DNA from: an uncultured Bacilli bacterium
Lineage (GTDB): Bacteria; Bacillota_I; Bacilli_A; RF39; UBA660
DNA: 64,000 bases
Assembly (NCBI GenBank): GCA_944363795.1
Contig: CALVVG010000001.1
Location: forward strand, 373-64,372
Reading direction: 5' to 3'
Position numbers and translations under genes: made by a program. A model generated the notes under the pieces. That model had not been told where the DNA came from and did not search any database. It saw only the letters and a program-made list of their open reading frames with translations. Within the stretch, counting starts at the first letter, position 1. Every line of letters starts with the position of its first letter. This document shows positions 1 through 64,000 of this stretch, one piece after another.

Positions 1-127
1 ATTTACGTACTTCTTTGGCACGTGATTCTGTAGTTATAACATAACCATTATTAATTACATCCTTAGTTAAACCAGCTAAAATACTTCTTCTAATTCTTGT
101 TTCTCTTCCTAATTTTCTGTATTTCAT
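1..127 (-). CDS. rplQ: 50S ribosomal protein L17, N-terminal 42 codons; the gene runs off the window edge
   Basis: The reverse strand translates MKYRKLGRETRIRRSILAGLTKDV..., typical of L17, and the gene lies immediately downstream of rpoA as in the alpha operon. Confidence 0.7.
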   Translation of the reverse strand, partial: MKYRKLGRETRIRRSILAGLTKDVINNGYVITTESRAKEVRK

Positions 128-130
128 TTT

Positions 131-1075
131 TTACTCCTTAAAACTAAGTCCCAATTCATTAACCTTGTCAAGAACTTCTTTTAATGATTTCTTTCCTAAG
201 TTTCTGATTTTAGTAACTTCTATTTCTTTTTTATTAACTAAATCTTGAACGGTATGAATACCAGCTCTTTTTAAACAATTATAAGCACGAACAGAAAATT
301 CTACTTCTTCAATTGGAGTTTCCAAAGTTTTAGTCATATTATCAACTTTCTTTTCTTGCATTATTCCTGCTATGTTACTTATAGAATTTAAATCTGCTAT
401 GATATTAAAATGTTCAATCAAAATTTTGGCAGCTAAAGCCATTGCTTCTTCTGGTGTCATACTACCATTAGTTGAAATTTCCATGATTAATTTATCATAA
501 GATTCATCTTGACCAACACGAGTACTCATGACTTCGTATTTGACTACTTCAATTGGTGAATAAGATGAATCTATAGGAATAATACCTGCTTTTGCTTCGA
601 CAAATTTAGCTTTATTTTCTGAAGCTGGTACATAACCACGACCATTATCCACAGTCATTTCCATACTTATTTTTCCACCTTCAACTAAGTTACAAATTAC
701 TAAATTTGGATTCATTATTTCAATGTCAGCATCTGGTTCAATATCTGCTGCAGTTACTGCCCCTTCGCTAGATTTTACTAATCTTATGGTCTTTACTTCA
801 TTAGAATGATTTTTTACAACTAATTTTTTTAAAGCTAATACAATTGATGTAACATCTTCAACTACGCCTTCTATTTTTTGAAATTCATGCATTACACCAT
901 CAATTTTAACAGATGTTACAGCACTTCCTGGCAAACTAGAAAGTAGTACTCTTCTTAATGCGTTACCAATAGTAGTTCCAAATCCTCTTTCTAATGGTTC
1001 AAGTTCAAATTTAGCAAAATGATTGCTATCTTGATATTCAACAATTTTATAGTCTGGTTTTTCAAATTTAATCAT
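131..1075 (-). CDS. rpoA: DNA-directed RNA polymerase alpha subunit
   Basis: A 314-aa ORF with RpoA N- and C-terminal domain motifs, positioned between rpsK and rplQ. Confidence 0.9.
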   Translation of the reverse strand: MIKFEKPDYKIVEYQDSNHFAKFELEPLERGFGTTIGNALRRVLLSSLPGSAVTSVKIDGVMHEFQKIEGVVEDVTSIVLALKKLVVKNHSNEVKTIRLVKSSEGAVTAADIEPDADIEIMNPNLVICNLVEGGKISMEMTVDNGRGYVPASENKAKFVEAKAGIIPIDSSYSPIEVVKYEVMSTRVGQDESYDKLIMEISTNGSMTPEEAMALAAKILIEHFNIIADLNSISNIAGIMQEKKVDNMTKTLETPIEEVEFSVRAYNCLKRAGIHTVQDLVNKKEIEVTKIRNLGKKSLKEVLDKVNELGLSFKE

Positions 1076-1096
1076 AATACACGTTCCTTTCCTTAA

Positions 1097-1480
1097 TTAA
1101 TTTCTTGGTCTTTTTGGTGGACGACAACCATTATGAGGAATAGGTGTTTCATCTACAATACTTGTTATTTCTAGTCCAGCAGATTGTAAAGATCTTATCG
1201 CATTTTCACGACCTGGACCAAGTCCTTTAACGAATACATCAACTTTCTTTACACCTTGTTCAACAGCTGCTGCTGCAGCTGCTTCACTTGTAAGACCTGC
1301 AGCGTAAGGAGTTTTCTTTTTACTTCCTTTATATCCGATTCTTCCTGCTGATGACCAGCTAATTGCATTACCATCTTTATCACAAATTGTTACAATTGTA
1401 TTGTTATATGTTGAATGAATATGTGCTTCTGCTTCAGGTATATTCTTTTTAACTTTTCTTTTTCTTCTATTATATGCCAT
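1097..1480 (-). CDS. rpsK: 30S ribosomal protein S11
   Basis: A 127-aa ORF with the S11 C-terminus ...[12 protein letters not shown]-like, in alpha-operon context. Confidence 0.9.
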
Positions 1481-1493
1481 TATTTATTACCTC

Positions 1494-1868
1494 CTATTTA
1501 CCTGGTTTTTTCTTATTAGCTACTACTTTTCCTTTACCTTTACGAGTTTTAGCATTTCTACTTGTTCTTTGTCCTCGAACCGGTAAACCTTTTTTATGTC
1601 TAATTCCTTCATAGCTATTAATTTCCATTTTATTTTTAATACTCATTTGAACTTCGCGACGAAGATCACCTTCTACTAAATATTTATCAATTTCCTTACG
1701 TAATTTAGCTATTTCTTCATCATTCAAATCTTTAATTTTTTTTGAAGGTTCAACATTTGCATCTTGACAAATTGTTAAAGCTAAACTTCTACCTATACCA
1801 TAAATTGCAGTAAGTCCTATGCAAGTATGTTTTTCTCCTGGTAATTCAATATTTTTAATTCTTGCCAT
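1494..1868 (-). CDS. rpsM: 30S ribosomal protein S13
   Basis: A 124-aa ORF starting [10 protein letters not shown], typical of S13, upstream of rpsK. Confidence 0.9.
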
Positions 1869-1879
1869 TAATATCCTCC

Positions 1880-1993
1880 TTATCCTTGTACTTGTTTGTG
1901 TTTAGGATTTTCACAAATTACCCTAACTTTTCCTTTTCTTCTAATTATTTTGCATTTTTTACAAATCTTTTTTACCGATGGTCTAACTTTCAT
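1880..1993 (-). CDS. rpmJ: 50S ribosomal protein L36
   Basis: Not in the ORF track because it is under 60 aa. The reverse strand encodes [37 protein letters not shown] (37 aa), the canonical L36 CxxC...C...H sequence, between infA and rpsM. Confidence 0.85.
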
Positions 1994-2003
1994 TATTTCA
2001 CTC

Positions 2004-2222
2004 CTATCTTTTATTCCATGTTATTATCCCACGTGTTAAATCGTATGGTGACAATTCTACTGTAACTTTATCACCCAGTAAAATACGTATTAAGTGGACA
2101 CGCATTTTACCAGAAACGTAGGCTGTTACAGTATGACCATTTTCAAGTGTAACTAAATACATATTACCTTTTAATACTTCAGTTACAACACCTTCAACTT
2201 CAATTTTATCTTTTTTTCCCAT
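2004..2222 (-). CDS. infA: translation initiation factor IF-1
   Basis: A 72-aa ORF containing [38 protein letters not shown], the IF-1 S1-like fold. Confidence 0.9.
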
Positions 2223-2225
2223 ATT

Positions 2226-2969
2226 TTAGTCTCCCGTTAATATTTCATATCCGTCTTTTGTAACTAATACAGTATTTTCATAATGTGCTGATGGTTTACC
2301 ATCATAAGTTTTAACAGTCCAATCATCATCACACATGTATACTTTTTTACTTCCCAAATTAAGCATTGGTTCAATAGCAATGGTCATTCCAGCTTTTAAA
2401 ACTGTCATATTATTATCATCAAAATTTGGAACATCAGGTTCCTCATGCATCGAACTTCCAATTCCATGACCAACTAATTCTTCTACAACACTCAATCCAT
2501 GAGAATGTGCATAATCTTCAATTGCTCGACTTACATCACGAATACGAGCTCCTTCTTTTACTTTTTGCACACCAGCATAAAAAGCTTTTTTAGTATTTTC
2601 TACTAATTTTTTAACATCATCAGAAACCTTTCCAATAATATAAGTTCGAGTTGCATCAGCATGATAGCCTTTATAAGAAAGTACTAAATCGATAGATACA
2701 ATATCACCATTTTTAATTACTCTTTTACCTGGTATACCATGAACAACTTCATCATTAATAGAAATACATACACTTGCTGGATATCCTTGATAACCTAAAG
2801 TAGATGGTATACAATCGTTTTTTATTATAAAATCATAAATCACTTTATCTAATTTTCCAGTAGTTACACCTGGCTTTAAATATTTTTCAACTTCTTTAAA
2901 AGCTAGTTGATTATAACGTCCAGCTTCTTTCATTAATTCAATTTCACGTTCACTTTTAATATTAATCAT
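2226..2969 (-). CDS. map: type I methionine aminopeptidase
   Basis: A 247-aa ORF with the MetAP metal-ligand pattern, in the spc-operon position between adk and infA. Confidence 0.9.
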   Translation of the reverse strand: MINIKSEREIELMKEAGRYNQLAFKEVEKYLKPGVTTGKLDKVIYDFIIKNDCIPSTLGYQGYPASVCISINDEVVHGIPGKRVIKNGDIVSIDLVLSYKGYHADATRTYIIGKVSDDVKKLVENTKKAFYAGVQKVKEGARIRDVSRAIEDYAHSHGLSVVEELVGHGIGSSMHEEPDVPNFDDNNMTVLKAGMTIAIEPMLNLGSKKVYMCDDDWTVKTYDGKPSAHYENTVLVTKDGYEILTGD

Positions 2970-3603
2970 TAGTCACAACCTTCGATATATCATTAAATAT
3001 TTCATCAACACTTTTATCAACATTAATAATATTCAATTTGTTTTTTTCTTCATAATATTTTAATAATTTATCTGTATTTGTCAAGAAATTATCATATCTT
3101 ATTTTAAAAGAATCAACGTTATCATCATTTCTTTTAATTAGTTGTTTACCACATTTGTCACATATGCCATTTTGTTTTGGCTGTAATTTTTGATCAAATA
3201 TATTATATGTTTTACCACAACTACATGTAAGTCTACCCTCAACTCTTTTAATAGCAATATCTTTATCAAGCTTTAAATAAATTACTTGATAATTTGCATC
3301 ATCTAATAATTTATCTAATTCAATGCCTTGTTTAAGAGTTCTTGGAAAACCATCTAAAATAAATGGTTTTCCCTTAATTTTTGTAAGTTTATCTTTAATT
3401 AAATCAATCATTAAATCATCACTTACTAACTCTCCTTTATCCATTATATTTTTTACTTCTAATCCTAATTTGCTACCATTTGAAATAGCTTCCCTTAACA
3501 TGTCTCCGGTAGAAATATGCTCATAATCATACTTCTCTTTTAACATATGGCTTTGAGTTCCTTTACCTGCAGCAGGTGGAGCGATAAATATTATATTTTG
3601 CAT
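2962..3603 (-). CDS. adk: adenylate kinase
   Basis: A 213-aa ORF with the P-loop GPPGAGKGTQ-like motif (APPAAGKGTQ) and a Zn-finger lid (CxxC...CDKC). Confidence 0.9.
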   Translation of the reverse strand: MQNIIFIAPPAAGKGTQSHMLKEKYDYEHISTGDMLREAISNGSKLGLEVKNIMDKGELVSDDLMIDLIKDKLTKIKGKPFILDGFPRTLKQGIELDKLLDDANYQVIYLKLDKDIAIKRVEGRLTCSCGKTYNIFDQKLQPKQNGICDKCGKQLIKRNDDNVDSFKIRYDNFLTNTDKLLKYYEEKNKLNIINVDKSVDEIFNDISKVVTND

Positions 3604-3604
3604 T

Positions 3605-4870
3605 TTATCTTAATCTCTTTCTGCGCATTTTATAGCTACGGCTTATTAAACTACTTTCCATTTGTTTATATACTTCTATAGCAACTCCTACTACAATCAA
3701 TATTCCTGTACCTCCAATGCTAACTGAAGAATCTAATTTAAAAATTAAAGAAAATATAACTGATATACCAGCGATTACTGCTAAAAAAGTACTTCCAGCA
3801 AAAGTAAGCTTTCCTAAAGAATTTCCAATATATTCTTTTGTATCATCACCAGGTCTTACTCCAGGAATATAACCACCATTCTTATTTAAATTCTTGCTCA
3901 TTTCTTCTGGATTCATTACCATAAATGTATAAAAATAACCAAAGAAGAAAATTAATAAAATATATAATAAAAATCCGGTTGGAGTTGTATAAATAATATA
4001 TTTTTCAACAAAATCGATAGCACTTTGATTACCAATTAAACTTACAATAGTTGCAGGAATAGTAGTTAATATAGATGCAAATATTACTGGGATAACTCCC
4101 GCAGAATTAATTTTAATTGGTAAAAAGCTTTGTTGATGACCATAAGCACTACTTGATCTATTTGCATATTGGATTGGCAATCGTCTTTCAGCTAATTGTA
4201 TCCAAATAATACCTATAATAATTAATATATAAGATATAATAAATAAGCTAAAGAATAAAATTCCTAATCCACTAGAATATTTACCAGCTACTACAAACCC
4301 ATCATATGCCTCAGAAAAAATTTTAGGCATACTAAGTATAATACCAGCCATAATTAACATTGATTGTCCGTTACCAATACCTTTGTTTGTAATTTGATCT
4401 CCCATCCACAAACAAAATGCTGTTCCAGCAGTCATAACTAAAGATGTTTGAAGCATTTCAAATACTGTACTATCTTTCATGAAAAATACACATAAAACAT
4501 AAGCTTGAATAAAACCAATAATAATTCCTAAATATCTAGTAATCTTATTAATTTTTTGTCTTCCAACATATCCTTGTTCTTTTAAATCTTTAAAATATGG
4601 TATTATATCCATTTGCAACAATTGGGTTATAATTGACGCTGTAATATAAGGTGATACACCCATACCAAATATTGCAAAATTTTTAAGGCCTCCACCACTC
4701 ATAATGTTAAAAATTTCCAAGGTTTTTAAATCTTCAATAATAGTAGAAGCCCAAGGAACAGTTATTGAACAGCCCAAACAAAATATACTTAAGCAAAACA
4801 AGGTAAAATAGATTCTTTTTCTTAAGTCTTTATTTTCTTTGTTAAAAAGTTGGGAAAACCCACGAAACAT
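3605..4870 (-). CDS. secY: preprotein translocase SecY
   Basis: A 421-aa polytopic membrane protein in the spc-operon position. Confidence 0.9.
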   Translation of the reverse strand: MFRGFSQLFNKENKDLRKRIYFTLFCLSIFCLGCSITVPWASTIIEDLKTLEIFNIMSGGGLKNFAIFGMGVSPYITASIITQLLQMDIIPYFKDLKEQGYVGRQKINKITRYLGIIIGFIQAYVLCVFFMKDSTVFEMLQTSLVMTAGTAFCLWMGDQITNKGIGNGQSMLIMAGIILSMPKIFSEAYDGFVVAGKYSSGLGILFFSLFIISYILIIIGIIWIQLAERRLPIQYANRSSSAYGHQQSFLPIKINSAGVIPVIFASILTTIPATIVSLIGNQSAIDFVEKYIIYTTPTGFLLYILLIFFFGYFYTFMVMNPEEMSKNLNKNGGYIPGVRPGDDTKEYIGNSLGKLTFAGSTFLAVIAGISVIFSLIFKLDSSVSIGGTGILIVVGVAIEVYKQMESSLISRSYKMRRKRLR

Positions 4871-5314
4871 CTAAATCACCTCAGCTTTGCCACCGGAATT
4901 TTCAATTTTTGTAACAGCTTTACTAGAAAAACGATTAGCTTTAACAGTTAACTTTTTAGTTAGTTCCCCATTACCTAATATTTTTACACCAGCAAGTTGT
5001 TTTTTAATAATTTTTCTTTCCTTTAATACTTCTGGTGTAACAATATCACCATCATTAAAGAATTTTTCTAAATCTGCTAAATTAATTGTTGCATATCTAG
5101 TTGCAAATTTAGCATTATTAAAACCTCTTATCGGAATTCTTCTATGAAGTGGTGTTTGTCCTCCTTGGAACCAAGCTGCAATTGATGCTCCACTTCTAGA
5201 TTTTTGACCATTTTCTCCGCGAGTAGATGTTTTACCCATTCCACTTCCTGGTCCACGACCAACTCTTTTAGAAACTTTTGTTTCTTTACTTTTTGGTAAA
5301 TTTTCTAATTTCAT
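4871..5314 (-). CDS. rplO: 50S ribosomal protein L15 (the track ORF extends 13 codons upstream; the likely start is MKLENLP)
   Basis: The GRGPGSGMGKTSTRG motif is diagnostic of L15. The start was trimmed so that it does not overlap rpsE. Confidence 0.85.
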   Translation of the reverse strand: MKLENLPKSKETKVSKRVGRGPGSGMGKTSTRGENGQKSRSGASIAAWFQGGQTPLHRRIPIRGFNNAKFATRYATINLADLEKFFNDGDIVTPEVLKERKIIKKQLAGVKILGNGELTKKLTVKANRFSSKAVTKIENSGGKAEVI

Positions 5315-5315
5315 A

Positions 5316-5819
5316 TTATAATTCCTCAACTTTCTTGCCACGAAGTTCAGCAATATGTTCTGGAGTTCTTTGGCTTTTTAAAGCTTTTAAAGTTGCTTTA
5401 GCAACATTAACTTGAGTATTTGCCCCTAATGATTTAGCAACAATGTCTTTAACACCAGCTAATTCTAAAACAGCCCGAGCAGCACCACCAGCAATAATTC
5501 CACGACCTTCTTTAGCTGGCTTAATAAATACTTGAGCACGACCAACTTTTGAAATCATTTCATGAGGAATTGTTCTGCCATCTTTTAAAGCAATTTTACA
5601 AACATTTTTATTAGCTGCTTGTAAGGCTTTTTTTATCGCTTCTGGTACTTCATTAGCTTTACCGCTACCAATACCAACTAAACCTTTTCTATTTCCAACA
5701 GCTACTGTTGCAGAGAAACGGAAATGTCTTCCACCTTGAGTAACTTTAGTAACTCTGGTAATTGAGATAACTTTTTCTTCTAATAAATTCTTTTTTTGAT
5801 CATTTTTTTGATTTCTCAT
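5316..5819 (-). CDS. rpsE: 30S ribosomal protein S5
   Basis: A 167-aa ORF with the S5 dsRBD-like motifs. It directly abuts rplO, so no L30 gene lies between them. Confidence 0.9.
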   Translation of the reverse strand: MRNQKNDQKKNLLEEKVISITRVTKVTQGGRHFRFSATVAVGNRKGLVGIGSGKANEVPEAIKKALQAANKNVCKIALKDGRTIPHEMISKVGRAQVFIKPAKEGRGIIAGGAARAVLELAGVKDIVAKSLGANTQVNVAKATLKALKSQRTPEHIAELRGKKVEEL

Positions 5820-5828
5820 ACTACCTCC

Positions 5829-6185
5829 CTAAAATTCTAGTCCCGCTTCTCTTGCTGCTTCAGCAAGAGCTGCTACTCGACCATGATACACATAACCACC
5901 ACGATCAAATACGACATTTTTTATTTTTAATTTAATACATTTTTCAGCAATATCTTTTCCTACTTTTTGAGCAGCTTCAATATTACCACCATTTTTTATT
6001 TTTAATTCAAGATTTGAAGAACTTGCTAGGGTAGTGCCCGTTACATCATCAATAACTTGAGCATAAATGCCTTTATTAGATCTAAATATATTTAGTCTTG
6101 GACATTCAGCAGTTCCACTAACAGTTTTACGAACTCTTTCATGTCTTCTTACACGAGCCTTATTATTTGCTTCTTTTTTAATCAT
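5829..6185 (-). CDS. rplR: 50S ribosomal protein L18
   Basis: A 118-aa ORF in spc-operon order with the L18 C-terminus GGYVYHGRV. Confidence 0.9.
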
Positions 6186-6199
6186 AACTTAACTCCTCC

Positions 6200-6736
6200 C
6201 TATGCCGCTTTCTTTCCTTCTTTACGACGTACATGTTCATCTTTGTAACGTATTCCTTTTCCTTTATAAGGTTCAGGAACTCTAACTTTACGAACATTTG
6301 CCGCAAATTCAGATACTTTTTGTTTATCTATTCCATGAATAGTAATTTCAGTATTAGATTCACTAGTAACACTTAAATCACTTGGTGCTTCAATTATAAC
6401 AGGATGTGAATAACCTGCACTAATTGTTATCTTATTACCACTGACATTAAACCGATATCCAACACCAACTGCTTCCAATCCTTTACTAAAACCAGTTGAT
6501 ACGCCAATAATCATATTATTAATTAATGAATTAGTGGTACCTTGCATCATATTAGCTTTTTTACTTGGTTTAATTTGTTTAGTTACTACACAATTATCAA
6601 TTACTTCAACACTTATTAAATTACTAAATTGATAGTTTAATTCTCCTTTAGGTCCTTTTATAGCTACATTATTATCATTTACAATAATAGTAACTCCTTC
6701 GGGAATAGTTAGTTTTCTTTCACCAATTCTACTCAT
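6200..6736 (-). CDS. rplF: 50S ribosomal protein L6
   Basis: A 178-aa ORF starting MSRIGERKLTIPEGV, typical of L6. Confidence 0.9.
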   Translation of the reverse strand: MSRIGERKLTIPEGVTIIVNDNNVAIKGPKGELNYQFSNLISVEVIDNCVVTKQIKPSKKANMMQGTTNSLINNMIIGVSTGFSKGLEAVGVGYRFNVSGNKITISAGYSHPVIIEAPSDLSVTSESNTEITIHGIDKQKVSEFAANVRKVRVPEPYKGKGIRYKDEHVRRKEGKKAA

Positions 6737-6742
6737 AATACC

Positions 6743-7141
6743 TTACCATATATAGGCAAGTACTTCACCTCCTAATCCCTTAGATCTTGCTTCTTTATCA
6801 GTCATTAAACCTTCAGAAGTAGAAATTATAGCAATACCTAGTCCGTTTAGAACACGAGGAATTTCATCCACTTTAGCATAAACTCTTAAACCAGATTTAC
6901 TAATTCTCTTAAGCCCAGTTATAACTCTTTCTTTCTTAGGGCCATACTTTAAAGTAATTGTTAATTTATCACCATTGCTTTGCTTTTCATAAACATAATC
7001 AGTAACGTAACCTTCATTTTTTAGAATTTCAGCAATGCCTAAAGTCATTTTTGTACCAATTACTTCAACAGTTTTGTATTTCATTTGATTTGCATTACGA
7101 ATACGAGTTAACATATCTGCTATTTTATCTTGTACAAACAT
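6743..7141 (-). CDS. rpsH: 30S ribosomal protein S8 (likely start at the internal Met, [17 protein letters not shown])
   Basis: Contains the S8 signature [13 protein letters not shown]. The track ORF start would overlap rpsZ. Confidence 0.85.
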
Positions 7142-7154
7142 TTTATTCCTCCTT

Positions 7155-7340
7155 CTACCAACTAGATTTTTTAACACCTGGTAATTTACCTTCATTTGCT
7201 AATTCTCTAAAACAAATACGACAAATACCATATTTTCTTAATACACCATGAGGTCTTCCACAACGATTACATCTTGTGTAAGCTCTAGTTGAAAATTTAG
7301 GTGTTCTTTTATTTTTCACAATCATACTTTTTTTTGCCAT
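7155..7340 (-). CDS. rpsZ: 30S ribosomal protein S14, type Z (zinc-binding)
   Basis: A 61-aa ORF with the CxxC...CxxC motif ([20 protein letters not shown]). Confidence 0.9.
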
Positions 7341-7349
7341 AAGTCCTCC

Positions 7350-7889
7350 TTAATTTTTGAAAGGCATTCCAAAGCCGGCAAGTAAACTCTTAGCTTCTTC
7401 ATTGCTTTTTGCGGTAGTTACAAAAATTATATCCATACCACGAACTTTTACGACATCATCATATTCAATTTCTGGAAATATTAATTGTTCTTTAATTCCT
7501 AAAGTATAATTTCCATTTCCATCAAAAGAATGAGCAGAAACTCCGCGAAAATCACGGACTCTAGGAAGACCTACTTTTACTAACTTTTCAAAAAAGTAAT
7601 ACATGTTTTCTCCTCTTAGAGTTACTTTAACCCCAACTGGTTGACCTTCACGAATTTTAAAACCTGCAATTGATTTACGAGCTTTTGTAATTATTGGTTT
7701 TTGACCAGTAATTGTTTCTAAATCTTTAACAGCTGCAGTAATAAATTTTTCATCTTTACTACCATCTCCAACTCCAATATTCACAACAATTTTTTCAAGT
7801 TTTGGAACTTCCATAATTGTATTATAATTGTATTCTTTTATTAGATTTGGAACTATTTCCTTACTATATTTTTCTTTAAAATTACTCAT
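7350..7889 (-). CDS. rplE: 50S ribosomal protein L5
   Basis: A 179-aa ORF in operon order. Confidence 0.9.
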
Positions 7890-7891
7890 AA

Positions 7892-8236
7892 CTACTTACT
7901 CGCTTTCTTAGAAGCTTTTTTAGTTTCTTTTTCTACTTTAGTTTTTGTTTCATTAGCTTCTACTTTGTCTTTTTTTTCTTTAGCTTTCGCTTCTTTTTTA
8001 CTTTCTTTTAATTCAGCTTCAGTAATCACTTTAACATTTGAAACATGAATAGGAGCTTCAATTTCAAATATGCCACCTTGATCATTAGTTGTTCTAGGTT
8101 TACTATGTTTCTTAACAATATTTATGCCTTCAACAACTACTTTGTTTTCTTTTTTTAATGTTTTTAAAACTTTGCCGTTTTTTCCTTTATTTGCACCAGC
8201 AATCACCTTAACTGTATCTCCAACTTTAACTTTCAT
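7892..8236 (-). CDS. rplX: 50S ribosomal protein L24 with a lysine-rich C-terminal tail
   Basis: A KOW-domain N-terminus ([13 protein letters not shown]) followed by a K/E-rich tail of about 40 aa. Confidence 0.85.
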
Positions 8237-8245
8237 CAGTACCTC

Positions 8246-8614
8246 CTATAATACTTCTGGAGCAAGAGATACTATTTTCATGTAATCTTTTTCTCTTAAT
8301 TCTCTTGCTACTGGACCTAACACACGTGTTCCAATTGGTGATTTATCATCCTTAATTAAAACACATGCATTATCATCAAATTTAATGTAAGATCCGTCCT
8401 TACGTCTTACACCTTCAACACTTCTAACGATAACAGCTTTAACTACTTTTCCTTTTTTTATAGGACTATTAGGAATAGCTTTCTTTACAGTACCAACTAC
8501 TACATCGCCAATATTTCCATATTTAACTTTAGATCCACCCATAACTCTTATTACTAAAAGTTCACGAGCTCCACTATTATCGGCAACTTTAAGTCTACTT
8601 TCTTGCATTACCAT
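8246..8614 (-). CDS. rplN: 50S ribosomal protein L14
   Basis: A 122-aa ORF starting [17 protein letters not shown]. Confidence 0.9.
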
Positions 8615-8625
8615 AATAATACCTC

Positions 8626-8883
8626 CTAAAGGATTACAGCTTCAATTAGAATTTCCACTAATTCATATCTTTTTGTTTTTGATAATGGTTTAGTCATTCT
8701 AATTTTTACTGTATCTCCTACTTTAGCTTTATTTTCTTCATCATGTGCAGCATATCTTTTGGAATACTTAACACGTTTATTATATAAAGGATGTCTTTTT
8801 GATGTTTCTACGTTTACTATAATTGTTTTATTGCCAGCAGCACTGACAACCTTACCAATTAATTCCGGTTTAATATCAGCCAT
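8626..8883 (-). CDS. rpsQ: 30S ribosomal protein S17
   Basis: An 85-aa ORF in operon order. Confidence 0.85.
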
Positions 8884-9098
8884 TATTCGTTACCTCCATC
8901 TAATTCTCTTTCTTTAATTATCGTTTTCATTTTAGCAACATCTCTTCTTAAACTTCTTAATTGAGAAGGCTTTTCTAAAGTTCCATTTGCTTGTTGCATT
9001 CTTTTAGCAAATAATTCTTCTTTAGTTTCAATAATTTTCTTTTTTAATTCATCATTGGATAATTTTCTTAAATCTTCAATTTTCAAGAGAATCACCAT
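8883..9098 (-). CDS. rpmC: 50S ribosomal protein L29
   Basis: A 71-aa coiled-coil protein in operon order. Confidence 0.8.
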
Positions 9099-9513
9099 CC
9101 TTTACGTCTTCTTTTTTTACAAATTTTGTTTTTACTGATAATTTATGTGATGCAAGTCTTAATGCTTCACGAGCAATTTCTTCGCTGACACCACTAATTT
9201 CAAACATAATTTTACCATTTTTTACTACAGCTACCCATTCATCAACAGATCCTTTTCCTTTACCTTGACGAGTTTCAAGAGGTTTTTTAGTTCTTGGCAT
9301 ATGAGGAAATATATTAATAAATACCTTTCCTCCACGTTTCATGAATCTAGTCATAGCTATACGAGCTGCTTCAATTTGTCTTGCAGATATCCATCCGCCT
9401 TCCATAGCTTTAAGGCCATATTCACCAAAATGTAATTCTAAATTTCCTTTAGCTTTACCATCATAACTAATACGATGACTTTTACGATATTTAGTTCTTT
9501 TTGGCATCAACAT
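9076..9513 (-). CDS. rplP: 50S ribosomal protein L16
   Basis: A 145-aa ORF starting [11 protein letters not shown]. Confidence 0.9.
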
Positions 9514-10168
9514 TTTTATCAGCTCCCTTCACTGTCTTTTTTGCAGGAAGAATTTCATTTTTATAAATCCAAACTTTAACTCCAATTTTTCCATAAGTAG
9601 TATCTGCTTCTGCTGTTGCATAATCGACATCTGCACGAATTGTATGAAGTGGAACAGTACCTTCAGTATAACCTTCAGTTCTAGCCATTTCAGCTCCACC
9701 CAAGCGTCCTGAAACAGCTGTTTTGCATCCTTTAGCTCCAGCTTTCATAACGTTTCTAATAGCTCTTTTTTGAGCAGATCTAAATGGTGCACGAGCAGCA
9801 ATTTGACTAGCAATATTATTTGCTACTAATTGCGCATTTAAATCCGGATTTTTTTCTTCTACTATATTAATATAAATTTCTTCACCTACAAGTTTAGCTA
9901 TTTTCTTTCTTAATTTTTCAATATCTTCACCGCCACGGCCAATAATAACACCTGGTTTAGCAGTATAAATAGTTACTTCGCAACGTCCCTTTTTACGTTC
10001 AATAATAACACTGGCAATAGCTGCATCTTTCATATTTTTTTCTAAATATTCTCTAACTTTTATATCATTTATTAAATATTGAGCATATTCACTATCTGCA
10101 TACCATTTTGATTGCCAATCTTTATTAACGCCAAGACGATACCCAATAGGATTTACCTTTTGTCCCAT
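9491..10168 (-). CDS. rpsC: 30S ribosomal protein S3
   Basis: A 225-aa ORF starting [13 protein letters not shown] with a KH domain. Confidence 0.9.
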
Positions 10169-10169
10169 G

Positions 10170-10517
10170 CTATTTTACTCCTTTCGCAGTATCACTTACA
10201 CAAACTGTAATGTGACTACTTCTTTTATCGTGACGATCAACATTACCACGACTTGCAAATTTTATTCTTTTGTAAATAGGTCCTGGATTAATGTAACATT
10301 CACTTATTCGCAAACTACTTTCATTAGCTCCAAAGTTATTTACAGCATTTGCAACAGCAGAGTTTAATACTTTTAAAATTAATCTACTAGCCTTAGTATT
10401 AGTGTTTTCTAAAATCCCTCTAGCTGTTTCAATATCTTTTCCTCTAATTAAATCCATAGTCATTCTTGCAAGTCTAGGCTTAATTAAAGCGTTTTTATGA
10501 ATTGCATATGCTTCCAT
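10170..10517 (-). CDS. rplV: 50S ribosomal protein L22
   Basis: A 115-aa ORF in operon order. Confidence 0.85.
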
Positions 10518-10525
10518 GTTACCTC

Positions 10526-10798
10526 CTATTTATTTCCTGCATGGCCTGTAAACTTACGAGTTTGTGAAAATTCACCAAGTTTATGTCCCACCATGTCTTC
10601 TGTAATATATACAGGTATAAAATCTTTACCATTGTGAACAGCTATTGTATGTCCTACAAAATCAGGAAAAATAGTAGATCTTCTTGACCATGTTTTAATA
10701 ACTGTTTTTTTGTTACTTTTATTCATTTCTTGAACCTTTTTCATTAATGATTCTTGAACATAAGGTCCTTTTTTTAAACTTCTTGCCATAAATCCCAC
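10526..10798 (-). CDS. rpsS: 30S ribosomal protein S19
   Basis: A 90-aa ORF starting ...SLKKGPYV, typical of S19. Confidence 0.9.
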
Positions 10799-11629
10799 CT
10801 ATTTAGCCTTTCTACTTACAATTAGTCTTTCACTTTTTTTCTTACTTTTACGAGTTTTAACACCAAGCGCAGGTTTACCCCAAGGTGTCATTGGGCTCTT
10901 ACGTCCAATTGGTGCACGACCTTCTCCACCACCATGTGGGTGATCATTTGGATTCATTACAGAACCACGGTTAGTAGGTCTAATACCCATATGACGTTTA
11001 CGTCCAGCTTTTCCTAAATTTACTAATTTATAATCTTCGTTACCTACAACACCAATTGTTGCTACACAATTTCCAAGTATTAATCTTGTTTCACCAGATT
11101 GCAAACGTACCATTACATATTTTCCTTCACGGCCTAAAATTTGAGCACTTGTACCTGCACTACGGCAAATTTCTGCACCTTTTCCAGGTTGAAGTTCAAT
11201 GCAGTGAATAGTTGTTCCAACAGGAATGTTTTTTAATGGTAAAGAATTACCAACTTTAATATCAGCGCCTTCACCATTTTCTATAATCGCACCAACTTTT
11301 AGCCCATTTGGAGCAATTATATATCTTTTTTCTCCATCTTTATAATTAATTAAAGCAATATTTGCAGTTCTGTTTGGATCATATTCAATAGATACTACAC
11401 GACCAGTAATTCCAATTTTATTTCTCTTGTAATCAATTAAACGATATTTTCTCTTTGCTCCTCCACCGATATGGCGAACAGTCATTTTTCCTTGATTATT
11501 TCTACCACCAGTTTTACTTTTTGTTCTAAGTAATGATTTAGTAGGAGTAGATTTTGTAAGTTCTTCATTTACAAGGGTACTCATTCCTCGACGTCCATTT
11601 GTCGTAGGTTTATAATGTTTTATTGCCAT
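10799..11629 (-). CDS. rplB: 50S ribosomal protein L2
   Basis: A 276-aa ORF starting [14 protein letters not shown]. Confidence 0.9.
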
Positions 11630-11642
11630 GTTATCCTCCTCA

Positions 11643-11918
11643 CTAAATATCTATTGAAGAACCATTAGCTAAAGTAATAATAGCCTTTTTATAAGTTTTA
11701 GTTCTTCCAGAGTATCTTCCAACTCTTCTTCTTTTAGATTTTGTATTTAATGTATTTACACTTTTTACACTGACTTTAAACGCTTCTTCTATTGCTTTTT
11801 TTATTTCGGTCTTAGTAGCATCTTTTATTACTTTAAATGTATATACATTATTTTGTTTATTAGCCATTGATTTTTCAGTAATGACTGGTGCAATAATGAT
11901 ATCTGAATAATGTCTCAT
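11643..11918 (-). CDS. rplW: 50S ribosomal protein L23
   Basis: A 91-aa ORF in operon order. Confidence 0.85.
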
Positions 11919-12541
11919 TATTTAAGCACCTCCTCTATTTTTTTAATCGCTTCTTCATCGCACACTAGAATATCAGCATTAATTACATCGTAGCAATTTA
12001 CTTCATCAGCATAAATTACCAAAACATTTGGTAGATTTCTAGTAGCTAAATATAAATTTTCAGCATCATCGCTAGTTACAAATAATATTTTATTATCTAA
12101 ATTTAAAGATTTTAACATTTTTAATACATCTTTAGTTTTATTAGATTCTAAATTAAAATTATCAACTACAACTAATTCTTTAGCAACATTTTTTAATGTT
12201 AAAGCACTTTTTATAGCTAATACTCTTTCCTTTTTATTAATTTTAAAGGAATAATCTCTTGGATTTACTCCAAATGGGATTCCGCCTCCACGCCATTGTG
12301 TAGCACGGATACTACCTTGACGAGCACGTCCAGTACCTTTTTGTTTCCAAGGTTTTCTACCTCCACCTGATACTTCACTTCTATTTTTTGTTTTTCTAGT
12401 TCCTTGACGAGTTGCATCAAGTTGTAAACGAATCATCTTTTTTAAAGCATCATTGTTAACTTCAATATTCCATACGCCATCTTTTAATGTTAAATCATGA
12501 ACTTTTTCTCCATTAAGATTTTTAACACTTATTTTTGTCAT
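11918..12541 (-). CDS. rplD: 50S ribosomal protein L4
   Basis: A 207-aa ORF in operon order. Confidence 0.85.
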   Translation of the reverse strand: MTKISVKNLNGEKVHDLTLKDGVWNIEVNNDALKKMIRLQLDATRQGTRKTKNRSEVSGGGRKPWKQKGTGRARQGSIRATQWRGGGIPFGVNPRDYSFKINKKERVLAIKSALTLKNVAKELVVVDNFNLESNKTKDVLKMLKSLNLDNKILFVTSDDAENLYLATRNLPNVLVIYADEVNCYDVINADILVCDEEAIKKIEEVLK

Positions 12542-12566
12542 TTTTAATCCTTTCTAAAGTAAATAA

Positions 12567-13349
12567 TTATTTACTTTCTTCTTGTCCTTCTGCAGCAACT
12601 GATGCATTTTCAGTTTCCAAATTGTTATTTTCTTCTTGCGTTTCTTGAGAGTTTGCAGGTTCTTCAACTACTTCATCTACAACACTTTCAGATTCATACA
12701 CAAGAATTTCTTTTGGATCTTCTTTACGAGAATTTTTTACTGCATTTTTTATTAACACTAAAGAATTTTTAGCTCCTGGAATATTTCCACTTATTAAAAT
12801 ATAGTTTTCATTTTCGTTTACTTCAATAATTTCTAAGTTTTGAATAGTAACCGTTTCAACACCCATGTGTCCAGCTAACTTTTTACCTTTCAAAACTCTT
12901 TTTGGTAACATTGTTCCTAATGAACCTGGGCCTCTATGATAATGTGAACCATGTCCCATAGGTCCGCGAGATTGGTTATGTCTTTTAATAACACCTTGAA
13001 AACCTTTCCCCTTACTAGTTCCTGTTACATCAACTATTTCTCCCACTTCAAATATTGAAGCTTTAATAGTATCGCCAATATTATATTCTGCATCTACATC
13101 TCTTATTTCTTTTAAGAAGCGCTTAGGTGTTGTATTGGCTTTTTTAGCATTTCCCATTTCTGGTTTATTTGCACTTTTTTCTTTTTTTTCAAATACGCCT
13201 AGTTGGATTCCATTATACCCATTTTTTTCAACAGTTTTGACTTGCATTACCACATTTGGTTCAACTTCTACTACCGTCACAGGGATAAGTTTACCTTCCT
13301 TGGTAAACACTTGAGTCATTCCAACTTTGCGCCCTAAGATTCCTTTCAT
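12567..13349 (-). CDS. rplC: 50S ribosomal protein L3 with an acidic C-terminal extension of about 50 aa
   Basis: A canonical L3 core ([15 protein letters not shown]...) followed by an E/Q/N-rich tail (...[32 protein letters not shown]). Confidence 0.85.
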
Positions 13350-13368
13350 AATTTAATTCCTTTCCTTA

Positions 13369-13683
13369 TTATAGTTTTACATTTACATTAACACCACTTG
13401 GTAAATCTAAATGAGTCAATGCATCAATTGTTTCTTTGCTAGGATTTTTAATATCTATTAATCTTTTATGAGTTCTTCTCTCAAATTGTTCTCTAGCATC
13501 TTTATATTTGTGTACTGCTCTTAATACTGTAACTTTTTCAATTTCTGTTGGTAGGGGAACAGGTCCAGAAATTTCACCACCAGTTCTTTTAACAGTTTCC
13601 ACAATTTTCCCAGCTGCAATATCTAATAATCGATGATCGTAAGCTTTCAAATTGATTCTCACTTTTGTACTTGACACTTTCAT
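13369..13683 (-). CDS. rpsJ: 30S ribosomal protein S10 (start trimmed to [17 protein letters not shown], 104 aa)
   Basis: The S10 N-terminus IRIRLKAFDH is matched from the internal Met, and a GGAGGA RBS sits immediately upstream. The track ORF start lies inside the leader. Confidence 0.85.
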
Positions 13684-13850
13684 GTCCTCCTTTCGCCTAT
13701 ATCTAGTATAGACATACTCCGCACAAGTTCTCTGACTCATCTTTACTACCAACCTGTCCTAGTGTATCAGTAACCTTGCACATCAACGCAGTCATACGTG
13801 TTTAATTATAACATTACACTATATGAAAATGCAATAAAAAAATGCTTATT
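13684..13850 (-). promoter_or_regulatory. S10-operon 5' leader: a locally GC-rich, presumably structured untranslated region upstream of rpsJ
   Basis: A stretch of about 165 nt between the gpmI stop and the rpsJ RBS is markedly more GC-rich than the surrounding sequence. This is consistent with an autoregulatory leader structure. Confidence 0.4.
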
Positions 13851-13908
13851 TTTGCATTTTTCTTTATATTTCGATTAAAAAATCTAAATTTTTACCCTTT
13901 AATATGTT

Positions 13909-15417
13909 TTATTCTTCCATTATTAAAGAATTAGTATTATTCATTTCTTCAGGTATAGATATATCCATATAATCAAGAATTGTTGGAGCAACATTTACTA
14001 AGGATCCATTTTGAACTAATTTGATTTTATCATCGCAAATAATAAAAGGGACTTTACTATTTGTATGAGTTGTACAAATACTTCCATCTTCATTTAGCAT
14101 TTTTTCAGCATTTCCATGATCAGACAAAATAATGATTTTATAAAAATTTTCTTCTGCTTTTTCAATTATTTTTCCTAAACAAATATCTAAAGCCATGCAA
14201 GCTTTAATTGTTGCATCCAAATTACCAGTATGTCCTACCATATCAGGATTGGCAAAATTAGCTAATATAAAATCATAATCATTATTCATAGCATTAACTA
14301 TTTTTTTTGTGACTTCAACGCAATTCATTTCTGGCTTTAAATCATAAGTTGCTACATTAGGAGATGGAACATTAATTTTATCACATTTTTCAATTTTTCC
14401 ATCGTATCCTCCGTCAAAAAAGTATGTCACATGAGGATATTTTTCGCTTTCTGCTATTCTAGCTTGGGTAAATTCTAATTCACTTAAATACACGCCTAAA
14501 GTATGAGTAATTTCCGGTGGTTCAATTAAATTCAATGTCTTTATTTTTTTATCTATTGGTAAAAAAGTAAATACTAATGTATCGCTCAAATCTTTAACAG
14601 CAAAGTTACTAAAAGAATTGCAATTAACAATTGCATTAAGTATTTGTTTAGAACGATCAGCTCTATAATTCATCCAAATTATTACATCACCATTTTTAAT
14701 TAAATTTTTAGAAGCAATAATAGGTTTTATAAATTCATCAGTAATACCACTACCATAGCAAGAAGTAATAGATCTTTCTAAATCAAGTGCCCCTCTGCCA
14801 ATACCATTAACAATCAAATCATAATATATTTTAACTCTATCCCAATGTTGATCTCTATCCATAGCATAATATCTTCCACAAACTGATGTTATATCTCCAA
14901 TATTATTTTTTTTAATTAAATTTTGAATAATAGATATATATTTATATGCCGATTTTACATCAGTATCACGCCCATCTGTAATTAAATGAAAATGAATTTT
15001 TGTAAAATTATTATTTATTAAAAATTGATACATATTTATAAAATCATCTATTCCTGCATGAATATTACCATCACTACATAGTCCTAATATGTGAATATCT
15101 TTATCTACGCAAGATAAGAGCTTATTAATATTTTTACTTTCTGAAGGTATATTAGCAAAAAATTCATTAACTAAAACTTCTGGTTGTTTAACAATTCTTC
15201 CAGCACCAATTGTTAAATGACCTACTTCACTATTCCCCATTTGACCATGGTTTAAACCAACAGCTTCCTCTGAAGCATTTAATAAAGCATGCGGATATTT
15301 TTGCCACAAATTTTCAAAATTATTCATTTTTGATAACTTTACAGCATTCCCTTTTTCCTCATCTCGAATACCAAATCCATCAAAAATAATTGTTAATATT
15401 TTTTTCAACATATTCAC
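13909..15417 (-). CDS. gpmI: 2,3-bisphosphoglycerate-independent phosphoglycerate mutase
   Basis: A 502-aa ORF with iPGM metal-binding motifs (the DGRDT..., SDHGN patterns). Confidence 0.9.
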   Translation of the reverse strand: MNMLKKILTIIFDGFGIRDEEKGNAVKLSKMNNFENLWQKYPHALLNASEEAVGLNHGQMGNSEVGHLTIGAGRIVKQPEVLVNEFFANIPSESKNINKLLSCVDKDIHILGLCSDGNIHAGIDDFINMYQFLINNNFTKIHFHLITDGRDTDVKSAYKYISIIQNLIKKNNIGDITSVCGRYYAMDRDQHWDRVKIYYDLIVNGIGRGALDLERSITSCYGSGITDEFIKPIIASKNLIKNGDVIIWMNYRADRSKQILNAIVNCNSFSNFAVKDLSDTLVFTFLPIDKKIKTLNLIEPPEITHTLGVYLSELEFTQARIAESEKYPHVTYFFDGGYDGKIEKCDKINVPSPNVATYDLKPEMNCVEVTKKIVNAMNNDYDFILANFANPDMVGHTGNLDATIKACMALDICLGKIIEKAEENFYKIIILSDHGNAEKMLNEDGSICTTHTNSKVPFIICDDKIKLVQNGSLVNVAPTILDYMDISIPEEMNNTNSLIMEE

Positions 15418-15445
15418 CTTCTTTTTTATGATATCATAATTTTAT

Positions 15446-15470
15446 TCACAAAAAAAGACTTATCAGTCTT
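15446..15470 (-). terminator. Rho-independent terminator downstream of spo0A
   Basis: The hairpin AAGACUgauaAGUCUU is followed by a U7 run on the minus strand, directly 3' of the spo0A stop. Confidence 0.5.
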
Positions 15471-15472
15471 CA

Positions 15473-16237
15473 TTACCCAATATATTCTTTACGTTTTAAT
15501 TTAACACGATCTGCGATAGTAGTTAAAAATTCCGAATTGGTTGGTCTACTTCTTTCAAAATCTACACTATTACCAAATATTTGTTCCATAAGTTTTATAT
15601 CTCCTCTAATCCAACTTATTTCAATGGCATGTCTTATAGCTCTTTCTACTCTAGTTGCAGTTGTTTGATATCTGCTAGCTATTTCTGGATATATTTCTTT
15701 GGTAATTAATTGCATTGCTTCATCACCAGTATACAATAACATTATTCCTTCTCTAATATATCTATAACCTTTAACATGACTAGGTATTCCTAAATCATGT
15801 AATAAGGTACTAACTTCTATTTCTACACTTAAACTATTATCTCTTTTTATTTCTAATTTATCTTTAAATAGTTCTTCAATCCTACTTTCTAATACTTCCA
15901 TTTCCACAGGTTTTAATAAATAATATTCTGCTTTCAATTTTTGAATTTTCTTTATAGTATAATCATCTTTAAAACTTGATAATACTATTACTTTTTTATT
16001 TATATTAGAATTTCTCATTTCTTCTAATATTTTTATTCCATCAATTCTCGGCAATAAAATATCTAATAATACTAGATCATACTCTTCGCTTTGACTTTTT
16101 AAATAATCTAAACCTTCTTTGCCATCTTTAAAAGTTCCTACTACTTCTATATTTCCGCTTTCTTTAAAATATTTCTTTACACTGCTTAATACTGCTTCAT
16201 TATCATCTATCATGATAACTCTTATTGTTTTATTCAT
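15473..16237 (-). CDS. spo0A: sporulation master regulator Spo0A (start likely at the internal MNKTIRVIMIDDN)
   Basis: A REC domain joined to the Spo0A-specific C-terminal domain: TTATRVERAIRHAIEISWIRG and RPTNSEFLTTIADRVKLK match the Spo0A DNA-binding domain signature. Confidence 0.9.
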   Translation of the reverse strand: MNKTIRVIMIDDNEAVLSSVKKYFKESGNIEVVGTFKDGKEGLDYLKSQSEEYDLVLLDILLPRIDGIKILEEMRNSNINKKVIVLSSFKDDYTIKKIQKLKAEYYLLKPVEMEVLESRIEELFKDKLEIKRDNSLSVEIEVSTLLHDLGIPSHVKGYRYIREGIMLLYTGDEAMQLITKEIYPEIASRYQTTATRVERAIRHAIEISWIRGDIKLMEQIFGNSVDFERSRPTNSEFLTTIADRVKLKRKEYIG

Positions 16238-16364
16238 TTTGTTCCTTTCCTTATTAAATATTTTAATGCTGCACATGTCTTCATTATAAATGACAATCCA
16301 ACAAATTACTACAAAATCTTTTGTCGAGTTATGTAAATGCCTGTAAATAATTGTCTAATAAAGA

Positions 16365-17090
16365 CTACTTTACTATTTCTAAAAGTATTTCTTTTACCTG
16401 ATTTATATTTAACGAGGAACTTCCAATTAAAAAACCATCTAAATTTTTAATACTATTTATACTTTCGATATTATCTTTATTAATGCTACCTCCATATAAT
16501 ACTAAAAAATTAGTATCATATTTTTCTTCTACAATATCTTTTATAAATTGAATAGTTTCTTTAATTTCCTTTATTTCTGGGGTAACACCTGTTCCTATAG
16601 CCCAAACAGGTTCATATGCTATTATGATATTTTTTAATTCAACATTATTTAATACTTCACTTATTTGTTTTTCAAGTACCATATAAGTATTGCCATTTTC
16701 TTTATCATTTAAAGTTTCTCCTATACAATAAATTATATTAATTTCATTTTCTATTGCATTATTAATTTTATTAATAAAGTCAATATTGATTTCATTTTTA
16801 TAAATCCTTCTTTCGCTATGTCCTACTAATACATAATTTACTCCTATGCTTTTAAGTTGCTCACCGGTTACTTCGCCAGTAATAGTTTTATCTATAAAAG
16901 ATGTAATATCTTGTGCACCTAATTCATAATTTGAGCCATCAAAATAAGCTAAAAACGGCAAAGAAGGTATTAATACCAATTTAACCTTTTTAGCTTCTAT
17001 TTCGTTTATCTGATTTTTATATTTTATAATCTCTTCTTTTACAAATTTATTTTTAAAATTACAAACTAAATACTTCATAACTCCATCCAT
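16365..17090 (-). CDS. tpiA: triosephosphate isomerase
   Basis: A 241-aa ORF with the TIM motifs (GHSERR, AYEPVWAIGTG). The start is either the first Met or MKYLV, the latter forming an ATGA overlap with the pgk stop. Confidence 0.9.
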   Translation of the reverse strand: MDGVMKYLVCNFKNKFVKEEIIKYKNQINEIEAKKVKLVLIPSLPFLAYFDGSNYELGAQDITSFIDKTITGEVTGEQLKSIGVNYVLVGHSERRIYKNEINIDFINKINNAIENEINIIYCIGETLNDKENGNTYMVLEKQISEVLNNVELKNIIIAYEPVWAIGTGVTPEIKEIKETIQFIKDIVEEKYDTNFLVLYGGSINKDNIESINSIKNLDGFLIGSSSLNINQVKEILLEIVK

Positions 17091-18202
17091 TCCAAAGCTG
17101 CTAATTTTCCATCTGTAATATATTCTAAAGTTGCTCCACCACCGCTTGATACAAATGCAAAATCATCTATGTAACCAAATTTTTTTACTGCAGATGCAGT
17201 ATCACCACCACCAACAATCACTTTTTTATTACTATTTTTTAAAATCTTAAATAATCCACTTGTTCCTTCAGTAAATCTTTCATCTTCAAATTTGCCACAA
17301 GTTCCATTAACAAATATTATTTCACTATTATCTATATATTTTTTATATAAATCTAAACTTTTGCTACCAATATCATATATGATTCCATCATCTAATGTAA
17401 AATCTATTGGTAATATTATTTTTCCTTTATATTTATCCATTAAATTTTTCAGTTCAGCAAGTATACCTTCATCATTTGTTGCAATGCTATTACCAACATC
17501 TGCTCCCTTTGCTTTTAAAAATGAATTAGCAATTCCACCACCAGTTAGCAAGAAATCACATCTATTGAGCAAAGATTTAATAATAGGTAATTTATCATCC
17601 ACTTTTGCGCCTCCCATAAAAACGCAAAATGGATGAGGTGTATTTTTTACTAAAATACTTAAATTCTTTAATTCTTCTTCTATTAAAAAACCTATACAAT
17701 GAGGGATAAATTTAGCTATACCAGCCGTTGATGCATGAGCACGATGCACTGATCCAAATGCATCATTAACAAATATGTCTCCCAAACTTGCCCAAAATTT
17801 TGCAAGATCTAAATTATTTCCACTTTCTAACTTTTCGGGATAGTCCATAATTCTTGTATTTTCAAGTAAAATAATATCACCTTTGTTACATGAATCAACA
17901 AACTCTTTGACTTTTTCTCCAGTACATTTATCTACAAATTTGACTTCTCTTTCAAGTAAATTACTAAGTTCTTGCCCCACATACTTTAAGGTTTTCTTTT
18001 GTTTATCTTCTTCACTTTTAACTCTACCTAAATGACTCAATATAACTATCTTGCAATTATTATTTAACAAATATCTTAAAGTTGGAATACTTTTTTTTAT
18101 TTTAGAGTTATCTTTAATTATATTGCCTTCCATTGGTACATTATAATCACATCTTAATATTATATTTTTATTTTTAATGTCTAATTCATTTATTTTTTTC
18201 AT
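17075..18202 (-). CDS. pgk: phosphoglycerate kinase
   Basis: A 375-aa ORF with a PGK N-terminus (RCDYNVPM) and typical glycine-rich motifs. Confidence 0.9.
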   Translation of the reverse strand: MKKINELDIKNKNIILRCDYNVPMEGNIIKDNSKIKKSIPTLRYLLNNNCKIVILSHLGRVKSEEDKQKKTLKYVGQELSNLLEREVKFVDKCTGEKVKEFVDSCNKGDIILLENTRIMDYPEKLESGNNLDLAKFWASLGDIFVNDAFGSVHRAHASTAGIAKFIPHCIGFLIEEELKNLSILVKNTPHPFCVFMGGAKVDDKLPIIKSLLNRCDFLLTGGGIANSFLKAKGADVGNSIATNDEGILAELKNLMDKYKGKIILPIDFTLDDGIIYDIGSKSLDLYKKYIDNSEIIFVNGTCGKFEDERFTEGTSGLFKILKNSNKKVIVGGGDTASAVKKFGYIDDFAFVSSGGGATLEYITDGKLAALEWMEL

Positions 18203-18249
18203 ATTTTTCCTTTCATAACGAAAATAAAAATACTATTGTATTATTTATT

Positions 18250-18912
18250 TTACATAGCATTTTTTTGCATAATAATATTCGCATTCATAGATTTATTTGT
18301 ATTTGCCTGTTGATCACTATCTAAATTAATAAAGGATACAGTAAATTGCCATTGTTGTGTAGTAGCTGAAGTACTATTTGCTGTTATTTGGTAATTTGAT
18401 GCAATAGCAAATACACCATTAGCAGTTGTAATATCAAAGCCACTAACTGTTTGTTGTGTACCACCAGTAGTTGTTGTAGTTATATTTTCTTTATATGTAA
18501 GTCCAGACACTGAAGTAACTTTAGCTCCTGTTGGATCAGTTATAGTTAAAAGTATTTCCGGTTTAGAATCAGAGGTTGTATAGACAAATTCATTTGAATT
18601 AATACTAAAATAAACATAATACCCATACGTTGCAGTGTTAGTACTATTATTAGCTAATAATCTTACAGTACCAGTAGCATTACTTGTTAAATTTCCTGCA
18701 CCAATACCAAAATTAAATTGATTAATATTTAAATTAATTTCATTATTAATATCGAAAGTTAAACTATCAGTTGTATTAGATGATATATTTAGATTTTGTT
18801 GCGTACTATTCATTAATTGTGCTTGAAAAAAAGCATAAGTTACTGTAGACACTAAAACAATTAATATTGCTACAACTATTATTGTTATTTCAATTTTTTT
18901 TCTTTGTTCCAT
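18250..18912 (-). CDS. hypothetical membrane-anchored protein, N/T/S-rich and predicted beta-rich ectodomain, no recognisable family
   Basis: A 220-aa ORF with an N-terminal KK-then-hydrophobic signal anchor. A sigmaA-like promoter (TTGAAT-17-TAAAAT) and an RBS lie upstream, following the gap terminator. Confidence 0.5.
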   Translation of the reverse strand: MEQRKKIEITIIVVAILIVLVSTVTYAFFQAQLMNSTQQNLNISSNTTDSLTFDINNEINLNINQFNFGIGAGNLTSNATGTVRLLANNSTNTATYGYYVYFSINSNEFVYTTSDSKPEILLTITDPTGAKVTSVSGLTYKENITTTTTGGTQQTVSGFDITTANGVFAIASNYQITANSTSATTQQWQFTVSFINLDSDQQANTNKSMNANIIMQKNAM

Positions 18913-18989
18913 ACTTATCTATCCTTACTATTTAAATTTTAACATGATTAAATATTTTATTCAAGTATATATTAAACTAGTTGTATGTA

Positions 18990-19024
18990 AATTAAAAAAT
19001 TGTAAACATTTTTATTTACAATTT
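18990..19024 (-). terminator. Rho-independent terminator downstream of gap
   Basis: The hairpin AAUUGUAAAuaaaaaugUUUACAAUU plus a U-run lies immediately 3' of the gap stop on the minus strand. Confidence 0.5.
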
Positions 19025-20026
19025 TTATTCAAACATTTTTTTTGCCGTCCTAAGCATTTGAGCTGTATATCCATATTCATTATCATACCAAGCAACAATT
19101 TTAACTAACTGAGTATCATTAGATTCTACTATACTTGTTGATAATCCATCAACAACTGCCCCATACTTTTTTCCTAAAATATCACTAGAAACTATTGGGT
19201 CCATAGTAATCATAATTGTTTCATTTTGATTATCCATAAATAACTTGGTAATTTCTTCAATACTTGTTTTTTTGTTCAACTCTAATGTAACATCAATTAA
19301 TGAACCATCAGCTACCGGTATTCTATAAGCAATTCCATCCAATTTATTTAATAGTTCCGGAATAACTAAACTTATTGCTTTTGCTGCTCCTGTAGATGCC
19401 GGAACAATATTTTGAGCACAAGCACGTCCACGTCTAGCTTTAATGCCCTTTTTATGAGCTATATCCAAAGTAGCTTGATCATTTGTATATGCATGAACTG
19501 TACTCATAAATCCTTTTTTTATCCCTATATTATCGTTAATAATTTTTAATACTGGTGCTAAACAATTTGTTGTACAACTGGCTGCTGAAACTATTTTATC
19601 GTCATTAGTTAATATATCATCATTAACATTATATACAATTGTTTTCATTAATCCTTTACCAGGAGCAGATATAAGTACTTTTTTGGCTCCTGCATCTAAA
19701 TGCTTTTTAGCATCTTCATAAGCCGTAAATTTTCCAGTACATTCTAATACTAAATCAACATTCAAATCTTTCCAAGGTAATTTTTCTGGATCTTTTTCAC
19801 AATAAACTTTAATGTGTTTACCAGCAACAACTAAATCATTACCTTCAAAATCTATTTCATTTTCATGAAAAGAACGATGAACAGTATCATACTTAACCAA
19901 ATATGCTAAATCCTCTGCACTTGTTAAATCATTGATAGCTACAATATCAAAATCCGTTTGTGTAACTATTTGCCTAAAAGCTAATCTCCCTATTCTACCA
20001 AAACCATTAATTGCAACTTTAATCAT
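19025..20026 (-). CDS. gap: glyceraldehyde-3-phosphate dehydrogenase
   Basis: A 333-aa ORF with NGFGRIGR Rossmann and ASCTTNC catalytic motifs. Confidence 0.9.
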   Translation of the reverse strand: MIKVAINGFGRIGRLAFRQIVTQTDFDIVAINDLTSAEDLAYLVKYDTVHRSFHENEIDFEGNDLVVAGKHIKVYCEKDPEKLPWKDLNVDLVLECTGKFTAYEDAKKHLDAGAKKVLISAPGKGLMKTIVYNVNDDILTNDDKIVSAASCTTNCLAPVLKIINDNIGIKKGFMSTVHAYTNDQATLDIAHKKGIKARRGRACAQNIVPASTGAAKAISLVIPELLNKLDGIAYRIPVADGSLIDVTLELNKKTSIEEITKLFMDNQNETIMITMDPIVSSDILGKKYGAVVDGLSTSIVESNDTQLVKIVAWYDNEYGYTAQMLRTAKKMFE

Positions 20027-21665
20027 TATATTTTCCTCCTATAAATTCTCTTAAAATTGAATCATCATTAACATACTCTCCAGGAATTGGAAAAAATGTC
20101 TTTAAAAAATCAATCAATCTTCTTGCTTCTTCATAGTATATCGAATCTACTCCAACAGATAATAATAAAGGCTCAACATACACCTTTAATACTCCTATCT
20201 CATATGTTAATGCCGTATTTAAAATTGTATCAGCTTGATGAATATATGGAAAAATATATTTTTCTTCTCCATTACGAACATTTTGCCAATTATCAATTGT
20301 ATTAATTACATCATAACCTCGTGTTCTATTATCTCTTACAATTCTTCTTAACAATCTCAAATCTAATGTTGATACATAATTATGTTCATCAATATTTAAA
20401 GGTATAAAAGGACTTAAATAAATTTTATATTTGTGCTTAAAATCAATATCTTTAGTTAATTCATCATTTAATGCATGTAATCCTTCGATTAAAAATATAC
20501 TATTTTCGTATAATTTAATTTTCTTATTAGAATATTCCCTTTTACCAGTTATAAAATTATAACTAGGTAAAATAATTTCTTCCCCATTTAATAATTTATT
20601 TAAATCATCATTAAATGTTTTTATGTCTATAGCTTCTAGACATTCGAAATCATATTTATTATTCTCATCTTTAGGTGTTTCATGCCTTTCAACAAAATAA
20701 TCATCTAAACTTATTTTTATTGTATTATATCCCAAAGCCTCTAAATAAGATGCTATTTTAGCTGTTGTCGTTGTTTTTCCAGATGAAGATGGACCAGCTA
20801 TTAATAGAAATTTAATATCATGATTATTAATAATTTTATCGACTATTTTAGAAATGTTTAAGCTAAACATTAACTCATTAGCCCGAATAAAATCTCTTAT
20901 TTTACCACTGCTAATATTTTTATTTAAATCGCTTACATAAGGCATTTTTAAATTATCTAACCATTGTTTGCCTGATAAAAATGATTCTATTATATTATCA
21001 TAATGGACATATTCCAAAACATTTCCCTTACTTCTAACACTTGGAAACATAAAAACTATTCGATTATTACCTAAATAAATTAATTGGTATTTATTAATAA
21101 AACCAGTAGAATAAGGCATTAAAGAATAAAAATAATTAAATTTTTGATGTAATCTATACATAGTTACCATTTTATCATTTATACTTTGAATGTTATAAGC
21201 TTTTTCATATTCATTATTTTTTTTATAAAAATGAATAGCTTCTTTTGATGTAATATTATATTTATATATAATAGCATTTTCATCTACAATCTGAGCCATT
21301 TTTTCTTTTATTCTACTTAAATCATCTTGAGTCAAAATTTTATTTCCTTTTACTACTCCAAGCATACCTCTAGGAACACTATGTTCGTAGCTAATTTCTA
21401 ATTCAGGAAATATTTCAACTAAAGCAACTTCAAACAAAAATTTTAATCCAGCCTTATAAATTTTATTGCCTATAATATCATTAGTATTAATGAATTCTAT
21501 TTTTTCATCTTTTAATGCTTTAGTGTCTAAAGAATATATTTCATTATTTACTTTATATCCCATAATATTTTCCATAGTAAAATCCTTACTTATTTCAAAG
21601 TATGAGATTCCTTTTTCATATTCATGAATTGTATTATCCTGAAAAGTAATTTTTACTTTACTCAT
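20019..21665 (-). CDS. udk: uridine kinase family protein with an N-terminal ThrRS/TGS-like domain
   Basis: A 548-aa ORF whose C-terminal half carries the P-loop GPSSSGKTTT, typical of uridine/cytidine kinase. The long N-terminal extension matches the clostridial-type bifunctional architecture. Confidence 0.6.
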   Translation of the reverse strand: MSKVKITFQDNTIHEYEKGISYFEISKDFTMENIMGYKVNNEIYSLDTKALKDEKIEFINTNDIIGNKIYKAGLKFLFEVALVEIFPELEISYEHSVPRGMLGVVKGNKILTQDDLSRIKEKMAQIVDENAIIYKYNITSKEAIHFYKKNNEYEKAYNIQSINDKMVTMYRLHQKFNYFYSLMPYSTGFINKYQLIYLGNNRIVFMFPSVRSKGNVLEYVHYDNIIESFLSGKQWLDNLKMPYVSDLNKNISSGKIRDFIRANELMFSLNISKIVDKIINNHDIKFLLIAGPSSSGKTTTTAKIASYLEALGYNTIKISLDDYFVERHETPKDENNKYDFECLEAIDIKTFNDDLNKLLNGEEIILPSYNFITGKREYSNKKIKLYENSIFLIEGLHALNDELTKDIDFKHKYKIYLSPFIPLNIDEHNYVSTLDLRLLRRIVRDNRTRGYDVINTIDNWQNVRNGEEKYIFPYIHQADTILNTALTYEIGVLKVYVEPLLLSVGVDSIYYEEARRLIDFLKTFFPIPGEYVNDDSILREFIGGKYND

Positions 21666-21760
21666 TAAATTTCCCTCTATTCTTTAAAATTATATCATAA
21701 ATGTATTTTTTTTTGAATAAATTTTTTATTTTTTTACTATTATTAATTTAGGTGATTATA

Positions 21761-22339
21761 TTGAATATTATTCCAACAGTAATTGAAAAAAGTAGTAATA
21801 AAGAATATGCTTACGATCTTTATTCTAGAATGCTTAAAGATCGAATTATTTTCTTAAGTGGTGAAATAAATGATAATGTAGCTAATATTATAATAAGTCA
21901 GCTTTTATATTTAGATAACCAAAACAATGAAGATATTTATATTTACATAAATAGCCCTGGAGGATCTATAACTTCAGGAATGAGTATATATGATACAATA
22001 AATTTTGTTAAAAGTACTGTTATAACTATCGGCTTAGGCATGTGTGCTAGTATGGCTGCTTTTTTATTAGCTAGTGGAGATAAACGCTTTGCTCTTCCTA
22101 ATACAGAAATAATGATACACCAACCTCTAGGAGGAGCCCAAGGGCAAGCAACTGATATCAAAATAGCAGCTGAGAGAATTATAAAAATTAAAAATAAGTT
22201 AAATACTATATTAGCCAAAAAAACTAAACAATCTATTGAAAAAATTCAAATGGATACTGAAAGAGATAATTACTTAGATGCAAATGAAGCATTACAATAT
22301 GGTTTAATAGATGCTATAATTGAAAAAAACAATAATTAA
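21761..22339 (+). CDS. clpP: ATP-dependent Clp protease proteolytic subunit (TTG start giving MNIIPTVIE)
   Basis: The canonical ClpP N-terminus and catalytic Ser/His/Asp context ([11 protein letters not shown] ... HQP). An AGGTGA RBS sits 6 nt upstream of the TTG. Confidence 0.9.
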
Positions 22340-22620
22340 TCTATTTTTAATATAATATCGCCATTTTGAGAATATAAAAATTTTTCTTTTGCATAACGTG
22401 CAACATAATCTTCGTCTTGTAATTTTGTTACATCGCTAGAAAGTTTTTCTTCTTCTTCTAATAAAGAGCTATATTCATAATTTAATTTTTTAATTTCTTT
22501 ATTATTATCTAATATTTCGCCCCAATCACTAGCCACTGAATGTATCAACATAAACGATAAAAAACATATAACACTAGTAATTAGTAACATACGTTTTCTT
22601 TCCTTTTTTGTTTTTTTCAT
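22336..22620 (-). CDS. divIC: septum formation initiator, FtsB/DivIC family
   Basis: A 94-aa ORF with an N-terminal TM segment followed by a coiled coil, lying downstream of yabP-yabQ as in the B. subtilis yabP-yabQ-divIC cluster. Confidence 0.6.
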
Positions 22621-22702
22621 GTCAAATATTCACCCCAATTTTTATTAATTATATCAAAAAAAAGCCAACCATTGTATATGCGTTGACTTTTTTATTAACA
22701 TT

Positions 22703-23011
22703 TTACATTTTTTTTACTTTGTGAAATAAGTAAAGAATTTTTTTTAATATTTTTGGAAACAAAAAATATTCTAGTAAATATCCCATAATTAGTATAAATA
22801 AAAAATATATATGAAAATAACCATTATTTATTTTATACATTATATAAATATATAAAATAACTATATCAATAATAAAAACTAGGGTTATAATAAATTTAAT
22901 AATATTATTTTTCTTATCTAATATATATTTATTAAAGTGAACAAGTAAATGAAAAAAAATGCCATAGAAAAACGAAAAAATTAAAGATAAAATTTGAATA
23001 TAACTATTCAT
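22703..23011 (-). CDS. yabQ: spore cortex biosynthesis membrane protein YabQ-like
   Basis: A 102-aa multi-TM small protein, translationally coupled to yabP (the start and stop codons overlap). Confidence 0.55.
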   Translation of the reverse strand: MNSYIQILSLIFSFFYGIFFHLLVHFNKYILDKKNNIIKFIITLVFIIDIVILYIYIMYKINNGYFHIYFLFILIMGYLLEYFLFPKILKKILYLFHKVKKM

Positions 23012-23298
23012 TATTTAAAAAGTTTATTAAACACACTTTCTTTATTTTTAGTTACATTACCATCTATATAATTAAAAGAATTTATTTTTCCTTTTATTTT
23101 AACATTACCATCATTAGTATCAAGTTTCAAAAGTTCCAAATTTTCTCCTAATAATCTTATATTTCCCATGGTTGTTTCCATTAAAAATTCTTCATCATCA
23201 AAGCTTACAATTTTATTTACTCCAGTTAATGATATACTACTACGATCAACCATTTTGATTTCTTGAGAACCATAATTTATATTATCCATTACTATCAC
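23011..23298 (-). CDS. yabP: sporulation protein YabP
   Basis: A 95-aa ORF with a YabP-like motif (DRSSISLTGVNKIVSFDDEEF...). Confidence 0.7.
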   Translation of the reverse strand: MIVMDNINYGSQEIKMVDRSSISLTGVNKIVSFDDEEFLMETTMGNIRLLGENLELLKLDTNDGNVKIKGKINSFNYIDGNVTKNKESVFNKLFK

Positions 23299-23341
23299 CT
23301 AATAATATATATGCATAAAAAAAGATAACTATGTTAAATAA

Positions 23342-23905
23342 TTATCTTTGAGAAACACGTCTTTTTAGTGATGTCGTAGGTAAATCAACAAGTTCTATTA
23401 ATAAAGGGTTATCACTCATAGCTTCTAAAAATTTTTGATGACTAACCATTTGTCCTTGACATTCATTATTATAATATTTTACAATGTCAGCTATTTGACT
23501 TTCTATCTTATCATTTCCATTCCAAGGCAAAACACAATCTCCATTTTCTAAAAAGCTATATTTACCAACTTGAGGAAAATAAACTATTCCTATAGCTCTA
23601 GCACTTTCATATCTTCTTTTAAAACGTTCGATATCATTATGTTTATCGTCTTTATCTATATTAATTCCTAAAACATTAGCATTAACTTTGTTATAAAGTA
23701 TATCTTCAAGACTTAACTCTATACCAACGTAATATTCTCGGCTATTTGTACTAATACTAACATTGTTAAAACTGGTAAAAATAACTCCTAAAAGATGTTT
23801 ATTTCCTTCTTTATCACTTTCGTAAACGTATTTATATGTAGTTATTTCTTTATTGTACATTTTTATCTCTCCTTTTTTTTGAAGTAACGGACATAATTTT
23901 ACCAC
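23342..23905 (-). CDS. hypothetical protein (likely start at the internal MYNKEITTYKY)
   Basis: A 187-aa ORF with no recognisable motifs, lying between pct and yabP. Confidence 0.4.
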   Translation of the reverse strand: MVKLCPLLQKKGEIKMYNKEITTYKYVYESDKEGNKHLLGVIFTSFNNVSISTNSREYYVGIELSLEDILYNKVNANVLGINIDKDDKHNDIERFKRRYESARAIGIVYFPQVGKYSFLENGDCVLPWNGNDKIESQIADIVKYYNNECQGQMVSHQKFLEAMSDNPLLIELVDLPTTSLKRRVSQR

Positions 23906-23959
23906 TATATATATAATATGTCAAGGAAAAATAAAAATTACTATTCGGCTATCTGTAAA

Positions 23960-25519
23960 CTATAATTTTAAATTCATTTTTTGATTTCTAAATATTCTTT
24001 CATCCATTTGCTTTAAATTAGCAGATATTGTTGGAAAAAATTCCATTTTTTCTATTATATCTTTTTCTAAATTTATTCCTGGGGCTATTTCTATTAAGAT
24101 TAATCCCTTATTTGTTAATTTAAAAACGCATCTTTCAGTTATATAATAAATATCTTGATTATTAATTAAAGCTTGTTTCGCTGAAAAAGTGATTTGTTCA
24201 ACTTTATCAACAAACTTTTTCTTTTTTCCTTCTTCTTTAATTATTAGTTGACCATCTTTTATTTCCTCTTTTAGACCATTTGTTGTAAACGTTCCTATAA
24301 AAACTATCTTTTTTGTACTTTGAGTAATATTTATAAATCCTCCTGGACCAGTAACCCGTGTCCCAAACTTAGATACGTTTACGTTCCCATCTTTGTCGAC
24401 TTCTGCTAATCCAAGTATTGCCATATCGAGTGCTCCACCATTATAGGCATCAAATTGTTCTGCTGTTGATACTACAGAATCCGGATTAATAGAACCACCA
24501 AAAGCTATACCACCAATTGGAACTCCACCAGTTGGCCCAGTTTCAACAGATAAATAAATATCATCAGAAAAACCTTCTTCAATTGAAACATTTGCTACTG
24601 AATCTGGCATTCCAACTCCTAAATTAATTACATTACCTTTTTTTAATTCCATTGCAGCTCTTCTTCCGCATACTTTTCTATTATCTAGCTCACGAATAGC
24701 TACGCTTTCTAAGGGTATTTTTATATCTCCTGTTATCTCTGGATGGTAAATTGGCATGTTGTAATCTCCTAAAGAATAATCGGGTTCCGCTACTACTACA
24801 TAATCAACATAAGAAGAATGAATTATAGCATTACGAGCTTTTAAAGAACCTCTAGGAACAATTTTTTCTACTTGAGCAATAACAATCCCTCCAGAATTAT
24901 GAGCAGCTATTGCCATATTATATTGTTCTCCAATCAAAGCTTCATGTTCCAAAGATAAATTACCATCTTCATCAGCATAAGTAGCCTTAATAATTGCTAC
25001 ATTTATTACAAAGGACTTATAAAACAAAACTTCCTTACCATCAATTTTAAGCAATTCAACAATATCAGGTAATTGTTTAGCTTTTTCATTAGCACGACAT
25101 CCCCCAAATCGAGGATCTGCAAAAGTATTAAGACCAATATGGGTAAATACTCCTAATTCTTTTCCCGCAATCGCTCTAAATAAATGATTCATTACTCCAA
25201 GAGGAACTGCAAACGTTGGAAACTGATTATTACCAATCGCATTACCAAAAACACGCCCCATTCCTAAATGTGCACAAATTGCTTTACTTACTAATCCTGG
25301 TTTTGCTAGCATATTCATACCAACTTCATCATCTGTTAAATTGCCAGGAGATATTCCACAAGTAACACCCAAATTACATGGATGTCCCATATGTAAAAAT
25401 GAATCTTTAATTGCTTTAATAATTGCTTCACAAGAACCAGAACCACCAGACCCTGATATTGCAACCATATCTCCATCTTTAATATATTTTATTACTTCTT
25501 CACTTGGAATGACTTTCAT
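23960..25519 (-). CDS. pct: propionate CoA-transferase family, acyl-CoA:carboxylate CoA-transferase
   Basis: A 519-aa ORF. Its N-terminus (KVIPSEEVIKYIKDGDMVAISG) and the LFRAIAGKELGVFTHIGLNTFADPR segment closely parallel Clostridium propionicum Pct. Confidence 0.7.
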   Translation of the reverse strand: MKVIPSEEVIKYIKDGDMVAISGSGGSGSCEAIIKAIKDSFLHMGHPCNLGVTCGISPGNLTDDEVGMNMLAKPGLVSKAICAHLGMGRVFGNAIGNNQFPTFAVPLGVMNHLFRAIAGKELGVFTHIGLNTFADPRFGGCRANEKAKQLPDIVELLKIDGKEVLFYKSFVINVAIIKATYADEDGNLSLEHEALIGEQYNMAIAAHNSGGIVIAQVEKIVPRGSLKARNAIIHSSYVDYVVVAEPDYSLGDYNMPIYHPEITGDIKIPLESVAIRELDNRKVCGRRAAMELKKGNVINLGVGMPDSVANVSIEEGFSDDIYLSVETGPTGGVPIGGIAFGGSINPDSVVSTAEQFDAYNGGALDMAILGLAEVDKDGNVNVSKFGTRVTGPGGFINITQSTKKIVFIGTFTTNGLKEEIKDGQLIIKEEGKKKKFVDKVEQITFSAKQALINNQDIYYITERCVFKLTNKGLILIEIAPGINLEKDIIEKMEFFPTISANLKQMDERIFRNQKMNLKL

Positions 25520-25555
25520 TTTTCACCATCCTATAATCTAGTATAACATAAATTT

Positions 25556-25584
25556 AAAAAGTCTATCAAATTGATAGACTTTTA
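25556..25584. terminator. bidirectional Rho-independent terminator
   Basis: A perfect hairpin, AAAAGTCTATCAAaTTGATAGACTTTT, lies between the membrane protein stop and the pct start. Confidence 0.6.
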
Positions 25585-25593
25585 GGCTAATAT

Positions 25594-26829
25594 TTACGCA
25601 CTTTTCTTTTTCAAAATAGTTGCATCCATTAAAGCTTTGATAACACAACTTAATATTATTGTAATTATCACAGTTGGAATAAATATCAACCAGAATGAAT
25701 AAGTTGTAGCTGCTGTATTTTGGCCAAGCATTCTTAGTATTAATATTGCTACTGGATAATGAAGCATATAAATGTATAATGACAAGCCACCTAAATATTC
25801 AAATAACGAATGTGTTGTTTTGTTATTTAAAGCTTTAGTTAAACCATCAACATTTAATAAGCTAAGTCCAATAACTATTATACAAAGAAGTGATACAGTC
25901 CATCTATCAAGTTCAAACCAAGTAGTTGGATATACTGTATACCATAATAACAATATAGATGCAGCAATATTAACTATTGTTAAAATCGTTCTTCCGCCAA
26001 CACTAAATTTATGATCCTTTATTTTTTGAATTAAATAATAAAGAAGCATTCCACCAAGCATTCCTAGAAGAACAAATAATAATCCATTATTAAATCCTAA
26101 TACTGCAGTTGCACTTGTTGCAGAACCACCCATTCCATTTGTCGATGTAGTTTGCAATCCAAATGTAGACCAAGCTGTTTGAGCAGCTCTTGTATCTGTA
26201 AAGCACCACCAACCACTAAGGAAAATAAATATAAATGGAGCAACAATTCCAGACATGAAATCTTCATTCTTAGATAATCCCCAATATAGGAAATAACCAA
26301 CAATAATAATTGCAGATATAAACCATAAAGTACCATTTAAATTAAAGAATTCATTACCCACACTTCTAAGTCCTACGGAATGGAATCCTAAAAATTCCCA
26401 AGCACTATTAATAACCATACTGCATACTTGTTGGAAACTATAATCTGGATAATAGAAATTTGTAGAAATTATAACACCCAATACATAGCCTAAAATTAAA
26501 ACTGGCATTAAAGCTTTAATTCTTGACCACGTATATTCCCAGGCTCTAGCAGAAGCACTTTTTACTACGTATTCCTTATTTGCATTTCTCTTTTTAAAAT
26601 GTGAAACCATAAAATAACCGGCAGTTAATGTAAATATTAACAAAACTTCACTAGAACCAAAGAACCAATTAGAAGATTCCATAAAATAACCATTAGTACC
26701 ATCACAACTTCTAGCTATTATCCAACCAGTATGAAATCCAATAATTGCTAATGCAATCAAAAAGCGCCATACTTCAATTGCTACATTCCTTGTCTTTGGA
26801 ACTTCCTTTCCTTTTGCCAAAACAAACAC
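25594..26829 (-). CDS. polytopic membrane protein, possibly acyltransferase-3 family
   Basis: A 411-aa ORF with about 10 predicted TM segments. The N-terminal pattern R..AIEVWRFLIALAIIGFH resembles the Acyltransferase_3 start. Confidence 0.35.
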   Translation of the reverse strand: MFVLAKGKEVPKTRNVAIEVWRFLIALAIIGFHTGWIIARSCDGTNGYFMESSNWFFGSSEVLLIFTLTAGYFMVSHFKKRNANKEYVVKSASARAWEYTWSRIKALMPVLILGYVLGVIISTNFYYPDYSFQQVCSMVINSAWEFLGFHSVGLRSVGNEFFNLNGTLWFISAIIIVGYFLYWGLSKNEDFMSGIVAPFIFIFLSGWWCFTDTRAAQTAWSTFGLQTTSTNGMGGSATSATAVLGFNNGLLFVLLGMLGGMLLYYLIQKIKDHKFSVGGRTILTIVNIAASILLLWYTVYPTTWFELDRWTVSLLCIIVIGLSLLNVDGLTKALNNKTTHSLFEYLGGLSLYIYMLHYPVAILILRMLGQNTAATTYSFWLIFIPTVIITIILSCVIKALMDATILKKKSA

Positions 26830-26897
26830 TCCTTTCTACATAAGTATTACCCTATGTTAAATAAATTATACCACAATCTACCAATATATACATAAAA

Positions 26898-26917
26898 AAA
26901 TCAACTTTCGTTGATTT
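26898..26917 (-). terminator. Rho-independent terminator of spoVG
   Basis: The hairpin AAAUCAACgaaaGUUGAUUU plus a U-run overlaps the spoVG stop on the minus strand. Confidence 0.5.
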
Positions 26918-27188
26918 AATCTTCTTTATTTTTAATTATTTTATTATATTCATTCAAAATTATTTTTTCAAAACTTTCTCTTGTTTCTTTATTTGTTGGA
27001 AACACAACATTTTCTTCCTTTCCAAATTTATTAATTTTACCAGGCATCGAAACAAATAATCTTGTATTTCCTTCAATAATCTTTGCTCCTTTTATTGCTA
27101 AACAATCATCAAGAGTAAAATCTACAAAAGCCTTTAATCTTGAACCCTCTTTTTCTCGAGGATAAACACTAACACTAGTTACTTCCAT
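26916..27188 (-). CDS. spoVG: septation/sporulation regulator SpoVG
   Basis: A 90-aa ORF starting MEVTSVSVYPREKEGSRLKAFVDFTLDDCLAIKGAKIIEGNTRLFVSMP, matching the SpoVG consensus. Confidence 0.9.
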   Translation of the reverse strand: MEVTSVSVYPREKEGSRLKAFVDFTLDDCLAIKGAKIIEGNTRLFVSMPGKINKFGKEENVVFPTNKETRESFEKIILNEYNKIIKNKED

Positions 27189-27278
27189 AATACGTTCTCC
27201 TTTTTGCTATTTGTTTAATTTAATTGTAAAATATTTTTTTGCTTTTTTCAACCATATCTTATAAGATATATATTTATT

Positions 27279-27491
27279 TTACAAATATTTTATTTTTACT
27301 TCACCAGTTATTATATCTCTGTAATTAAAACTTTTTTCTTCATCATTAACTAATACTGTAAATAAATTAGGATATGTTTTATAAATTATACCTTCGTATC
27401 TATTAATTCTGTTTCTTAAGCCATATACAGATATAATCACTTTTTTATTTAATTTTTTTTCTATATCATCTTTAATTAAATTAATATTCAA
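27279..27491 (-). CDS. veg: Veg protein (DUF1021, biofilm-related)
   Basis: A 70-aa ORF with a Veg-like sequence (RYEGIIYKTYPNLFTVLVNDEEKSFNYRDI), lying between yabG and spoVG as in B. subtilis. Confidence 0.75.
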   Translation of the reverse strand: MNINLIKDDIEKKLNKKVIISVYGLRNRINRYEGIIYKTYPNLFTVLVNDEEKSFNYRDIITGEVKIKYL

Positions 27492-27503
27492 AATATCCCC
27501 CTT

Positions 27504-28280
27504 TTATCTTGGATAACCAACATACATAAGGCCATTACAAATAATTCCCCCCATACCTTCTTCTTTGTATTTTGTTTTATCTAATAACTTTTTTAAATCA
27601 ATTTCTTTACTTCTTTCAGTGAGAGAAATAGTACTGGCAATAATTGCTGGATCTAATGCATGTATGTTTACTCTTTTAGGACTTGATGCAAAATTTGCTC
27701 CAGCTTTAATCAATTCTTCATAATCACTTTGACAAGCACCAGCTATAATTACTAATTTTTCATGACTTTTTTCATAATTTCTAGCAGCCTTAACAGCTTT
27801 AACAAAATATCCAGAATTTTTATAATTATTTATATCATTAATATCTCCTTTTTTACGTAAGTATGCATCATGTCCTGTAATTATTACGATATCTGGTTTA
27901 TATTCTCTTAGTAACAGTTGGATTTGCTCATGTACATTTTTTTCATTTATTTTTTTTCCAATTGCTAATATGCCATTTCTTTTATAAAATTTTAAACATC
28001 TGTTTAAATAATCTTCATCACCATCAATATGCAAAACTTTAGCTGGTAAATAAAAATAATCACCACGCACCAATAATTCATCCTTAATATCAGTTTCATC
28101 TATTGATATATCTTCCACTAAATTTTCCTCTAATTTTAAATCTTCTAATTTGGCATCAGCATAGAGTCTTACTTCTATACCTTTTAAATAACACATACCA
28201 TCTACTATATTTATTACTTTAAAAAAAGTATCGTTACCATAACTATTACGAGTAACTATGTCTCCTTTTTTTATATTCAT
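27504..28280 (-). CDS. yabG: sporulation-specific protease YabG
   Basis: A 258-aa ORF with a YabG-like N-terminus (IKKGDIVTRNSYGNDTFFKVI...), downstream of rsmA as in B. subtilis. Confidence 0.7.
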   Translation of the reverse strand: MNIKKGDIVTRNSYGNDTFFKVINIVDGMCYLKGIEVRLYADAKLEDLKLEENLVEDISIDETDIKDELLVRGDYFYLPAKVLHIDGDEDYLNRCLKFYKRNGILAIGKKINEKNVHEQIQLLLREYKPDIVIITGHDAYLRKKGDINDINNYKNSGYFVKAVKAARNYEKSHEKLVIIAGACQSDYEELIKAGANFASSPKRVNIHALDPAIIASTISLTERSKEIDLKKLLDKTKYKEEGMGGIICNGLMYVGYPR

Positions 28281-28305
28281 GAATAATCACCAATACATTA
28301 TATGC

Positions 28306-28334
28306 AAAAAACTTAGGTTTTTTCCTAAGTTTTA
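28306..28334. terminator. Rho-independent terminator between rsmA and yabG
   Basis: The hairpin AACTTAGGttttttCCTAAGTT is flanked by A and T runs. Confidence 0.55.
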
Positions 28335-28346
28335 TAAAAAATGTTT

Positions 28347-29117
28347 TTATATACTTCGAAATATTTTTATAAACATTTCTAATGAAAGTTCTTCTGCTCG
28401 AATATTCTCGTCTAATTCATTAGCGTTCAATATTTTTTTTATTTTGTGCCAATCATAATTATTTAAATTATTTTTTAAAGTTTTTCTCTTTTGATGAAAA
28501 CAATCTTTTAAAAATTCTTGAAATTTTAGGAAATCCAAGTTTTCTTTTAATTTTTTTGGTTTTAAACTTAATACCATACTATCGACATTAGGAATTGGAT
28601 TAAATGAACTTCTAGGCACATCAATTATTTTAAAAATTTCAAAAAAATAATTTAATATAACAGTTATATATCCATATTCTTTGTTATGTGGTAACGCTAA
28701 AAAGCGTTGAGCAACTTCTTTTTGAACCATAATAACTAATTTTTCAAATATTAAATCGGAGTTAATTATATGTTCAATTATTGGTGTTGTAATATAATAT
28801 GGCAAATTTCCAATAATATATAGCTTTTCATATTTAAATTTTTTTAAATCTTGTTTAATATTAGATTTTAAAAAATCTTGCCACACAATTGTAGTTTGAT
28901 TATCTTCTAATTTTTCTAAATATTGCTTTAAATCTAAATCAATTTCGTAAGCTAATACGAAGGCTTTCTTTTCTTTTAATAATTTTGTTAATGCCCCTTT
29001 TCCTGGTCCAATTTCAATTATTAAATCTTTTTTGCAAGCTAAAACTTCATCAACAATTTTATTGATAATTAATTTATTAACTAAAAAATTTTGTCCTAAT
29101 CTTTTTTTTGCTTTCAT
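28347..29117 (-). CDS. rsmA: 16S rRNA (adenine1518/1519-N6)-dimethyltransferase RsmA/KsgA
   Basis: A 256-aa ORF with a SAM-binding motif (EIGPGKGALT) and the KsgA fold. Confidence 0.85.
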   Translation of the reverse strand: MKAKKRLGQNFLVNKLIINKIVDEVLACKKDLIIEIGPGKGALTKLLKEKKAFVLAYEIDLDLKQYLEKLEDNQTTIVWQDFLKSNIKQDLKKFKYEKLYIIGNLPYYITTPIIEHIINSDLIFEKLVIMVQKEVAQRFLALPHNKEYGYITVILNYFFEIFKIIDVPRSSFNPIPNVDSMVLSLKPKKLKENLDFLKFQEFLKDCFHQKRKTLKNNLNNYDWHKIKKILNANELDENIRAEELSLEMFIKIFRSI

Positions 29118-29133
29118 AAAAAACTAGGTGAGA

Positions 29134-29679
29134 TTATTCCCACCCACTCCTTAATACATCATAAGTTATAGAACTTCTACCAATATTTTGATAAGCATAT
29201 TCTTCGTTAGGAACTAAAAAGTCTAACGAATTTCCTGTAACTCCACGATCTAAAACTATTGCTAATACCATTCCATCAGAAATTCTATTACTATAAAAAC
29301 TAACTATTGATCCACATGGTAAGTTTTTACTTGAAGCTACTATATATACTTTTCCATATTCACTATCATTATAAGTATTAGTTCCATCAGTTATATCATA
29401 ATTTGGCATACATGCTAATGTTCCATTACATAATGGGCAATCGTGAGCATATCCCGTCAAATCTCCAGTATAAGTGTCTAATGCGGTAAATTTTAAAGTT
29501 TCTTCAACTTCCATTACTTTTAAAGCCATAGTAGATAAATTAATTGTCTTATTTACATTATCATTTTCTACTTTAGTAGTTGCTATATTAGTACTACTTT
29601 TAGCTATTATTAATACAAATACCATTACTGATAATCTGATAAAATAACTAACTATTTTCATATAATCCATCCACCTCAA
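29134..29679 (-). CDS. 3D-domain (MltA-like, YabE/YuiC-type) cell-wall protein with an N-terminal anchor
   Basis: The C-terminus (GSIVSFYSNRISDGMVLAIVLDRGVTGNSLDFLVPNE) matches the 3D-domain pattern with its conserved Asp residues. It occupies the yabE-equivalent position. Confidence 0.5.
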   Translation of the reverse strand: MRWMDYMKIVSYFIRLSVMVFVLIIAKSSTNIATTKVENDNVNKTINLSTMALKVMEVEETLKFTALDTYTGDLTGYAHDCPLCNGTLACMPNYDITDGTNTYNDSEYGKVYIVASSKNLPCGSIVSFYSNRISDGMVLAIVLDRGVTGNSLDFLVPNEEYAYQNIGRSSITYDVLRSGWE

Positions 29680-29794
29680 TTGGATAATTTAATTATAACA
29701 TTATCTAAAAGTGATGTCAAAAATTATAGGTCATTTACCAAAAATAGGTATTATTATCTTTACTAACCAATTTATAAATAACTATTGAATAATT

Positions 29795-30556
29795 TTACTC
29801 AATAGTCATTTTTTTAAACATTTTTTTAACATTATAAGTTGTTGTATCAATTAATTCTTCTAATGGAATTTCATATATTTCAGCTATAAATTTAGCTATA
29901 TTCAATATATGACTAGGATTATTTTGTTTACCTCGAAACGGAACTGGTGTTAAATAAGGAGAATCGGTTTCTAAAACAATATATTCTAAAGGAATGTTTT
30001 TTAAAGTTTCTTTCAATTTACAATTTTTAAAAGTTACAACTCCGTTAATTCCCAACAAAAAACCCATTTTTATATATATTTTAGCGGTTTCTAAACTTCC
30101 AGAAAATGAATGAATAATACCATTTACATTATATTTTTTTAAAATATTAATAGTATCTTCAATTGCTTCTCTACTATGAATAATAACAGGCATATTATAT
30201 TTTTCTGCTAAAGATAATTGTGATTCAAATAATTCAATTTGTTTTTCTTTATTATCTTTAGTGTAATAATAATCTAGTCCAATCTCTCCTATTGCAACTA
30301 TTTTAGGATTACTTATATGATCCTTTATATATTCTAAATCTTGTTTAGTATAAGAATCTACCATTTCTGGATGAATTCCTAAAGCCCCATATAAATTTTG
30401 ATACTCTTCAGTTGATTGTAATACTTCTTGATTACTTTTAGTATCACATCCATTACTTATATAATATGAAACTCCGTTTTTCTTTGATATTTCAATTATG
30501 TTATTTATATTTTCATAATATTCTTTATACAAATGACAATGGGTATCTATTAACAC
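29795..30556 (-). CDS. tatD: TatD-family metal-dependent DNase
   Basis: A 253-aa ORF starting MLIDTHCHL, with TatD motifs, lying downstream of metG as in the B. subtilis metS-yabD arrangement. Confidence 0.9.
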   Translation of the reverse strand: MLIDTHCHLYKEYYENINNIIEISKKNGVSYYISNGCDTKSNQEVLQSTEEYQNLYGALGIHPEMVDSYTKQDLEYIKDHISNPKIVAIGEIGLDYYYTKDNKEKQIELFESQLSLAEKYNMPVIIHSREAIEDTINILKKYNVNGIIHSFSGSLETAKIYIKMGFLLGINGVVTFKNCKLKETLKNIPLEYIVLETDSPYLTPVPFRGKQNNPSHILNIAKFIAEIYEIPLEELIDTTTYNVKKMFKKMTIE

Positions 30557-32082
30557 TATTTTACCTCTATTCTGGTAAACAAATGTTGCGGTTCTTTTAA
30601 GTTTATAGGACTTTCTAATTTACCAAACTCTCTAGTTTCATAAGTTTTCTTTTGTGTGTTTAATTGATTAAATATTTTATTTGCTGTTTCAGGTAAAAAA
30701 GGGCTTAAAAATATTGCAGATACTCGAATTGCTTCTAGCAAATTATATAAAACAGTTGCTAATCTATCATTGTAATTTTCATCTTTTGCTAGTAACCAAG
30801 GAGTAGTATCATCAATATATTTATTACACTTTCTTAAAATTTCAAATATTTCTTCAATTGCTTCACCAACATGTAAATCATCCATTTTTTTAGTTACTTT
30901 GTTTTCTAATGTTTTTACTGAATTTATTAAATCTTTATCAATATCTTCCGATACTTTTTTATTTATTATAATTCCCGAAAAATATTTATGTGCCATACTA
31001 ACAGTTCGATTTACTAAATTACCTAAAATGTTGACTAAATCAGAATTAATTCTTTCTATTAATAAGTCTTTTGAAAATACCCCATCTGCCGCATAAGGTA
31101 TTTCATGTAAAAAATAATATCTTACAGCATCAACACCGAATTCATTAACTAAATCATCAGCATAAATGACATTACCTTTAGATTTACTCATTTTACCGTC
31201 TGCCATAATAAGCCAAGGATGACCAAAAACTTGTTTTGGTAAAGGTAAATCTAAACTCATTAAAAAACATGGCCAATAAATAGTATGAAAACGGATAATA
31301 TCTTTGCCAATCAAATGGAGATCAGCCGGCCACCATTTCTTAAATTCGGTGCTAGGATTATCAACTTCATATCCAATATTAGTTATATAGTTGGTTAATG
31401 CATCGAGCCACACATATACAATATGTTTTGGGTCAATTGTAACAGGAATTCCCCAATCAAATGTCGACCGAGATACACATAAATCTTGTAAACCAGGCTT
31501 AATAAAATTATTAATCATTTCATTTTTTCTTGCTTCTGGTTTAATAAAATCTGGATGTTCCGCAATATATTTTTCCAATTTTTTTTGATATTTAGATAAT
31601 TTAAAAAAATATGCTTCTTCACTTTTTTCTTCTACATTTCGACCACAATCAGGACATTTACCATCTACAAGTTGTGATTCAGTCCAAAATGATTCACATG
31701 GTGTACAATAAAGACCTTTATATTCACCTTTATAAATATCACCTTTTTCATACATTTTTTTAAAAATATCTTGAACTATTCTCTCATGATTTTTATCCGT
31801 GGTTCTAACAAATTTATCATAACTGGTATTCATTACATCCCATATTTTTTTAATTTCTAATGCCTTTTCATCAACAAATTCTTGTGGCGTCAAACCAGCT
31901 TCACGAGCTTTTTGTTCTATTTTTTCACCATGTTCATCCGTTCCTGTTTGAAAATATACATCATATCCTAACAATCTTTTAAATCTAGCTATTGCATCTG
32001 CTAAAACAATTTCATAAGTATTACCTATATGTGGTTTTCCAGAAGTATATGCAATAGCTGTTGATATATAATATTTTTCCAT
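30556..32082 (-). CDS. metG: methionyl-tRNA synthetase (short form)
   Basis: A 508-aa ORF with the HIGH motif (KPHIGNTYE), KMSKS, and a zinc knuckle (CPDCG...). Confidence 0.9.
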   Translation of the reverse strand: MEKYYISTAIAYTSGKPHIGNTYEIVLADAIARFKRLLGYDVYFQTGTDEHGEKIEQKAREAGLTPQEFVDEKALEIKKIWDVMNTSYDKFVRTTDKNHERIVQDIFKKMYEKGDIYKGEYKGLYCTPCESFWTESQLVDGKCPDCGRNVEEKSEEAYFFKLSKYQKKLEKYIAEHPDFIKPEARKNEMINNFIKPGLQDLCVSRSTFDWGIPVTIDPKHIVYVWLDALTNYITNIGYEVDNPSTEFKKWWPADLHLIGKDIIRFHTIYWPCFLMSLDLPLPKQVFGHPWLIMADGKMSKSKGNVIYADDLVNEFGVDAVRYYFLHEIPYAADGVFSKDLLIERINSDLVNILGNLVNRTVSMAHKYFSGIIINKKVSEDIDKDLINSVKTLENKVTKKMDDLHVGEAIEEIFEILRKCNKYIDDTTPWLLAKDENYNDRLATVLYNLLEAIRVSAIFLSPFLPETANKIFNQLNTQKKTYETREFGKLESPINLKEPQHLFTRIEVK

Positions 32083-32084
32083 AT

Positions 32085-32570
32085 CTATCCCTCTTTCTTT
32101 TTATTTGTACTGCCAAACCCACCAGTTCTTTTATCTGTGGTAGCATCATTATCACAAACCAAATATTTTGTAAAAATACCTTGAGCATATCCCATGCCTT
32201 TTTCAACAACAAATTCTTTATCTCCTTCGTTTTGTAACGATACAAATAAATGGCCTTCATTTTCTGAATTACCATAATAATCAGAATCGATTATGCCAAC
32301 TTGATTTGTTAATCTAACATTAAATTTAACTCCAACACTGCTACGAACTACAATTAAAAGCATTTCATCATTAGCAAATTTTGCTTTATATCCTGTAGGT
32401 ATTTTTTTTATTTCTCCCGGTTTTATATTAAATTTATCTATAGCAAAAAAATCATATCCAGCACTATGGCTGGTCATTCGCTTAGGTAATATATATTCTT
32501 CATATAATTTTTTATCACTTTTATAATATTTTGAAAATTCTTCAAAGCTAATTTTTTCAAATTTTCTCAT
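32085..32570 (-). CDS. dut: dUTP diphosphatase
   Basis: All five dUTPase motifs are present: AGYDFF, VRSSVG, GIIDSDYYG, GYAQG and RTGGFGSTN. Confidence 0.85.
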   Translation of the reverse strand: MRKFEKISFEEFSKYYKSDKKLYEEYILPKRMTSHSAGYDFFAIDKFNIKPGEIKKIPTGYKAKFANDEMLLIVVRSSVGVKFNVRLTNQVGIIDSDYYGNSENEGHLFVSLQNEGDKEFVVEKGMGYAQGIFTKYLVCDNDATTDKRTGGFGSTNKKKEG

Positions 32571-32582
32571 AAAACCACCTCA

Positions 32583-32795
32583 AAATAAAAATCATAAACT
32601 AAGGACGAGATAACCCGCGGTACCACCTTAATTCATGATTTGCATGCACTTAATTTTATAACGGTTTAAATCCGATTTTAACTCCAGAACCATGTTCAAT
32701 ACCTTTTCTTGTTCTTTTACACCTAACAAGAACTCTCTTTAAAGAAAATAATATTTACTCTTTCCTTCATCATTAAACTATTTTAATTTTAACAC
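32583..32795 (-). ncRNA. T-box riboswitch leader, probable Met specifier, upstream of dut-metG
   Basis: On the minus strand, the GA motif AAAGAGAG (stem I) is followed by ...AACAUGG... (an AUG plus purine specifier candidate). The conserved T-box sequence AAUUAAGGUGGUACCGCGGG follows. A competing terminator (AAAUCAUGAAUUAAGG...CCUUAGUUUAUGAUUU) plus a U-run lies immediately before the dut RBS. A promoter, TTGATA-17-TAAAAT, sits upstream. Confidence 0.75.
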
Positions 32796-32810
32796 ATTTA
32801 TATTTATTTA

Positions 32811-33326
32811 TCAATAAATATTTAGTTTTTCAGATAGTATTTTTGCTAATAATCGAGCAATTTTAATATTATCACCTTTGTTTTCTGTTAACAAAATTAT
32901 TAGGCCTAAAGAATCAATTGATGCAATAATCGGGACAATGGTAAAAAAACCACTTATTTCTTTTTTTTCAAATTTAAAAGATTGTTTTTCATTGCTATCT
33001 AATTCTTCACGATTATCAATCAAATACATTAAATCTTTAGAAATTTTTTGTTGCAACAAATCCTTATCATATGTTGTTACAATGACCTTTTCACGATCAG
33101 TAATGATTACATCAATCTTAAAAATTGCTTTTATAATATCACTTAACTTTATACTAATATCTTCATATTTTTGAATTTGAAAATGTTTTTTTAATATAAT
33201 GCTATCCTCATCTATATATATTTCTAAACTTTCTCCATCTCGTATTCCTAAATTTCTCCTAATTTCTTTAGGTATAACAATTCTTCCTAATTCATCTATC
33301 TTTCTAGTTACTCCAGTTGATTTCAA
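32811..33326 (-). CDS. spoVT: stage V sporulation protein T (AbrB-type N-terminal domain plus a GAF-like C-terminal domain), TTG start
   Basis: The N-terminus (M)KSTGVTRKIDELGRIVIPKEIRRNLGI matches the AbrB/SpoVT swapped-hairpin domain. Its 171-aa length fits SpoVT rather than AbrB, and it lies adjacent to mfd as in B. subtilis. Confidence 0.8.
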   Translation of the reverse strand: MKSTGVTRKIDELGRIVIPKEIRRNLGIRDGESLEIYIDEDSIILKKHFQIQKYEDISIKLSDIIKAIFKIDVIITDREKVIVTTYDKDLLQQKISKDLMYLIDNREELDSNEKQSFKFEKKEISGFFTIVPIIASIDSLGLIILLTENKGDNIKIARLLAKILSEKLNIY

Positions 33327-33379
33327 AAATTTCACTCCACTTCTAATGCTAGTGTGGATAAATTTTCATTATTTATACT

Positions 33380-36300
33380 TTATAATATTTTTTCTAATAA
33401 AGTAACTAAATAAAAAATAAAATGCTTAGTTAATTTATTTATATATAATGTTATTATAATTTTTTTGTTAAAATATCTTATATTAAAATATTTTGTTAGT
33501 GACATTGCTTCCATTAACAATTTATCACCTTTAATATTTTTAGATACTTCTTCAGGTAATGTTACTTCTACTAATCTATCTGTTTGAATAACATTAGTAA
33601 TATTATATTCATGAGCTATTTTTTCAAACCACTCCTCATACATATAAATCTCCATATCTGTTGTTATTTTACCAAATCTATCTTCTAATTCACTTTTTAT
33701 TTCTAATAACTTATCATATGAATTTATTTCATTAATTTTTTGATGAATTTCAATTTTAATATCTTCATCATTAACATAATCATCACTTATATGAGTACTT
33801 ACATTTAGCAATGAAGACATACTATCATCTTCTTCTTCAATTTTAATTCCTTGTTGCCGTTTTATTTCATCATCTATCATTTTCATATATAATGATATCC
33901 CCACTGAATCAACAAATCCTGCTTGAGAAGCTCCAAAAATATCTCCAGCTCCTCTTAAACTTAAATCACGCATTGCAATACGATAACCACTGCCTAGTTC
34001 AGTAAATTCTTTAATTGTATTAAGTCTTTTAATTGCTATTTCGTTAAGTATTTTGTTTTTTTCATACATTAAATAAGCATATGCTATTTTATCACTTCTA
34101 CCTACACGACCTCTTATTTGGTAAAGTTGACTTAATCCAAAATTTTCAGCATCATGGATAATTAACGTATTAACATTTGGAATATCTATACCACTTTCAA
34201 TAATTGTAGTACAAATTAAAATATCATATTTAAAATCTATAAAAGATTCCATAATATTATCTAGTTCATTTTTATCCATTTTACCATGAGCAAAAGTTAT
34301 TTTGGCATCTGGTATTAAATCTTTAATATGATTAGCATATTTAGAAATGCTATCAACTCTATTATATAAAATAAATACTTGACCATTTCGAGATAATTCT
34401 TTATAAATAGCATCTTTAATTAATAAATCATCCTCCATAACTACATACGTTTGTACAGGGTATCTATTAACCGGTGGTGTATCAATAACAGACAAATCTC
34501 TAAGACCTGATAAGGCCATTTTTAGTGTTCTTGGAATTGGTGTTGCACTTAATGTTAAAACGTTAACATCATTTTTTAATTTTTTTATTTTTTCTTTATG
34601 TGTTACACCAAATCTTTGTTCTTCATCAATAATTATCAGTCCCAAATCTTTACAGATTACATCATCGCTTAAAATTCTATGAGTACCAAATAATATATCA
34701 ATTTTGCCATTTTTTATATTTTCTATTATTTTTTTTGCTTCTTTAGTTCCTATATGTCTATTTAATAAAGCAATTTCTATCGGCCATTCCTTAAATCTTT
34801 CTTTAGCAACCATAAATTGTTGTTTAGATAAAATTGTCGTAGGACATAAATACATAACTTGATGATTGTTTAAAATAGTTTTAAAAATTGCACGCATTGC
34901 AACTTCCGTTTTACCAAAACCAACATCTCCACATAATAAACGATCCATGGGTATATCACTTTTTAAATCATTATTTATTTCTAAAATGCTTTTTTGTTGA
35001 TCTTTAGTTAATTGATATTTAAAACTTTCAGCAAAAATTTTTTCTTCTGGATAATCTATGTAAGGTATTTTTTTTAACTCTAATCTTTTTTTGTAAAGTT
35101 TAATTAAATCACCGGATATATCTTTAATTTTACTTGAAATATAGTTTTTTGTTTTTTCCCAATTAGGGCTTCCCAATTTATTTAATTTTGGCATACTTCC
35201 ATCTTTGCCAGTATATTTATAAATAGTATTAATTTTCTCTACAGGCACATATATTTTATCAGATCCAGCATATTTAATAGTCAAAAAGTCTTTTTTGGCA
35301 CCTCGAACAGTTAATGTAGTAATTCCTTGATATATACCAATACCATGAGCGATATGAACAACATAATCTCCATTTTCTAATTGATTATAATCTTTTATTT
35401 TTTTACCAATGTGAAAGTTATTTTTATAATTATTAGGTTTGCTATTTAACTTTTCTATATCATTTTCACTAATTACTACATATTTATCTAAAATAAAACC
35501 ATTATCAATTCTTTTTAATATGATTTTAGCATCTGGTATATAACCTTTTATGATATTACTTTGCCGTTCGTTACTTAAATAAAAGTATATTTCTTTATTT
35601 TCTAATTTCCATTCATTATAATCATCAACAAGCTTTTTAAAATCTTGATTATAATTTTCAATATTTTTGGCATTCAAATTATACTTGCCACTAGCAAATA
35701 AATTTAAATAAATTTTTTGGGAATCGTTAATATCATTTAAATCAAACATAAGCTTTTCTTTAGTGTTTTTGCTAAGACAATATTCAAAAATATCTTCAAC
35801 TAATTTTTTATATGAAGCTTCAATTTGACTTTTATCAATATAAACTACTATTGGATTATTAGCATAATCAAATAACGAATTATGATTGTTTGTACTCATC
35901 TCATCAATTGCTTTTATTAATATAGCATCTTTTTTTTGACTAGATAACTGAGTATTTTCATCAAAATATCTTATTGATTCTATCACATTGCCATCAAATT
36001 CAATCCTAACAGGATGAACTTCATCTAAGGGATAAATATCAACAATAAATCCTCTAACAGCATATTCCCCACTTGTAGTCACCAATGATTCTAAATGGTA
36101 ACCTAAAGTATCTAGTTTTTGAACTAAATCATTCCTTCGAATATCGTCATTAATGTTAATAACTAAGGAGTTATCAACATCTTTAGAAGGCAAATATTTC
36201 AAATACCCCATTAAATTTGTAATAATTATGTATTTTTTTTGAGATTTTAATTTATCTAATGTTTCCAATCTTTTATATTTTAACTCTGGAGATGCAGCTA

Positions 36301-36529
36301 TTATCATAGATGATAAAAAATCATCCATAGGAAATAATAATACTTCTTCTAGATAATTACTTAACTTATTATATATCTTATTCGCTTCATATAACGAACT
36401 TGTTAAAACTATGATATTTTTATTATTCTTTTTATATAATTTTAGCAAATAAAAAACATTTAACTGTTCTGTTAAACCCGATATTTCTGTGCCTATTTCA
36501 TATTTAAAGTAATCATCTAAAAAATCCAT
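33380..36529 (-). CDS. mfd: transcription-repair coupling factor Mfd
   Basis: A 1049-aa ORF with SF2 helicase motifs (GDVGFGKTEVAMRA, DEEQRFG) and UvrB-homology N-terminal domains. Confidence 0.9.
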   Translation of the reverse strand: MDFLDDYFKYEIGTEISGLTEQLNVFYLLKLYKKNNKNIIVLTSSLYEANKIYNKLSNYLEEVLLFPMDDFLSSMIIAASPELKYKRLETLDKLKSQKKYIIITNLMGYLKYLPSKDVDNSLVININDDIRRNDLVQKLDTLGYHLESLVTTSGEYAVRGFIVDIYPLDEVHPVRIEFDGNVIESIRYFDENTQLSSQKKDAILIKAIDEMSTNNHNSLFDYANNPIVVYIDKSQIEASYKKLVEDIFEYCLSKNTKEKLMFDLNDINDSQKIYLNLFASGKYNLNAKNIENYNQDFKKLVDDYNEWKLENKEIYFYLSNERQSNIIKGYIPDAKIILKRIDNGFILDKYVVISENDIEKLNSKPNNYKNNFHIGKKIKDYNQLENGDYVVHIAHGIGIYQGITTLTVRGAKKDFLTIKYAGSDKIYVPVEKINTIYKYTGKDGSMPKLNKLGSPNWEKTKNYISSKIKDISGDLIKLYKKRLELKKIPYIDYPEEKIFAESFKYQLTKDQQKSILEINNDLKSDIPMDRLLCGDVGFGKTEVAMRAIFKTILNNHQVMYLCPTTILSKQQFMVAKERFKEWPIEIALLNRHIGTKEAKKIIENIKNGKIDILFGTHRILSDDVICKDLGLIIIDEEQRFGVTHKEKIKKLKNDVNVLTLSATPIPRTLKMALSGLRDLSVIDTPPVNRYPVQTYVVMEDDLLIKDAIYKELSRNGQVFILYNRVDSISKYANHIKDLIPDAKITFAHGKMDKNELDNIMESFIDFKYDILICTTIIESGIDIPNVNTLIIHDAENFGLSQLYQIRGRVGRSDKIAYAYLMYEKNKILNEIAIKRLNTIKEFTELGSGYRIAMRDLSLRGAGDIFGASQAGFVDSVGISLYMKMIDDEIKRQQGIKIEEEDDSMSSLLNVSTHISDDYVNDEDIKIEIHQKINEINSYDKLLEIKSELEDRFGKITTDMEIYMYEEWFEKIAHEYNITNVIQTDRLVEVTLPEEVSKNIKGDKLLMEAMSLTKYFNIRYFNKKIIITLYINKLTKHFIFYLVTLLEKIL

Positions 36530-36536
36530 AATTTCC

Positions 36537-37103
36537 TCACTTTTTAGTATTATAAATATTCATTGTTTTATCTATGCCATTTTTAATAAAAGAATCTATA
36601 ATATTTTTATAAGTTTGCATCATTTCATTTAAAATATTCATTTCATGTTTAGAAAATTTGCTTAATACAAAATCAATAACATCTTTTTTATTTGGATTAT
36701 TAATTCCAATTTTTAAACGTAAAAAATTTTGACTATTTAAATGATTAATTATTGACTTTATGCCATTATGTCCACCACTACTGCTATTAGTTTTTAATTT
36801 ATACTTTCCAAATTCTTCATCTAAATCATCTTGAATAATTAAAATATTATCTAAATCTATATGAAAATAATCTATAAAATTTCTTAAAGCAATACCCGAA
36901 TTATTAACATATGTAAGGGGTTTTACAAAAAATACAATTTCTCCAGCAATTTCTTTTTTTATAAATAAAGAATTAAATTTTTCTTGATAATTTGTATTTC
37001 CTAAATAAGCATCAATCACCATAAAGCCTATATTATGACGAGTATTTTCATACTTTTTACCAGGATTTCCAATTCCTAAAATTAACTTCATAATTTCCTC
37101 CAT
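36537..37103 (-). CDS. pth: peptidyl-tRNA hydrolase
   Basis: A 188-aa ORF starting LILGIGNPGKKYENTRHNIGFMVID, the canonical Pth sequence. Confidence 0.9.
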   Translation of the reverse strand: MEEIMKLILGIGNPGKKYENTRHNIGFMVIDAYLGNTNYQEKFNSLFIKKEIAGEIVFFVKPLTYVNNSGIALRNFIDYFHIDLDNILIIQDDLDEEFGKYKLKTNSSSGGHNGIKSIINHLNSQNFLRLKIGINNPNKKDVIDFVLSKFSKHEMNILNEMMQTYKNIIDSFIKNGIDKTMNIYNTKK

Positions 37104-37804
37104 TACTCAAAAATATGTTGATAAGTACTTAAGTTACTAACATCTAAAATTTTATTTATTTTTATTCCAATTTTACTATTTTTAACACATTTTATTAAAA
37201 TTAAATTTGGAATTTGACTTTTATTTGTAATTACAAAAGTAATTTCTTTAACATTTATATTATTATTCCTAGCCAAAACAATAATATCATCTAATCTATT
37301 CGCCCGATGGACTAAATATAATATACCATTATTTTTTAAATATTTAAAACCAATTTTAATAATAGTTTCCAAGTCTATTAATAACTCATGCCGAGCTTTA
37401 CTAAGTATTTCATTATTATTTATAATATTTTCGTTAATTTTAAAATATGGTGGATTACATGTAATGACATCAAAATAATTATCTGGATAATATTTACCAA
37501 TATTTTTAATATCATCATTTATTAAGTAAATATTATTACTTAGATTATTATACTCAATAGATTTTTGAGCTAAAGAAGCTATTTCTTTTTGAATTTCAAA
37601 AGCTATGATTTTATTAATATATTTTGTCGATAGAATTAATGGTATGACAGCATTACCAGTACAAATATCCAATGCTTTTTGATCTTTTTTTAAATTAACA
37701 TACTCTGCTAATAAAATAGAATCTAAAGAAAATTTAAACCCCTCATCATATTGAAAAATATAGCGATTAGGATAATCAAATAAGTCATTTTTTACTATCT
37801 TCAT
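37103..37804 (-). CDS. N6-adenine-specific methyltransferase, YabB/TrmN6-like tRNA methyltransferase
   Basis: Contains the NPPYF motif IV and the SAM-binding DICTGNAVIPL. Confidence 0.6.
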   Translation of the reverse strand: MKIVKNDLFDYPNRYIFQYDEGFKFSLDSILLAEYVNLKKDQKALDICTGNAVIPLILSTKYINKIIAFEIQKEIASLAQKSIEYNNLSNNIYLINDDIKNIGKYYPDNYFDVITCNPPYFKINENIINNNEILSKARHELLIDLETIIKIGFKYLKNNGILYLVHRANRLDDIIVLARNNNINVKEITFVITNKSQIPNLILIKCVKNSKIGIKINKILDVSNLSTYQHIFE

Positions 37805-38576
37805 CTAAATAAAATTCCTCTTTGTTGCCATTATTTATTACTTGATATTTTCTATTAAGTATATCTACACTAATTACCTTACCTTCACCACTAGTGGTAG
37901 TTATAATATCTCCAATATGAGGCATGTCTTTGCTATTATCTAAATAGTTTTGATTTTCATAAGCTAAACAACATAATAGTCGCCCACAAGAACCATTAAT
38001 TTTATTAGGATTTAAAGCTAAATTTTGATCCTTTGCCATATTTATAGAAATAGTATCTAATTGATTTAAAAAGCGTACACAACATAATTGTTCACCACAA
38101 ATTCCAATTCCTCCAATTTCTTTAGCTTTATCACGAGCTCCTATCTGACGTAATTCTATTCTTGTATGGTAAATACTAGCTAATTTTTTGGCTAGTTCAC
38201 GAAAATCAACTCTATCATCAGATGTAAAATTGAATAATAATTGAGTTCTTTCAAAAGTAAATTGAGCATTAATTACATTCATTTTTAAATTTAATTCTTT
38301 AACAAGGTTAATACATTTTTTTAAGGCATTATTTGCATCTTTTAAATTTTTTAAGTACTTATTATAATCTTCTTCTGTCGCCCTACGCAGTATATCCTTA
38401 TAATTTTCTTGGCCGTTTTTTTGACCCAATGTAATATTTACTTTGCCGAATTGTAAACCTTTTTCAGTATCAACAATAACATAATCACCCTTTGTAAATT
38501 CTTCAGCGCTTTTAAAATAATAGGGTTTATGTCCTTCTTTAAATATTATTCCATATACTTTATTCATTTTTATCAC
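37785..38576 (-). CDS. ricT: PSP1-domain regulator RicT/YaaT
   Basis: A 263-aa ORF with PSP1 C-terminal domain features, located next to holB as in B. subtilis. Confidence 0.65.
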   Translation of the reverse strand: MIKMNKVYGIIFKEGHKPYYFKSAEEFTKGDYVIVDTEKGLQFGKVNITLGQKNGQENYKDILRRATEEDYNKYLKNLKDANNALKKCINLVKELNLKMNVINAQFTFERTQLLFNFTSDDRVDFRELAKKLASIYHTRIELRQIGARDKAKEIGGIGICGEQLCCVRFLNQLDTISINMAKDQNLALNPNKINGSCGRLLCCLAYENQNYLDNSKDMPHIGDIITTTSGEGKVISVDILNRKYQVINNGNKEEFYLDEDSKK

Positions 38577-39432
38577 TCAATTCTATAACAAATTTATCTA
38601 ATAATAACTCTAAGTTTACATTGCTATTTATGTCATCTAAAAAATTATTTAATATCTTTATTTTAAATAAAATATTTTGAACATCTAATTTTAGCAAATA
38701 GTCTAAATCACTAAACTTTTCAAATTTATTAACCAGATTAAGTTTTTTATTTAATAATTCATTATATATAATTATAATTATTTGAAAAATTTTCTTTATA
38801 CTTTCTCTTTCAGATAATTTATTTAACAACACACTTCTATTATACATAATAGAATCTTTTTTTTCTACCTCTAATTTATATATATATTCTTTTGCAATTT
38901 TTAAAAATTCATTATTTAGTAAATCATCTACTGAATCTACATCTAATTCATGTTTATTATACTTAACTTTTAATATTTCACATCTACTTTTAATTGTAGG
39001 AATTACATTATTTAAATTATTCGTTATAAAAAATCCTATTATATGTTCTTCTGGTTCCTCTAAAAATTTTAGCATAGTATTAGCTGATGAAGCAGTCATT
39101 TTTTCAGCATTTTTTATGACATAAATATTATCCTTCGTATATATTGGAAGGGAACTAAAATTTTTTTTTAATTCTAATATTTGTTCTTTTTTAATTGTAT
39201 TTCCTAAAGGTTCTATTATTTTAAAAGAAGGTAAATAATTTTGATTTATTAAATTACAAATATTGCATTCTTGACAATCATCCTTATAGTTTGTTTGACA
39301 AAAAAATTTTTTAATTATTTTTTTTAAATCTTCCATGCAATTATCTATATTGTTTGTTTCAAGCAAATAAACATGAGCTATTTTATTCTCATGATAATAT
39401 TTTACTAATTTATCTAAATTTGATACTGCCAT
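38560..39432 (-). CDS. holB: DNA polymerase III delta-prime subunit
   Basis: A 290-aa AAA+-like clamp-loader subunit (...IAHVYLLE...), next to ricT. Confidence 0.6.
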   Translation of the reverse strand: MAVSNLDKLVKYYHENKIAHVYLLETNNIDNCMEDLKKIIKKFFCQTNYKDDCQECNICNLINQNYLPSFKIIEPLGNTIKKEQILELKKNFSSLPIYTKDNIYVIKNAEKMTASSANTMLKFLEEPEEHIIGFFITNNLNNVIPTIKSRCEILKVKYNKHELDVDSVDDLLNNEFLKIAKEYIYKLEVEKKDSIMYNRSVLLNKLSERESIKKIFQIIIIIYNELLNKKLNLVNKFEKFSDLDYLLKLDVQNILFKIKILNNFLDDINSNVNLELLLDKFVIELSDKNE

Positions 39433-39442
39433 CTATCCTCCT

Positions 39443-39631
39443 TTAAAGTAATACAAAATATACTGCAATTAATGATAATAATCCACACATTCCTAAAGAA
39501 GCTACAACACTTACAGTGATAAAGTTAATTGGTATAAAAATTTTTAAGCCCGATGCTACTAAATTAAAAGCATAAACTAAACATATGGCAAAAATAATTT
39601 TTTTTATTACAGCAATTATTATATCTTTCAT
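39443..39631 (-). CDS. bofA: pro-sigmaK processing inhibitor BofA
   Basis: A 62-aa two-TM protein. IFIPINFITVSVVASLGMCGLLSLIAVYFVL parallels the B. subtilis BofA IHVPINLVTTAISGILGIPGIAALVVI, and it lies downstream of recR as in B. subtilis. Confidence 0.7.
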   Translation of the reverse strand: MKDIIIAVIKKIIFAICLVYAFNLVASGLKIFIPINFITVSVVASLGMCGLLSLIAVYFVLL

Positions 39632-39667
39632 ATATTCCTCATTTAAATATATGATAATAGTTTTTTT

Positions 39668-40270
39668 TTATTCAGATATTTTCTTACGATCCTCCAAAGC
39701 TTTATCAAGGGTTATAATATCTAAATAATCAATTTCAGCACCCATTGGAATACCATATGAAAGTCGAGAAATCATCACATCCTTTTTTTCAAAAATTTTT
39801 TTTATATATAATGTAGTTGTTTCGCCTTCTACTGTTGATTTTAATGCTAAAATTAATTCAGGTTTATCTAAATCTGATACTCTTTTAACTAATGATGCTA
39901 AATTGATATTTTCTGGGCCAATATTATCTGCTGGTGATATTAATCCATTTAAAATATGATAAACACCATTAAAATTTCCAGCTTTTTCAAATGATACCGC
40001 ACTTTTATAATCTTCGGTAACACATATTAAATTATGATTACGTCTTTTATTTTCACAAATTTCACAAATATCATTTTCTGATAAATAACCACAAATACTA
40101 CATGGTCTTATTTTGTTTTTAACTTCTTTTAAAGCATCAGAAAATTTATTTATGTCTTCCTCTTTAAAATTTAAAGTTGCTAGCGCAAGTCTTTCAGCAT
40201 TTTTTTCACCTATTCCAGGTAATTTTTTATAATAATTTATTAGTTTTTCCAATGATTCTGGATATATCAT
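39668..40270 (-). CDS. recR: recombination protein RecR
   Basis: A 200-aa ORF with a Zn-finger (CSICGYLSENDICEIC) and a Toprim domain. Confidence 0.9.
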   Translation of the reverse strand: MIYPESLEKLINYYKKLPGIGEKNAERLALATLNFKEEDINKFSDALKEVKNKIRPCSICGYLSENDICEICENKRRNHNLICVTEDYKSAVSFEKAGNFNGVYHILNGLISPADNIGPENINLASLVKRVSDLDKPELILALKSTVEGETTTLYIKKIFEKKDVMISRLSYGIPMGAEIDYLDIITLDKALEDRKKISE

Positions 40271-40273
40271 AAT

Positions 40274-40570
40274 TTACATCAATCCACTCATTGAAGCATA
40301 TTGACCCAATTTTTCTTCCGTTTCTTTGTCAATTTTATTGAAAGCATCCTTGATTGCAATCATAATCATATCTTCTAATATTTCTTTATCGTCATTAGAT
40401 ATTTCCCCATCTTTTATTATTTTAAATGACTTAATCTCTCTTTTTCCATTAAAAGATATTTCTATCCATTCAGATTTTCCTTCAAAAATTTTATTATCAA
40501 TTTCATCCTTTTTTTTAGTTATTTCTCTTTGCATTCTTTGTGCTTGTTGCATTAATTGTTGCATATTCAT
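40274..40570 (-). CDS. ybaB: nucleoid-associated protein YbaB/EbfC
   Basis: A 98-aa ORF starting MNMQQLMQQAQRMQ, lying between dnaX and recR. Confidence 0.85.
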   Translation of the reverse strand: MNMQQLMQQAQRMQREITKKKDEIDNKIFEGKSEWIEISFNGKREIKSFKIIKDGEISNDDKEILEDMIMIAIKDAFNKIDKETEEKLGQYASMSGLM

Positions 40571-40588
40571 AATTATTATCTCCTTTTC

Positions 40589-42184
40589 TTATTGTATTTC
40601 AATTTTATTATTATCAAATATATTACTAATACTGTTTACTAAATCAGTTTTATTATCAAATGCTACTTCATCCTTTATTTCATTTTCAGGCATATAAGTA
40701 TATTTATATTTTTTTCTTAAATTATCTACGTATTTTCTTTTTTCTATATTCCATTTATCTTCACTAATAAAAATTAAATTATAAGTTTTTTTAGAAAATT
40801 CAGCAAATAATGATTCTATTTCTTTTAAATCATTATTTATTTCTATATCTTTATGTTTAATTGTAGTTATTAAAATAGCATATTTATTAGATGCTGTAAC
40901 AACATCGGTATCTGCTACTAATCCCTTTATTAATGCTGAATCTAAATTATTAACAAATTCTTGCCATGTTTTTTTAGTTTCTACCAAATAACTTTTAGAT
41001 GCTTCGACAAAACAATTATTTATTCTAATTTCTATAAAATTTTCCGAAACTTTATTTATTTTTTGCTCAGTATTTTCGTCTTTATTTTGCACTTTACTAT
41101 CTTTTTTAATTGTTTCTTGGGCATCAATTTCTATAGCATTATTGGTTATTGATTCATTATTTTTTGTTAAATAACTTAATAATGTTATTTTTATTAAAAC
41201 ATATGGATCAATACTTATATTTATTTTATTAATTAAATCATTTAATTCTAATATTATATTTTTGCACATATCATAATCAATTTGCCATTTTTTTGATTCA
41301 TCAATGATTTGAGTTGCAACTTTACTTAAAAAATAAACAATTTTTTTTATAACAACCTTATAATTTAAATTATTTTCGGAAAAATCATTAATAATTTTAT
41401 CAAATTTACTTAAATTATTTGTATCCAATGCACTAACTAATTCTTCTATTTTTTTATCAGAGACACTTCCAATCTCTTGATCAACTAGTGTAGAAGTTAT
41501 TTTTTCTTCACTTTTAGATAATTGATCTAATATGCTTAACGCATCTCTTAGACCACCATCAGATAAAATTGCAATTTCTTCTAACCCGGAATCATCATAA
41601 TCTATATTCTCAGAATCACAAACTATTTTTAAATGATTTAATATATCTTTAGTTGTTATTTTTTTAAAGTCAAATCTTTGACACCTTGACAAAATTGTTA
41701 TAGGAACATTTTCCACATTAGTTGTAGCTAATATAAATATGACATGTTCCGGCGGTTCTTCTAATGTTAATAATAAAGCATTAAAAGCGCTCTGACTCAA
41801 CATATGAACTTCATCTATAATATACACTTTATATTTTAATGATGTGGGCATTATTTTAACATTATTTATTAATTCACGAATTTCATCAACGCCATTATTT
41901 GAAGCAGCGTCTATTTCAATTATATCTGGATTTCCTATAAAAGATTGGCAATTTTCACATTTATCACAAGCCGTTCCATTTTCATTATTTAAGCAATTAA
42001 TTGATTTAGCAAGTATTCTAGCAGTTGATGTTTTACCAGTTCCTCTTGGTCCAGAAAACAAATATGCATGGGCTATTTTACCTTCTTTAATTGAATTTTT
42101 TAAAATTTCTACCACGTGATTTTGACCAATCAAATTATCAAAATTATTCGGTCGATATTTTCTGTATAATACTTTATAATTCAT
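40589..42184 (-). CDS. dnaX: DNA polymerase III tau/gamma subunit
   Basis: A 531-aa ORF with an AAA+ P-loop (GPRGTGKTS) and a Zn module (CDKCENC). Confidence 0.9.
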   Translation of the reverse strand: MNYKVLYRKYRPNNFDNLIGQNHVVEILKNSIKEGKIAHAYLFSGPRGTGKTSTARILAKSINCLNNENGTACDKCENCQSFIGNPDIIEIDAASNNGVDEIRELINNVKIMPTSLKYKVYIIDEVHMLSQSAFNALLLTLEEPPEHVIFILATTNVENVPITILSRCQRFDFKKITTKDILNHLKIVCDSENIDYDDSGLEEIAILSDGGLRDALSILDQLSKSEEKITSTLVDQEIGSVSDKKIEELVSALDTNNLSKFDKIINDFSENNLNYKVVIKKIVYFLSKVATQIIDESKKWQIDYDMCKNIILELNDLINKINISIDPYVLIKITLLSYLTKNNESITNNAIEIDAQETIKKDSKVQNKDENTEQKINKVSENFIEIRINNCFVEASKSYLVETKKTWQEFVNNLDSALIKGLVADTDVVTASNKYAILITTIKHKDIEINNDLKEIESLFAEFSKKTYNLIFISEDKWNIEKRKYVDNLRKKYKYTYMPENEIKDEVAFDNKTDLVNSISNIFDNNKIEIQ

Positions 42185-42219
42185 AAAATCGCCCTCCTTT
42201 TTAAATTATAACATATTTA

Positions 42220-42645
42220 TTATTTTTTTTCTCGCAAATTAGCAAAAAATGTCTTTAATATGGCTTTATATTCTGCTTCTTTAATATTTTCAATTTTTAT
42301 GAATTTGGTTTTATTATATTCTTTTTTATTTTCTAGTTTATCAACTAAATAAAAAACCTTATCTATACGGCATTGTTTTATTATTTCTGCGCACATCGAA
42401 CAAGGTTTTAATGTAACTATCATTGTTGATCCTTTTAAATTCCAATTTTTTTCATTTTTCATTGCCATAATTAGAGAATTAACTTCAGCATGTCCTAAGA
42501 CATTATTATTTTTTTCTCTTGTGTTATAACCTTTTCCAATAATTATGCCATCTTTAATAACTATTGCTCCAATCGGTATATCACCATTTTGTTTAGCTAC
42601 GCAAGCTAATTTAATTACTTCATCAATATAATCATCTAAATTCAC
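42220..42645 (-). CDS. tadA: tRNA-specific adenosine deaminase TadA (GTG start giving VNLDDYIDEV... with a GGAGG RBS; the track ORF start overlaps ffs)
   Basis: Contains the deaminase zinc motifs HAEVNSL and PCSMCA. Confidence 0.85.
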   Translation of the reverse strand: MNLDDYIDEVIKLACVAKQNGDIPIGAIVIKDGIIIGKGYNTREKNNNVLGHAEVNSLIMAMKNEKNWNLKGSTMIVTLKPCSMCAEIIKQCRIDKVFYLVDKLENKKEYNKTKFIKIENIKEAEYKAILKTFFANLREKK

Positions 42646-42660
42646 AAAAACCTCCAAATA

Positions 42661-42738
42661 AAAAGTGCACACAAACATTGGCTGATGTGGCTGCTATCTT
42701 CCGATTCTGACCAGGTTACAGCATATTTGTTGCACAAA
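42661..42738 (-). ncRNA. ffs: small-type SRP RNA (4.5S-like)
   Basis: The minus-strand transcript carries the conserved domain IV elements in order: CCUGGUCAG, then AUC-GGAA-GAU (a GNRA tetraloop helix), then AGCAGCC. It also has terminal pairing, a 3' U-run, and an upstream TTGACA-17-TATTAT promoter. Confidence 0.6.
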
Positions 42739-42787
42739 ACTATAATACCAAATTAATTATTTAGTGTCAATTAATTGTTTTAAAATT

Positions 42788-42801
42788 ATTTCCCGGGAAA
42801 T
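42788..42801. other. exact Noc-binding site (NBS) palindrome ATTTCCCGGGAAAT
   Basis: A perfect 14-bp match to the B. subtilis NBS consensus, embedded in a 24-bp perfect palindrome AAATTATTTCCCGGGAAATAATTT. Confidence 0.6.
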
Positions 42802-43003
42802 AATTTTAAATGAATAATAATTTTATGCAATTATTTATTATTATATAAAAAAAAGGTATTTAATATTTTATAAATTTGCCTTAAACACATAAAAAAACAA
42901 GGATTTTACGTGCAAAATAAAAAGCAAGAATTTTTTTAAAGATAATCCGCTTGCTCGAAAAACGAACATTTGTTTATATTTGTTATAAAATATAAATATT
43001 TAA

Positions 43004-43019
43004 TGTTTCACGTGAAACA
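43004..43019. other. parS site 1 (TGTTTCACGTGAAACA)
   Basis: A perfect 16-bp palindromic parS consensus, lying within a 20-bp palindrome. Confidence 0.85.
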
Positions 43020-43094
43020 TTAAATGATATGATCATTTTTTAATAAATTTGACGTAAATTAAGTTTTTACAAAAATCAAATTTATAAGTAACTA

Positions 43095-43110
43095 TGTTTC
43101 ACGTGAAACA
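43095..43110. other. parS site 2
   Basis: An identical 16-mer, lying within a 26-bp palindrome. Confidence 0.85.
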
Positions 43111-43137
43111 TAGTTAAGTTTAAAAAAATTATCAAGC

Positions 43138-43230
<93 letters not shown>

Positions 43231-43266
43231 TTTTTGCTTTTTTATATATAATTAACTCTTAATCAA

Positions 43267-43282
43267 TGTTTCACGTGAAACA
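43267..43282. other. parS site 3
   Basis: An identical 16-mer. Confidence 0.85.
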
Positions 43283-43339
43283 TTAAAACTAAAAATATAT
43301 ATTATATTTATATAGTAAAATATAATAACATTAAAACAA

Positions 43340-43355
43340 TGTTTCACGTGAAACA
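43340..43355. other. parS site 4
   Basis: An identical 16-mer, lying within a 34-bp perfect palindrome. Confidence 0.85.
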
Positions 43356-43410
43356 TTGTTTTAATGTTAGTTTGCTTCATTTAAATTGATATATTTCAAT
43401 ATAAAAGTTA

Positions 43411-43426
43411 TGTTTCACGTGAAACA
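43411..43426. other. parS site 5
   Basis: An identical 16-mer, lying within a 32-bp perfect palindrome immediately downstream of the gyrA stop. Confidence 0.85.
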
Positions 43427-43444
43427 TAACTTTTAATTGCATTA

Positions 43445-45886
43445 CTAACAGTTGCCTTCTTCTGTTTTATCATTTATTTCTTTATCAACTAAACTTATTG
43501 TAGAAACTTTTTGATTGTCCTTTAAATTAATTAATCTTAAGCCTTGAGTTGCACGACCTAAAACGGATATTTGATCTATAGGCATTCTCATAGTCATTCC
43601 CGAATCTGTCATTATTACTAATTCTTTAGTTTCTTCAACTATTTTAATAGCCACAATGCCACCATTTTTATTAGTAATATTTAATGCTTTAACTCCTTTG
43701 CTTCCTCGACTGGTTTGTCTAAAGTCACGAACTTTTGTTTGTTTGCCGTAACCTTTTTCAGTTACTAATAATATAGTATCATCTTCATTAACAATTTCAC
43801 AGCATATACATTTGCCACTATCTAAGTTAATTCCTCGAACTCCGCTAGCTGTACGTCCCATGACTCTAATATCATTTTCATTAAATTTTACCATTCTCCC
43901 ATTAGTATTTCCTAATAAAACTAAATTTGCACCATCCGTCTTTTTTACATCAATTAATTCATCATCATCTTTTAATGTGATACAAATTTTACCATTATTT
44001 CGTATATTTTCAAATTCATTTATTAAGGTTCTTTTAACAATACCTTTCTTTGTAGCAAATAATAAATATTTATAATTTTCATCCTTGCTAATTTTAATAA
44101 CGGCATTAATTTTTTCACTTTTATCAATAGGTAAAAGATTAATAATTGGTATTCCTTTAGATTGACGATTAAATTCTGGAATCTCATATCCTTTTAAGCG
44201 ATAAACTTTACCTTTATTAGTAAAAAATAACACAAAATCATGAGTTGATAAGTTAATTAAATGTTCAACAAAATCTTCATCATTAGTGGTTATTCCCTTT
44301 ATTCCAACACCGCCCCGATTTTGGGCTTTAAAAGTATCAGAAGCAGTTCTTTTAATATAACCCTTGTTAGTTATTACTAATAATACATTTTCTTCAGGAA
44401 TTAATGATTCATCTTCAATAAAATCAATTGCAGTCATATCAATTTTAGTACGACGTTCATCACCATATTTATTTTTTATTTCTAACATTTCTTCCTTAAT
44501 TATATTTAATACCAAATTTTTATCGGCTAAAATAGCTCTTAAACGTTGTATTTCAGTTAATAAATTATTTAATTCATCTTCGATTTTTTCTCTTTCTAAA
44601 CCTGTTAAACGTCGTAATTTTAATTCTAGAATACTATCTGCTTGAATTTCACTTAAATTAAATCTTTCAATTAATTTTGTTTTAGCTTCTTGATCAGCTT
44701 TAGATTCTTTTATTACTTTAATAACTTCATCAATATTATCTAATGCAATTTTGTATCCTTCTAAAATATGAACTCTTTTTTCCGCTTTATCCAAATCAAA
44801 TTGAGTTCTTCTTATGATTACTTCAACTTGAAAATCTACATATTTAGAAATAATACTTTTTAAATCTAAAGTTCTTGGAATCTTATTATCTAGCATTAAT
44901 AAAGTAATACTATATGTAGTTTGTAATTGTGTATGTCTATATAAATTGTTTAAAACTACACTAGCATTAGCATCTCTTTTTAATGTAATTACTATCTTAA
45001 CACCATTTTCTAAATTTGTTTCTTCATGATAATCTGCAATACCATCTATGATTTTATCTCTAACTAATTCTCCAATTTTCTTTTTTAATTCTAAAGTGTT
45101 CATTCCATAGGGAATTTCAGTAATAATTATACGATGTTTTCCAGCATTTTCTTCTATTTCAGCTTTACAACGGATGGTTATAGTTCCTTTTCCAGTTTCA
45201 TAAGCTTTTTTAATGCCTGAATTACCTAAAATAATTGCACCAGTTGGAAAATCTGGGCCTTTAACATATTCCATTAATTCTGAAATTGTAATATCTGGAT
45301 TATCAATGTAGGCAATACAACCATCAATTACTTCACCTAAATTATGGGGAGGAATATTAGTTGCCATACCAACTGCAATTCCCATGGTTCCATTAACTAA
45401 AATATTGGGGAATCTACTAGGCAAAACTTCTGGTTCCATTTCGGTTTCATCAAAATTAGGCTCAAAATTAATAGTATTTTTATTAATATCTCTTAATAAT
45501 TCTAAAGAAATTTTAGCTAATTTTGCTTCAGTATAACGCATTGCTGCAGCACCATCACCATCCATATTACCAAAATTTCCGTGTCCATCAACCAGCATAT
45601 AACGATAACTAAAATCTTGAGCCATTCTAACCATTGCATCATATATAGATGAATCTCCATGAGGATGATATTTTCCCATTACATCCCCTACAACTCTAGC
45701 ACATTTACGATATTGTTTATCTGGAGTATACCCTGAATCATACATTGAGTATAAAATTCTTCTATGAACTGGTTTTAATCCATCTCTTAAGTCCGGTATA
45801 GCTCTTGAAACGATAACACTCATGGAATAGTCTAAAAATGATTTTTCTATTTCATCAACAATATTGTTTTGTTTAATTCTATCCAT
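43445..45886 (-). CDS. gyrA: DNA gyrase subunit A
   Basis: An 813-aa ORF with the active-site Tyr region ([11 protein letters not shown]) and the QRDR motif ([10 protein letters not shown]). Confidence 0.95.
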
Positions 45887-45896
45887 ATTAACCTCC

Positions 45897-47813
45897 CTAA
45901 ATATCTAAGATAGCATAACCTGCATTTTTTTCTATAAATTCTCTTCTTGGTTCTACTTCTTCTCCCATCAATTTTTCAAATGCTGCATCTGCTTCTTTTA
46001 AATCATCAACAGTTATTTGTCTTAAAATTCTAGTTGATTTGGCCATTGTAGTGTCTCTAAGTTCATCAGGATCCATTTCTCCTAATCCTTTATTTCTAGC
46101 AATTTCTGGTTTTACATTTGGTGGTAAGCTAGCTAAATACTCATCTTTTTCGGCTTCATCTAAAACATATTTAATTGTTTTGCCATGTGTAATTTTAAAA
46201 AGTGGAGGATTTGCAGCATATACATGTCCAGCCTCAACAATGGGTCTAAAAAAGCGATAAAACAACGTTAATAATAGTACTCTAATATGAGATCCATCAA
46301 CATCAGCATCTGTCATGATAATTATTTTATGATATCTTAATTTACTTAAATCAAAATCATCACCAATGCCAGTTCCAAAGGCTGTAATTATAGTTTTTAT
46401 TTCTTCATTACTTAAAGCTCTATCTAATCTAGCTTTTTCAACATTTAAAATTTTTCCTCTCAATGGTAATATTGCTTGAGTCATATAATCTCGTCCATTT
46501 TTAGCAGATCCGCCTGCTGAATCTCCTTCGACTAAAAAGATTTCTGATTCACTTGGGTCTTTACTTTTACAATCAGTTAATTTTCCAAATGTTGTAGTAA
46601 TTTCCAAGTCACCTTTTCGTCTTACTAATTCTCGAGCTTTTTTGGCAGCAACACGAGCTCTAGAAGCAGATAAAGCTTTATCTATAATAATTTTAGCTAC
46701 ACTAGGATTTTCCATTAAATATCTCTCAAAACCAGTACCAAATACATCACTAGCTATTTTCTTTACTTCTGAATTTCCTAATTTTGTTTTAGTTTGTCCT
46801 TCAAATTGCGGATCAGGATGCTTACAAGAAATAATCATTGTTAAACCTTCTCGAACATCTTCACCAGACAATGACTCATCTTTCTCTTTTAATAATTTAG
46901 CATTTTTTGCATAATTATTAATAACTCTAGTTAAAGCTAATTTAACTCCATCTTCATGTGTTCCACCTTCATAAGTATTAATATTATTGGTAAATGAATA
47001 AATATTAGAATTATAACTATCATTATATTGTAAAGCCACTTCAAAAAATATATTATTTTCTTCTCCACTCAAATAAATAACATCATTATGTAAAACATTT
47101 TTATTTTTGTTTAGTAGTTGAACATATTCAATAATTCCACCATTATAAAGAAAAGTATCATGCTTTTCTTCCAATCTATGGTCATATAAATTTATTCTTA
47201 AACCTTTATTTAAAAAGGCTATTTCTTGTAATCTTTTATGTAATATGTCATAATCATATACAGTTGTTTCTTTAAAAATTTCTCCATCAGCTTTAAATCT
47301 TATTGTACTTCCCGTTCTTTCTTTATCACAAGAATCAATAATCTTTAAAGGTTCACAAGGATGACCACCATTTTCAAAACGTTGATAATAAACATTACCA
47401 TCACGATATATTTTAACTTCCAACCAATTTGATAATGCATTAACAACTGATGCTCCAACACCATGAAGACCACCACTTACTTTATATCCTTCGCCACCAA
47501 ATTTACCTCCAGCATGTAAAACAGTAAAAATTGTTTCAACTGTTGATAAACCCGTTTTAGCATTTATACCAGTGGGAATACCTCTACCGTCATCACGAAC
47601 TTCAATTACATCGCCTTTATCGATAATAACTTCTATATCATCGCAAAAACCAGCTAAAGCTTCATCTACAGCGTTATCAACTATTTCCCATACTAAATGA
47701 TGTAAACCTTTTTCACTAGTACTACCAATATACATTCCAGGTCTTTTTCTAACGGCTTCTAATCCTTCCAATACTTGTATATCAGAATCAGTATAATGTG
47801 CTTCTTTATTCAT
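45897..47813 (-). CDS. gyrB: DNA gyrase subunit B
   Basis: A 638-aa ORF with a GHKL ATPase domain and a Toprim domain ([10 protein letters not shown]). Confidence 0.95.
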
Positions 47814-48906
47814 ATAAATCCTCCTTTATAGTACCATTTTCTACCTTAAAAATTTTAGCTTTTTTTATTATCTTTTTCTCTATTTTATTTACTTCTGTCG
47901 TTGTAATAAAAGTTTGCACTTTATCATTTAATAACTTTAAAATGTTCATTATTTTTTCTTTATCAAGTTCGCTAAATAAATCATCTAAAATAAGTATTGG
48001 ATAATATTTTTTTTGTTGATATATAACATTTAATTCAGCTAATTTAAATGAAATTATGGCATTTTTTCTTTGTCCCTCACTACCCCATTCTTTCAAATTA
48101 TTATTATCTAATATAAACTCTAAATCATCGTGATGTATCCCTAAAATTGTTTTTCCAATTTCCATTTCTTTTGCATAATTTTTTTGATAACTTTTTAATA
48201 GCATATTTTCTGTTTTATTTTTATAACTAGAAATGTATTTTAATTTTAATTCACCACTATTAAAAATACTTTTAAATATTTCAGTTATATAACTATTTAT
48301 GTTATCACAAAAACTAGCTCGATATTTATAAATTACTAAACCATATTCAATAAGTTTTTTTGTTAAAATATTTAAATATTCAATATCGTTATTTCCATTA
48401 ATATACATCGATCTTAAATAAAAATTTCTTTGTTTTAGTATTTTTTCATAATTAGACAAAACAATAAGGTATTCTTTAAACAATTGACTTATTTCTATAT
48501 TTAATAATTTTCTTCTGTCCATTGGTGGTGCATCAATCAATCTTGTATCAAATGGACTAAATAAAATAATGTTTATTTTAGAAACATAATCGCTTATTTT
48601 ATCAACTTTTTGATCATTAATTTCAACTGATTTTCCATCTTTACTTAAAATTACACTATAATTTGATAAATCATCTTTTTTTAATATTTCCCCCTTTACT
48701 TTTGATTTAATATTTCCTTTTCTTATTAATGATTTATCATTACTAATTCTAAATGATTTAGTTAAAGATAATAAATATATAGCTTCAATTAAATTAGTTT
48801 TACCCGAACCATTTTTACCATAAAATATATTTAAAAAATCAGAAAATTGAATATCTAGTTTTTCATAATTTCGAAAATTTATTAAGTAAAGTGATTCAAC
48901 CTTCAT
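47806..48906 (-). CDS. recF: DNA replication and repair protein RecF
   Basis: A 366-aa ORF with a Walker A motif (GKNGSGKTN) and the SMC-like signature. Confidence 0.9.
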
Positions 48907-49014
48907 ATATTTACCCCCATTTAACTATTCAAATTTAATTTTTAAGGTATTTTTTGTATACCTATACACATACTTATTATAACATAATTTAAAGCTATAT
49001 AAAAGCATAATTTA

Positions 49015-49446
49015 TTATCTAGAAGTATATATTACTAATAATCTACTACATTTTAAAATTTGATTATTAAAAACAGTATACGAAGTATTAATTAATTTAT
49101 GATATCCATTTATAAATTCAATTTTAATCATTTTATTTATTTGTTGATAATCCTTTATTAACTTAAAGTTAAACCAATATACCTTGTTATCATTATCTTT
49201 TAAATAAAAGAAAATAAGATGATATTTTTCACTTATAATAATTGGTATTTTATAATAACTTTTTATATAGTTTTTAGATCCCTTTATCCTTCCTTTCAAT
49301 GTTGAACCATAGTAAATACAACTATTTTCTAAGACTTTTTTAATATTAGTAACGTTATCAACATATTGATTATCTAATTCTTCAATTATGAGCTCATTTT
49401 TTTGTTCTTCTAAAAATAATGTTTTTTCATTAATAATATAATTCAT
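49015..49446 (-). CDS. ComK-family competence transcription factor-like protein
   Basis: SCIYYGSTLKGRIKGSKNYIKSYYKIPIIIS...LIFFYL...VYWFNF...FINGY...FNNQ aligns with the B. subtilis ComK core SCRFFGSSYAGRKAGT...KPPIMV...IFLFPT...GWIS...FSNG...FENQ. It has its own GGGAGG RBS. Confidence 0.55.
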   Translation of the reverse strand: MNYIINEKTLFLEEQKNELIIEELDNQYVDNVTNIKKVLENSCIYYGSTLKGRIKGSKNYIKSYYKIPIIISEKYHLIFFYLKDNDNKVYWFNFKLIKDYQQINKMIKIEFINGYHKLINTSYTVFNNQILKCSRLLVIYTSR

Positions 49447-49504
49447 AATTTTCCTCCCTAATGAGTGCCTATTGTACTTTATTTAAATTGTAAATTATGT
49501 CGAA

Positions 49505-49540
49505 AAAAAAAGAACAAATCAAATTTCGTTCTTTTTTTAG
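49505..49540. terminator. bidirectional terminator between dnaN and the ComK-like gene
   Basis: The hairpin AGAACaaatcaaatttcGTTCT is flanked by A9 and T9 runs. Confidence 0.5.
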
Positions 49541-50655
49541 TAAGTTTTTATTGGTAAAATCAATTCTAATAAAGTTTCATCAGTAATCGGTTTAATTAAA
49601 ATTGGTTTATCATCAGTATTTAATAGTAATAAAATATTATCTTCTTTTATAACTTTTAAAGCATCCATCATATATTTTGAACTGAATGATATTTCTATTT
49701 TTTCTTTATTATTACAATCAATATGCAATTTTTCTTCTGCATTTCCTAGTTCATTACTTGTGGATGTAATAATCATATCTTTATCCTCTATATGCATTTT
49801 GATTATATTTTTTTCTTTATTTTGTGCTAATAATGCTGCTCTATCAACAGCATCATAAAATTCTTTTAAATTAAGATTAATCATGTATGCAAAGTCTGTT
49901 GGTATGAAATGAGAAGTTTCCGGATAAGTTCCACTAAGTAAATTACTTTGAATATAAATATTTTTATAAATAAATAATATTTTGTTGGTAAATACATGAA
50001 TTTCAACATTTTCATCTTCACTAATTATCTTTTCTAATTCCGTAATACTTCTTCCCGGTATAACAATATTAATCATTTTATTAACTGGTGTTGATAACTT
50101 GATATTTTTTTTAGATAAACGATATGAATCTGTTGCAATACATTCTAGAATATCACCATTTATTTTTAAATTAATTCCCGTTAAAAGTGGCCTTACTTCT
50201 TGCGTTGATAAAGCATATGAAGTTTGAGTTATTATTTCCCTTAATTTATCAGCTGCAATATTGATAAATTCTTCACTCTTTTCAATATTAATATTTGGAT
50301 AATCATTTGGATTATAACAATTTAAACGATATTGATTACTAGGTGTTGATATTTTTATTTTTAAATTATCTTCAATTTCAAAATCAATTAGATCTGAAGG
50401 CATTTTCCTTATCATATCTATAAAATATTTACTTTGAATAATTATTCTGCCCTTTCCTTCTAAGTGTTTAATATCTTTTTCTGATATTGTTACTTTTATA
50501 GTTAATTCTGAATCACTTGCTAAAAGATCAATTCCTTCTTCTGTAACATCAAAAACAATACCATTTAAAACAGGAATAGTTGTTCTTTGTGATAATGCTT
50601 TAGTTACATTACTTAATGCTTCTAATATAATATTTTTTTCAATTGTCCATTTCAT
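49537..50655 (-). CDS. dnaN: DNA polymerase III beta sliding clamp
   Basis: A 372-aa ORF with the three-domain clamp architecture, lying downstream of dnaA. Confidence 0.9.
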   Translation of the reverse strand: MKWTIEKNIILEALSNVTKALSQRTTIPVLNGIVFDVTEEGIDLLASDSELTIKVTISEKDIKHLEGKGRIIIQSKYFIDMIRKMPSDLIDFEIEDNLKIKISTPSNQYRLNCYNPNDYPNINIEKSEEFINIAADKLREIITQTSYALSTQEVRPLLTGINLKINGDILECIATDSYRLSKKNIKLSTPVNKMINIVIPGRSITELEKIISEDENVEIHVFTNKILFIYKNIYIQSNLLSGTYPETSHFIPTDFAYMINLNLKEFYDAVDRAALLAQNKEKNIIKMHIEDKDMIITSTSNELGNAEEKLHIDCNNKEKIEISFSSKYMMDALKVIKEDNILLLLNTDDKPILIKPITDETLLELILPIKTY

Positions 50656-50783
50656 ATAAAAATTCCTTCTTTCTTTTTTTTTAAATTAATTATTTTATTT
50701 ATAACGTTAATAATGTTGATAAATATATTATAACATACATTATCCCTTATTTTTCCTTATGTTATTTTTTTAAGTTATCAACA
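50656..50783. other. dnaA-dnaN intergenic origin element, with DnaA boxes and an AT-rich candidate unwinding element
   Basis: Contains TTATCAACA/TGTTGATAA boxes and a region of over 90% AT, as in the bipartite Bacillus-type oriC. Confidence 0.5.
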
Positions 50784-52136
50784 TTATTGTAACTTAGTTT
50801 TAATTTCTTTTAACATATTATTCAAGTTATCATTTACCTCCAATTCCTCTTTTATTTTATCAATAGCTGTTGATACTGTTGAATGGTCTCTTCCTCCAAA
50901 TTCTAAGCCAATTTTAGCTAAATTCTCATCAGTTTCCTCTCGACATAAGTACATAGCAATATGCCTTGGTCTAACAACATTGTTAGTTCTTTTTTTACTT
51001 TTTAAATCATCAACAGTAATTTTGAAATATTCAGCTACAGCATTTTGAATTGAGGCTATAGAATTGTTGATAAATATGTTAGTAGTAACATAATCGCGCA
51101 ATGCTTCATTTGCAAAATCTAATGTGATTTTATCTGGAACCATCATTGCTGAATATGCCAGCAGTCTATTAATTGTTCCTTCAATGTGTCGGACATCATT
51201 AACACACGAATTTGCTATATAATCAATAGCATCATCTGTAATTTTATTTTCAATGCTAGTATTTTTTACTTTAGCTTTTATTATTTCGCATCTTAAATTA
51301 AAGTCTGGAGGGTATATATCAACAGGTAATCCACACATAAATCTACTTCTAAGACGATCTTCAATTTTTTTTAAGTCATCTGGACTTTTATCGCTACTTA
51401 TAATTATTTGTTTGTTTACTTGATGTAAGGCATTAAATGTGTGAAAAAATTCTTGTTGTGTTCTTTCAGCACCAACGAGAAATTGAATATCATCTATTAT
51501 TAAAACGTCCACATTACGATATTTATTTTTGAATTCATTAGCATAATTTAAACTATTAGGACCTTTATCTAAAGTAGCAATTCCAGTAAATTCAGTCATA
51601 AATTCATTACTAGTTGTATATAATACCTTTTTATCACTATGTTCATGAATATAATTACCAATAGCTTGCATTAGATGGGTTTTACCTAAGCCACTTCTTC
51701 CATATATAAATAATGGATTGTGAATCGTTCCTGGAGCTTCAGCCACTGCTCTAGCTGCTACAAAAGCCAAACGATTAGAATTACCTACAATAAAATTATC
51801 GAAAGTATATTTGGGATTTAAATTAGTATTCCATTCAACTTCTTTATTGATAATTTCTTCTTCAATATTTGGTTGAGTAAAAGTTTCAACTTCATCTTCT
51901 GTAATATATTTAAAGGTATAATTAATTCCTGTTAATGAAAAAAAAGTATCATCAATTATGTCATTATATGTTTCACTTAACATTTGTTTATGAATTTCCA
52001 TTGGAACTTTAATTGTTATTACATTGTTGACAATTGAAAGTAGTTCAAGCTTTGAAAACCATATTGTGTATGCATTTTGACTAACTTGAGATTGGATTTC
52101 GTTTAAAAATTTAAAAAAAAGCTCGTCTGTTTTCAA
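50784..52136 (-). CDS. dnaA: chromosomal replication initiator DnaA
   Basis: A 450-aa ORF with an AAA+ domain (GRSGLGKTHL) and a C-terminal DNA-binding domain. Confidence 0.95.
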   Translation of the reverse strand: MKTDELFFKFLNEIQSQVSQNAYTIWFSKLELLSIVNNVITIKVPMEIHKQMLSETYNDIIDDTFFSLTGINYTFKYITEDEVETFTQPNIEEEIINKEVEWNTNLNPKYTFDNFIVGNSNRLAFVAARAVAEAPGTIHNPLFIYGRSGLGKTHLMQAIGNYIHEHSDKKVLYTTSNEFMTEFTGIATLDKGPNSLNYANEFKNKYRNVDVLIIDDIQFLVGAERTQQEFFHTFNALHQVNKQIIISSDKSPDDLKKIEDRLRSRFMCGLPVDIYPPDFNLRCEIIKAKVKNTSIENKITDDAIDYIANSCVNDVRHIEGTINRLLAYSAMMVPDKITLDFANEALRDYVTTNIFINNSIASIQNAVAEYFKITVDDLKSKKRTNNVVRPRHIAMYLCREETDENLAKIGLEFGGRDHSTVSTAIDKIKEELEVNDNLNNMLKEIKTKLQ

Positions 52137-52508
52137 AACCTCACCCCACTAACAATATTTCCTTGAATACATTTTAAACCATTTTTGATAAAAATAAAAG
52201 TACAAAATACAATAAATAATAATCAAAAATTAATCAACAAAATTATTAACAAAAAATATAAGATAAATTCGACAAAAAACGACATTATCCACAAAATCAA
52301 CAAATATAAAATAACAAAAATTATAAATCAACAAATTATCAACGGTATAGTTAATAAAATGTTGTTAATTATGTTTAAAGTTATCCACATTTTATCAACA
52401 ACCCACATTAATTTGTGGGGATAATCCAAAAATAAACGTTTTTTCCTTGACTTATTTAGATGATTAATATTATAATAAAAAAGCTAAAGAAAAGGAGAAA
52501 GTGTAATA
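52137..52508. other. oriC DnaA-box cluster between dnaA and rpmH
   Basis: Consensus TTATCCACA boxes at 52285-52293 and 52381-52389, TTATCAACA at 52392-52400, an inverted TGTGGGGATAA at 52414-52424, TTATCAACG at 52336-52344, plus several weaker TNATCAACA boxes. Confidence 0.8.
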
Positions 52509-52630
52509 TGAAAAGAACTTATCAACCAAATAGAAGAAAACAAGCAAAAAAACATGGTTTTTTTGCCAGAAAAGGTACTAAAATTTTAAATAATCGTCGC
52601 CGTAAAGGACGCAAAGTTTTATGTAAGTAA
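52509..52630 (+). CDS. rpmH: 50S ribosomal protein L34, interrupted by a 1-nt frameshift in a T6 homopolymer in this sequence
   Basis: Frame 0 gives [18 protein letters not shown], then the +2 frame gives [22 protein letters not shown]. The conserved L34 sequence requires T7 at 52559-52564, where T6 is present. Confidence 0.7.
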
Positions 52631-52665
52631 GAACCACTTTTGTGGTTTTTTTGCTATGGTGAAAT

Positions 52666-53001
52666 ATGAAAAGATACGAAATGGTCAAAAAACATGAGGA
52701 TTTTAACAATATAATAAATAAGGGAACAAAAACGGTTAGTAATTATTTTATTGTCTTTAAATTAGCAAAAGATTTTGTAAAACCCAATTTTGGAATAGCT
52801 ATAGGAAAAAAAGTTGGTAATGCTGTTTTAAGAAATAAACTTAAAAGACAAATGAGAAATATTATAGATAATAATCGTTTGCTATTTGAAAATTATTATA
52901 ATTATATTATAATGATAAAGAAGGGAGCATCTTTTATTTCTTATAAAGAATTAGAAAGTGAATTTAGAAATATTTTCAGAAAGGATCAAAATGAAAAATA
53001 A
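52666..53001 (+). CDS. rnpA: RNase P protein component
   Basis: A 111-aa basic protein directly downstream of rpmH. Confidence 0.85.
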   Translation: MKRYEMVKKHEDFNNIINKGTKTVSNYFIVFKLAKDFVKPNFGIAIGKKVGNAVLRNKLKRQMRNIIDNNRLLFENYYNYIIMIKKGASFISYKELESEFRNIFRKDQNEK

Positions 53002-54046
53002 AATAAAAATTATATTTTTAGTGACAGTTATACTAATGACAAGTGGCTGTGGTACTTCTAATTATATAAAGGACGACGAAAATAAAATAGTTGAATATGA
53101 AGCTACAGGACAAATGCTTCAAAAAGATATATTATGTTTACCAGAAAAAAATGAAGAACTATATAAATTATATGAAAAATATCAGGATCAATTGGATTAT
53201 GATTTTGATGAGTTACCCAAATGTAGTGAATATAATTTGTCATCGACAAAAAGTTCTGGTTTATGGGAATTTATATTTGTAAAACCATTAGCGTTTTTAA
53301 TTTTAAAATTAGGTAATTTAGTTGGAAATTTGGGTATATCTTTGATACTTATTGGTTTAGCTATAAGATTAATATTATTACCATTTACAATAAAAAGTTC
53401 TAAACAAACATTAAATATGCGTAAAGCTCAACCTGAAATTGAAAAAATAGAAAGAAAATATCGAAATCGTACTGATAATGAATCTTTGATGGCTAAAAGC
53501 CAAGAGACAATGATGGTTTATAAAAAATACAAAGTTAATCCAATGGTAGGTTGTTTAATGGCATTTATTCAAATTCCAATATTTTTTGCTTTTTTAAGAG
53601 CAATATATAGAACTCCTGCTATATATGAAGAAACCCTATTTAGTTTTGATTTAGGAATGACTCCTATAGTAGGAATACAAAATGGCAATTATTTATATTT
53701 ATTATTACTAATATTAATTGGAGTATCAACATATTTATCTTTTAAACAAACAATGAGTCAAACTCCTCAAGCAAATCCTGAAGCTGCTAAACAAATGAAG
53801 ATAATGTTATATGTTATGTTAGTAATAGTTGTTTATGCATCTCTTTCATTACCAACAGCTTTAGCATTTTATTGGATTGTAACATACGCTTTCATAGCTA
53901 TTCAAAATATAATTATCAATATGATAAATAATAGATCTTTAACAAATAAACCTCGTAAAACAAAAGCCGAAAAAGAAAAAAAACGAGAAAAGATTAAAGA
54001 CAAATTAGCTAAGAAAGAAGGTATGAAGTATGGAAAAAATAATTAA
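52991..54046 (+). CDS. yidC: membrane protein insertase YidC/SpoIIIJ-type lipoprotein (start at MKNKIKIIF...LMTSGC)
   Basis: A lipobox LMTSGC followed by the YidC 60-kDa insertase core with multiple TM segments, in the rnpA-yidC-jag context. Confidence 0.85.
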   Translation: MKNKIKIIFLVTVILMTSGCGTSNYIKDDENKIVEYEATGQMLQKDILCLPEKNEELYKLYEKYQDQLDYDFDELPKCSEYNLSSTKSSGLWEFIFVKPLAFLILKLGNLVGNLGISLILIGLAIRLILLPFTIKSSKQTLNMRKAQPEIEKIERKYRNRTDNESLMAKSQETMMVYKKYKVNPMVGCLMAFIQIPIFFAFLRAIYRTPAIYEETLFSFDLGMTPIVGIQNGNYLYLLLLILIGVSTYLSFKQTMSQTPQANPEAAKQMKIMLYVMLVIVVYASLSLPTALAFYWIVTYAFIAIQNIIINMINNRSLTNKPRKTKAEKEKKREKIKDKLAKKEGMKYGKNN

Positions 54047-54635
54047 AGAGGGAAAAGACGCAGATTTAATATTAGAAGAAATATTGAATGAAAATGCATT
54101 AAATAAAGATGAAATAGTATATAAAACTAGTGTTAAAAAGGGAAAATTATTTCAAGGAAATGTTAATGAAGTAATAGTTTATACTAAAAATGATATAAAT
54201 CAAGAAATAAAGAAATTTTTAGAATCTTTATTGAAAAAAATGGGATTAGAATTATCATTTGAGATAATAACTAAAGATCAGAGAACAACTATCAAAATGT
54301 ATTCAAATAATAATGCGATTTTGATTGGAAAAGAAGGAAAAATGTTAAAAGCTTTAGAAACATTAGCAAAACAAAAAATATTAAATGATACAGGAATATA
54401 TTATAAATTTAACTTAGATGTTGCCAACTATAAGGATAAAATTCAAAAACATATTGAAAAATTAGCTAAAGTTACAGCTAAGGAAGTATTAAAAACTAAT
54501 GTTCCTGTTGCTTTAGAAAATATGAGCTCATATGAAAGAAGAATTGTTCATAATATATTAACTAATTTTAAAGGAATTAAAACTGAAAGTGAAGGAGAAG
54601 AGCCAAATCGTCATGTGGTTATAAAACCAGAATAA
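54030..54635 (+). CDS. jag: KhpB/Jag RNA-binding protein (KH plus R3H domains)
   Basis: A 201-aa ORF with a C-terminal R3H motif (ERRIVHNIL), downstream of yidC. Confidence 0.8.
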   Translation: MEKIIKEGKDADLILEEILNENALNKDEIVYKTSVKKGKLFQGNVNEVIVYTKNDINQEIKKFLESLLKKMGLELSFEIITKDQRTTIKMYSNNNAILIGKEGKMLKALETLAKQKILNDTGIYYKFNLDVANYKDKIQKHIEKLAKVTAKEVLKTNVPVALENMSSYERRIVHNILTNFKGIKTESEGEEPNRHVVIKPE

Positions 54636-54664
54636 TTTAATTAATACTAAAATTTAGTATTTTT

Positions 54665-54690
54665 AAGTCAATTTAGTTGACTTTTTTTTT
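54665..54690 (+). terminator. Rho-independent terminator after jag
   Basis: The hairpin AAGTCAAtttagTTGACTT is followed by T9. Confidence 0.6.
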
Positions 54691-54817
54691 GTATAATAGG
54701 GAAAATAAAGGTATTTTATGAATAAAAAAGTGTTTATGAAAAAGGTTCACAAACTAATCCTTTTAGAATTAGTTAAATTATGCTATAATACTTCCGTCGA
54801 AAGGAAGTAATTTATTT

Positions 54818-56170
54818 ATGAATGATACTATTTGTGCAATATCAACATCTTTAGGTGTTGGAGCAATATCAATTGTAAGAGTGACTGGTGAAGATGCTAT
54901 AAAAATTGTTGATAGTATATTTGATAGCAGTTTAGTGGATAAAAAAACGCATACTATTCATTATGGCCATATTAAATATAATAATGAAATAATTGATGAA
55001 GTGTTAATCATGCTTATGAAAGCACCTAAAACTTATACAAAAGAAGATATAGTTGAAATAAATTGTCACGGTGGAAATTCTACTACCAAAAAAGTTTTGG
55101 AAATATTACTTCTTTGTGGATGTCGTTTAGCGGAACCTGGCGAATTTACTAAAAGGGCTTATTTAAATGGCCGAATAAATCTTTTGGAAGCAGAGTCTGT
55201 AAATGATTTAATTGTTGCTAAAACTGATGCTGCTAGAATGTTAGCTATAAATAATGTTGATGGTAATTTAACTAAAAGAATTAGAAGTATTAGGGAAAAA
55301 ATAGTAAAAATACTTGCTAATATAGAAGTAAATATTGATTATCCAGAATATCAAGATGAAGTACAAGTAACACAACAATTAATGAATGAATATTTAACTG
55401 ATATTAATAAAGAATTAAAAAAATTGGTTGAAGGTGCAAAAAATGGTCGCATTATTAAAGAGGGAATAAATATTGCTATAATTGGAAGACCTAATGTTGG
55501 AAAAAGTAGTATTTTAAATCATTTACTTGATGAAGAAAAAGCTATTGTTACTGACATTCCTGGCACAACTCGTGATATTGTTGAAGGCTCAATTACTCTA
55601 AATGGAATAGCAATTAATTTTATCGATACTGCCGGAATTAGAGAAACTTCTGATGTTGTGGAAAAAATAGGAGTAGACAGAAGTAAAAGGTCTGCAGAAT
55701 CAGCTGATATAATTTTATTTGTGGCAAATAATAATGAAAAATTAACTAAAGAAGACCTAGAATTACTTGAAAAATACGATTCAGAAAATTTAATTATTTT
55801 TGTAAATAAATGTGATTTAGAACGAAAAATAGAAATTCCGGGAAATATTTCCCGGGAAATAATTTGGGGGAATACGATTGATATAAATGGTCTTGATTCT
55901 TTAAAAATTGCTATAAAAAACAAATTAAATTTAGATAGTATAGTTAATAAAGATATGAGTTATTTATCTAATATTCGTCAAATAGATTTAGTAAATAAGG
56001 CAAATTCTGCAGTTGAAAATGCTTATAATGCTTTAAAAAATGATATGCCTATTGACATGATTGAAATCGATTTGAAATCTGCCTGGGAATATTTAGGAGA
56101 AATAATAGGGGATTCTTATCAAGATGAGCTTGTTGATAATATATTTAGCAATTTTTGCTTAGGAAAGTAG
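54818..56170 (+). CDS. mnmE: tRNA modification GTPase MnmE
   Basis: A 450-aa ORF with G-domain motifs (GRPNVGKSS, DTAG) and the C-terminal CxGK (FCLGK). Confidence 0.9.
   Translation: MNDTICAISTSLGVGAISIVRVTGEDAIKIVDSIFDSSLVDKKTHTIHYGHIKYNNEIIDEVLIMLMKAPKTYTKEDIVEINCHGGNSTTKKVLEILLLCGCRLAEPGEFTKRAYLNGRINLLEAESVNDLIVAKTDAARMLAINNVDGNLTKRIRSIREKIVKILANIEVNIDYPEYQDEVQVTQQLMNEYLTDINKELKKLVEGAKNGRIIKEGINIAIIGRPNVGKSSILNHLLDEEKAIVTDIPGTTRDIVEGSITLNGIAINFIDTAGIRETSDVVEKIGVDRSKRSAESADIILFVANNNEKLTKEDLELLEKYDSENLIIFVNKCDLERKIEIPGNISREIIWGNTIDINGLDSLKIAIKNKLNLDSIVNKDMSYLSNIRQIDLVNKANSAVENAYNALKNDMPIDMIEIDLKSAWEYLGEIIGDSYQDELVDNIFSNFCLGK
55833..55860. other. NBS pair inside mnmE: exact ATTTCCCGGGAAAT at 55847-55860, overlapping a degenerate copy (AAATTCCGGGAAAT) at 55833-55846
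   Basis: The same 14-mer as at 42788-42801, and 17 nt are shared between the two loci (TTTCCCGGGAAATAATT). CCCGGG occurs nowhere else in the window. Confidence 0.55.
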
Positions 56171-56179
56171 GGGATATTT

Positions 56180-58036
56180 GTGTATGATGTAATAGTTGTC
56201 GGTGGAGGCCATGCTGGAATAGAAGCTAGCCATATTGCTGCAAAAATAGGAAAAAATACTCTTTTAGTAACAGGAAATATAAAAAATATTGGAGATATGC
56301 CATGTAATCCTTCAATTGGTGGGACCGCTAAAGGTATAATAGTTCGTGAAGTTGATGCTCTTGGTGGATTAATGGGACATATTGCTGACATTAGTCAAAT
56401 TCAAATAAAAATGCTTAATAACTCCAAGGGACCTGCAGTTCGTTCTCTTCGAGCTCAAGCTGATAAAATAACTTATCCTAAAAATATGCAAGATACCTTA
56501 ATGAAAATGCCTAACTTAACAATTAAAGAAGCAATGATTGAAGACTTAATATTAGAGGATAATACAGTGAAAGGCGTAGTTACATCAGATGGTACAAAAA
56601 TATCTGGTACAATGGTTATTTTAACAACAGGAACATATCTTAAAGGAAATATTTTAGTAGGTAGCGAAAACACTCCGGGAGGACCTCACGGCGAAGCAAG
56701 AAGTAATCATTTATCAGATCAACTTAAAGAATATGGTTTAAAAATTATTAGACTTAAAACTGGAACTCCGCAAAGAATTAAAAAGGACTCCATTGATTTT
56801 TCGGTTATGCAAGAAGAAAAAGGAGATAAAACACCATGGACTTTTAGTTTTGATTATAATGCTTCTTACGATATAGAGAAACAACAATCCTGTTATCTTT
56901 TATATACTAATGAAAATACTCATAAAATTATTCGAGATAATTTAAAAAAATCAGCTATGTATGGTGGTTATGCTACTGGTGTTGGACCTAGGTATTGTCC
57001 ATCGATAGAGGATAAAATAGTAAGATTTGCAGATAAAGAACGACATCAATTATTCTTAGAACCTGAAAGTTTATATTATGATGATTGGTATCTACAAGGA
57101 TTTTCAACTAGCATGCCAAGAGATGTTCAAGAACGCATGGTTCATAGCCTTAAGGGGTTAGAAAACGCTGTTATTACCAAATACGCTTATGCTATTGAAT
57201 ATGATGCTATTGACCCTCTTCAAATTAAACCATCTCTTGAAAATAAAGTTATTAATAATTTATTCACAGCAGGACAAATTAATGGTACTTCCGGTTATGA
57301 AGAAGCAGCAGGACAAGGTATTATTGCCGGCATTAATGCTTCTTTAAAATTGGATCATAAGGAACCATTAATTTTAAAAAGAAGCGATGCATATATTGGT
57401 GTTTTAATTGATGATTTAGTTACAAAAGGAACTATTGAACCATATCGTATGCTTACCTCACGAGCAGAGTTTCGCCTTATTTTAAGACATGATAATGCTG
57501 ATTTAAGATTACGTGAATATGCTAAAAAATGTGGCACAATATCAGATGAACAATATAGAAGGTTTCAAAAAAAGAAGGAAGAAATATCAGAATTAACAAA
57601 TATTTTAAAAGAAAAACATATTTCTTTAACTGCAGATAATAAAAAGATATTTGAAAGAAACAATATCCAAATACCAACAAGTAATTTGTCATTTTATGAG
57701 TTATTAAAAAGACCAGAAATTAAATTATCTTTTTTAGAAAACTTTATTGATTTAAATTTTAGTAATGAAGTAAAAGAACAAGTTGAAATATCAATTAAAT
57801 ATGAAGGATATATCAAAAAAACATATAAAGAAGTAGAAAAACTTGTAAAATTAGAAGAAAAAGAGATTCCAGATGATATTAATTATGCAAAAGTATTAAA
57901 CTTAGCTAGTGAAGCTAAGCAAAAATTAGAAAAAATACGTCCTAAAACAATAGCTCAAGCATCACGTATTAGTGGTGTAAATCCTGTAGATATTTCGGTA
58001 TTATCTGTTTATTTAAAAAAGGAATATAATAAATGA
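56180..58036 (+). CDS. mnmG: tRNA uridine-5-carboxymethylaminomethyl synthesis enzyme MnmG
   Basis: A 618-aa ORF with an FAD-binding N-terminus (VIVVGGGHAGIEA). Confidence 0.9.
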   Translation: MYDVIVVGGGHAGIEASHIAAKIGKNTLLVTGNIKNIGDMPCNPSIGGTAKGIIVREVDALGGLMGHIADISQIQIKMLNNSKGPAVRSLRAQADKITYPKNMQDTLMKMPNLTIKEAMIEDLILEDNTVKGVVTSDGTKISGTMVILTTGTYLKGNILVGSENTPGGPHGEARSNHLSDQLKEYGLKIIRLKTGTPQRIKKDSIDFSVMQEEKGDKTPWTFSFDYNASYDIEKQQSCYLLYTNENTHKIIRDNLKKSAMYGGYATGVGPRYCPSIEDKIVRFADKERHQLFLEPESLYYDDWYLQGFSTSMPRDVQERMVHSLKGLENAVITKYAYAIEYDAIDPLQIKPSLENKVINNLFTAGQINGTSGYEEAAGQGIIAGINASLKLDHKEPLILKRSDAYIGVLIDDLVTKGTIEPYRMLTSRAEFRLILRHDNADLRLREYAKKCGTISDEQYRRFQKKKEEISELTNILKEKHISLTADNKKIFERNNIQIPTSNLSFYELLKRPEIKLSFLENFIDLNFSNEVKEQVEISIKYEGYIKKTYKEVEKLVKLEEKEIPDDINYAKVLNLASEAKQKLEKIRPKTIAQASRISGVNPVDISVLSVYLKKEYNK

Positions 58037-58752
58037 ATATAGAAGAATTTATACAAGAAGTAAAAAAATTAAATATAGAAGTAGATAATGATAAATTAAA
58101 AAAGTTGGAGATATATTGTGATTTTTTGTTAGAGTATAATGTTCATACTAATTTGACTGCAATTAAAACCAAAAAAGATGTATATTTAAAACATTTTTAT
58201 GATTCTTTAACCATAGTAAAAGTAGCTGATTTGTCAAAAGAAAAAACTTTATTAGATATTGGCAGCGGTGCTGGTTTTCCGGGTATGGTATTAAAAATTT
58301 TTTTTCCAGAATTACATGTTTTTTTAGTAGATGCAAATAATAAAAAAACTAAATTCTTAGAAGAATTAAAAATAAAACTTAATGTTGATAAACTAGAAGT
58401 TATCAACAATAGAATTGAAAATATTACTCAAAAATTTCTTAATAGTATAGATATAGTGACTGCTCGGGCAGTAACAAATTTACCTGTTTTATTAGAATTA
58501 GCTACACCTCTTGTATCAGTTAATAAATACTTTATCGCTATGAAAGGAAATGCTAACGAAGAATTACAAAATAGTATATATGCAATAAAATTTTTAAATT
58601 GTGAATTATTGGAAGCATTAGAATTTAATTTGCCATTTAATGCAGGAAATAGAACATTAATTAGAGTAAAAAAATGTGAAAAAAGTGATATAAATAAATT
58701 AAGATCCTATGATAAAATTATAAAAAAACCATTGCAAAATAAATTTAAATAA
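58033..58752 (+). CDS. rsmG: 16S rRNA (guanine527-N7)-methyltransferase RsmG
   Basis: A 239-aa ORF with a SAM motif (DIGSGAGFPG), downstream of mnmG. Confidence 0.9.
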   Translation: MNIEEFIQEVKKLNIEVDNDKLKKLEIYCDFLLEYNVHTNLTAIKTKKDVYLKHFYDSLTIVKVADLSKEKTLLDIGSGAGFPGMVLKIFFPELHVFLVDANNKKTKFLEELKIKLNVDKLEVINNRIENITQKFLNSIDIVTARAVTNLPVLLELATPLVSVNKYFIAMKGNANEELQNSIYAIKFLNCELLEALEFNLPFNAGNRTLIRVKKCEKSDINKLRSYDKIIKKPLQNKFK

Positions 58753-58778
58753 GATAAAATAAAAATAAGAATAAAGGG

Positions 58779-59924
58779 TTGATTTATGTGAATAATACAC
58801 AAAGTGAAGAAAAAATATTACAAATACCAATTGAAGATATAATACCCAATCGATTTCAACCACGATTATCTTTTGATGATGCTTCATTAAATGATTTGGC
58901 TTCTTCCATTAAACAACATGGAATAATACAGCCTTTGGTTTTAAGAAGAATTAACGATAAATATGAAATAATTGCTGGCGAAAGAAGATATAAAGCTGCT
59001 AAAATGGCTGGTTTATCGACAGTACCGGCGATAATTTCTAACTTAAGCGATAGTGCGAGTGCGGAAGTTGCAATAGTTGAAAATATTCAAAGAAAAGATT
59101 TATCAGCTATTGAAGAAGCAAAATCCTATCAAATGCTTTTAGATAAAGGCTATATGACTCAAGAGGAATTAGCAAAAAAAATGGGCTTATCTCAATCGGC
59201 AATTTCCAATAAACTAAGATTATTATCATTAGATGAATCTGTTCAAAATGCTGTAATTAAAGAACAAATTTCTGAAAGACATGCAAGATCATTATTAAAA
59301 GTAAAAAACAAAGATATGCAAAAAGTTTTATTAAATAAAATTATTACTGAAAGACTTACTGTTAAACAATTAGAAGATGAAATAAAAAAAATAGTTGGTA
59401 GTACCAATGATAATAGTGAAGATGTTCCTTTAGTAGAAAATATACCTAATATAGCTAATATAGTTAATAAAGCTGTTGATATAACATCTTTAAATAATAA
59501 TGTCAATGTCGAATCATTGAATGAAGCTAAAGTTAGTGATAAAAGTAATATACCAAAATCATCAGCAATGTTTGGAGCTAGTCCAGAAAAGATGCCTAAT
59601 AAATTTTTTAACTTTCTAGAAAATGAAGCTGCAAATTTGGACATTGAAGAACCTCAAATATCATATGATACTTTAGATGATAACAAGGAAAAAGAAAAAA
59701 CAGTTGATTTGCTTAATAAAACTGATGATATTGAAATGTTAGATGATTTTATAATTCCAAGTGTTGTTAATAAAGATAATCAAATAGTAAATGATAGTTA
59801 TTTAGATCAAGTAATTAAAACAATTCGAAATTTGAATTTTGATAGTGATAAAGTAACTATTGAAGAAATAAATTTACCATTAGAATATCATATAAATATA
59901 AAAATAAAAAAAGATAAGTTATAA
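58779..59924 (+). CDS. noc: ParB-family protein with Noc-type DNA-recognition residues (nucleoid occlusion protein-like) and a low-complexity insertion of about 100 aa. No ParA gene is adjacent.
   Basis: ParB N-domain ILQIPIEDIIPNRFQPR...GERRYKA. The HTH GLSQSAISNKLRLLSL...ISERHARSLL matches B. subtilis Noc (GKGQSTIANKLRLLKL...ITERHARALI) rather than Spo0J (GKSRPHIANHLRLLTL...LSMGHGRTLL). It sits after rsmG, where noc lies in B. subtilis. Confidence 0.65.
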   Translation: MIYVNNTQSEEKILQIPIEDIIPNRFQPRLSFDDASLNDLASSIKQHGIIQPLVLRRINDKYEIIAGERRYKAAKMAGLSTVPAIISNLSDSASAEVAIVENIQRKDLSAIEEAKSYQMLLDKGYMTQEELAKKMGLSQSAISNKLRLLSLDESVQNAVIKEQISERHARSLLKVKNKDMQKVLLNKIITERLTVKQLEDEIKKIVGSTNDNSEDVPLVENIPNIANIVNKAVDITSLNNNVNVESLNEAKVSDKSNIPKSSAMFGASPEKMPNKFFNFLENEAANLDIEEPQISYDTLDDNKEKEKTVDLLNKTDDIEMLDDFIIPSVVNKDNQIVNDSYLDQVIKTIRNLNFDSDKVTIEEINLPLEYHINIKIKKDKL

Positions 59925-59949
59925 AAATGGATTAATGATACCAACATTT

Positions 59950-61911
59950 TTATTCTTCATCTTCTTTTTTTATTACATATTGTTCTTTATTAACACCCGG
60001 TTCAGATCCTTTAACATAATAATATAATGCAGCTTTATTAGAATCATTTGTAATGTTTCCGGTAATTGCATCTAAAGGAATTGCGATTACATTTTTAGGT
60101 GTTTCATACCAAGATGTATCAATATCTTTCAAAGCAAATTCAATTGTATCCGCCCACGCCTTTTTAGAATTAGTTCTAACCTTAGAAGTTATATATTTAT
60201 TATCATCGTAGCCCATCCATGTCATAACTAAAGCATCTTTATTATAACCAACTATCCAAAAATCAGTATTTGTTGATCCCGTTTTAATAGCATATTTATT
60301 AGTAAATTTAGAAGCAATAGTAAGTGCCGTTGGAGTTGTATAATCCACAAAAGCATCATTACTTGTAGTATTCATCATTTCATTAAGAATATATGTATAA
60401 TTTGGGTTTAATACTAAAGTATTTTTATCTTTGTGTTCGTATAATATATTGCCATTTAAATCTTCTATTTTTTTAATAAAATATAAATCTTTTTTGTATC
60501 CTCCAGAAGCAAATGTAGTATATCCTGTAGCAAAATCAATTAAATTAATTTCACTAGTTCCAAGTGGCAGTGATGCTACTTCATTTAATGAAGCAGTTAT
60601 CCCAGTTTTTTTGGCTACATCTATCATTGCATCTACTCCCAAAAATAAATTTGTTTTAACAGCATAAATGTTATCAGATAAAGCTAGAGCAGCTGCCATT
60701 GTTATTTCTTTATTTGCATAAAGATCATCAGCATTAGACGGACTATATGTTTTACCATTAGAAAGATTAAATGTAGTTGGTTCGCTTGAAAATGTTGAAG
60801 ACATAGTCATATTGTTTTCCAAAGCTGCATAATACAGAAAAGGTTTCATAGTAGAGCCGACTTGTCTTTGGCTTTCTGTAGCTCTATTATATTCACTTAT
60901 AGCATAGTTCATTCCTCCAGTCAAAGCTTTAATGGCACCTGTATTTGGATCTACAATAATGCTAGCTACTTGAATTTCATCATCTACCTTATTAGCTAAA
61001 AAATTTTCTTCCATATTTGTCTGCATTTCCATATCAAGGGTGGTATAAATTTTTAAACCTCCAGAATCGATTAATGATTCTGGAATTTCAGGTATATTTG
61101 CAAGCTCATCTAATACGGCATCTTGATAATACATAAGCATTTGTAAATTATTAGTTTTATTTTGTCCATAAATTTTTATTTTTTCTTTAAATAAGTTATT
61201 ATAAGTTGCTTCATCAATATATTTATTATTTAACATAGCTTGAGCAACAACTTTGGCTCTTTTAATACAAGCATCATAATTAGAAACCGGATTATAAGCA
61301 GCAGGATTTTTAGATATGCCAGCGAGCATTATAGCTTCTTCTAAGGTTAGATTATTGGGTTTTTTATTAAAATAATATTCTGATGCATTAACTATTCCCA
61401 TATTTCCTTGGCCATAATTAATTGTATTTAAATATCCTTCTAAAATTTCATCTTTTTCATAATGAACTTCTAGTTCAAGTGTTAAAAATGCTTCTTCTAT
61501 TTTTCTTTCCCATGTTTGATCAAAATCTAAATATAAATTTTTAATATATTGTTGAGAAATTGTAGATGCACCTTGTACTATAGCTTTATTTTTAATATTT
61601 AAATACATAGCTTTAATTATTCTTAAATAATCAAATCCATGATGTTTATAAAAGTTTTTATCTTCAACTGCAATTGTAGCATTAATTAAATACTCACTAA
61701 TATCTTCAATATTTGCCCATTCATTGCTTCTAGAACCTTGGTATATTAATTCATTATTATTATCATATAAATAAAGACTTCCGCTTGTTTTTAAATCAAG
61801 TTTTGGGCTAAGATAAGCATATGTATAAAGACCAATCATAATAACAATAAATGATATAAATCCAAAGAGCATAAATTTAAATAAAAACCTAATCTTTCTC
61901 AATTTATTCAC
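59950..61911 (-). CDS. class A bifunctional penicillin-binding protein (glycosyltransferase plus transpeptidase)
   Basis: GT51 motifs (EDKNFYKHHGFD, QGASTISQQ) and transpeptidase motifs (STMKPF as SxxK, SDN, KTGS). An N-terminal TM anchor is present. Confidence 0.85.
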   Translation of the reverse strand: MNKLRKIRFLFKFMLFGFISFIVIMIGLYTYAYLSPKLDLKTSGSLYLYDNNNELIYQGSRSNEWANIEDISEYLINATIAVEDKNFYKHHGFDYLRIIKAMYLNIKNKAIVQGASTISQQYIKNLYLDFDQTWERKIEEAFLTLELEVHYEKDEILEGYLNTINYGQGNMGIVNASEYYFNKKPNNLTLEEAIMLAGISKNPAAYNPVSNYDACIKRAKVVAQAMLNNKYIDEATYNNLFKEKIKIYGQNKTNNLQMLMYYQDAVLDELANIPEIPESLIDSGGLKIYTTLDMEMQTNMEENFLANKVDDEIQVASIIVDPNTGAIKALTGGMNYAISEYNRATESQRQVGSTMKPFLYYAALENNMTMSSTFSSEPTTFNLSNGKTYSPSNADDLYANKEITMAAALALSDNIYAVKTNLFLGVDAMIDVAKKTGITASLNEVASLPLGTSEINLIDFATGYTTFASGGYKKDLYFIKKIEDLNGNILYEHKDKNTLVLNPNYTYILNEMMNTTSNDAFVDYTTPTALTIASKFTNKYAIKTGSTNTDFWIVGYNKDALVMTWMGYDDNKYITSKVRTNSKKAWADTIEFALKDIDTSWYETPKNVIAIPLDAITGNITNDSNKAALYYYVKGSEPGVNKEQYVIKKEDEE

Positions 61912-61980
61912 CTAGATTTATTATGGAAAGATACGTTGAAATAATACTAATATAATTTATAATTTTTTTTAAAAGTTTTG

Positions 61981-62009
61981 TTGCAGATATCATTGCCCTA
62001 TGCTATAAT
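61981..62009 (+). promoter_or_regulatory. sigmaA-type promoter for DUF1934-argS
   Basis: TTGCAG-17 nt-TATAAT, 28 nt upstream of the GAGGTGA RBS. Confidence 0.5.
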
Positions 62010-62036
62010 GTTGTGGAAAAAAAGCGAGGTGAAACC

Positions 62037-62375
62037 ATGCTTAAAAAAATTACTTGGAAATTAATTAGTAATAATAAAGAAGAATTAAGTGTTGAAGATG
62101 ATTTTTGTCAATATGAAAATTCGATAATAACATATAATAAAGATGATGGAAAAAATTTAATTGATATTGCAAATAAAATATATAAAAGAGAAACTGAAGA
62201 ATATATTATGGAAATAGATTTTAAAAGTAATTTATGTAATTTTATTTTTGAAAATAAAGAAAAGTGTACAGTTGATATAGAAAGTGAATTTAAAATAGTT
62301 GATAATAATATTGAATTATTATATAATTTTGCAGATGAAAAAAAGAAAATAATTATATCATTTAAGGAGGATTAA
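62037..62375 (+). CDS. DUF1934 (YwiB-like) protein
   Basis: A small beta-rich protein immediately upstream of argS, the conserved Firmicute ywiB-argS arrangement. The start was moved to MLKKITWK, which has an RBS. Confidence 0.55.
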   Translation: MLKKITWKLISNNKEELSVEDDFCQYENSIITYNKDDGKNLIDIANKIYKRETEEYIMEIDFKSNLCNFIFENKEKCTVDIESEFKIVDNNIELLYNFADEKKKIIISFKED

Positions 62376-63986
62376 ATGAAGGATATTATAAATCAAATTA
62401 TAATTGATGGCTTAAATAAATTAAATATAAAATATGATGAAGAAATAGAAGTGCTTACACCAAAACAAAAAGAAAACGGAGACTATTCTTCAAACATTGC
62501 GTTAAAATTAGCTCGAAAATTACAAAAAGATCCTATGAATATTGCTAATGAAATAGTAGTAAATATTTCTAATGATAAAATTAATAATATTGAAATAAAA
62601 AAACCAGGATTTATCAATTTCTTTGTAAAAAAAGACTTTTTGCTAGAAAATATAAAAACTGTTTTAAGCGAAAAAGAAAACTATGGTCATTCAAATATTG
62701 GACATAATCAAAAAATAAACATTGAATTTGTAAGTGCTAACCCTACAGGTATTTTACATCTAGGTAATGCTAGGGGTGGAGCTTATGGTGATTCGCTTGC
62801 TAGAATTATGCGATTTTGTGGGTATGATGTAATGGAAGAATATTATATTAACGATGCAGGAAATCAGATAAATAATTTAGGTGAATCAATAAAGGCAAGA
62901 TACTATGAGTTATGTGGTAAAGATTATCCACTTCCTGAAAATGGCTATCATGGTAAAGAAATTATAGCTATTGCTAAAGAAATATATGCAAAAAATAAAG
63001 ATACATATTTAAATAAAGAATTAGATTATTATAAAGAATTAGGTATTAAAACACTAATGGCTAAAATAATTGAAGATTTAAAATCATATCGTATTAACTA
63101 TGACGTGTTTACTTCAGAGGCTGCTATAAGTAAAAAATATAGTTTATTAAATATTATTGATATTTTAAAACAAAATGGATATACTTATGAAGCAGATGGT
63201 GCAATATGGTTTAAATGCAGTGCTATTTTTGATGACAAAGATCATGTTTTAGTTAAAAATGATGGCACACTTACTTATTTAGTACCTGATATTGCTTATC
63301 ATTATGATAAATATAATCGTGGATATAACAAAATGATTGATATACTTGGTACTGATCATCATGGATATGTAGCAAGACTGAAAAGTAGTGTTAAAGCATT
63401 GGGAAATGATGAAAATAAATTAGAAATTAAATTACTTCAATTAGTGCGACTTATAAATAATGGTGAAGTTGTTAAAATGAGTAAAAGAACTGGTAAGTCA
63501 GTAACTTTAAAAGAACTTATAGATGAAGTTGGAGTAAATGCTGCCAGATATTATTTTTCCAGATATAGTTTAGATACCCAAATGGATTTTGATCTTAATT
63601 TGGCTAAGAGTAAATCAAATGAAAATCCAGTTTATTATATTAGTTATGCTTATGCTAGAATTTGTTCTATATTAAAAGAACATGATTATGATGAAATACC
63701 TAATAAATTTACAACTATTAATAACGAAGAAACATATGAATTATTGCAAAAAGTATATGAATTTCCTGAAGTTGTAAAGTCTGCAGCATTAAAAGAATTA
63801 CCTCATTTAATTGCTAATTATGTGTATGAACTTGCTAATATGTTTCATGCATATTATGCTAAAAATAGAATATTAACAGACGATAAAAAGCAGACACAAG
63901 AAAATATTTTAGTAATAAAATGTATAAGGTATACAATATTTAATGCATTAAATTTAATTGGTGTAATACCACCAGAAAAAATGTAG
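62376..63986 (+). CDS. argS: arginyl-tRNA synthetase
   Basis: A 536-aa ORF with the HIGH motif (PTGILHLGNARG), the KMSK-like motif (MSKRTG), and a C-terminus ending ...PPEKM. Confidence 0.9.
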   Translation: MKDIINQIIIDGLNKLNIKYDEEIEVLTPKQKENGDYSSNIALKLARKLQKDPMNIANEIVVNISNDKINNIEIKKPGFINFFVKKDFLLENIKTVLSEKENYGHSNIGHNQKINIEFVSANPTGILHLGNARGGAYGDSLARIMRFCGYDVMEEYYINDAGNQINNLGESIKARYYELCGKDYPLPENGYHGKEIIAIAKEIYAKNKDTYLNKELDYYKELGIKTLMAKIIEDLKSYRINYDVFTSEAAISKKYSLLNIIDILKQNGYTYEADGAIWFKCSAIFDDKDHVLVKNDGTLTYLVPDIAYHYDKYNRGYNKMIDILGTDHHGYVARLKSSVKALGNDENKLEIKLLQLVRLINNGEVVKMSKRTGKSVTLKELIDEVGVNAARYYFSRYSLDTQMDFDLNLAKSKSNENPVYYISYAYARICSILKEHDYDEIPNKFTTINNEETYELLQKVYEFPEVVKSAALKELPHLIANYVYELANMFHAYYAKNRILTDDKKQTQENILVIKCIRYTIFNALNLIGVIPPEKM

Positions 63987-64000
63987 GGAGGAAAATATAT

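Follow-up and report, generated by a model that had tools for sequence, protein, structure and literature searches.

A genuine spo0A between tpiA and gpmI is a lineage-wide synteny feature in a deep clade of uncultured Bacilli

Introduction

In Bacillus subtilis, spo0A follows spoIVB and is served by two promoters, Pv (sigma-A) and Ps (sigma-H), at a locus that carries the boxes 0A1-0A4. The 0A boxes upstream of its own gene place spo0A under transcriptional feedback (PMC12090719). The spo0A gene of Clostridioides difficile also follows spoIVB and is sigma-H dependent. There, a consensus 0A box lying 75 nt before the ATG is bound in vitro by the DNA-binding domain of Spo0A, again providing feedback, and box positions G2, C4 and G5 are reported as specific protein contacts (PMC3485338). 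The glycolytic genes have a classical order of their own in Firmicutes, the operon cggR-gapA-pgk-tpiA-gpmI-eno.

Here I describe a 64,000-nucleotide stretch of DNA from an uncultured Bacilli bacterium (hereafter the window), in which spo0A keeps different company. The original prediction, made from the sequence alone, had placed spo0A between tpiA and gpmI within the order gap-pgk-tpiA-gpmI, and that is where open reading frames and family assignments put it. Like spo0A of B. subtilis, the window gene is an orthologous response regulator with a 0A box upstream, implying feedback; unlike it, its neighbours are tpiA and gpmI and not spoIVB. The window shares with the classical glycolytic operon the one-strand order of gap, pgk, tpiA and gpmI, but here it is split into several units: an ORF without a known family separates gap from pgk, spo0A separates tpiA from gpmI, eno is missing, and the S10 operon comes directly afterwards.

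There is a precedent for a sporulation-initiation gene beside central-carbon genes, since the marker genes of Spo0F are central-carbon genes stably linked to it (PMC6136694). Gene and neighbourhood differ between that case and this one, and both are cases of linkage alone, which implies functional coupling for neither. I found no paper describing spo0A together with tpiA and gpmI in a search with partial literature coverage, and the tpiA-spo0A placement is apparently undescribed so far.

Results

The spo0A coding sequence runs from 15473 to 16237 on the minus strand and encodes 254 amino acids, an assignment that draws on domain, equivalog, structure-alignment and conserved-residue evidence. 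In Pfam, the open reading frame at 15473-16276(-) matches Response_reg (1.4e-23) and Spo0A_C (PF08769; 6.1e-37, profile positions 1-103 of 104), and the full-length protein reaches 248.5 bits with the NCBIfam equivalog TIGR02875, above the cutoff of 200. Alignment of its C-terminal half to the Spo0A DNA-binding-domain structures 1FC3 and 1LQ1 gives values near 1e-35, with the recognition helix segment RVERAIRHAIE identical in both. The receiver features are all present (acidic pocket, phospho-accepting Asp, conserved Ser/Thr and conserved Lys), and residues D11, D12, D59, S87/S88 and K109 are invariant across 15 Spo0A sequences of the clade described below. The original prediction had recognised Spo0A by its C-terminal signature; the equivalog score, the Spo0A_C match and the identical helix bear this out, and the window gene is a genuine Spo0A with every hallmark in place. 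The exact protein also occurs on 13 gut-metagenome contigs, with the same neighbours on all of them.

The probable start codon is the ATG at 16237, preceded by the ribosome-binding site GGAAAGGA at 16243-16250. A longer reading frame, starting at 16276, was considered but dropped, since stop codons soon interrupt that frame in relatives, which conserve both the ATG at 16237 and its ribosome-binding site.

The minus strand reads, in order, a 548-aa uridine-kinase-like gene, gap, a 220-aa ORF, pgk, tpiA, spo0A, gpmI, and rpsJ with the rest of the S10 ribosomal operon. All the following coordinates are likewise on the minus strand. The glyceraldehyde-3-phosphate dehydrogenase gene gap (19025..20026) was assigned by Gp_dh_N and Gp_dh_C matches in Pfam on an identical contig, pgk (17075..18202) by Pfam PGK, and tpiA (16365..17090) by Pfam TIM at 5e-61. 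The cofactor-independent phosphoglycerate mutase gene gpmI (13909..15411) scores 532.9 bits against TIGR01307 (cutoff 330.65); its ORF extends in full over 13909-15417(-), and the start was set as on the identical contig. The 220-aa ORF between gap and pgk (18250..18912) has no match in Pfam or NCBIfam, and homologues 63-67% identical to it occupy the same gap in L009, L013 and L015, three of the related species considered below. Enolase is absent after gpmI, as the original prediction had noted, rpsJ being the next gene, and none was found in the approximately 55 kb of the contig with Pfam calls.

The stop codon of tpiA abuts the spo0A promoter block, and the tpiA-spo0A spacer, first given as 128 nt, is 127 nt on recounting. 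As had been claimed, there is no terminator after tpiA, the spacer holding no terminator-like structure, and a search of 13000-21000 for known RNA families returned none in this spacer. The gene immediately upstream of spo0A at the window locus is not the spoIVB of the canonical locus. Moreover, tblastn with SpoIVB queries taken from canonical loci and confirmed by Pfam detected no spoIVB-like (Peptidase_S55) sequence, either in the window or at any of the loci of the clade. Elsewhere, the window carries dnaA and dnaN at 49.5-52.1 kb, placing spo0A about 35 kb from the origin region, as well as the sporulation genes bofA, spoVT, yabG, spoVG and yabP. The presence of bofA is an indirect hint that the sigma-K checkpoint is kept.

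Using one genome per GTDB species, I found ten related species whose Spo0A is 64-88% identical to that of the window. These are labelled 'uncultured Bacilli bacterium' or Candidatus Onthocola stercoravium, apart from one metagenome-assembled genome labelled Muribaculaceae (L014). In all ten, gpmI directly follows spo0A after a short and constant gap. Upstream of spo0A, pgk and/or tpiA is present in seven of the ten, with both on the contig in six of those seven; the remaining three have no pgk or tpiA in the 0.3-3.2 kb of sequence available upstream of spo0A.

The tpiA-spo0A junction itself is far from uniform, ranging from 127 nt to 2.7 kb, and the longer gaps (1.3-2.7 kb) contain unrelated genes. 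The gap of L012 holds a 311-aa ORF on the opposite strand, and that of L013 a 402-aa ATPase related to DUF4143-family proteins along with an opposite-strand ORF of 335 aa. L007, the closest species, has a compact junction like that of the window, also without a tpiA terminator, and carries an 860-bp near-perfect duplication of the promoter and spo0A that flanks another DUF4143-related ATPase gene. In L009 and L012, tpiA ends in 20-22-bp terminator hairpins of -23 to -26 kcal/mol, and tpiA terminators are also found in L015, L045 and L047. Variable genes interrupt gap-pgk itself among the relatives. The original suggestion that spo0A may be read through from the glycolytic promoter thus describes something possible in the window, where tpiA has no terminator, but not a conserved property, as relatives have terminators or inserted genes at this point.

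A wider survey, in which metagenomes were scanned with a universal Spo0A motif, added 80 further loci. In a simple midpoint-rooted neighbour-joining tree, the Spo0A sequences 41-63% identical to that of the window form one monophyletic clade with it, the sole exception being L057, and the non-clade sequences are 34-41% identical to it. When the count is restricted to loci whose upstream sequence extends for 1 kb or more (35 clade, 40 other), tpiA or pgk lies upstream of spo0A on the same strand at 30/35 clade loci and at 0/40 others, whereas spoIVB lies upstream at 0/35 clade loci and at 29/40 others; all eight non-clade upstream genes checked by Pfam are Peptidase_S55. The corresponding Fisher P values, 4e-16 for tpiA/pgk and 5e-12 for spoIVB, are nominal, given the relatedness among the loci. 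L026 has the same synteny as the ten GTDB relatives. The clade exceptions L033, L037 and L042 have other spo0A neighbours, in L042 a hybrid histidine kinase, and at several clade loci lipid or glycosyltransferase genes separate pgk from tpiA or from spo0A.

The arrangement is therefore not specific to the window genome but is a lineage-wide synteny feature and, as the synteny comparison demonstrates, the rule across a deep Spo0A clade. In distant members of this clade, with Spo0A 41-49% identical to that of the window, the pgk and tpiA genes on its flank share only 27-48% identity with those of the window; that the placement is kept over such distances, and in one clade of the tree, indicates that the arrangement is old and vertically inherited. 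The source names found for clade proteins are all 'Bacilli bacterium' or Candidatus Onthocola, in keeping with the published prediction that spo0A and a reduced set of sporulation genes are retained in uncultured orders related to Erysipelotrichales and Mycoplasmatales (PMC10868615).

The region upstream of spo0A holds a series of candidate regulatory elements, all on the minus strand. Farthest from the gene is a degenerate 0A-like box (16352..16358; TTAGACA in gene direction, TGTCTAA on the plus strand), whose aligned counterpart in relatives is GTGACAA with an invariant GACA, followed by two TTTACA hexamers about 10 nt apart (16332..16347; TTGACA in L016) in near-invariant columns of the upstream alignment. 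Next come the proximal 0A box (16322..16328; CTCGACA in gene direction, TGTCGAG on the plus strand), the hexamer TTGTAG (16309..16314), and TATAAT (16283..16288), which would be the -10 of a putative spo0A promoter. Just downstream of the -10 lies a conserved CATGTGCAG (16269..16277), for which a start-site region or an operator are candidates. The ATG within it was also tried as a conserved start codon and discarded, since it opens a reading frame only in the window lineage (L008 reads ATG TGC AGT AAA TAG).

The original prediction read TTGTAG and TATAAT as a sigma-A-like promoter with an 18-nt gap. Both hexamers are present and invariant, but the gap is 20 nt, which is why the pair is absent from a consensus promoter scan, and TTGTAG is not a standard sigma-A -35. 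No acceptable -35 lies 16-18 nt from the TATAAT. The TTTACA repeats were likewise considered as -35 elements and rejected, there being no acceptable -10 at 16-18 nt from them. Inspection of the conserved block by eye revealed neither a sigma-H motif nor a cre site.

The proximal 0A box, noticed from the outset as a TGTCGAG one mismatch from the consensus, has its predicted position confirmed. It ends 33 nt upstream of the -10 and is a 6/7 match whose sole mismatch is at box position 7, so that G2, C4 and G5 are retained. On its own such a match is at chance level: a motif search of the whole window gave five perfect boxes against 2.95 expected, which is not significant; boxes with no more than one mismatch numbered 106 where shuffled sequence gave an expectation of 116, which is not above chance, and the probability that the tpiA-spo0A spacer contains at least one such box is about 0.18. 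What supports the box is its conservation in relatives.

I aligned the 165 nt before the start codon for 12 sequences from 11 species. Within this alignment, a core block of 85 nt (columns 48-132) has a mean pairwise identity of 0.80, against 0.60 at third positions of the spo0A codons for this set of species and 0.41 in the upstream flank, and judged by this comparison the block is under strong purifying selection. TATAAT, TTGTAG and the TCGACA of the proximal box are invariant in it, TATAAT and TCGACA in 12/12 sequences, and the two TTTACA hexamers and CATGTGCAG are nearly so. The proximal site reads CTCGACA in the window and L015, GTCGACA in L007, and a perfect TTCGACA (the reverse complement of TGTCGAA) in 8/10 related species. 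The same eight species have a second perfect box 40 nt farther upstream; this distal box is absent in the window and L007, where the tpiA stop codon occupies its position.

Across the wider survey, the clade loci are strongly enriched in 0A boxes, even though the counts within the window are not. The 200 nt upstream of spo0A contain 44 perfect boxes in 40 clade loci, against 1.3 expected from a background of 0.03 per 200 nt, and 41 perfect boxes in 48 non-clade loci. Enrichment in the clade and elsewhere alike argues that feedback of Spo0A on its own gene is a general feature, and comparison with relatives supports the window box as real in the sense of being conserved. The orientation of the boxes differs: all 44 clade boxes read TTCGACA in gene direction, whereas TGTCGAA in gene direction is the usual reading of the promoter-proximal box where spo0A is linked to spoIVB. 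This inversion points to a promoter that was evidently rebuilt when the gene changed place, and not carried along with it.

At its other end, spo0A is followed by an intrinsic terminator, GAAGACU-GAUA-AGUCUUU and then a U-run (15449..15471, minus strand), which forms a 7-bp hairpin of -6.9 kcal/mol. A hairpin with a T-run stands right after the spo0A stop codon in 11/11 species, with dG from -4.5 to -15.5 kcal/mol, while the stems differ by species (e.g. GGGGA/UCCUC, GGAAA/UUUCC, GGGCA/UGCUC and GGAC/GUCC). A hairpin that is kept with differing stem sequences is the pattern expected of a real intrinsic terminator, and the original claim that the region has its own terminator before gpmI stands. 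The z scores of the 11 hairpins run from -2.7 to -5.9 in nine species, with -1.9 in the window and +0.06 in L007. The window terminator is the second weakest of the 11 and that of L007 the weakest (-4.5 kcal/mol), and with so weak a terminator, read-through from spo0A into gpmI is possible in the window.

Alignment of the spo0A-gpmI region also points to a separate, predicted gpmI promoter, with the extended -10 TGATATCAT at 15428..15436 on the minus strand. Here TGnTAnnAT is invariant in 11/11 sequences and the fuller TGnTATnAT is found in 10/11, about 20 nt before the gpmI ribosome-binding site, and this conservation indicates that gpmI has a promoter of its own.

Discussion

Which arrangement of transcription do these features describe? 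Most likely, the window gene is the genome's genuine spo0A and constitutes a transcription unit of its own, under self-regulation, whose position within glycolysis gene order is incidental. Its separateness follows from the conserved promoter block, its own terminator and the -10 of gpmI, and, judging by the boxes, spo0A in this clade is apparently self-regulated. Phosphorylated Spo0A would bind the conserved box or boxes, the window one approximately 33 nt upstream of the -10, and once bound would modulate a sigma-A-type promoter that has no usable -35 and whose -10 is its only good element. Activation is the most likely sign of this regulation, since the box is situated upstream of the core promoter, with an invariant -35-like TTGTAG 20 nt away. 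A feedback loop of the kind known in B. subtilis and C. difficile would result. In the window lineage, which lacks a tpiA terminator, some low basal transcription might also reach spo0A from pgk-tpiA. For the spo0A promoter, start site, sigma factor and regulatory sign are all predicted here from sequence.

Set beside the described loci, this putative promoter is only partly familiar. Unlike B. subtilis, with its two promoters, the window spo0A has one evident sigma-A-type -10 and no sigma-H-like motif by eye, and the boxes of the window and its clade all lie upstream of the -10, on the opposite strand. As in C. difficile, a core TGTCGAA-type box stands within about 100 nt of the start codon with the G2, C4 and G5 contacts preserved, but its orientation is reversed here. 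The spoIIG promoter of B. subtilis is a sigma-A promoter that is activated by Spo0A~P and has overlong spacing between its -35-like element and its -10. The window promoter may resemble it, with a -35-like hexamer 20 nt from a perfect -10 and a 0A box 33 nt upstream of that -10, a possible likeness to be taken as a lead rather than as membership.

Alternatively, spo0A might belong functionally to the glycolytic operon and owe most of its transcription to read-through from the gap/pgk promoter, with the level of the regulator following glycolytic expression. All of the genes lie on one strand, the 127-nt spacer is without a terminator-like structure, and the junction is just as compact in L007, the closest species. 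However, a gene of this kind would be expected to have neither promoter nor terminator of its own and to keep its junction in relatives, whereas spo0A has a strongly conserved promoter block and its own terminator, and gpmI has its own -10. The junction is not kept either: strong tpiA terminators precede it in L009 and L012, as well as in L015, L045 and L047, unrelated genes occupy the gap in other relatives, including one on the opposite strand in L012, and gap-pgk itself is broken by variable genes. I therefore consider operon membership unlikely.

It is more doubtful still that the window gene is a paralogue with a diverged role, the canonical spoIVB-spo0A locus lying elsewhere in the genome. 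The original prediction had reasoned that relatives sharing the arrangement universally, together with a separate spoIVB-spo0A locus, would imply a paralogue. The arrangement is indeed universal in the relatives, and no separate spoIVB-spo0A locus was seen in the loci compared, the searches having covered the 64-kb window and the locus flanks. Spo0A paralogues do occur in some Clostridiales, but they are rare outside that order, and spo0A is single copy in 107/118 Spo0A-positive genomes (bioRxiv 10.1101/2022.02.25.481979). In the GTDB scan, whose search patterns were orthologue-specific, each genome yielded one spo0A locus (in L007, a tandem pair on one contig), and neither the window nor any clade locus contains spoIVB. 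The score above the TIGR02875 equivalog cutoff, a DNA-recognition helix identical to that of characterised Spo0A, upstream 0A boxes as enriched as at canonical loci and the rarity of paralogues outside Clostridiales together make a paralogue very improbable.

A recent insertion or horizontal acquisition of spo0A into the glycolytic cluster of this particular genome can practically be dismissed, because even though the tpiA-spo0A gap is an insertion hot spot (DUF4143 ATPase genes, the 335-aa and 311-aa ORFs, and the 860-bp duplication in L007), the same placement persists down to 41-49% Spo0A identity with flanking pgk/tpiA at 27-48%, and those distant loci form one clade in the Spo0A tree.

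The relocation of spo0A would thus seem to be ancient and vertically inherited, and not a recent insertion. A more detailed ancestral account, which is speculative and as a whole rather improbable, would place the departure of spo0A from the spoIVB locus in the ancestor from which a large radiation of uncultured reduced-genome Bacilli arose, with the gene settling in the glycolysis/ribosomal-protein block (about 35 kb from dnaA here) and its promoter being rebuilt simultaneously as a sigma-A type with inverted 0A boxes and no sigma-H promoter. If this were true, the basal level of Spo0A would depend on growth-rate-controlled transcription and on the gene dosage that comes with closeness to the replication origin, and glycolytic read-through would replace the vegetative promoter in lineages without a tpiA terminator.

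Conclusions

Spo0A and its self-regulation are textbook matters, and both the gene and the feedback design are ordinary at this locus. What is new is the split in neighbourhood, in which a single deep clade of Spo0A, encountered here in uncultured 'Bacilli bacterium' genomes only, mostly has pgk/tpiA upstream of spo0A and never spoIVB, and the inversion of the clade's 0A boxes relative to the promoter-proximal box at most spoIVB-linked loci. On the sequence comparisons made here, the placement is a synteny feature and not an operon-level coupling of spo0A to glycolysis; it does not imply a functional link between glycolysis and sporulation.

Adjacency to spoIVB is unreliable for calling spo0A, a warning to annotation pipelines. 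Conversely, the tpiA-spo0A linkage and the promoter block offer a practical marker by which to recognise this lineage and predict the Spo0A regulon in metagenomes. Finally, conservation of the autoregulatory promoter lends support to the idea that these uncultured orders still use Spo0A.

Promoter elements and 0A boxes

Two elements of the spo0A promoter block, both on the minus strand, are nearly invariant among close relatives: CATGTGCAG (window 16269-16277), just 3' of the -10 hexamer, and a pair of TTTACA hexamers spaced approximately 10 nt apart (16332-16347). Elsewhere in the window, where the five perfect matches to the 0A box (the TGTCGAA core targeted by Spo0A) do not as a set significantly exceed the 2.95 expected from shuffles, one such sequence match lies at 49498-49504, about 52 nt ahead of the ATG of a ComK-family gene (PF06338; 49015-49446, minus strand) situated between dnaN and recF, and has the same orientation as the box at spo0A. 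Another perfect sequence match (52268-52274, minus strand) falls in the origin region, within the spacer upstream of dnaA and approximately 132 nt from the dnaA start. Among more distant members of the Spo0A clade to which the window gene belongs, two loci (L045, 5885-5950, and L047, 2300-2365) have a tpiA terminator hairpin whose loop contains the 0A box.

Genes surrounding spo0A

At 9 of the approximately 41 clade loci, spo0A is adjoined by DUF4143/AAA_14 ATPase genes, which occupy differing positions: upstream at L007, L011, L013 and L016, and downstream at L032, L035, L036, L045 and L047. Identity between groups of these ATPases is only 24-30%. The ATPases of L011 and L013 are 99.75% identical as proteins whereas the flanking DNA is about 87% identical, a disparity which suggests that this gene is mobile.

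The locus from the closest species (L007) contains an 860-bp stretch twice, at 2160-3019 and 4487-5346, with a single mismatch between the copies. Each comprises the promoter and nearly the whole of spo0A, and together they flank a 431-aa DUF4143-like ATPase gene whose product shares 29-30% identity with Pfam-confirmed DUF4143 members. The first spo0A copy differs in its last 8 residues and has a terminator of its own. Either the stretch was duplicated very recently or the repeat is an artefact of assembly.

Within the glycolytic cluster, a 220-aa ORF (18250-18912, minus strand) occupies the gap between gap and pgk. Pfam and NCBIfam searches returned no match to this protein, which has a hydrophobic segment at its N-terminus followed by a Thr/Asn-rich body. 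Homologues of the ORF (63-67% identity) lie in the same interval at L009, L013 and L015, and the distance between gap and pgk ranges among relatives from 1.4 to 5.7 kb. I also identified a sub-threshold match to the Rfam S10-Clostridia ribosomal-protein leader at 13693-13794 on the minus strand (25.2 bits against a threshold of 35.1, E = 0.07), positioned upstream of rpsJ as expected for such a leader.

Finally, in one clade member (L042), where spo0A has no glycolytic neighbours, the gene immediately upstream of spo0A (4107-5888) encodes a hybrid histidine kinase that includes a receiver domain, and this protein is a candidate sporulation kinase.

What the first reader, a model, noticed from the sequence alone, without database searches (positions are those of the whole stretch)
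42783..42806. Exact Noc-binding-site palindromes: one beside the parS array and a tandem pair embedded in the mnmE coding sequence
ATTTCCCGGGAAAT is the B. subtilis NBS consensus. It occurs exactly at 42788-42801, extended to a 24-bp perfect palindrome, and again at 55847-55860 inside mnmE, overlapping a degenerate second copy at 55833-55846. The two loci share 17 identical nt. CCCGGG appears nowhere else in this roughly 27%-GC window. Chance occurrence of this GC-rich 14-mer twice is therefore very unlikely. The site in mnmE is in frame and encodes IPGNISREI, so its sequence is constrained by both protein and DNA-binding needs. Together with the Noc-type recognition helix in the ParB homolog at 58779-59924, this argues for a functional nucleoid-occlusion system. 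The NBS lies only about 200 bp from a parS array, so two paralogous CTP-dependent clamps would load side by side.
Basis: partly seen in the sequence, partly recalled or inferred. Interest (0 to 1): 0.65.

Follow-up and report, generated by a model that had tools for sequence, protein, structure and literature searches.

The report
Noc-binding sites beside origin parS array
Two exact copies of the DNA motif bound by the cell-division protein Noc flank the replication origin of an uncultured gut bacterium; related genomes show the motif is under selection, is often interleaved with chromosome-segregation (parS) sites, and pairs with an unusual Noc relative that lacks Noc's membrane-binding tip.

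Summary
Exact 16-bp NBS sites (TATTTCCCGGGAAATA) lie at 42787-42802 and at 55846-55861 inside mnmE, against about 1.5e-5 expected per window. Site 1 is a 32-bp perfect palindrome, not 24, and the two loci share 20 nt, not 17. Five perfect parS sites lie 202-624 bp from site 1.

The sites look functional. Related genomes hold 116 more exact NBS cores, 23 of them in 1.23 Mb where 0.006 are expected, and almost no NBS/parS hybrids. The mnmE site sits in a 23-nt run invariant across 13 species, and the site turns over among non-homologous origin-proximal positions. The "tandem second copy" is not supported.

The ParB homolog (58788-59924) has Noc-type base-reading residues (Q,K,S,R) and groups with canonical Noc as a sister clade. 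It lacks Noc's N-terminal membrane-targeting helix and scores below the curated Noc threshold. It carries a long disordered linker with a conserved NKFFNFLE motif.

Across this lineage NBS sites concentrate inside the parS array between gyrA and the SRP RNA gene, sometimes as alternating tandem units. I found no description of this in the literature searched.

No canonical ParB or ParA was found within reach. Classical nucleoid occlusion is therefore plausible but unproven. Verdict: a new variant of a known system.

The parts
42787..42802 (.). NBS site 1: exact 16-bp Noc-binding site TATTTCCCGGGAAATA. It is intergenic, 17 nt upstream of the -35 box of the SRP RNA promoter and 9.5 kb from oriC.
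42779..42810 (.). 32-bp perfect palindrome enclosing NBS site 1. Its arms match the lineage's extended NBS consensus AAAtT-core-AaTTT.
55846..55861 (.). NBS site 2: exact 16-bp NBS inside mnmE (codons for I-S-R-E-I), 3.4 kb from oriC and 2.9 kb upstream of the noc-like gene in the same gene string.
55841..55863 (.). 23-nt run (GGAAATATTTCCCGGGAAATAAT) invariant in 13 species. It is the longest invariant stretch in mnmE; the other longest runs are 11 nt.
55833..55846 (.). Judged not to be a site: chance level, and not conserved apart from the GGAAAT flank.
43004..43426 (.). parS array: five perfect 16-bp TGTTTCACGTGAAACA sites (43004, 43095, 43267, 43340, 43411), each inside a longer perfect palindrome (20-44 bp). 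It lies between gyrA and the SRP RNA gene.
58788..59924 (+). Noc-clade ParB-family gene (378 aa from the GTG called by gene finders; the ORF opens at the TTG at 58779). It has a ParB_N + HTH core with specificity residues Q,K,S,R and no N-terminal amphipathic helix. A ~130-aa disordered linker carries the conserved motifs DxPLV..PNIxxIV and PNKFFNFLE..AANLD, followed by a small C-terminal domain.
54818..56170 (+). mnmE, host gene of NBS site 2 and first gene of the tight mnmE-mnmG-rsmG-noc string.
42649..42746 (-). Small SRP RNA gene (ffs). The order gyrA -> parS/NBS array -> ffs is conserved in relatives.
42742..42770 (-). Best sigma-70-type promoter match (TTGACA-17-TGgTATTAT, 11/12), presumably for ffs. 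NBS site 1 lies just upstream of it.
52285..52424 (.). DnaA-box cluster (2 perfect and 2 one-mismatch boxes) in the dnaA-rpmH spacer at the GC-skew switch. This marks oriC, which the two NBS sites bracket.
43445..45886 (-). gyrA, whose 3' end marks the start of the parS/NBS array region in this lineage.

Best explanation
The two palindromes are functional loading sites (NBS) for the Noc-clade, ParB-family protein encoded at 58788-59924.

1. A dimer reads the 16-bp palindrome through its helix-turn-helix. Gln reads the A at half-site position 1 and Arg reads the C at position 6, licensed by a permissive Lys.
2. The dimer binds CTP through the conserved GERR and ENxQR motifs, closes into a clamp, and spreads over several kb of flanking DNA.

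In this lineage of uncultured gut Bacilli the sites are placed around oriC. The window has them at -9.5 kb and +3.4 kb. In relatives they lie above all inside or next to the parS array between gyrA and ffs. Noc-type and ParB-type clamps are therefore loaded on the same centromere-like stretch.

The protein lacks Noc's N-terminal amphipathic helix. Any contact with the membrane or with a partner must go through another element. The conserved NKFFNFLE motif in its disordered linker is the best candidate.

Shown here: the sites exist, are far beyond chance, are conserved and turn over under selection, co-locate with parS across the lineage, and the protein carries NBS-type specificity residues and groups with Noc.

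Inferred: the physical binding, CTP clamping and spreading, the role of the linker motif, and the cellular output (division-site control, origin tethering or replication control).
For: Chance is excluded.
- The window has 2 exact 16-mers against about 1.5e-5 expected.
- 80 noc-anchored loci from other species (1.23 Mb, 27.5% GC) have 23 exact 14-mers against 0.006 expected. NBS is the only one of 140 composition-matched palindromes that recurs.
- 80 gyrA-anchored metagenome loci have 93 exact NBS and 176 exact parS cores.

There are two discrete specificities. The pooled data hold 118 pure NBS and 181 pure parS, but 0-2 copies of any NBS/parS hybrid.

There is DNA-level selection.
- The mnmE site lies in a 23-nt run invariant in 13 species, while only 22% of third-codon positions are invariant and other invariant runs are <=11 nt.
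- L031 has an exact NBS five codons away in another frame, encoding YFPGN rather than ISREI.
- Other species carry their origin-proximal NBS just after mnmE, between jag and mnmE, after dnaN, or inside rsmG.

The protein fits.
- Alignment to solved Noc and Spo0J chains gives Q, K, S, R at positions 173/179/184/201.
- Jalal et al. 2020 (PMC7383237) show Q173 and R201 read the NBS-specific bases and that one permissive Lys suffices.
- 137 of the 138 readable quartets among the 150 family representatives (clustered at 50% identity) have Q173, K or R at 179, and R201; the exception is one QTGR. None is ParB-type R..G.
- In an NJ tree the family and canonical Noc form a clade with 100% bootstrap that excludes Spo0J/ParB.
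- GERR, ENIQR and PNRFQPR are present.
- The gene follows rsmG, as noc does in B. subtilis.

NBS co-locates with parS.
- NBS density is 6.8 per 10 kb in the 1.5 kb after gyrA (parS 19.9 per 10 kb), against 0.06 per 10 kb in gyrA and upstream.
- The median distance from an NBS to the nearest parS is 88 bp, and 37 of 51 close pairs are 18-43 bp centre to centre.
- Alternating [parS+NBS] tandem units occur in L129 (106 bp) and L131 (72 bp).
- After dereplication, 25 of 41 species-level clusters have both motifs within 3 kb of gyrA, and 13 have an NBS <=60 bp from a parS.
Against: - No binding, CTP or localisation data exist for this protein.
- It scores 277 bits on the curated Noc model, whose cut-off is 315. 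Over the same core, B. subtilis Noc scores 312 and Spo0J scores 250.
- It keeps ParB-like states at 8 of 14 diagnostic columns.
- Position 184 is Ser/Asn/Thr instead of Noc's near-invariant Lys.
- The N-terminal membrane-targeting helix, needed for occlusion in B. subtilis, is absent in the whole family.
- The linker motif is followed by acidic residues, which is atypical for a membrane-binding helix.
- The ParB that should bind the parS array was not found in the 80-kb source contig or in 160 related loci.
- Only the origin region could be examined, so the apparent concentration of NBS near oriC may partly reflect where I could look.
- Metagenome loci are partly redundant (56 clusters from 80 loci).
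- The tree rests on only five reference sequences.
Confidence: 0.78

Rival explanations
1. Classical B. subtilis-type nucleoid occlusion. NBS sites would be scattered over the origin-proximal chromosome and absent from the terminus. The protein would tether DNA to the membrane and so block Z-ring assembly over the nucleoid. The two window sites would simply be the origin-proximal members of a genome-wide set.
For: - The NBS sequence is identical to the B. subtilis and S. aureus consensus (PMC5540599).
- The protein has Noc-type specificity residues and groups with Noc.
- The gene follows rsmG.
- Away from the gyrA array, NBS density is about 1 per 50 kb (23 per 1.23 Mb). S. aureus Noc occupies 41 loci (PMC5540599), and from my own knowledge of Wu et al. 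2009 B. subtilis has roughly 70 sites in 4.2 Mb.
- The organism has a peptidoglycan wall (PBP1A next to noc).
Against: - The N-terminal amphipathic helix that mediates membrane binding, and without which B. subtilis Noc is impaired in occlusion (PMC8429893, PMC4331003), is missing family-wide.
- The protein is below the curated Noc HMM cut-off.
- NBS is concentrated 30- to 100-fold within the parS array, a pattern not described for B. subtilis or S. aureus in the papers searched.
- Terminus depletion could not be tested.
Confidence: 0.3
2. A single ParB-family protein with dual specificity. The lineage would have no separate ParB, and the Noc-like protein would bind both parS and NBS. That would explain why the two motifs sit together and why no second parB is seen near the origin.
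For: No second ParB and no ParA in the window, in the 80-kb source contig, or within +-10 kb of noc or gyrA in 160 related loci. The protein is intermediate between Noc and Spo0J in overall similarity.
Against: - Q173 and R201 are the NBS-specific states. All extant ParB orthologs have R173 and G201, and engineered dual-specificity variants mostly carry T or S at 201 (PMC7383237).
- A dual-specificity reader should tolerate hybrid sites, yet hybrids are essentially absent against about 300 pure sites.
- Separation of noc from parB has a precedent as I recall the S. aureus gene map (my own knowledge, not in the passages read); the paper itself states that S. aureus has a ParB but no ParA (PMC5540599).
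Confidence: 0.07
3. Local transcriptional elements. The palindromes would act mainly as an operator, roadblock or terminator for neighbouring genes: site 1 for the ffs promoter or as a gyrA terminator, and site 2 for autoregulation of the mnmE-mnmG-rsmG-noc string. They would not act in chromosome organisation.
For: - Site 1 lies 17 nt upstream of the -35 box of the best promoter match, upstream of ffs.
- An NBS in a similar position recurs in L088 and L090.
- In L073 an NBS overlaps the -35 region of a TGTGTTATAAT promoter upstream of mnmE.
- Origin-proximal NBS copies in relatives keep falling within or next to the operon that contains noc.
Against: - Positions relative to promoters are not conserved. 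Sites occur inside coding regions in two frames, after stop codons and after dnaN.
- Many relatives lack the ffs-proximal copy.
- Site 1 is not followed by a T-run and was not called terminator-like.
- Tandem arrays alternating with parS are not operator-like.
- A regulatory side effect of spreading is compatible with the main explanation.
Confidence: 0.1
4. Chance, or a non-protein-binding origin: an AT-rich palindrome arising by chance, a SmaI/XmaI-type restriction-modification target, or a fragment of a mobile repeat.
For: CCCGGG is a known restriction site. The two loci share 20 nt.
Against: - Expected count is about 1e-5 per window.
- There are 116 more exact copies in relatives, with strict 16-bp conservation and an extended flank consensus.
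- Identity between the two window loci ends after 20 nt, so no larger repeat is shared.
- A 6-bp restriction target cannot explain 14-16-bp conservation.
Confidence: 0.01

Closest known systems
Bacillus subtilis Noc with its NBS sites (Wu & Errington; Adams 2015 PMC4331003; Jalal 2020 PMC7383237; Jalal 2021 PMC8429893)
   Same: - Identical 16-bp NBS.
- ParB_N + HTH core with GERR and ENxQR CTP motifs.
- Q173, K179 and R201 specificity residues.
- Gene immediately downstream of rsmG (gidB) near oriC.
- Groups with Noc in the tree (100% bootstrap).
   Different: - No N-terminal amphipathic helix or helix alpha-2: about 16-19 residues precede PNRFQPR, against 39 in B. subtilis Noc.
- Ser/Asn/Thr instead of Lys at position 184.
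- A 50-600-aa disordered linker with an NKFFNFLE motif sits between the DNA-binding domain and the C-terminal domain.
- Below the TIGR04285 cut-off.
- Not followed by soj-spo0J.
- NBS sites cluster inside the parS array, sometimes as alternating tandem units.
Staphylococcus aureus Noc (Pang et al. 2017, PMC5540599)
   Same: - Same NBS core.
- The organism lacks ParA near the origin. S. aureus has ParB but no ParA.
- Binding sites lie close to dnaA/oriC, with spreading over 8-10 kb. In this window that would reach oriC from both NBS sites.
- Noc there also restrains replication initiation, a plausible output here.
   Different: From my own knowledge, S. aureus Noc retains the N-terminal region (not checked in the passages read). 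Its 41 sites are dispersed over the origin-proximal half. The passages read describe no parS/NBS composite arrays.
Chromosomal ParB (Spo0J) with parS
   Same: - Same fold and the same CTP-clamp motifs.
- 48% identity to B. subtilis Spo0J over the core, and ParB-like states at 8 of 14 diagnostic columns.
- Its sites are clustered next to oriC like a centromere.
- The window itself carries five perfect parS sites.
   Different: - Q and R instead of the invariant R173 and G201, so parS binding is not expected.
- No ParA partner nearby.
- The short N-terminus also lacks a ParA-interaction peptide (my reading of ParB biology; not tested here).
- The target motif is NBS, not parS.
RacA with ram sites, and RicO (origin-to-membrane/pole anchoring in Firmicutes; RicO: bioRxiv 10.64898/2026.03.06.710092, title and abstract only)
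   Same: Functional analogy only: a DNA-binding protein with sites concentrated around oriC that could anchor the origin region. The lineage has sporulation genes.
   Different: Unrelated protein families and motifs. No evidence here for anchoring.

Membership tests
Noc (nucleoid occlusion protein, NCBIfam TIGR04285) | ParB/Noc architecture: ParB_N (CTP-binding) domain plus HTH DNA-binding domain plus C-terminal dimerisation domain | tested here: met
   - PF02195 and PF17762 hits.
- 200 bits to solved Noc chains.
- AF2 core pLDDT of 75-89, with a small helix + two-strand C-terminal domain at residues 336-373.
Noc (nucleoid occlusion protein, NCBIfam TIGR04285) | Score at or above the curated family cut-off (315 bits) | tested here: not met
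   276.9 bits. Over the same ~195-aa core, B. subtilis Noc scores 312, the window protein 276 and B. subtilis Spo0J 250.
Noc (nucleoid occlusion protein, NCBIfam TIGR04285) | NBS-specificity residues Q173 and R201, with a permissive Lys at 179 and/or 184 (Jalal 2020) | tested here: met
   Q, K, S, R by alignment to 7OL9, 7NFU and 6SDK. 137 of the 138 readable quartets among 150 representatives have Q173, K or R at 179, and R201; the exception is one QTGR. K184 itself is not conserved.
Noc (nucleoid occlusion protein, NCBIfam TIGR04285) | N-terminal ~10-aa amphipathic membrane-targeting helix (plus helix alpha-2) ahead of the ParB_N domain | tested here: not met
   - The protein starts MNNTQSEEKILQIPIEDIIPNRFQPR.
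- Alignment begins at Noc residue ~20-26.
- All 150 representatives start the core at residue 2-8, apart from three starting at 16-19.
- A median of 16 residues precede PNRFQPR, against 39 in B. subtilis Noc.
Noc (nucleoid occlusion protein, NCBIfam TIGR04285) | Phylogenetic grouping with experimentally characterised Noc rather than with ParB/Spo0J | tested here: met
   NJ tree on 198 columns. The family plus B. subtilis and Geobacillus thermoleovorans Noc form a clade with 100% bootstrap. The family is a monophyletic sister group (80%). Only five reference sequences were used, so the placement is provisional.
Noc (nucleoid occlusion protein, NCBIfam TIGR04285) | CTP-binding/hydrolysis motifs (GERRxR, ENxQR) and CTP-dependent clamping | tested here: inconclusive
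   The motifs GERRYK (residue 64) and ENIQRK (residue 98) are present. Biochemical activity cannot be tested here.
Noc (nucleoid occlusion protein, NCBIfam TIGR04285) | Gene context rsmG(gidB)-noc-soj-spo0J at the origin | tested here: inconclusive
   rsmG-noc adjacency is met. soj-spo0J are absent downstream in the window, the source contig and 80 relatives.
Noc (nucleoid occlusion protein, NCBIfam TIGR04285) | Cognate NBS sites present in the genome far above chance | tested here: met
Noc (nucleoid occlusion protein, NCBIfam TIGR04285) | NBS sites scattered over the origin-proximal chromosome and depleted at the terminus; membrane recruitment of DNA; inhibition of division over the nucleoid | not testable with these tools
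   Only origin-region contigs (up to 81 kb) are available, and there are no experiments.
NBS (Noc-binding site) | 16-bp palindrome TATTTCCCGGGAAATA, differing from parS at half-site positions 1 and 6 | tested here: met
   Both window sites are exact. All 23 noc-locus copies in relatives show the 16-mer, and across all 118 pooled sites position -1 is T in 100%.
Chromosomal ParABS centromere | Consensus parS sites clustered near oriC | tested here: met
   Five perfect sites at 43004-43426, about 9 kb from oriC. Arrays of up to 10 sites occur in relatives.
Chromosomal ParABS centromere | A ParB with R173/G201 (and usually a ParA) encoded in the genome | tested here: inconclusive
   Not found in any sequence within reach.

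The most novel reading that the evidence does not exclude
In this large, uncultured gut Bacilli lineage, the Noc-clade protein is not a genome-wide nucleoid-occlusion factor. It is a second centromere-bound CTP clamp. It is co-loaded with ParB on composite, sometimes strictly alternating, parS/NBS arrays between gyrA and ffs. It uses a linker peptide (NKFFNFLE) instead of the N-terminal amphipathic helix to reach the membrane or a partner. Its role would be to position, tether or license the origin region, possibly substituting for the ParA that is missing near the origin.
Probability: 0.3. Interest if true: 0.75.

Novelty: new variant of a known kind. Interest (0 to 1): 0.6.

Why it matters
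Noc/NBS and ParB/parS are the textbook example of paralogous CTP-switch DNA clamps that diverged to separate jobs and separate sites. This work points to three things.

First, the exact B. subtilis NBS is used, under clear selection, in a deep-branching and abundant group of uncultured gut Bacilli. This extends the known range of the system.

Second, the cognate protein forms a sister clade to canonical Noc. It lacks the N-terminal helix through which CTP is thought to gate membrane binding. Either it reaches the membrane in another way or it does something other than occlusion.

Third, NBS and parS are deliberately placed together, down to alternating tandem units. This arrangement is not described in the literature I could search. 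It implies that the two clamp types interact, compete, or cooperate (for example with SMC loading) on the same DNA.

The arrays also provide natural test substrates for clamp-clamp collision and co-spreading experiments. The family gives a natural 'N-terminal deletion' Noc for dissecting the CTP-membrane switch.

Tried and rejected
- Exact look-up of the 381-aa ORF product failed twice because gene callers start at the GTG three codons later. The source was found through MnmE instead.
- A first Rfam call on 10 loci exceeded the size limit.
- tblastn with B. subtilis Spo0J and Soj found only the noc-like gene and no ParA. I ran it against the window, the 80 noc-anchored loci and the 80 gyrA-anchored loci.
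- Extending the source contig 10 kb to the right also gave no parA or parB.
- I ran no further search on finding the lineage's ParB. The tool lists only the best 120 hits, and these would be Bacillus-like ParBs with no link to this lineage.
- TRF shows the window's parS array is not a simple tandem repeat; only a (TTA)n microsatellite is reported.
- Site 1 as a terminator: not called by the scan.
- The 'second degenerate NBS' in mnmE was rejected.
- The mnmE peptide as an insertion was rejected.
- The linker motif as a relocated membrane-targeting helix remains only a hypothesis. Its hydrophobic moment is similar to that of Noc's N-terminus (0.44 vs 0.41-0.56), but it is followed by acidic residues. 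A scan for TM-like tails in the family found nothing systematic.
- The AF2 model is confident only for the core (mean pLDDT 64), so no fold search was run on the linker or C-terminal domain.
- Literature searches for composite parS/NBS arrays or for Noc in these lineages returned nothing relevant.
Full report
**1. The observation**

The 14-mer ATTTCCCGGGAAAT occurs exactly twice in the window, at 42788-42801 and 55847-55860. CCCGGG occurs nowhere else. Both copies match the full 16-bp NBS used in the Noc literature, TATTTCCCGGGAAATA (PMC7383237). The window is 26.8% G+C. Order-0 to order-2 Markov models expect about 1e-4 copies of the 14-mer and about 1.5e-5 of the 16-mer.

The perfect palindrome at site 1 spans 32 bp (42779-42810), not 24. 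The two loci share 20 identical bases, not 17.

The 'degenerate second copy' at 55833-55846 has three mismatches. That is the chance level for this window.

The neighbouring 'parS array' is real. It consists of five perfect 16-bp TGTTTCACGTGAAACA sites at 43004, 43095, 43267, 43340 and 43411.

**2. Surroundings**

- The GC skew switches sign at about 52 kb. A DnaA-box cluster lies at 52285-52424, between dnaA and rpmH. This marks oriC.
- The left arm reads dnaA-dnaN-(ComK-like)-recF-gyrB-gyrA. Next come the parS array and NBS site 1. Then comes a small SRP RNA gene (42649-42746, minus strand), followed by tadA, dnaX and recR.
- The best promoter match in the region (TTGACA-17-TGgTATTAT) sits directly upstream of the SRP RNA. 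NBS site 1 lies 17 nt upstream of its -35 box.
- The right arm reads rpmH-rnpA-yidC-jag-mnmE-mnmG-rsmG, then the ParB homolog at 58788-59924.
- The two NBS sites therefore bracket oriC at -9.5 kb and +3.4 kb.
- The source is a gut metagenome assembly. Relatives are uncultured Bacilli MAGs, including Candidatus Onthocola, 'Firmicutes bacterium CAG:460' and 'Clostridium sp. CAG:609'.
- The contig's right flank carries spoIIR, spoIID and spoIIID.

**3. Is the motif functional?**

I fetched 80 loci from other species, anchored on the ParB homolog (1.23 Mb, 27.5% G+C).

- They contain 23 exact NBS 14-mers against 0.006 expected, and only three one-mismatch copies.
- Of 140 palindromes with the same half-site composition, NBS is the only one that recurs.
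- Thirteen of the 23 lie at the same place in mnmE as in the window.
- Anchored on the motif, a 23-nt run (55841-55863, GGAAATATTTCCCGGGAAATAAT) is invariant in 13 species. Only 22% of third-codon positions in mnmE are invariant, and no other invariant run exceeds 11 nt.
- The host segment is a variable loop between the NKxD motif and the downstream conserved GNT. It has ordinary length and is not an insertion.
- Two relatives (L018, L012) carry a decayed one-mismatch version, CCCAGG.
- L031 has an exact NBS five codons further on, in a different reading frame: YFPGN instead of ISREI.
- Other species carry their origin-proximal copy 11 nt after the mnmE stop, in the jag-mnmE spacer, just after dnaN, or inside rsmG.

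Strict sequence conservation combined with positional turnover is what selection for a protein-binding site produces. I therefore reject the 'tandem pair'.

**4. The protein**

- NCBIfam's Noc model scores the protein at 277 bits, below its 315-bit cut-off.
- Over the same ~195-aa core, B. subtilis Noc scores 312 and B. subtilis Spo0J scores 250.
- Against solved structures it scores 193-200 bits to Noc and 185 bits to Spo0J.
- The residues that decide specificity are Noc-type. Jalal et al. 2020 showed that Q173 reads the A at half-site position 1 and R201 reads the C at position 6, provided a Lys is present at 179 or 184. All ParB orthologs have R173 and G201. The window protein has Q, K, S, R.
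- An exhaustive search returned 150 representatives clustered at 50% identity. All but one of the 138 readable quartets have Q173, K or R at 179, and R201 (the exception is QTGR), and none is ParB-type.
- A small NJ tree puts the family and canonical Noc in one clade (100% bootstrap) that excludes Spo0J/ParB. The family is a monophyletic sister group (80%). It keeps ParB-like states at 8 of 14 diagnostic columns.

Two features set the family apart from Noc.

- It has no N-terminal extension. About 16-19 residues precede PNRFQPR, against 39 in B. subtilis Noc. It therefore lacks the amphipathic helix through which Noc binds the membrane. That helix's removal impairs nucleoid occlusion (PMC8429893, PMC4331003).
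- A long linker separates the DNA-binding domain from a small C-terminal domain. The linker is predicted disordered and is about 130 aa here; family proteins total 227-821 aa.
- The linker carries short conserved motifs. P-x-N-K-F-F-N-F-L-E-[DE]-E is found in 88 of 150 representatives, against about 7 in shuffled tails. AF2 predicts it as an isolated helix at residues 272-282.
- The motif's K/R-F-F core recalls Noc's N-terminal S-R-F-F-G-L, and its hydrophobic moment is similar. It is followed by acidic residues, so a role in membrane binding is only a hypothesis.

**5. The neighbourhood of parS**

I fetched 80 metagenome loci anchored on gyrA (1.08 Mb). They contain 93 exact NBS and 176 exact parS cores.

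- The sites are almost entirely confined to the stretch after gyrA, which is the same intergenic region as in the window.
- In the first 1.5 kb after gyrA, NBS density is 6.8 per 10 kb and parS density is 19.9 per 10 kb. In gyrA and upstream, NBS density is 0.06 per 10 kb.
- The median distance from an NBS to the nearest parS is 88 bp.
- 37 of 51 close pairs are 18-43 bp apart centre to centre.
- L129, L130 and L131 carry alternating tandem units of [parS + NBS], with periods of 106, about 104 and about 72 bp.
- After dereplication at 95% identity, 41 clusters have at least 1 kb of sequence after gyrA. Of these, 38 have at least two parS, 25 have both motifs within 3 kb, and 13 have an NBS within 60 bp of a parS.
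- The order gyrA -> array -> ffs is conserved.
- Hybrids between the two motifs are essentially absent: 0-2 copies against 118 NBS and 181 parS. This argues for two separate readers with strict specificity.
- The lineage's NBS has an extended consensus, AAAtT-core-AaTTT. Site 1 matches it on both arms, which explains most of its long palindrome.

It appears to be a design feature of the lineage. The window (one NBS, 202 bp from five parS) is a modest example.

**6. What could not be shown**

- No ParA and no second ParB were found. I searched the window, the 80-kb source contig, and +-10 kb of noc or gyrA in 160 related loci.
- A canonical ParB is inferred from the perfect parS arrays and from the specificity logic. 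It was not observed.
- Only origin-region sequence was accessible, so the genome-wide distribution of NBS is unknown.
- Away from the array, NBS density in the sampled regions is about 1 per 50 kb. This is compatible with a dispersed set.

**7. Mechanism**

The most likely mechanism has four steps.

1. The Noc-clade protein nucleates on the 16-bp NBS sites.
2. It binds CTP; the GERR and ENIQR motifs are present.
3. It closes into a clamp.
4. It spreads over several kb. S. aureus Noc covers 8-10 kb around each site.

Spreading on that scale from the two window sites could reach oriC, dnaA, the parS array and the protein's own operon. The cellular output is inferred. Candidates are division-site control, origin tethering, and restraint of initiation as in S. 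aureus (PMC5540599). Because the N-terminal helix is absent, I rate classical membrane-mediated occlusion as possible but unproven.

**8. Comparison and novelty**

The site is a textbook NBS, and the pairing of NBS with a Noc-type reader is known biology. Three things depart from it:

- a sister subfamily of Noc without the membrane-targeting helix and with a motif-bearing disordered linker;
- the absence of soj-spo0J next to it;
- the embedding of NBS in parS arrays.

I found no description of such arrays in the searchable literature. I classify the finding as a new variant of a known kind.

Noticed in passing
L129 (gyrA end +560..+1010), L131 (+640..+995), L130, L128, L123, L090; window 42779-43430: Across the lineage, the gyrA-ffs spacer holds parS arrays of up to 10 copies with NBS copies embedded in them. 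In several contigs they form strictly alternating [parS+NBS] tandem units with periods of 72-106 bp. Many contigs end inside the array, so copy numbers are probably under-estimated.
   Followed up: yes
window 42998-43025, 43089-43116, 43265-43284, 43326-43369, 43402-43435: Each of the five parS sites sits in a longer perfect palindrome (28, 28, 20, 44 and 34 bp), and the flanks differ from copy to copy. That is far more symmetry than the 18-bp consensus or the AT-rich background explains. The 44-bp one scores as a bidirectional terminator-like hairpin. The cause is unexplained; arm homogenisation, hairpin function or terminator duty are possibilities.
   Followed up: partly
window 49015-49446 (-): A 143-aa ComK-family ORF (PF06338) occupies the dnaN-recF spacer, where Bacilli usually have a small S4-like RNA-binding gene. 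It is also detected in relative L070.
   Followed up: no
window 43138-43178 (and TTG repeats to ~43190): A perfect (TTA)13.7 microsatellite followed by (TTG)n lies in the middle of the parS array region, between parS 2 and parS 3.
   Followed up: no
L108-L117 (gyrA end +45..+140) and other gyrA loci: A sub-lineage uses an asymmetric parS variant, GTTCCACGTGAAAC (57 copies in the loci). Typically two copies flank one exact NBS.
   Followed up: partly
L083 13924-20652 (source contig, 3.9-10.7 kb right of the window end): Sporulation genes spoIIR, spoIID and spoIIID lie near the origin. This is notable because some public records label relatives of this low-GC lineage as Tenericutes or Mycoplasma.
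   Followed up: no
protein P0151 (family member, 242 aa): One family representative ends in a hydrophobic, TM-like tail (STILTIGLFVIFCLVIAIPRLIFV) right after the DNA-binding domain, in place of the linker and C-terminal domain. It could be a true membrane-anchored variant or a frameshift artefact.
   Followed up: no
window protein residues ~205-232 and ~308-325; family alignment A1: Besides NKFFNFLE, the linker has two more conserved short motifs: D-[DE]-[IV]-P-L-V-x-x-x-P-N-I-x-x-I-V-x-x-A-V-D-I and T-D-N-I-E-M-L-D-D-F-I-I-P. Their function is unknown; they may be partner-binding peptides.
   Followed up: partly
window 32598-32779 (-): T-box leader (Rfam RF00230, 114 bits) upstream of the gene at 32085-32570.
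   Followed up: no
window 42649-42678: The mechanically listed tadA ORF (42220-42678, minus strand) overlaps the 3' end of the SRP RNA gene by 30 nt. The real tadA start is probably a downstream ATG. The order here is ffs then tadA then dnaX; as I recall (not checked), B. subtilis has tadA before the SRP RNA gene.
   Followed up: no
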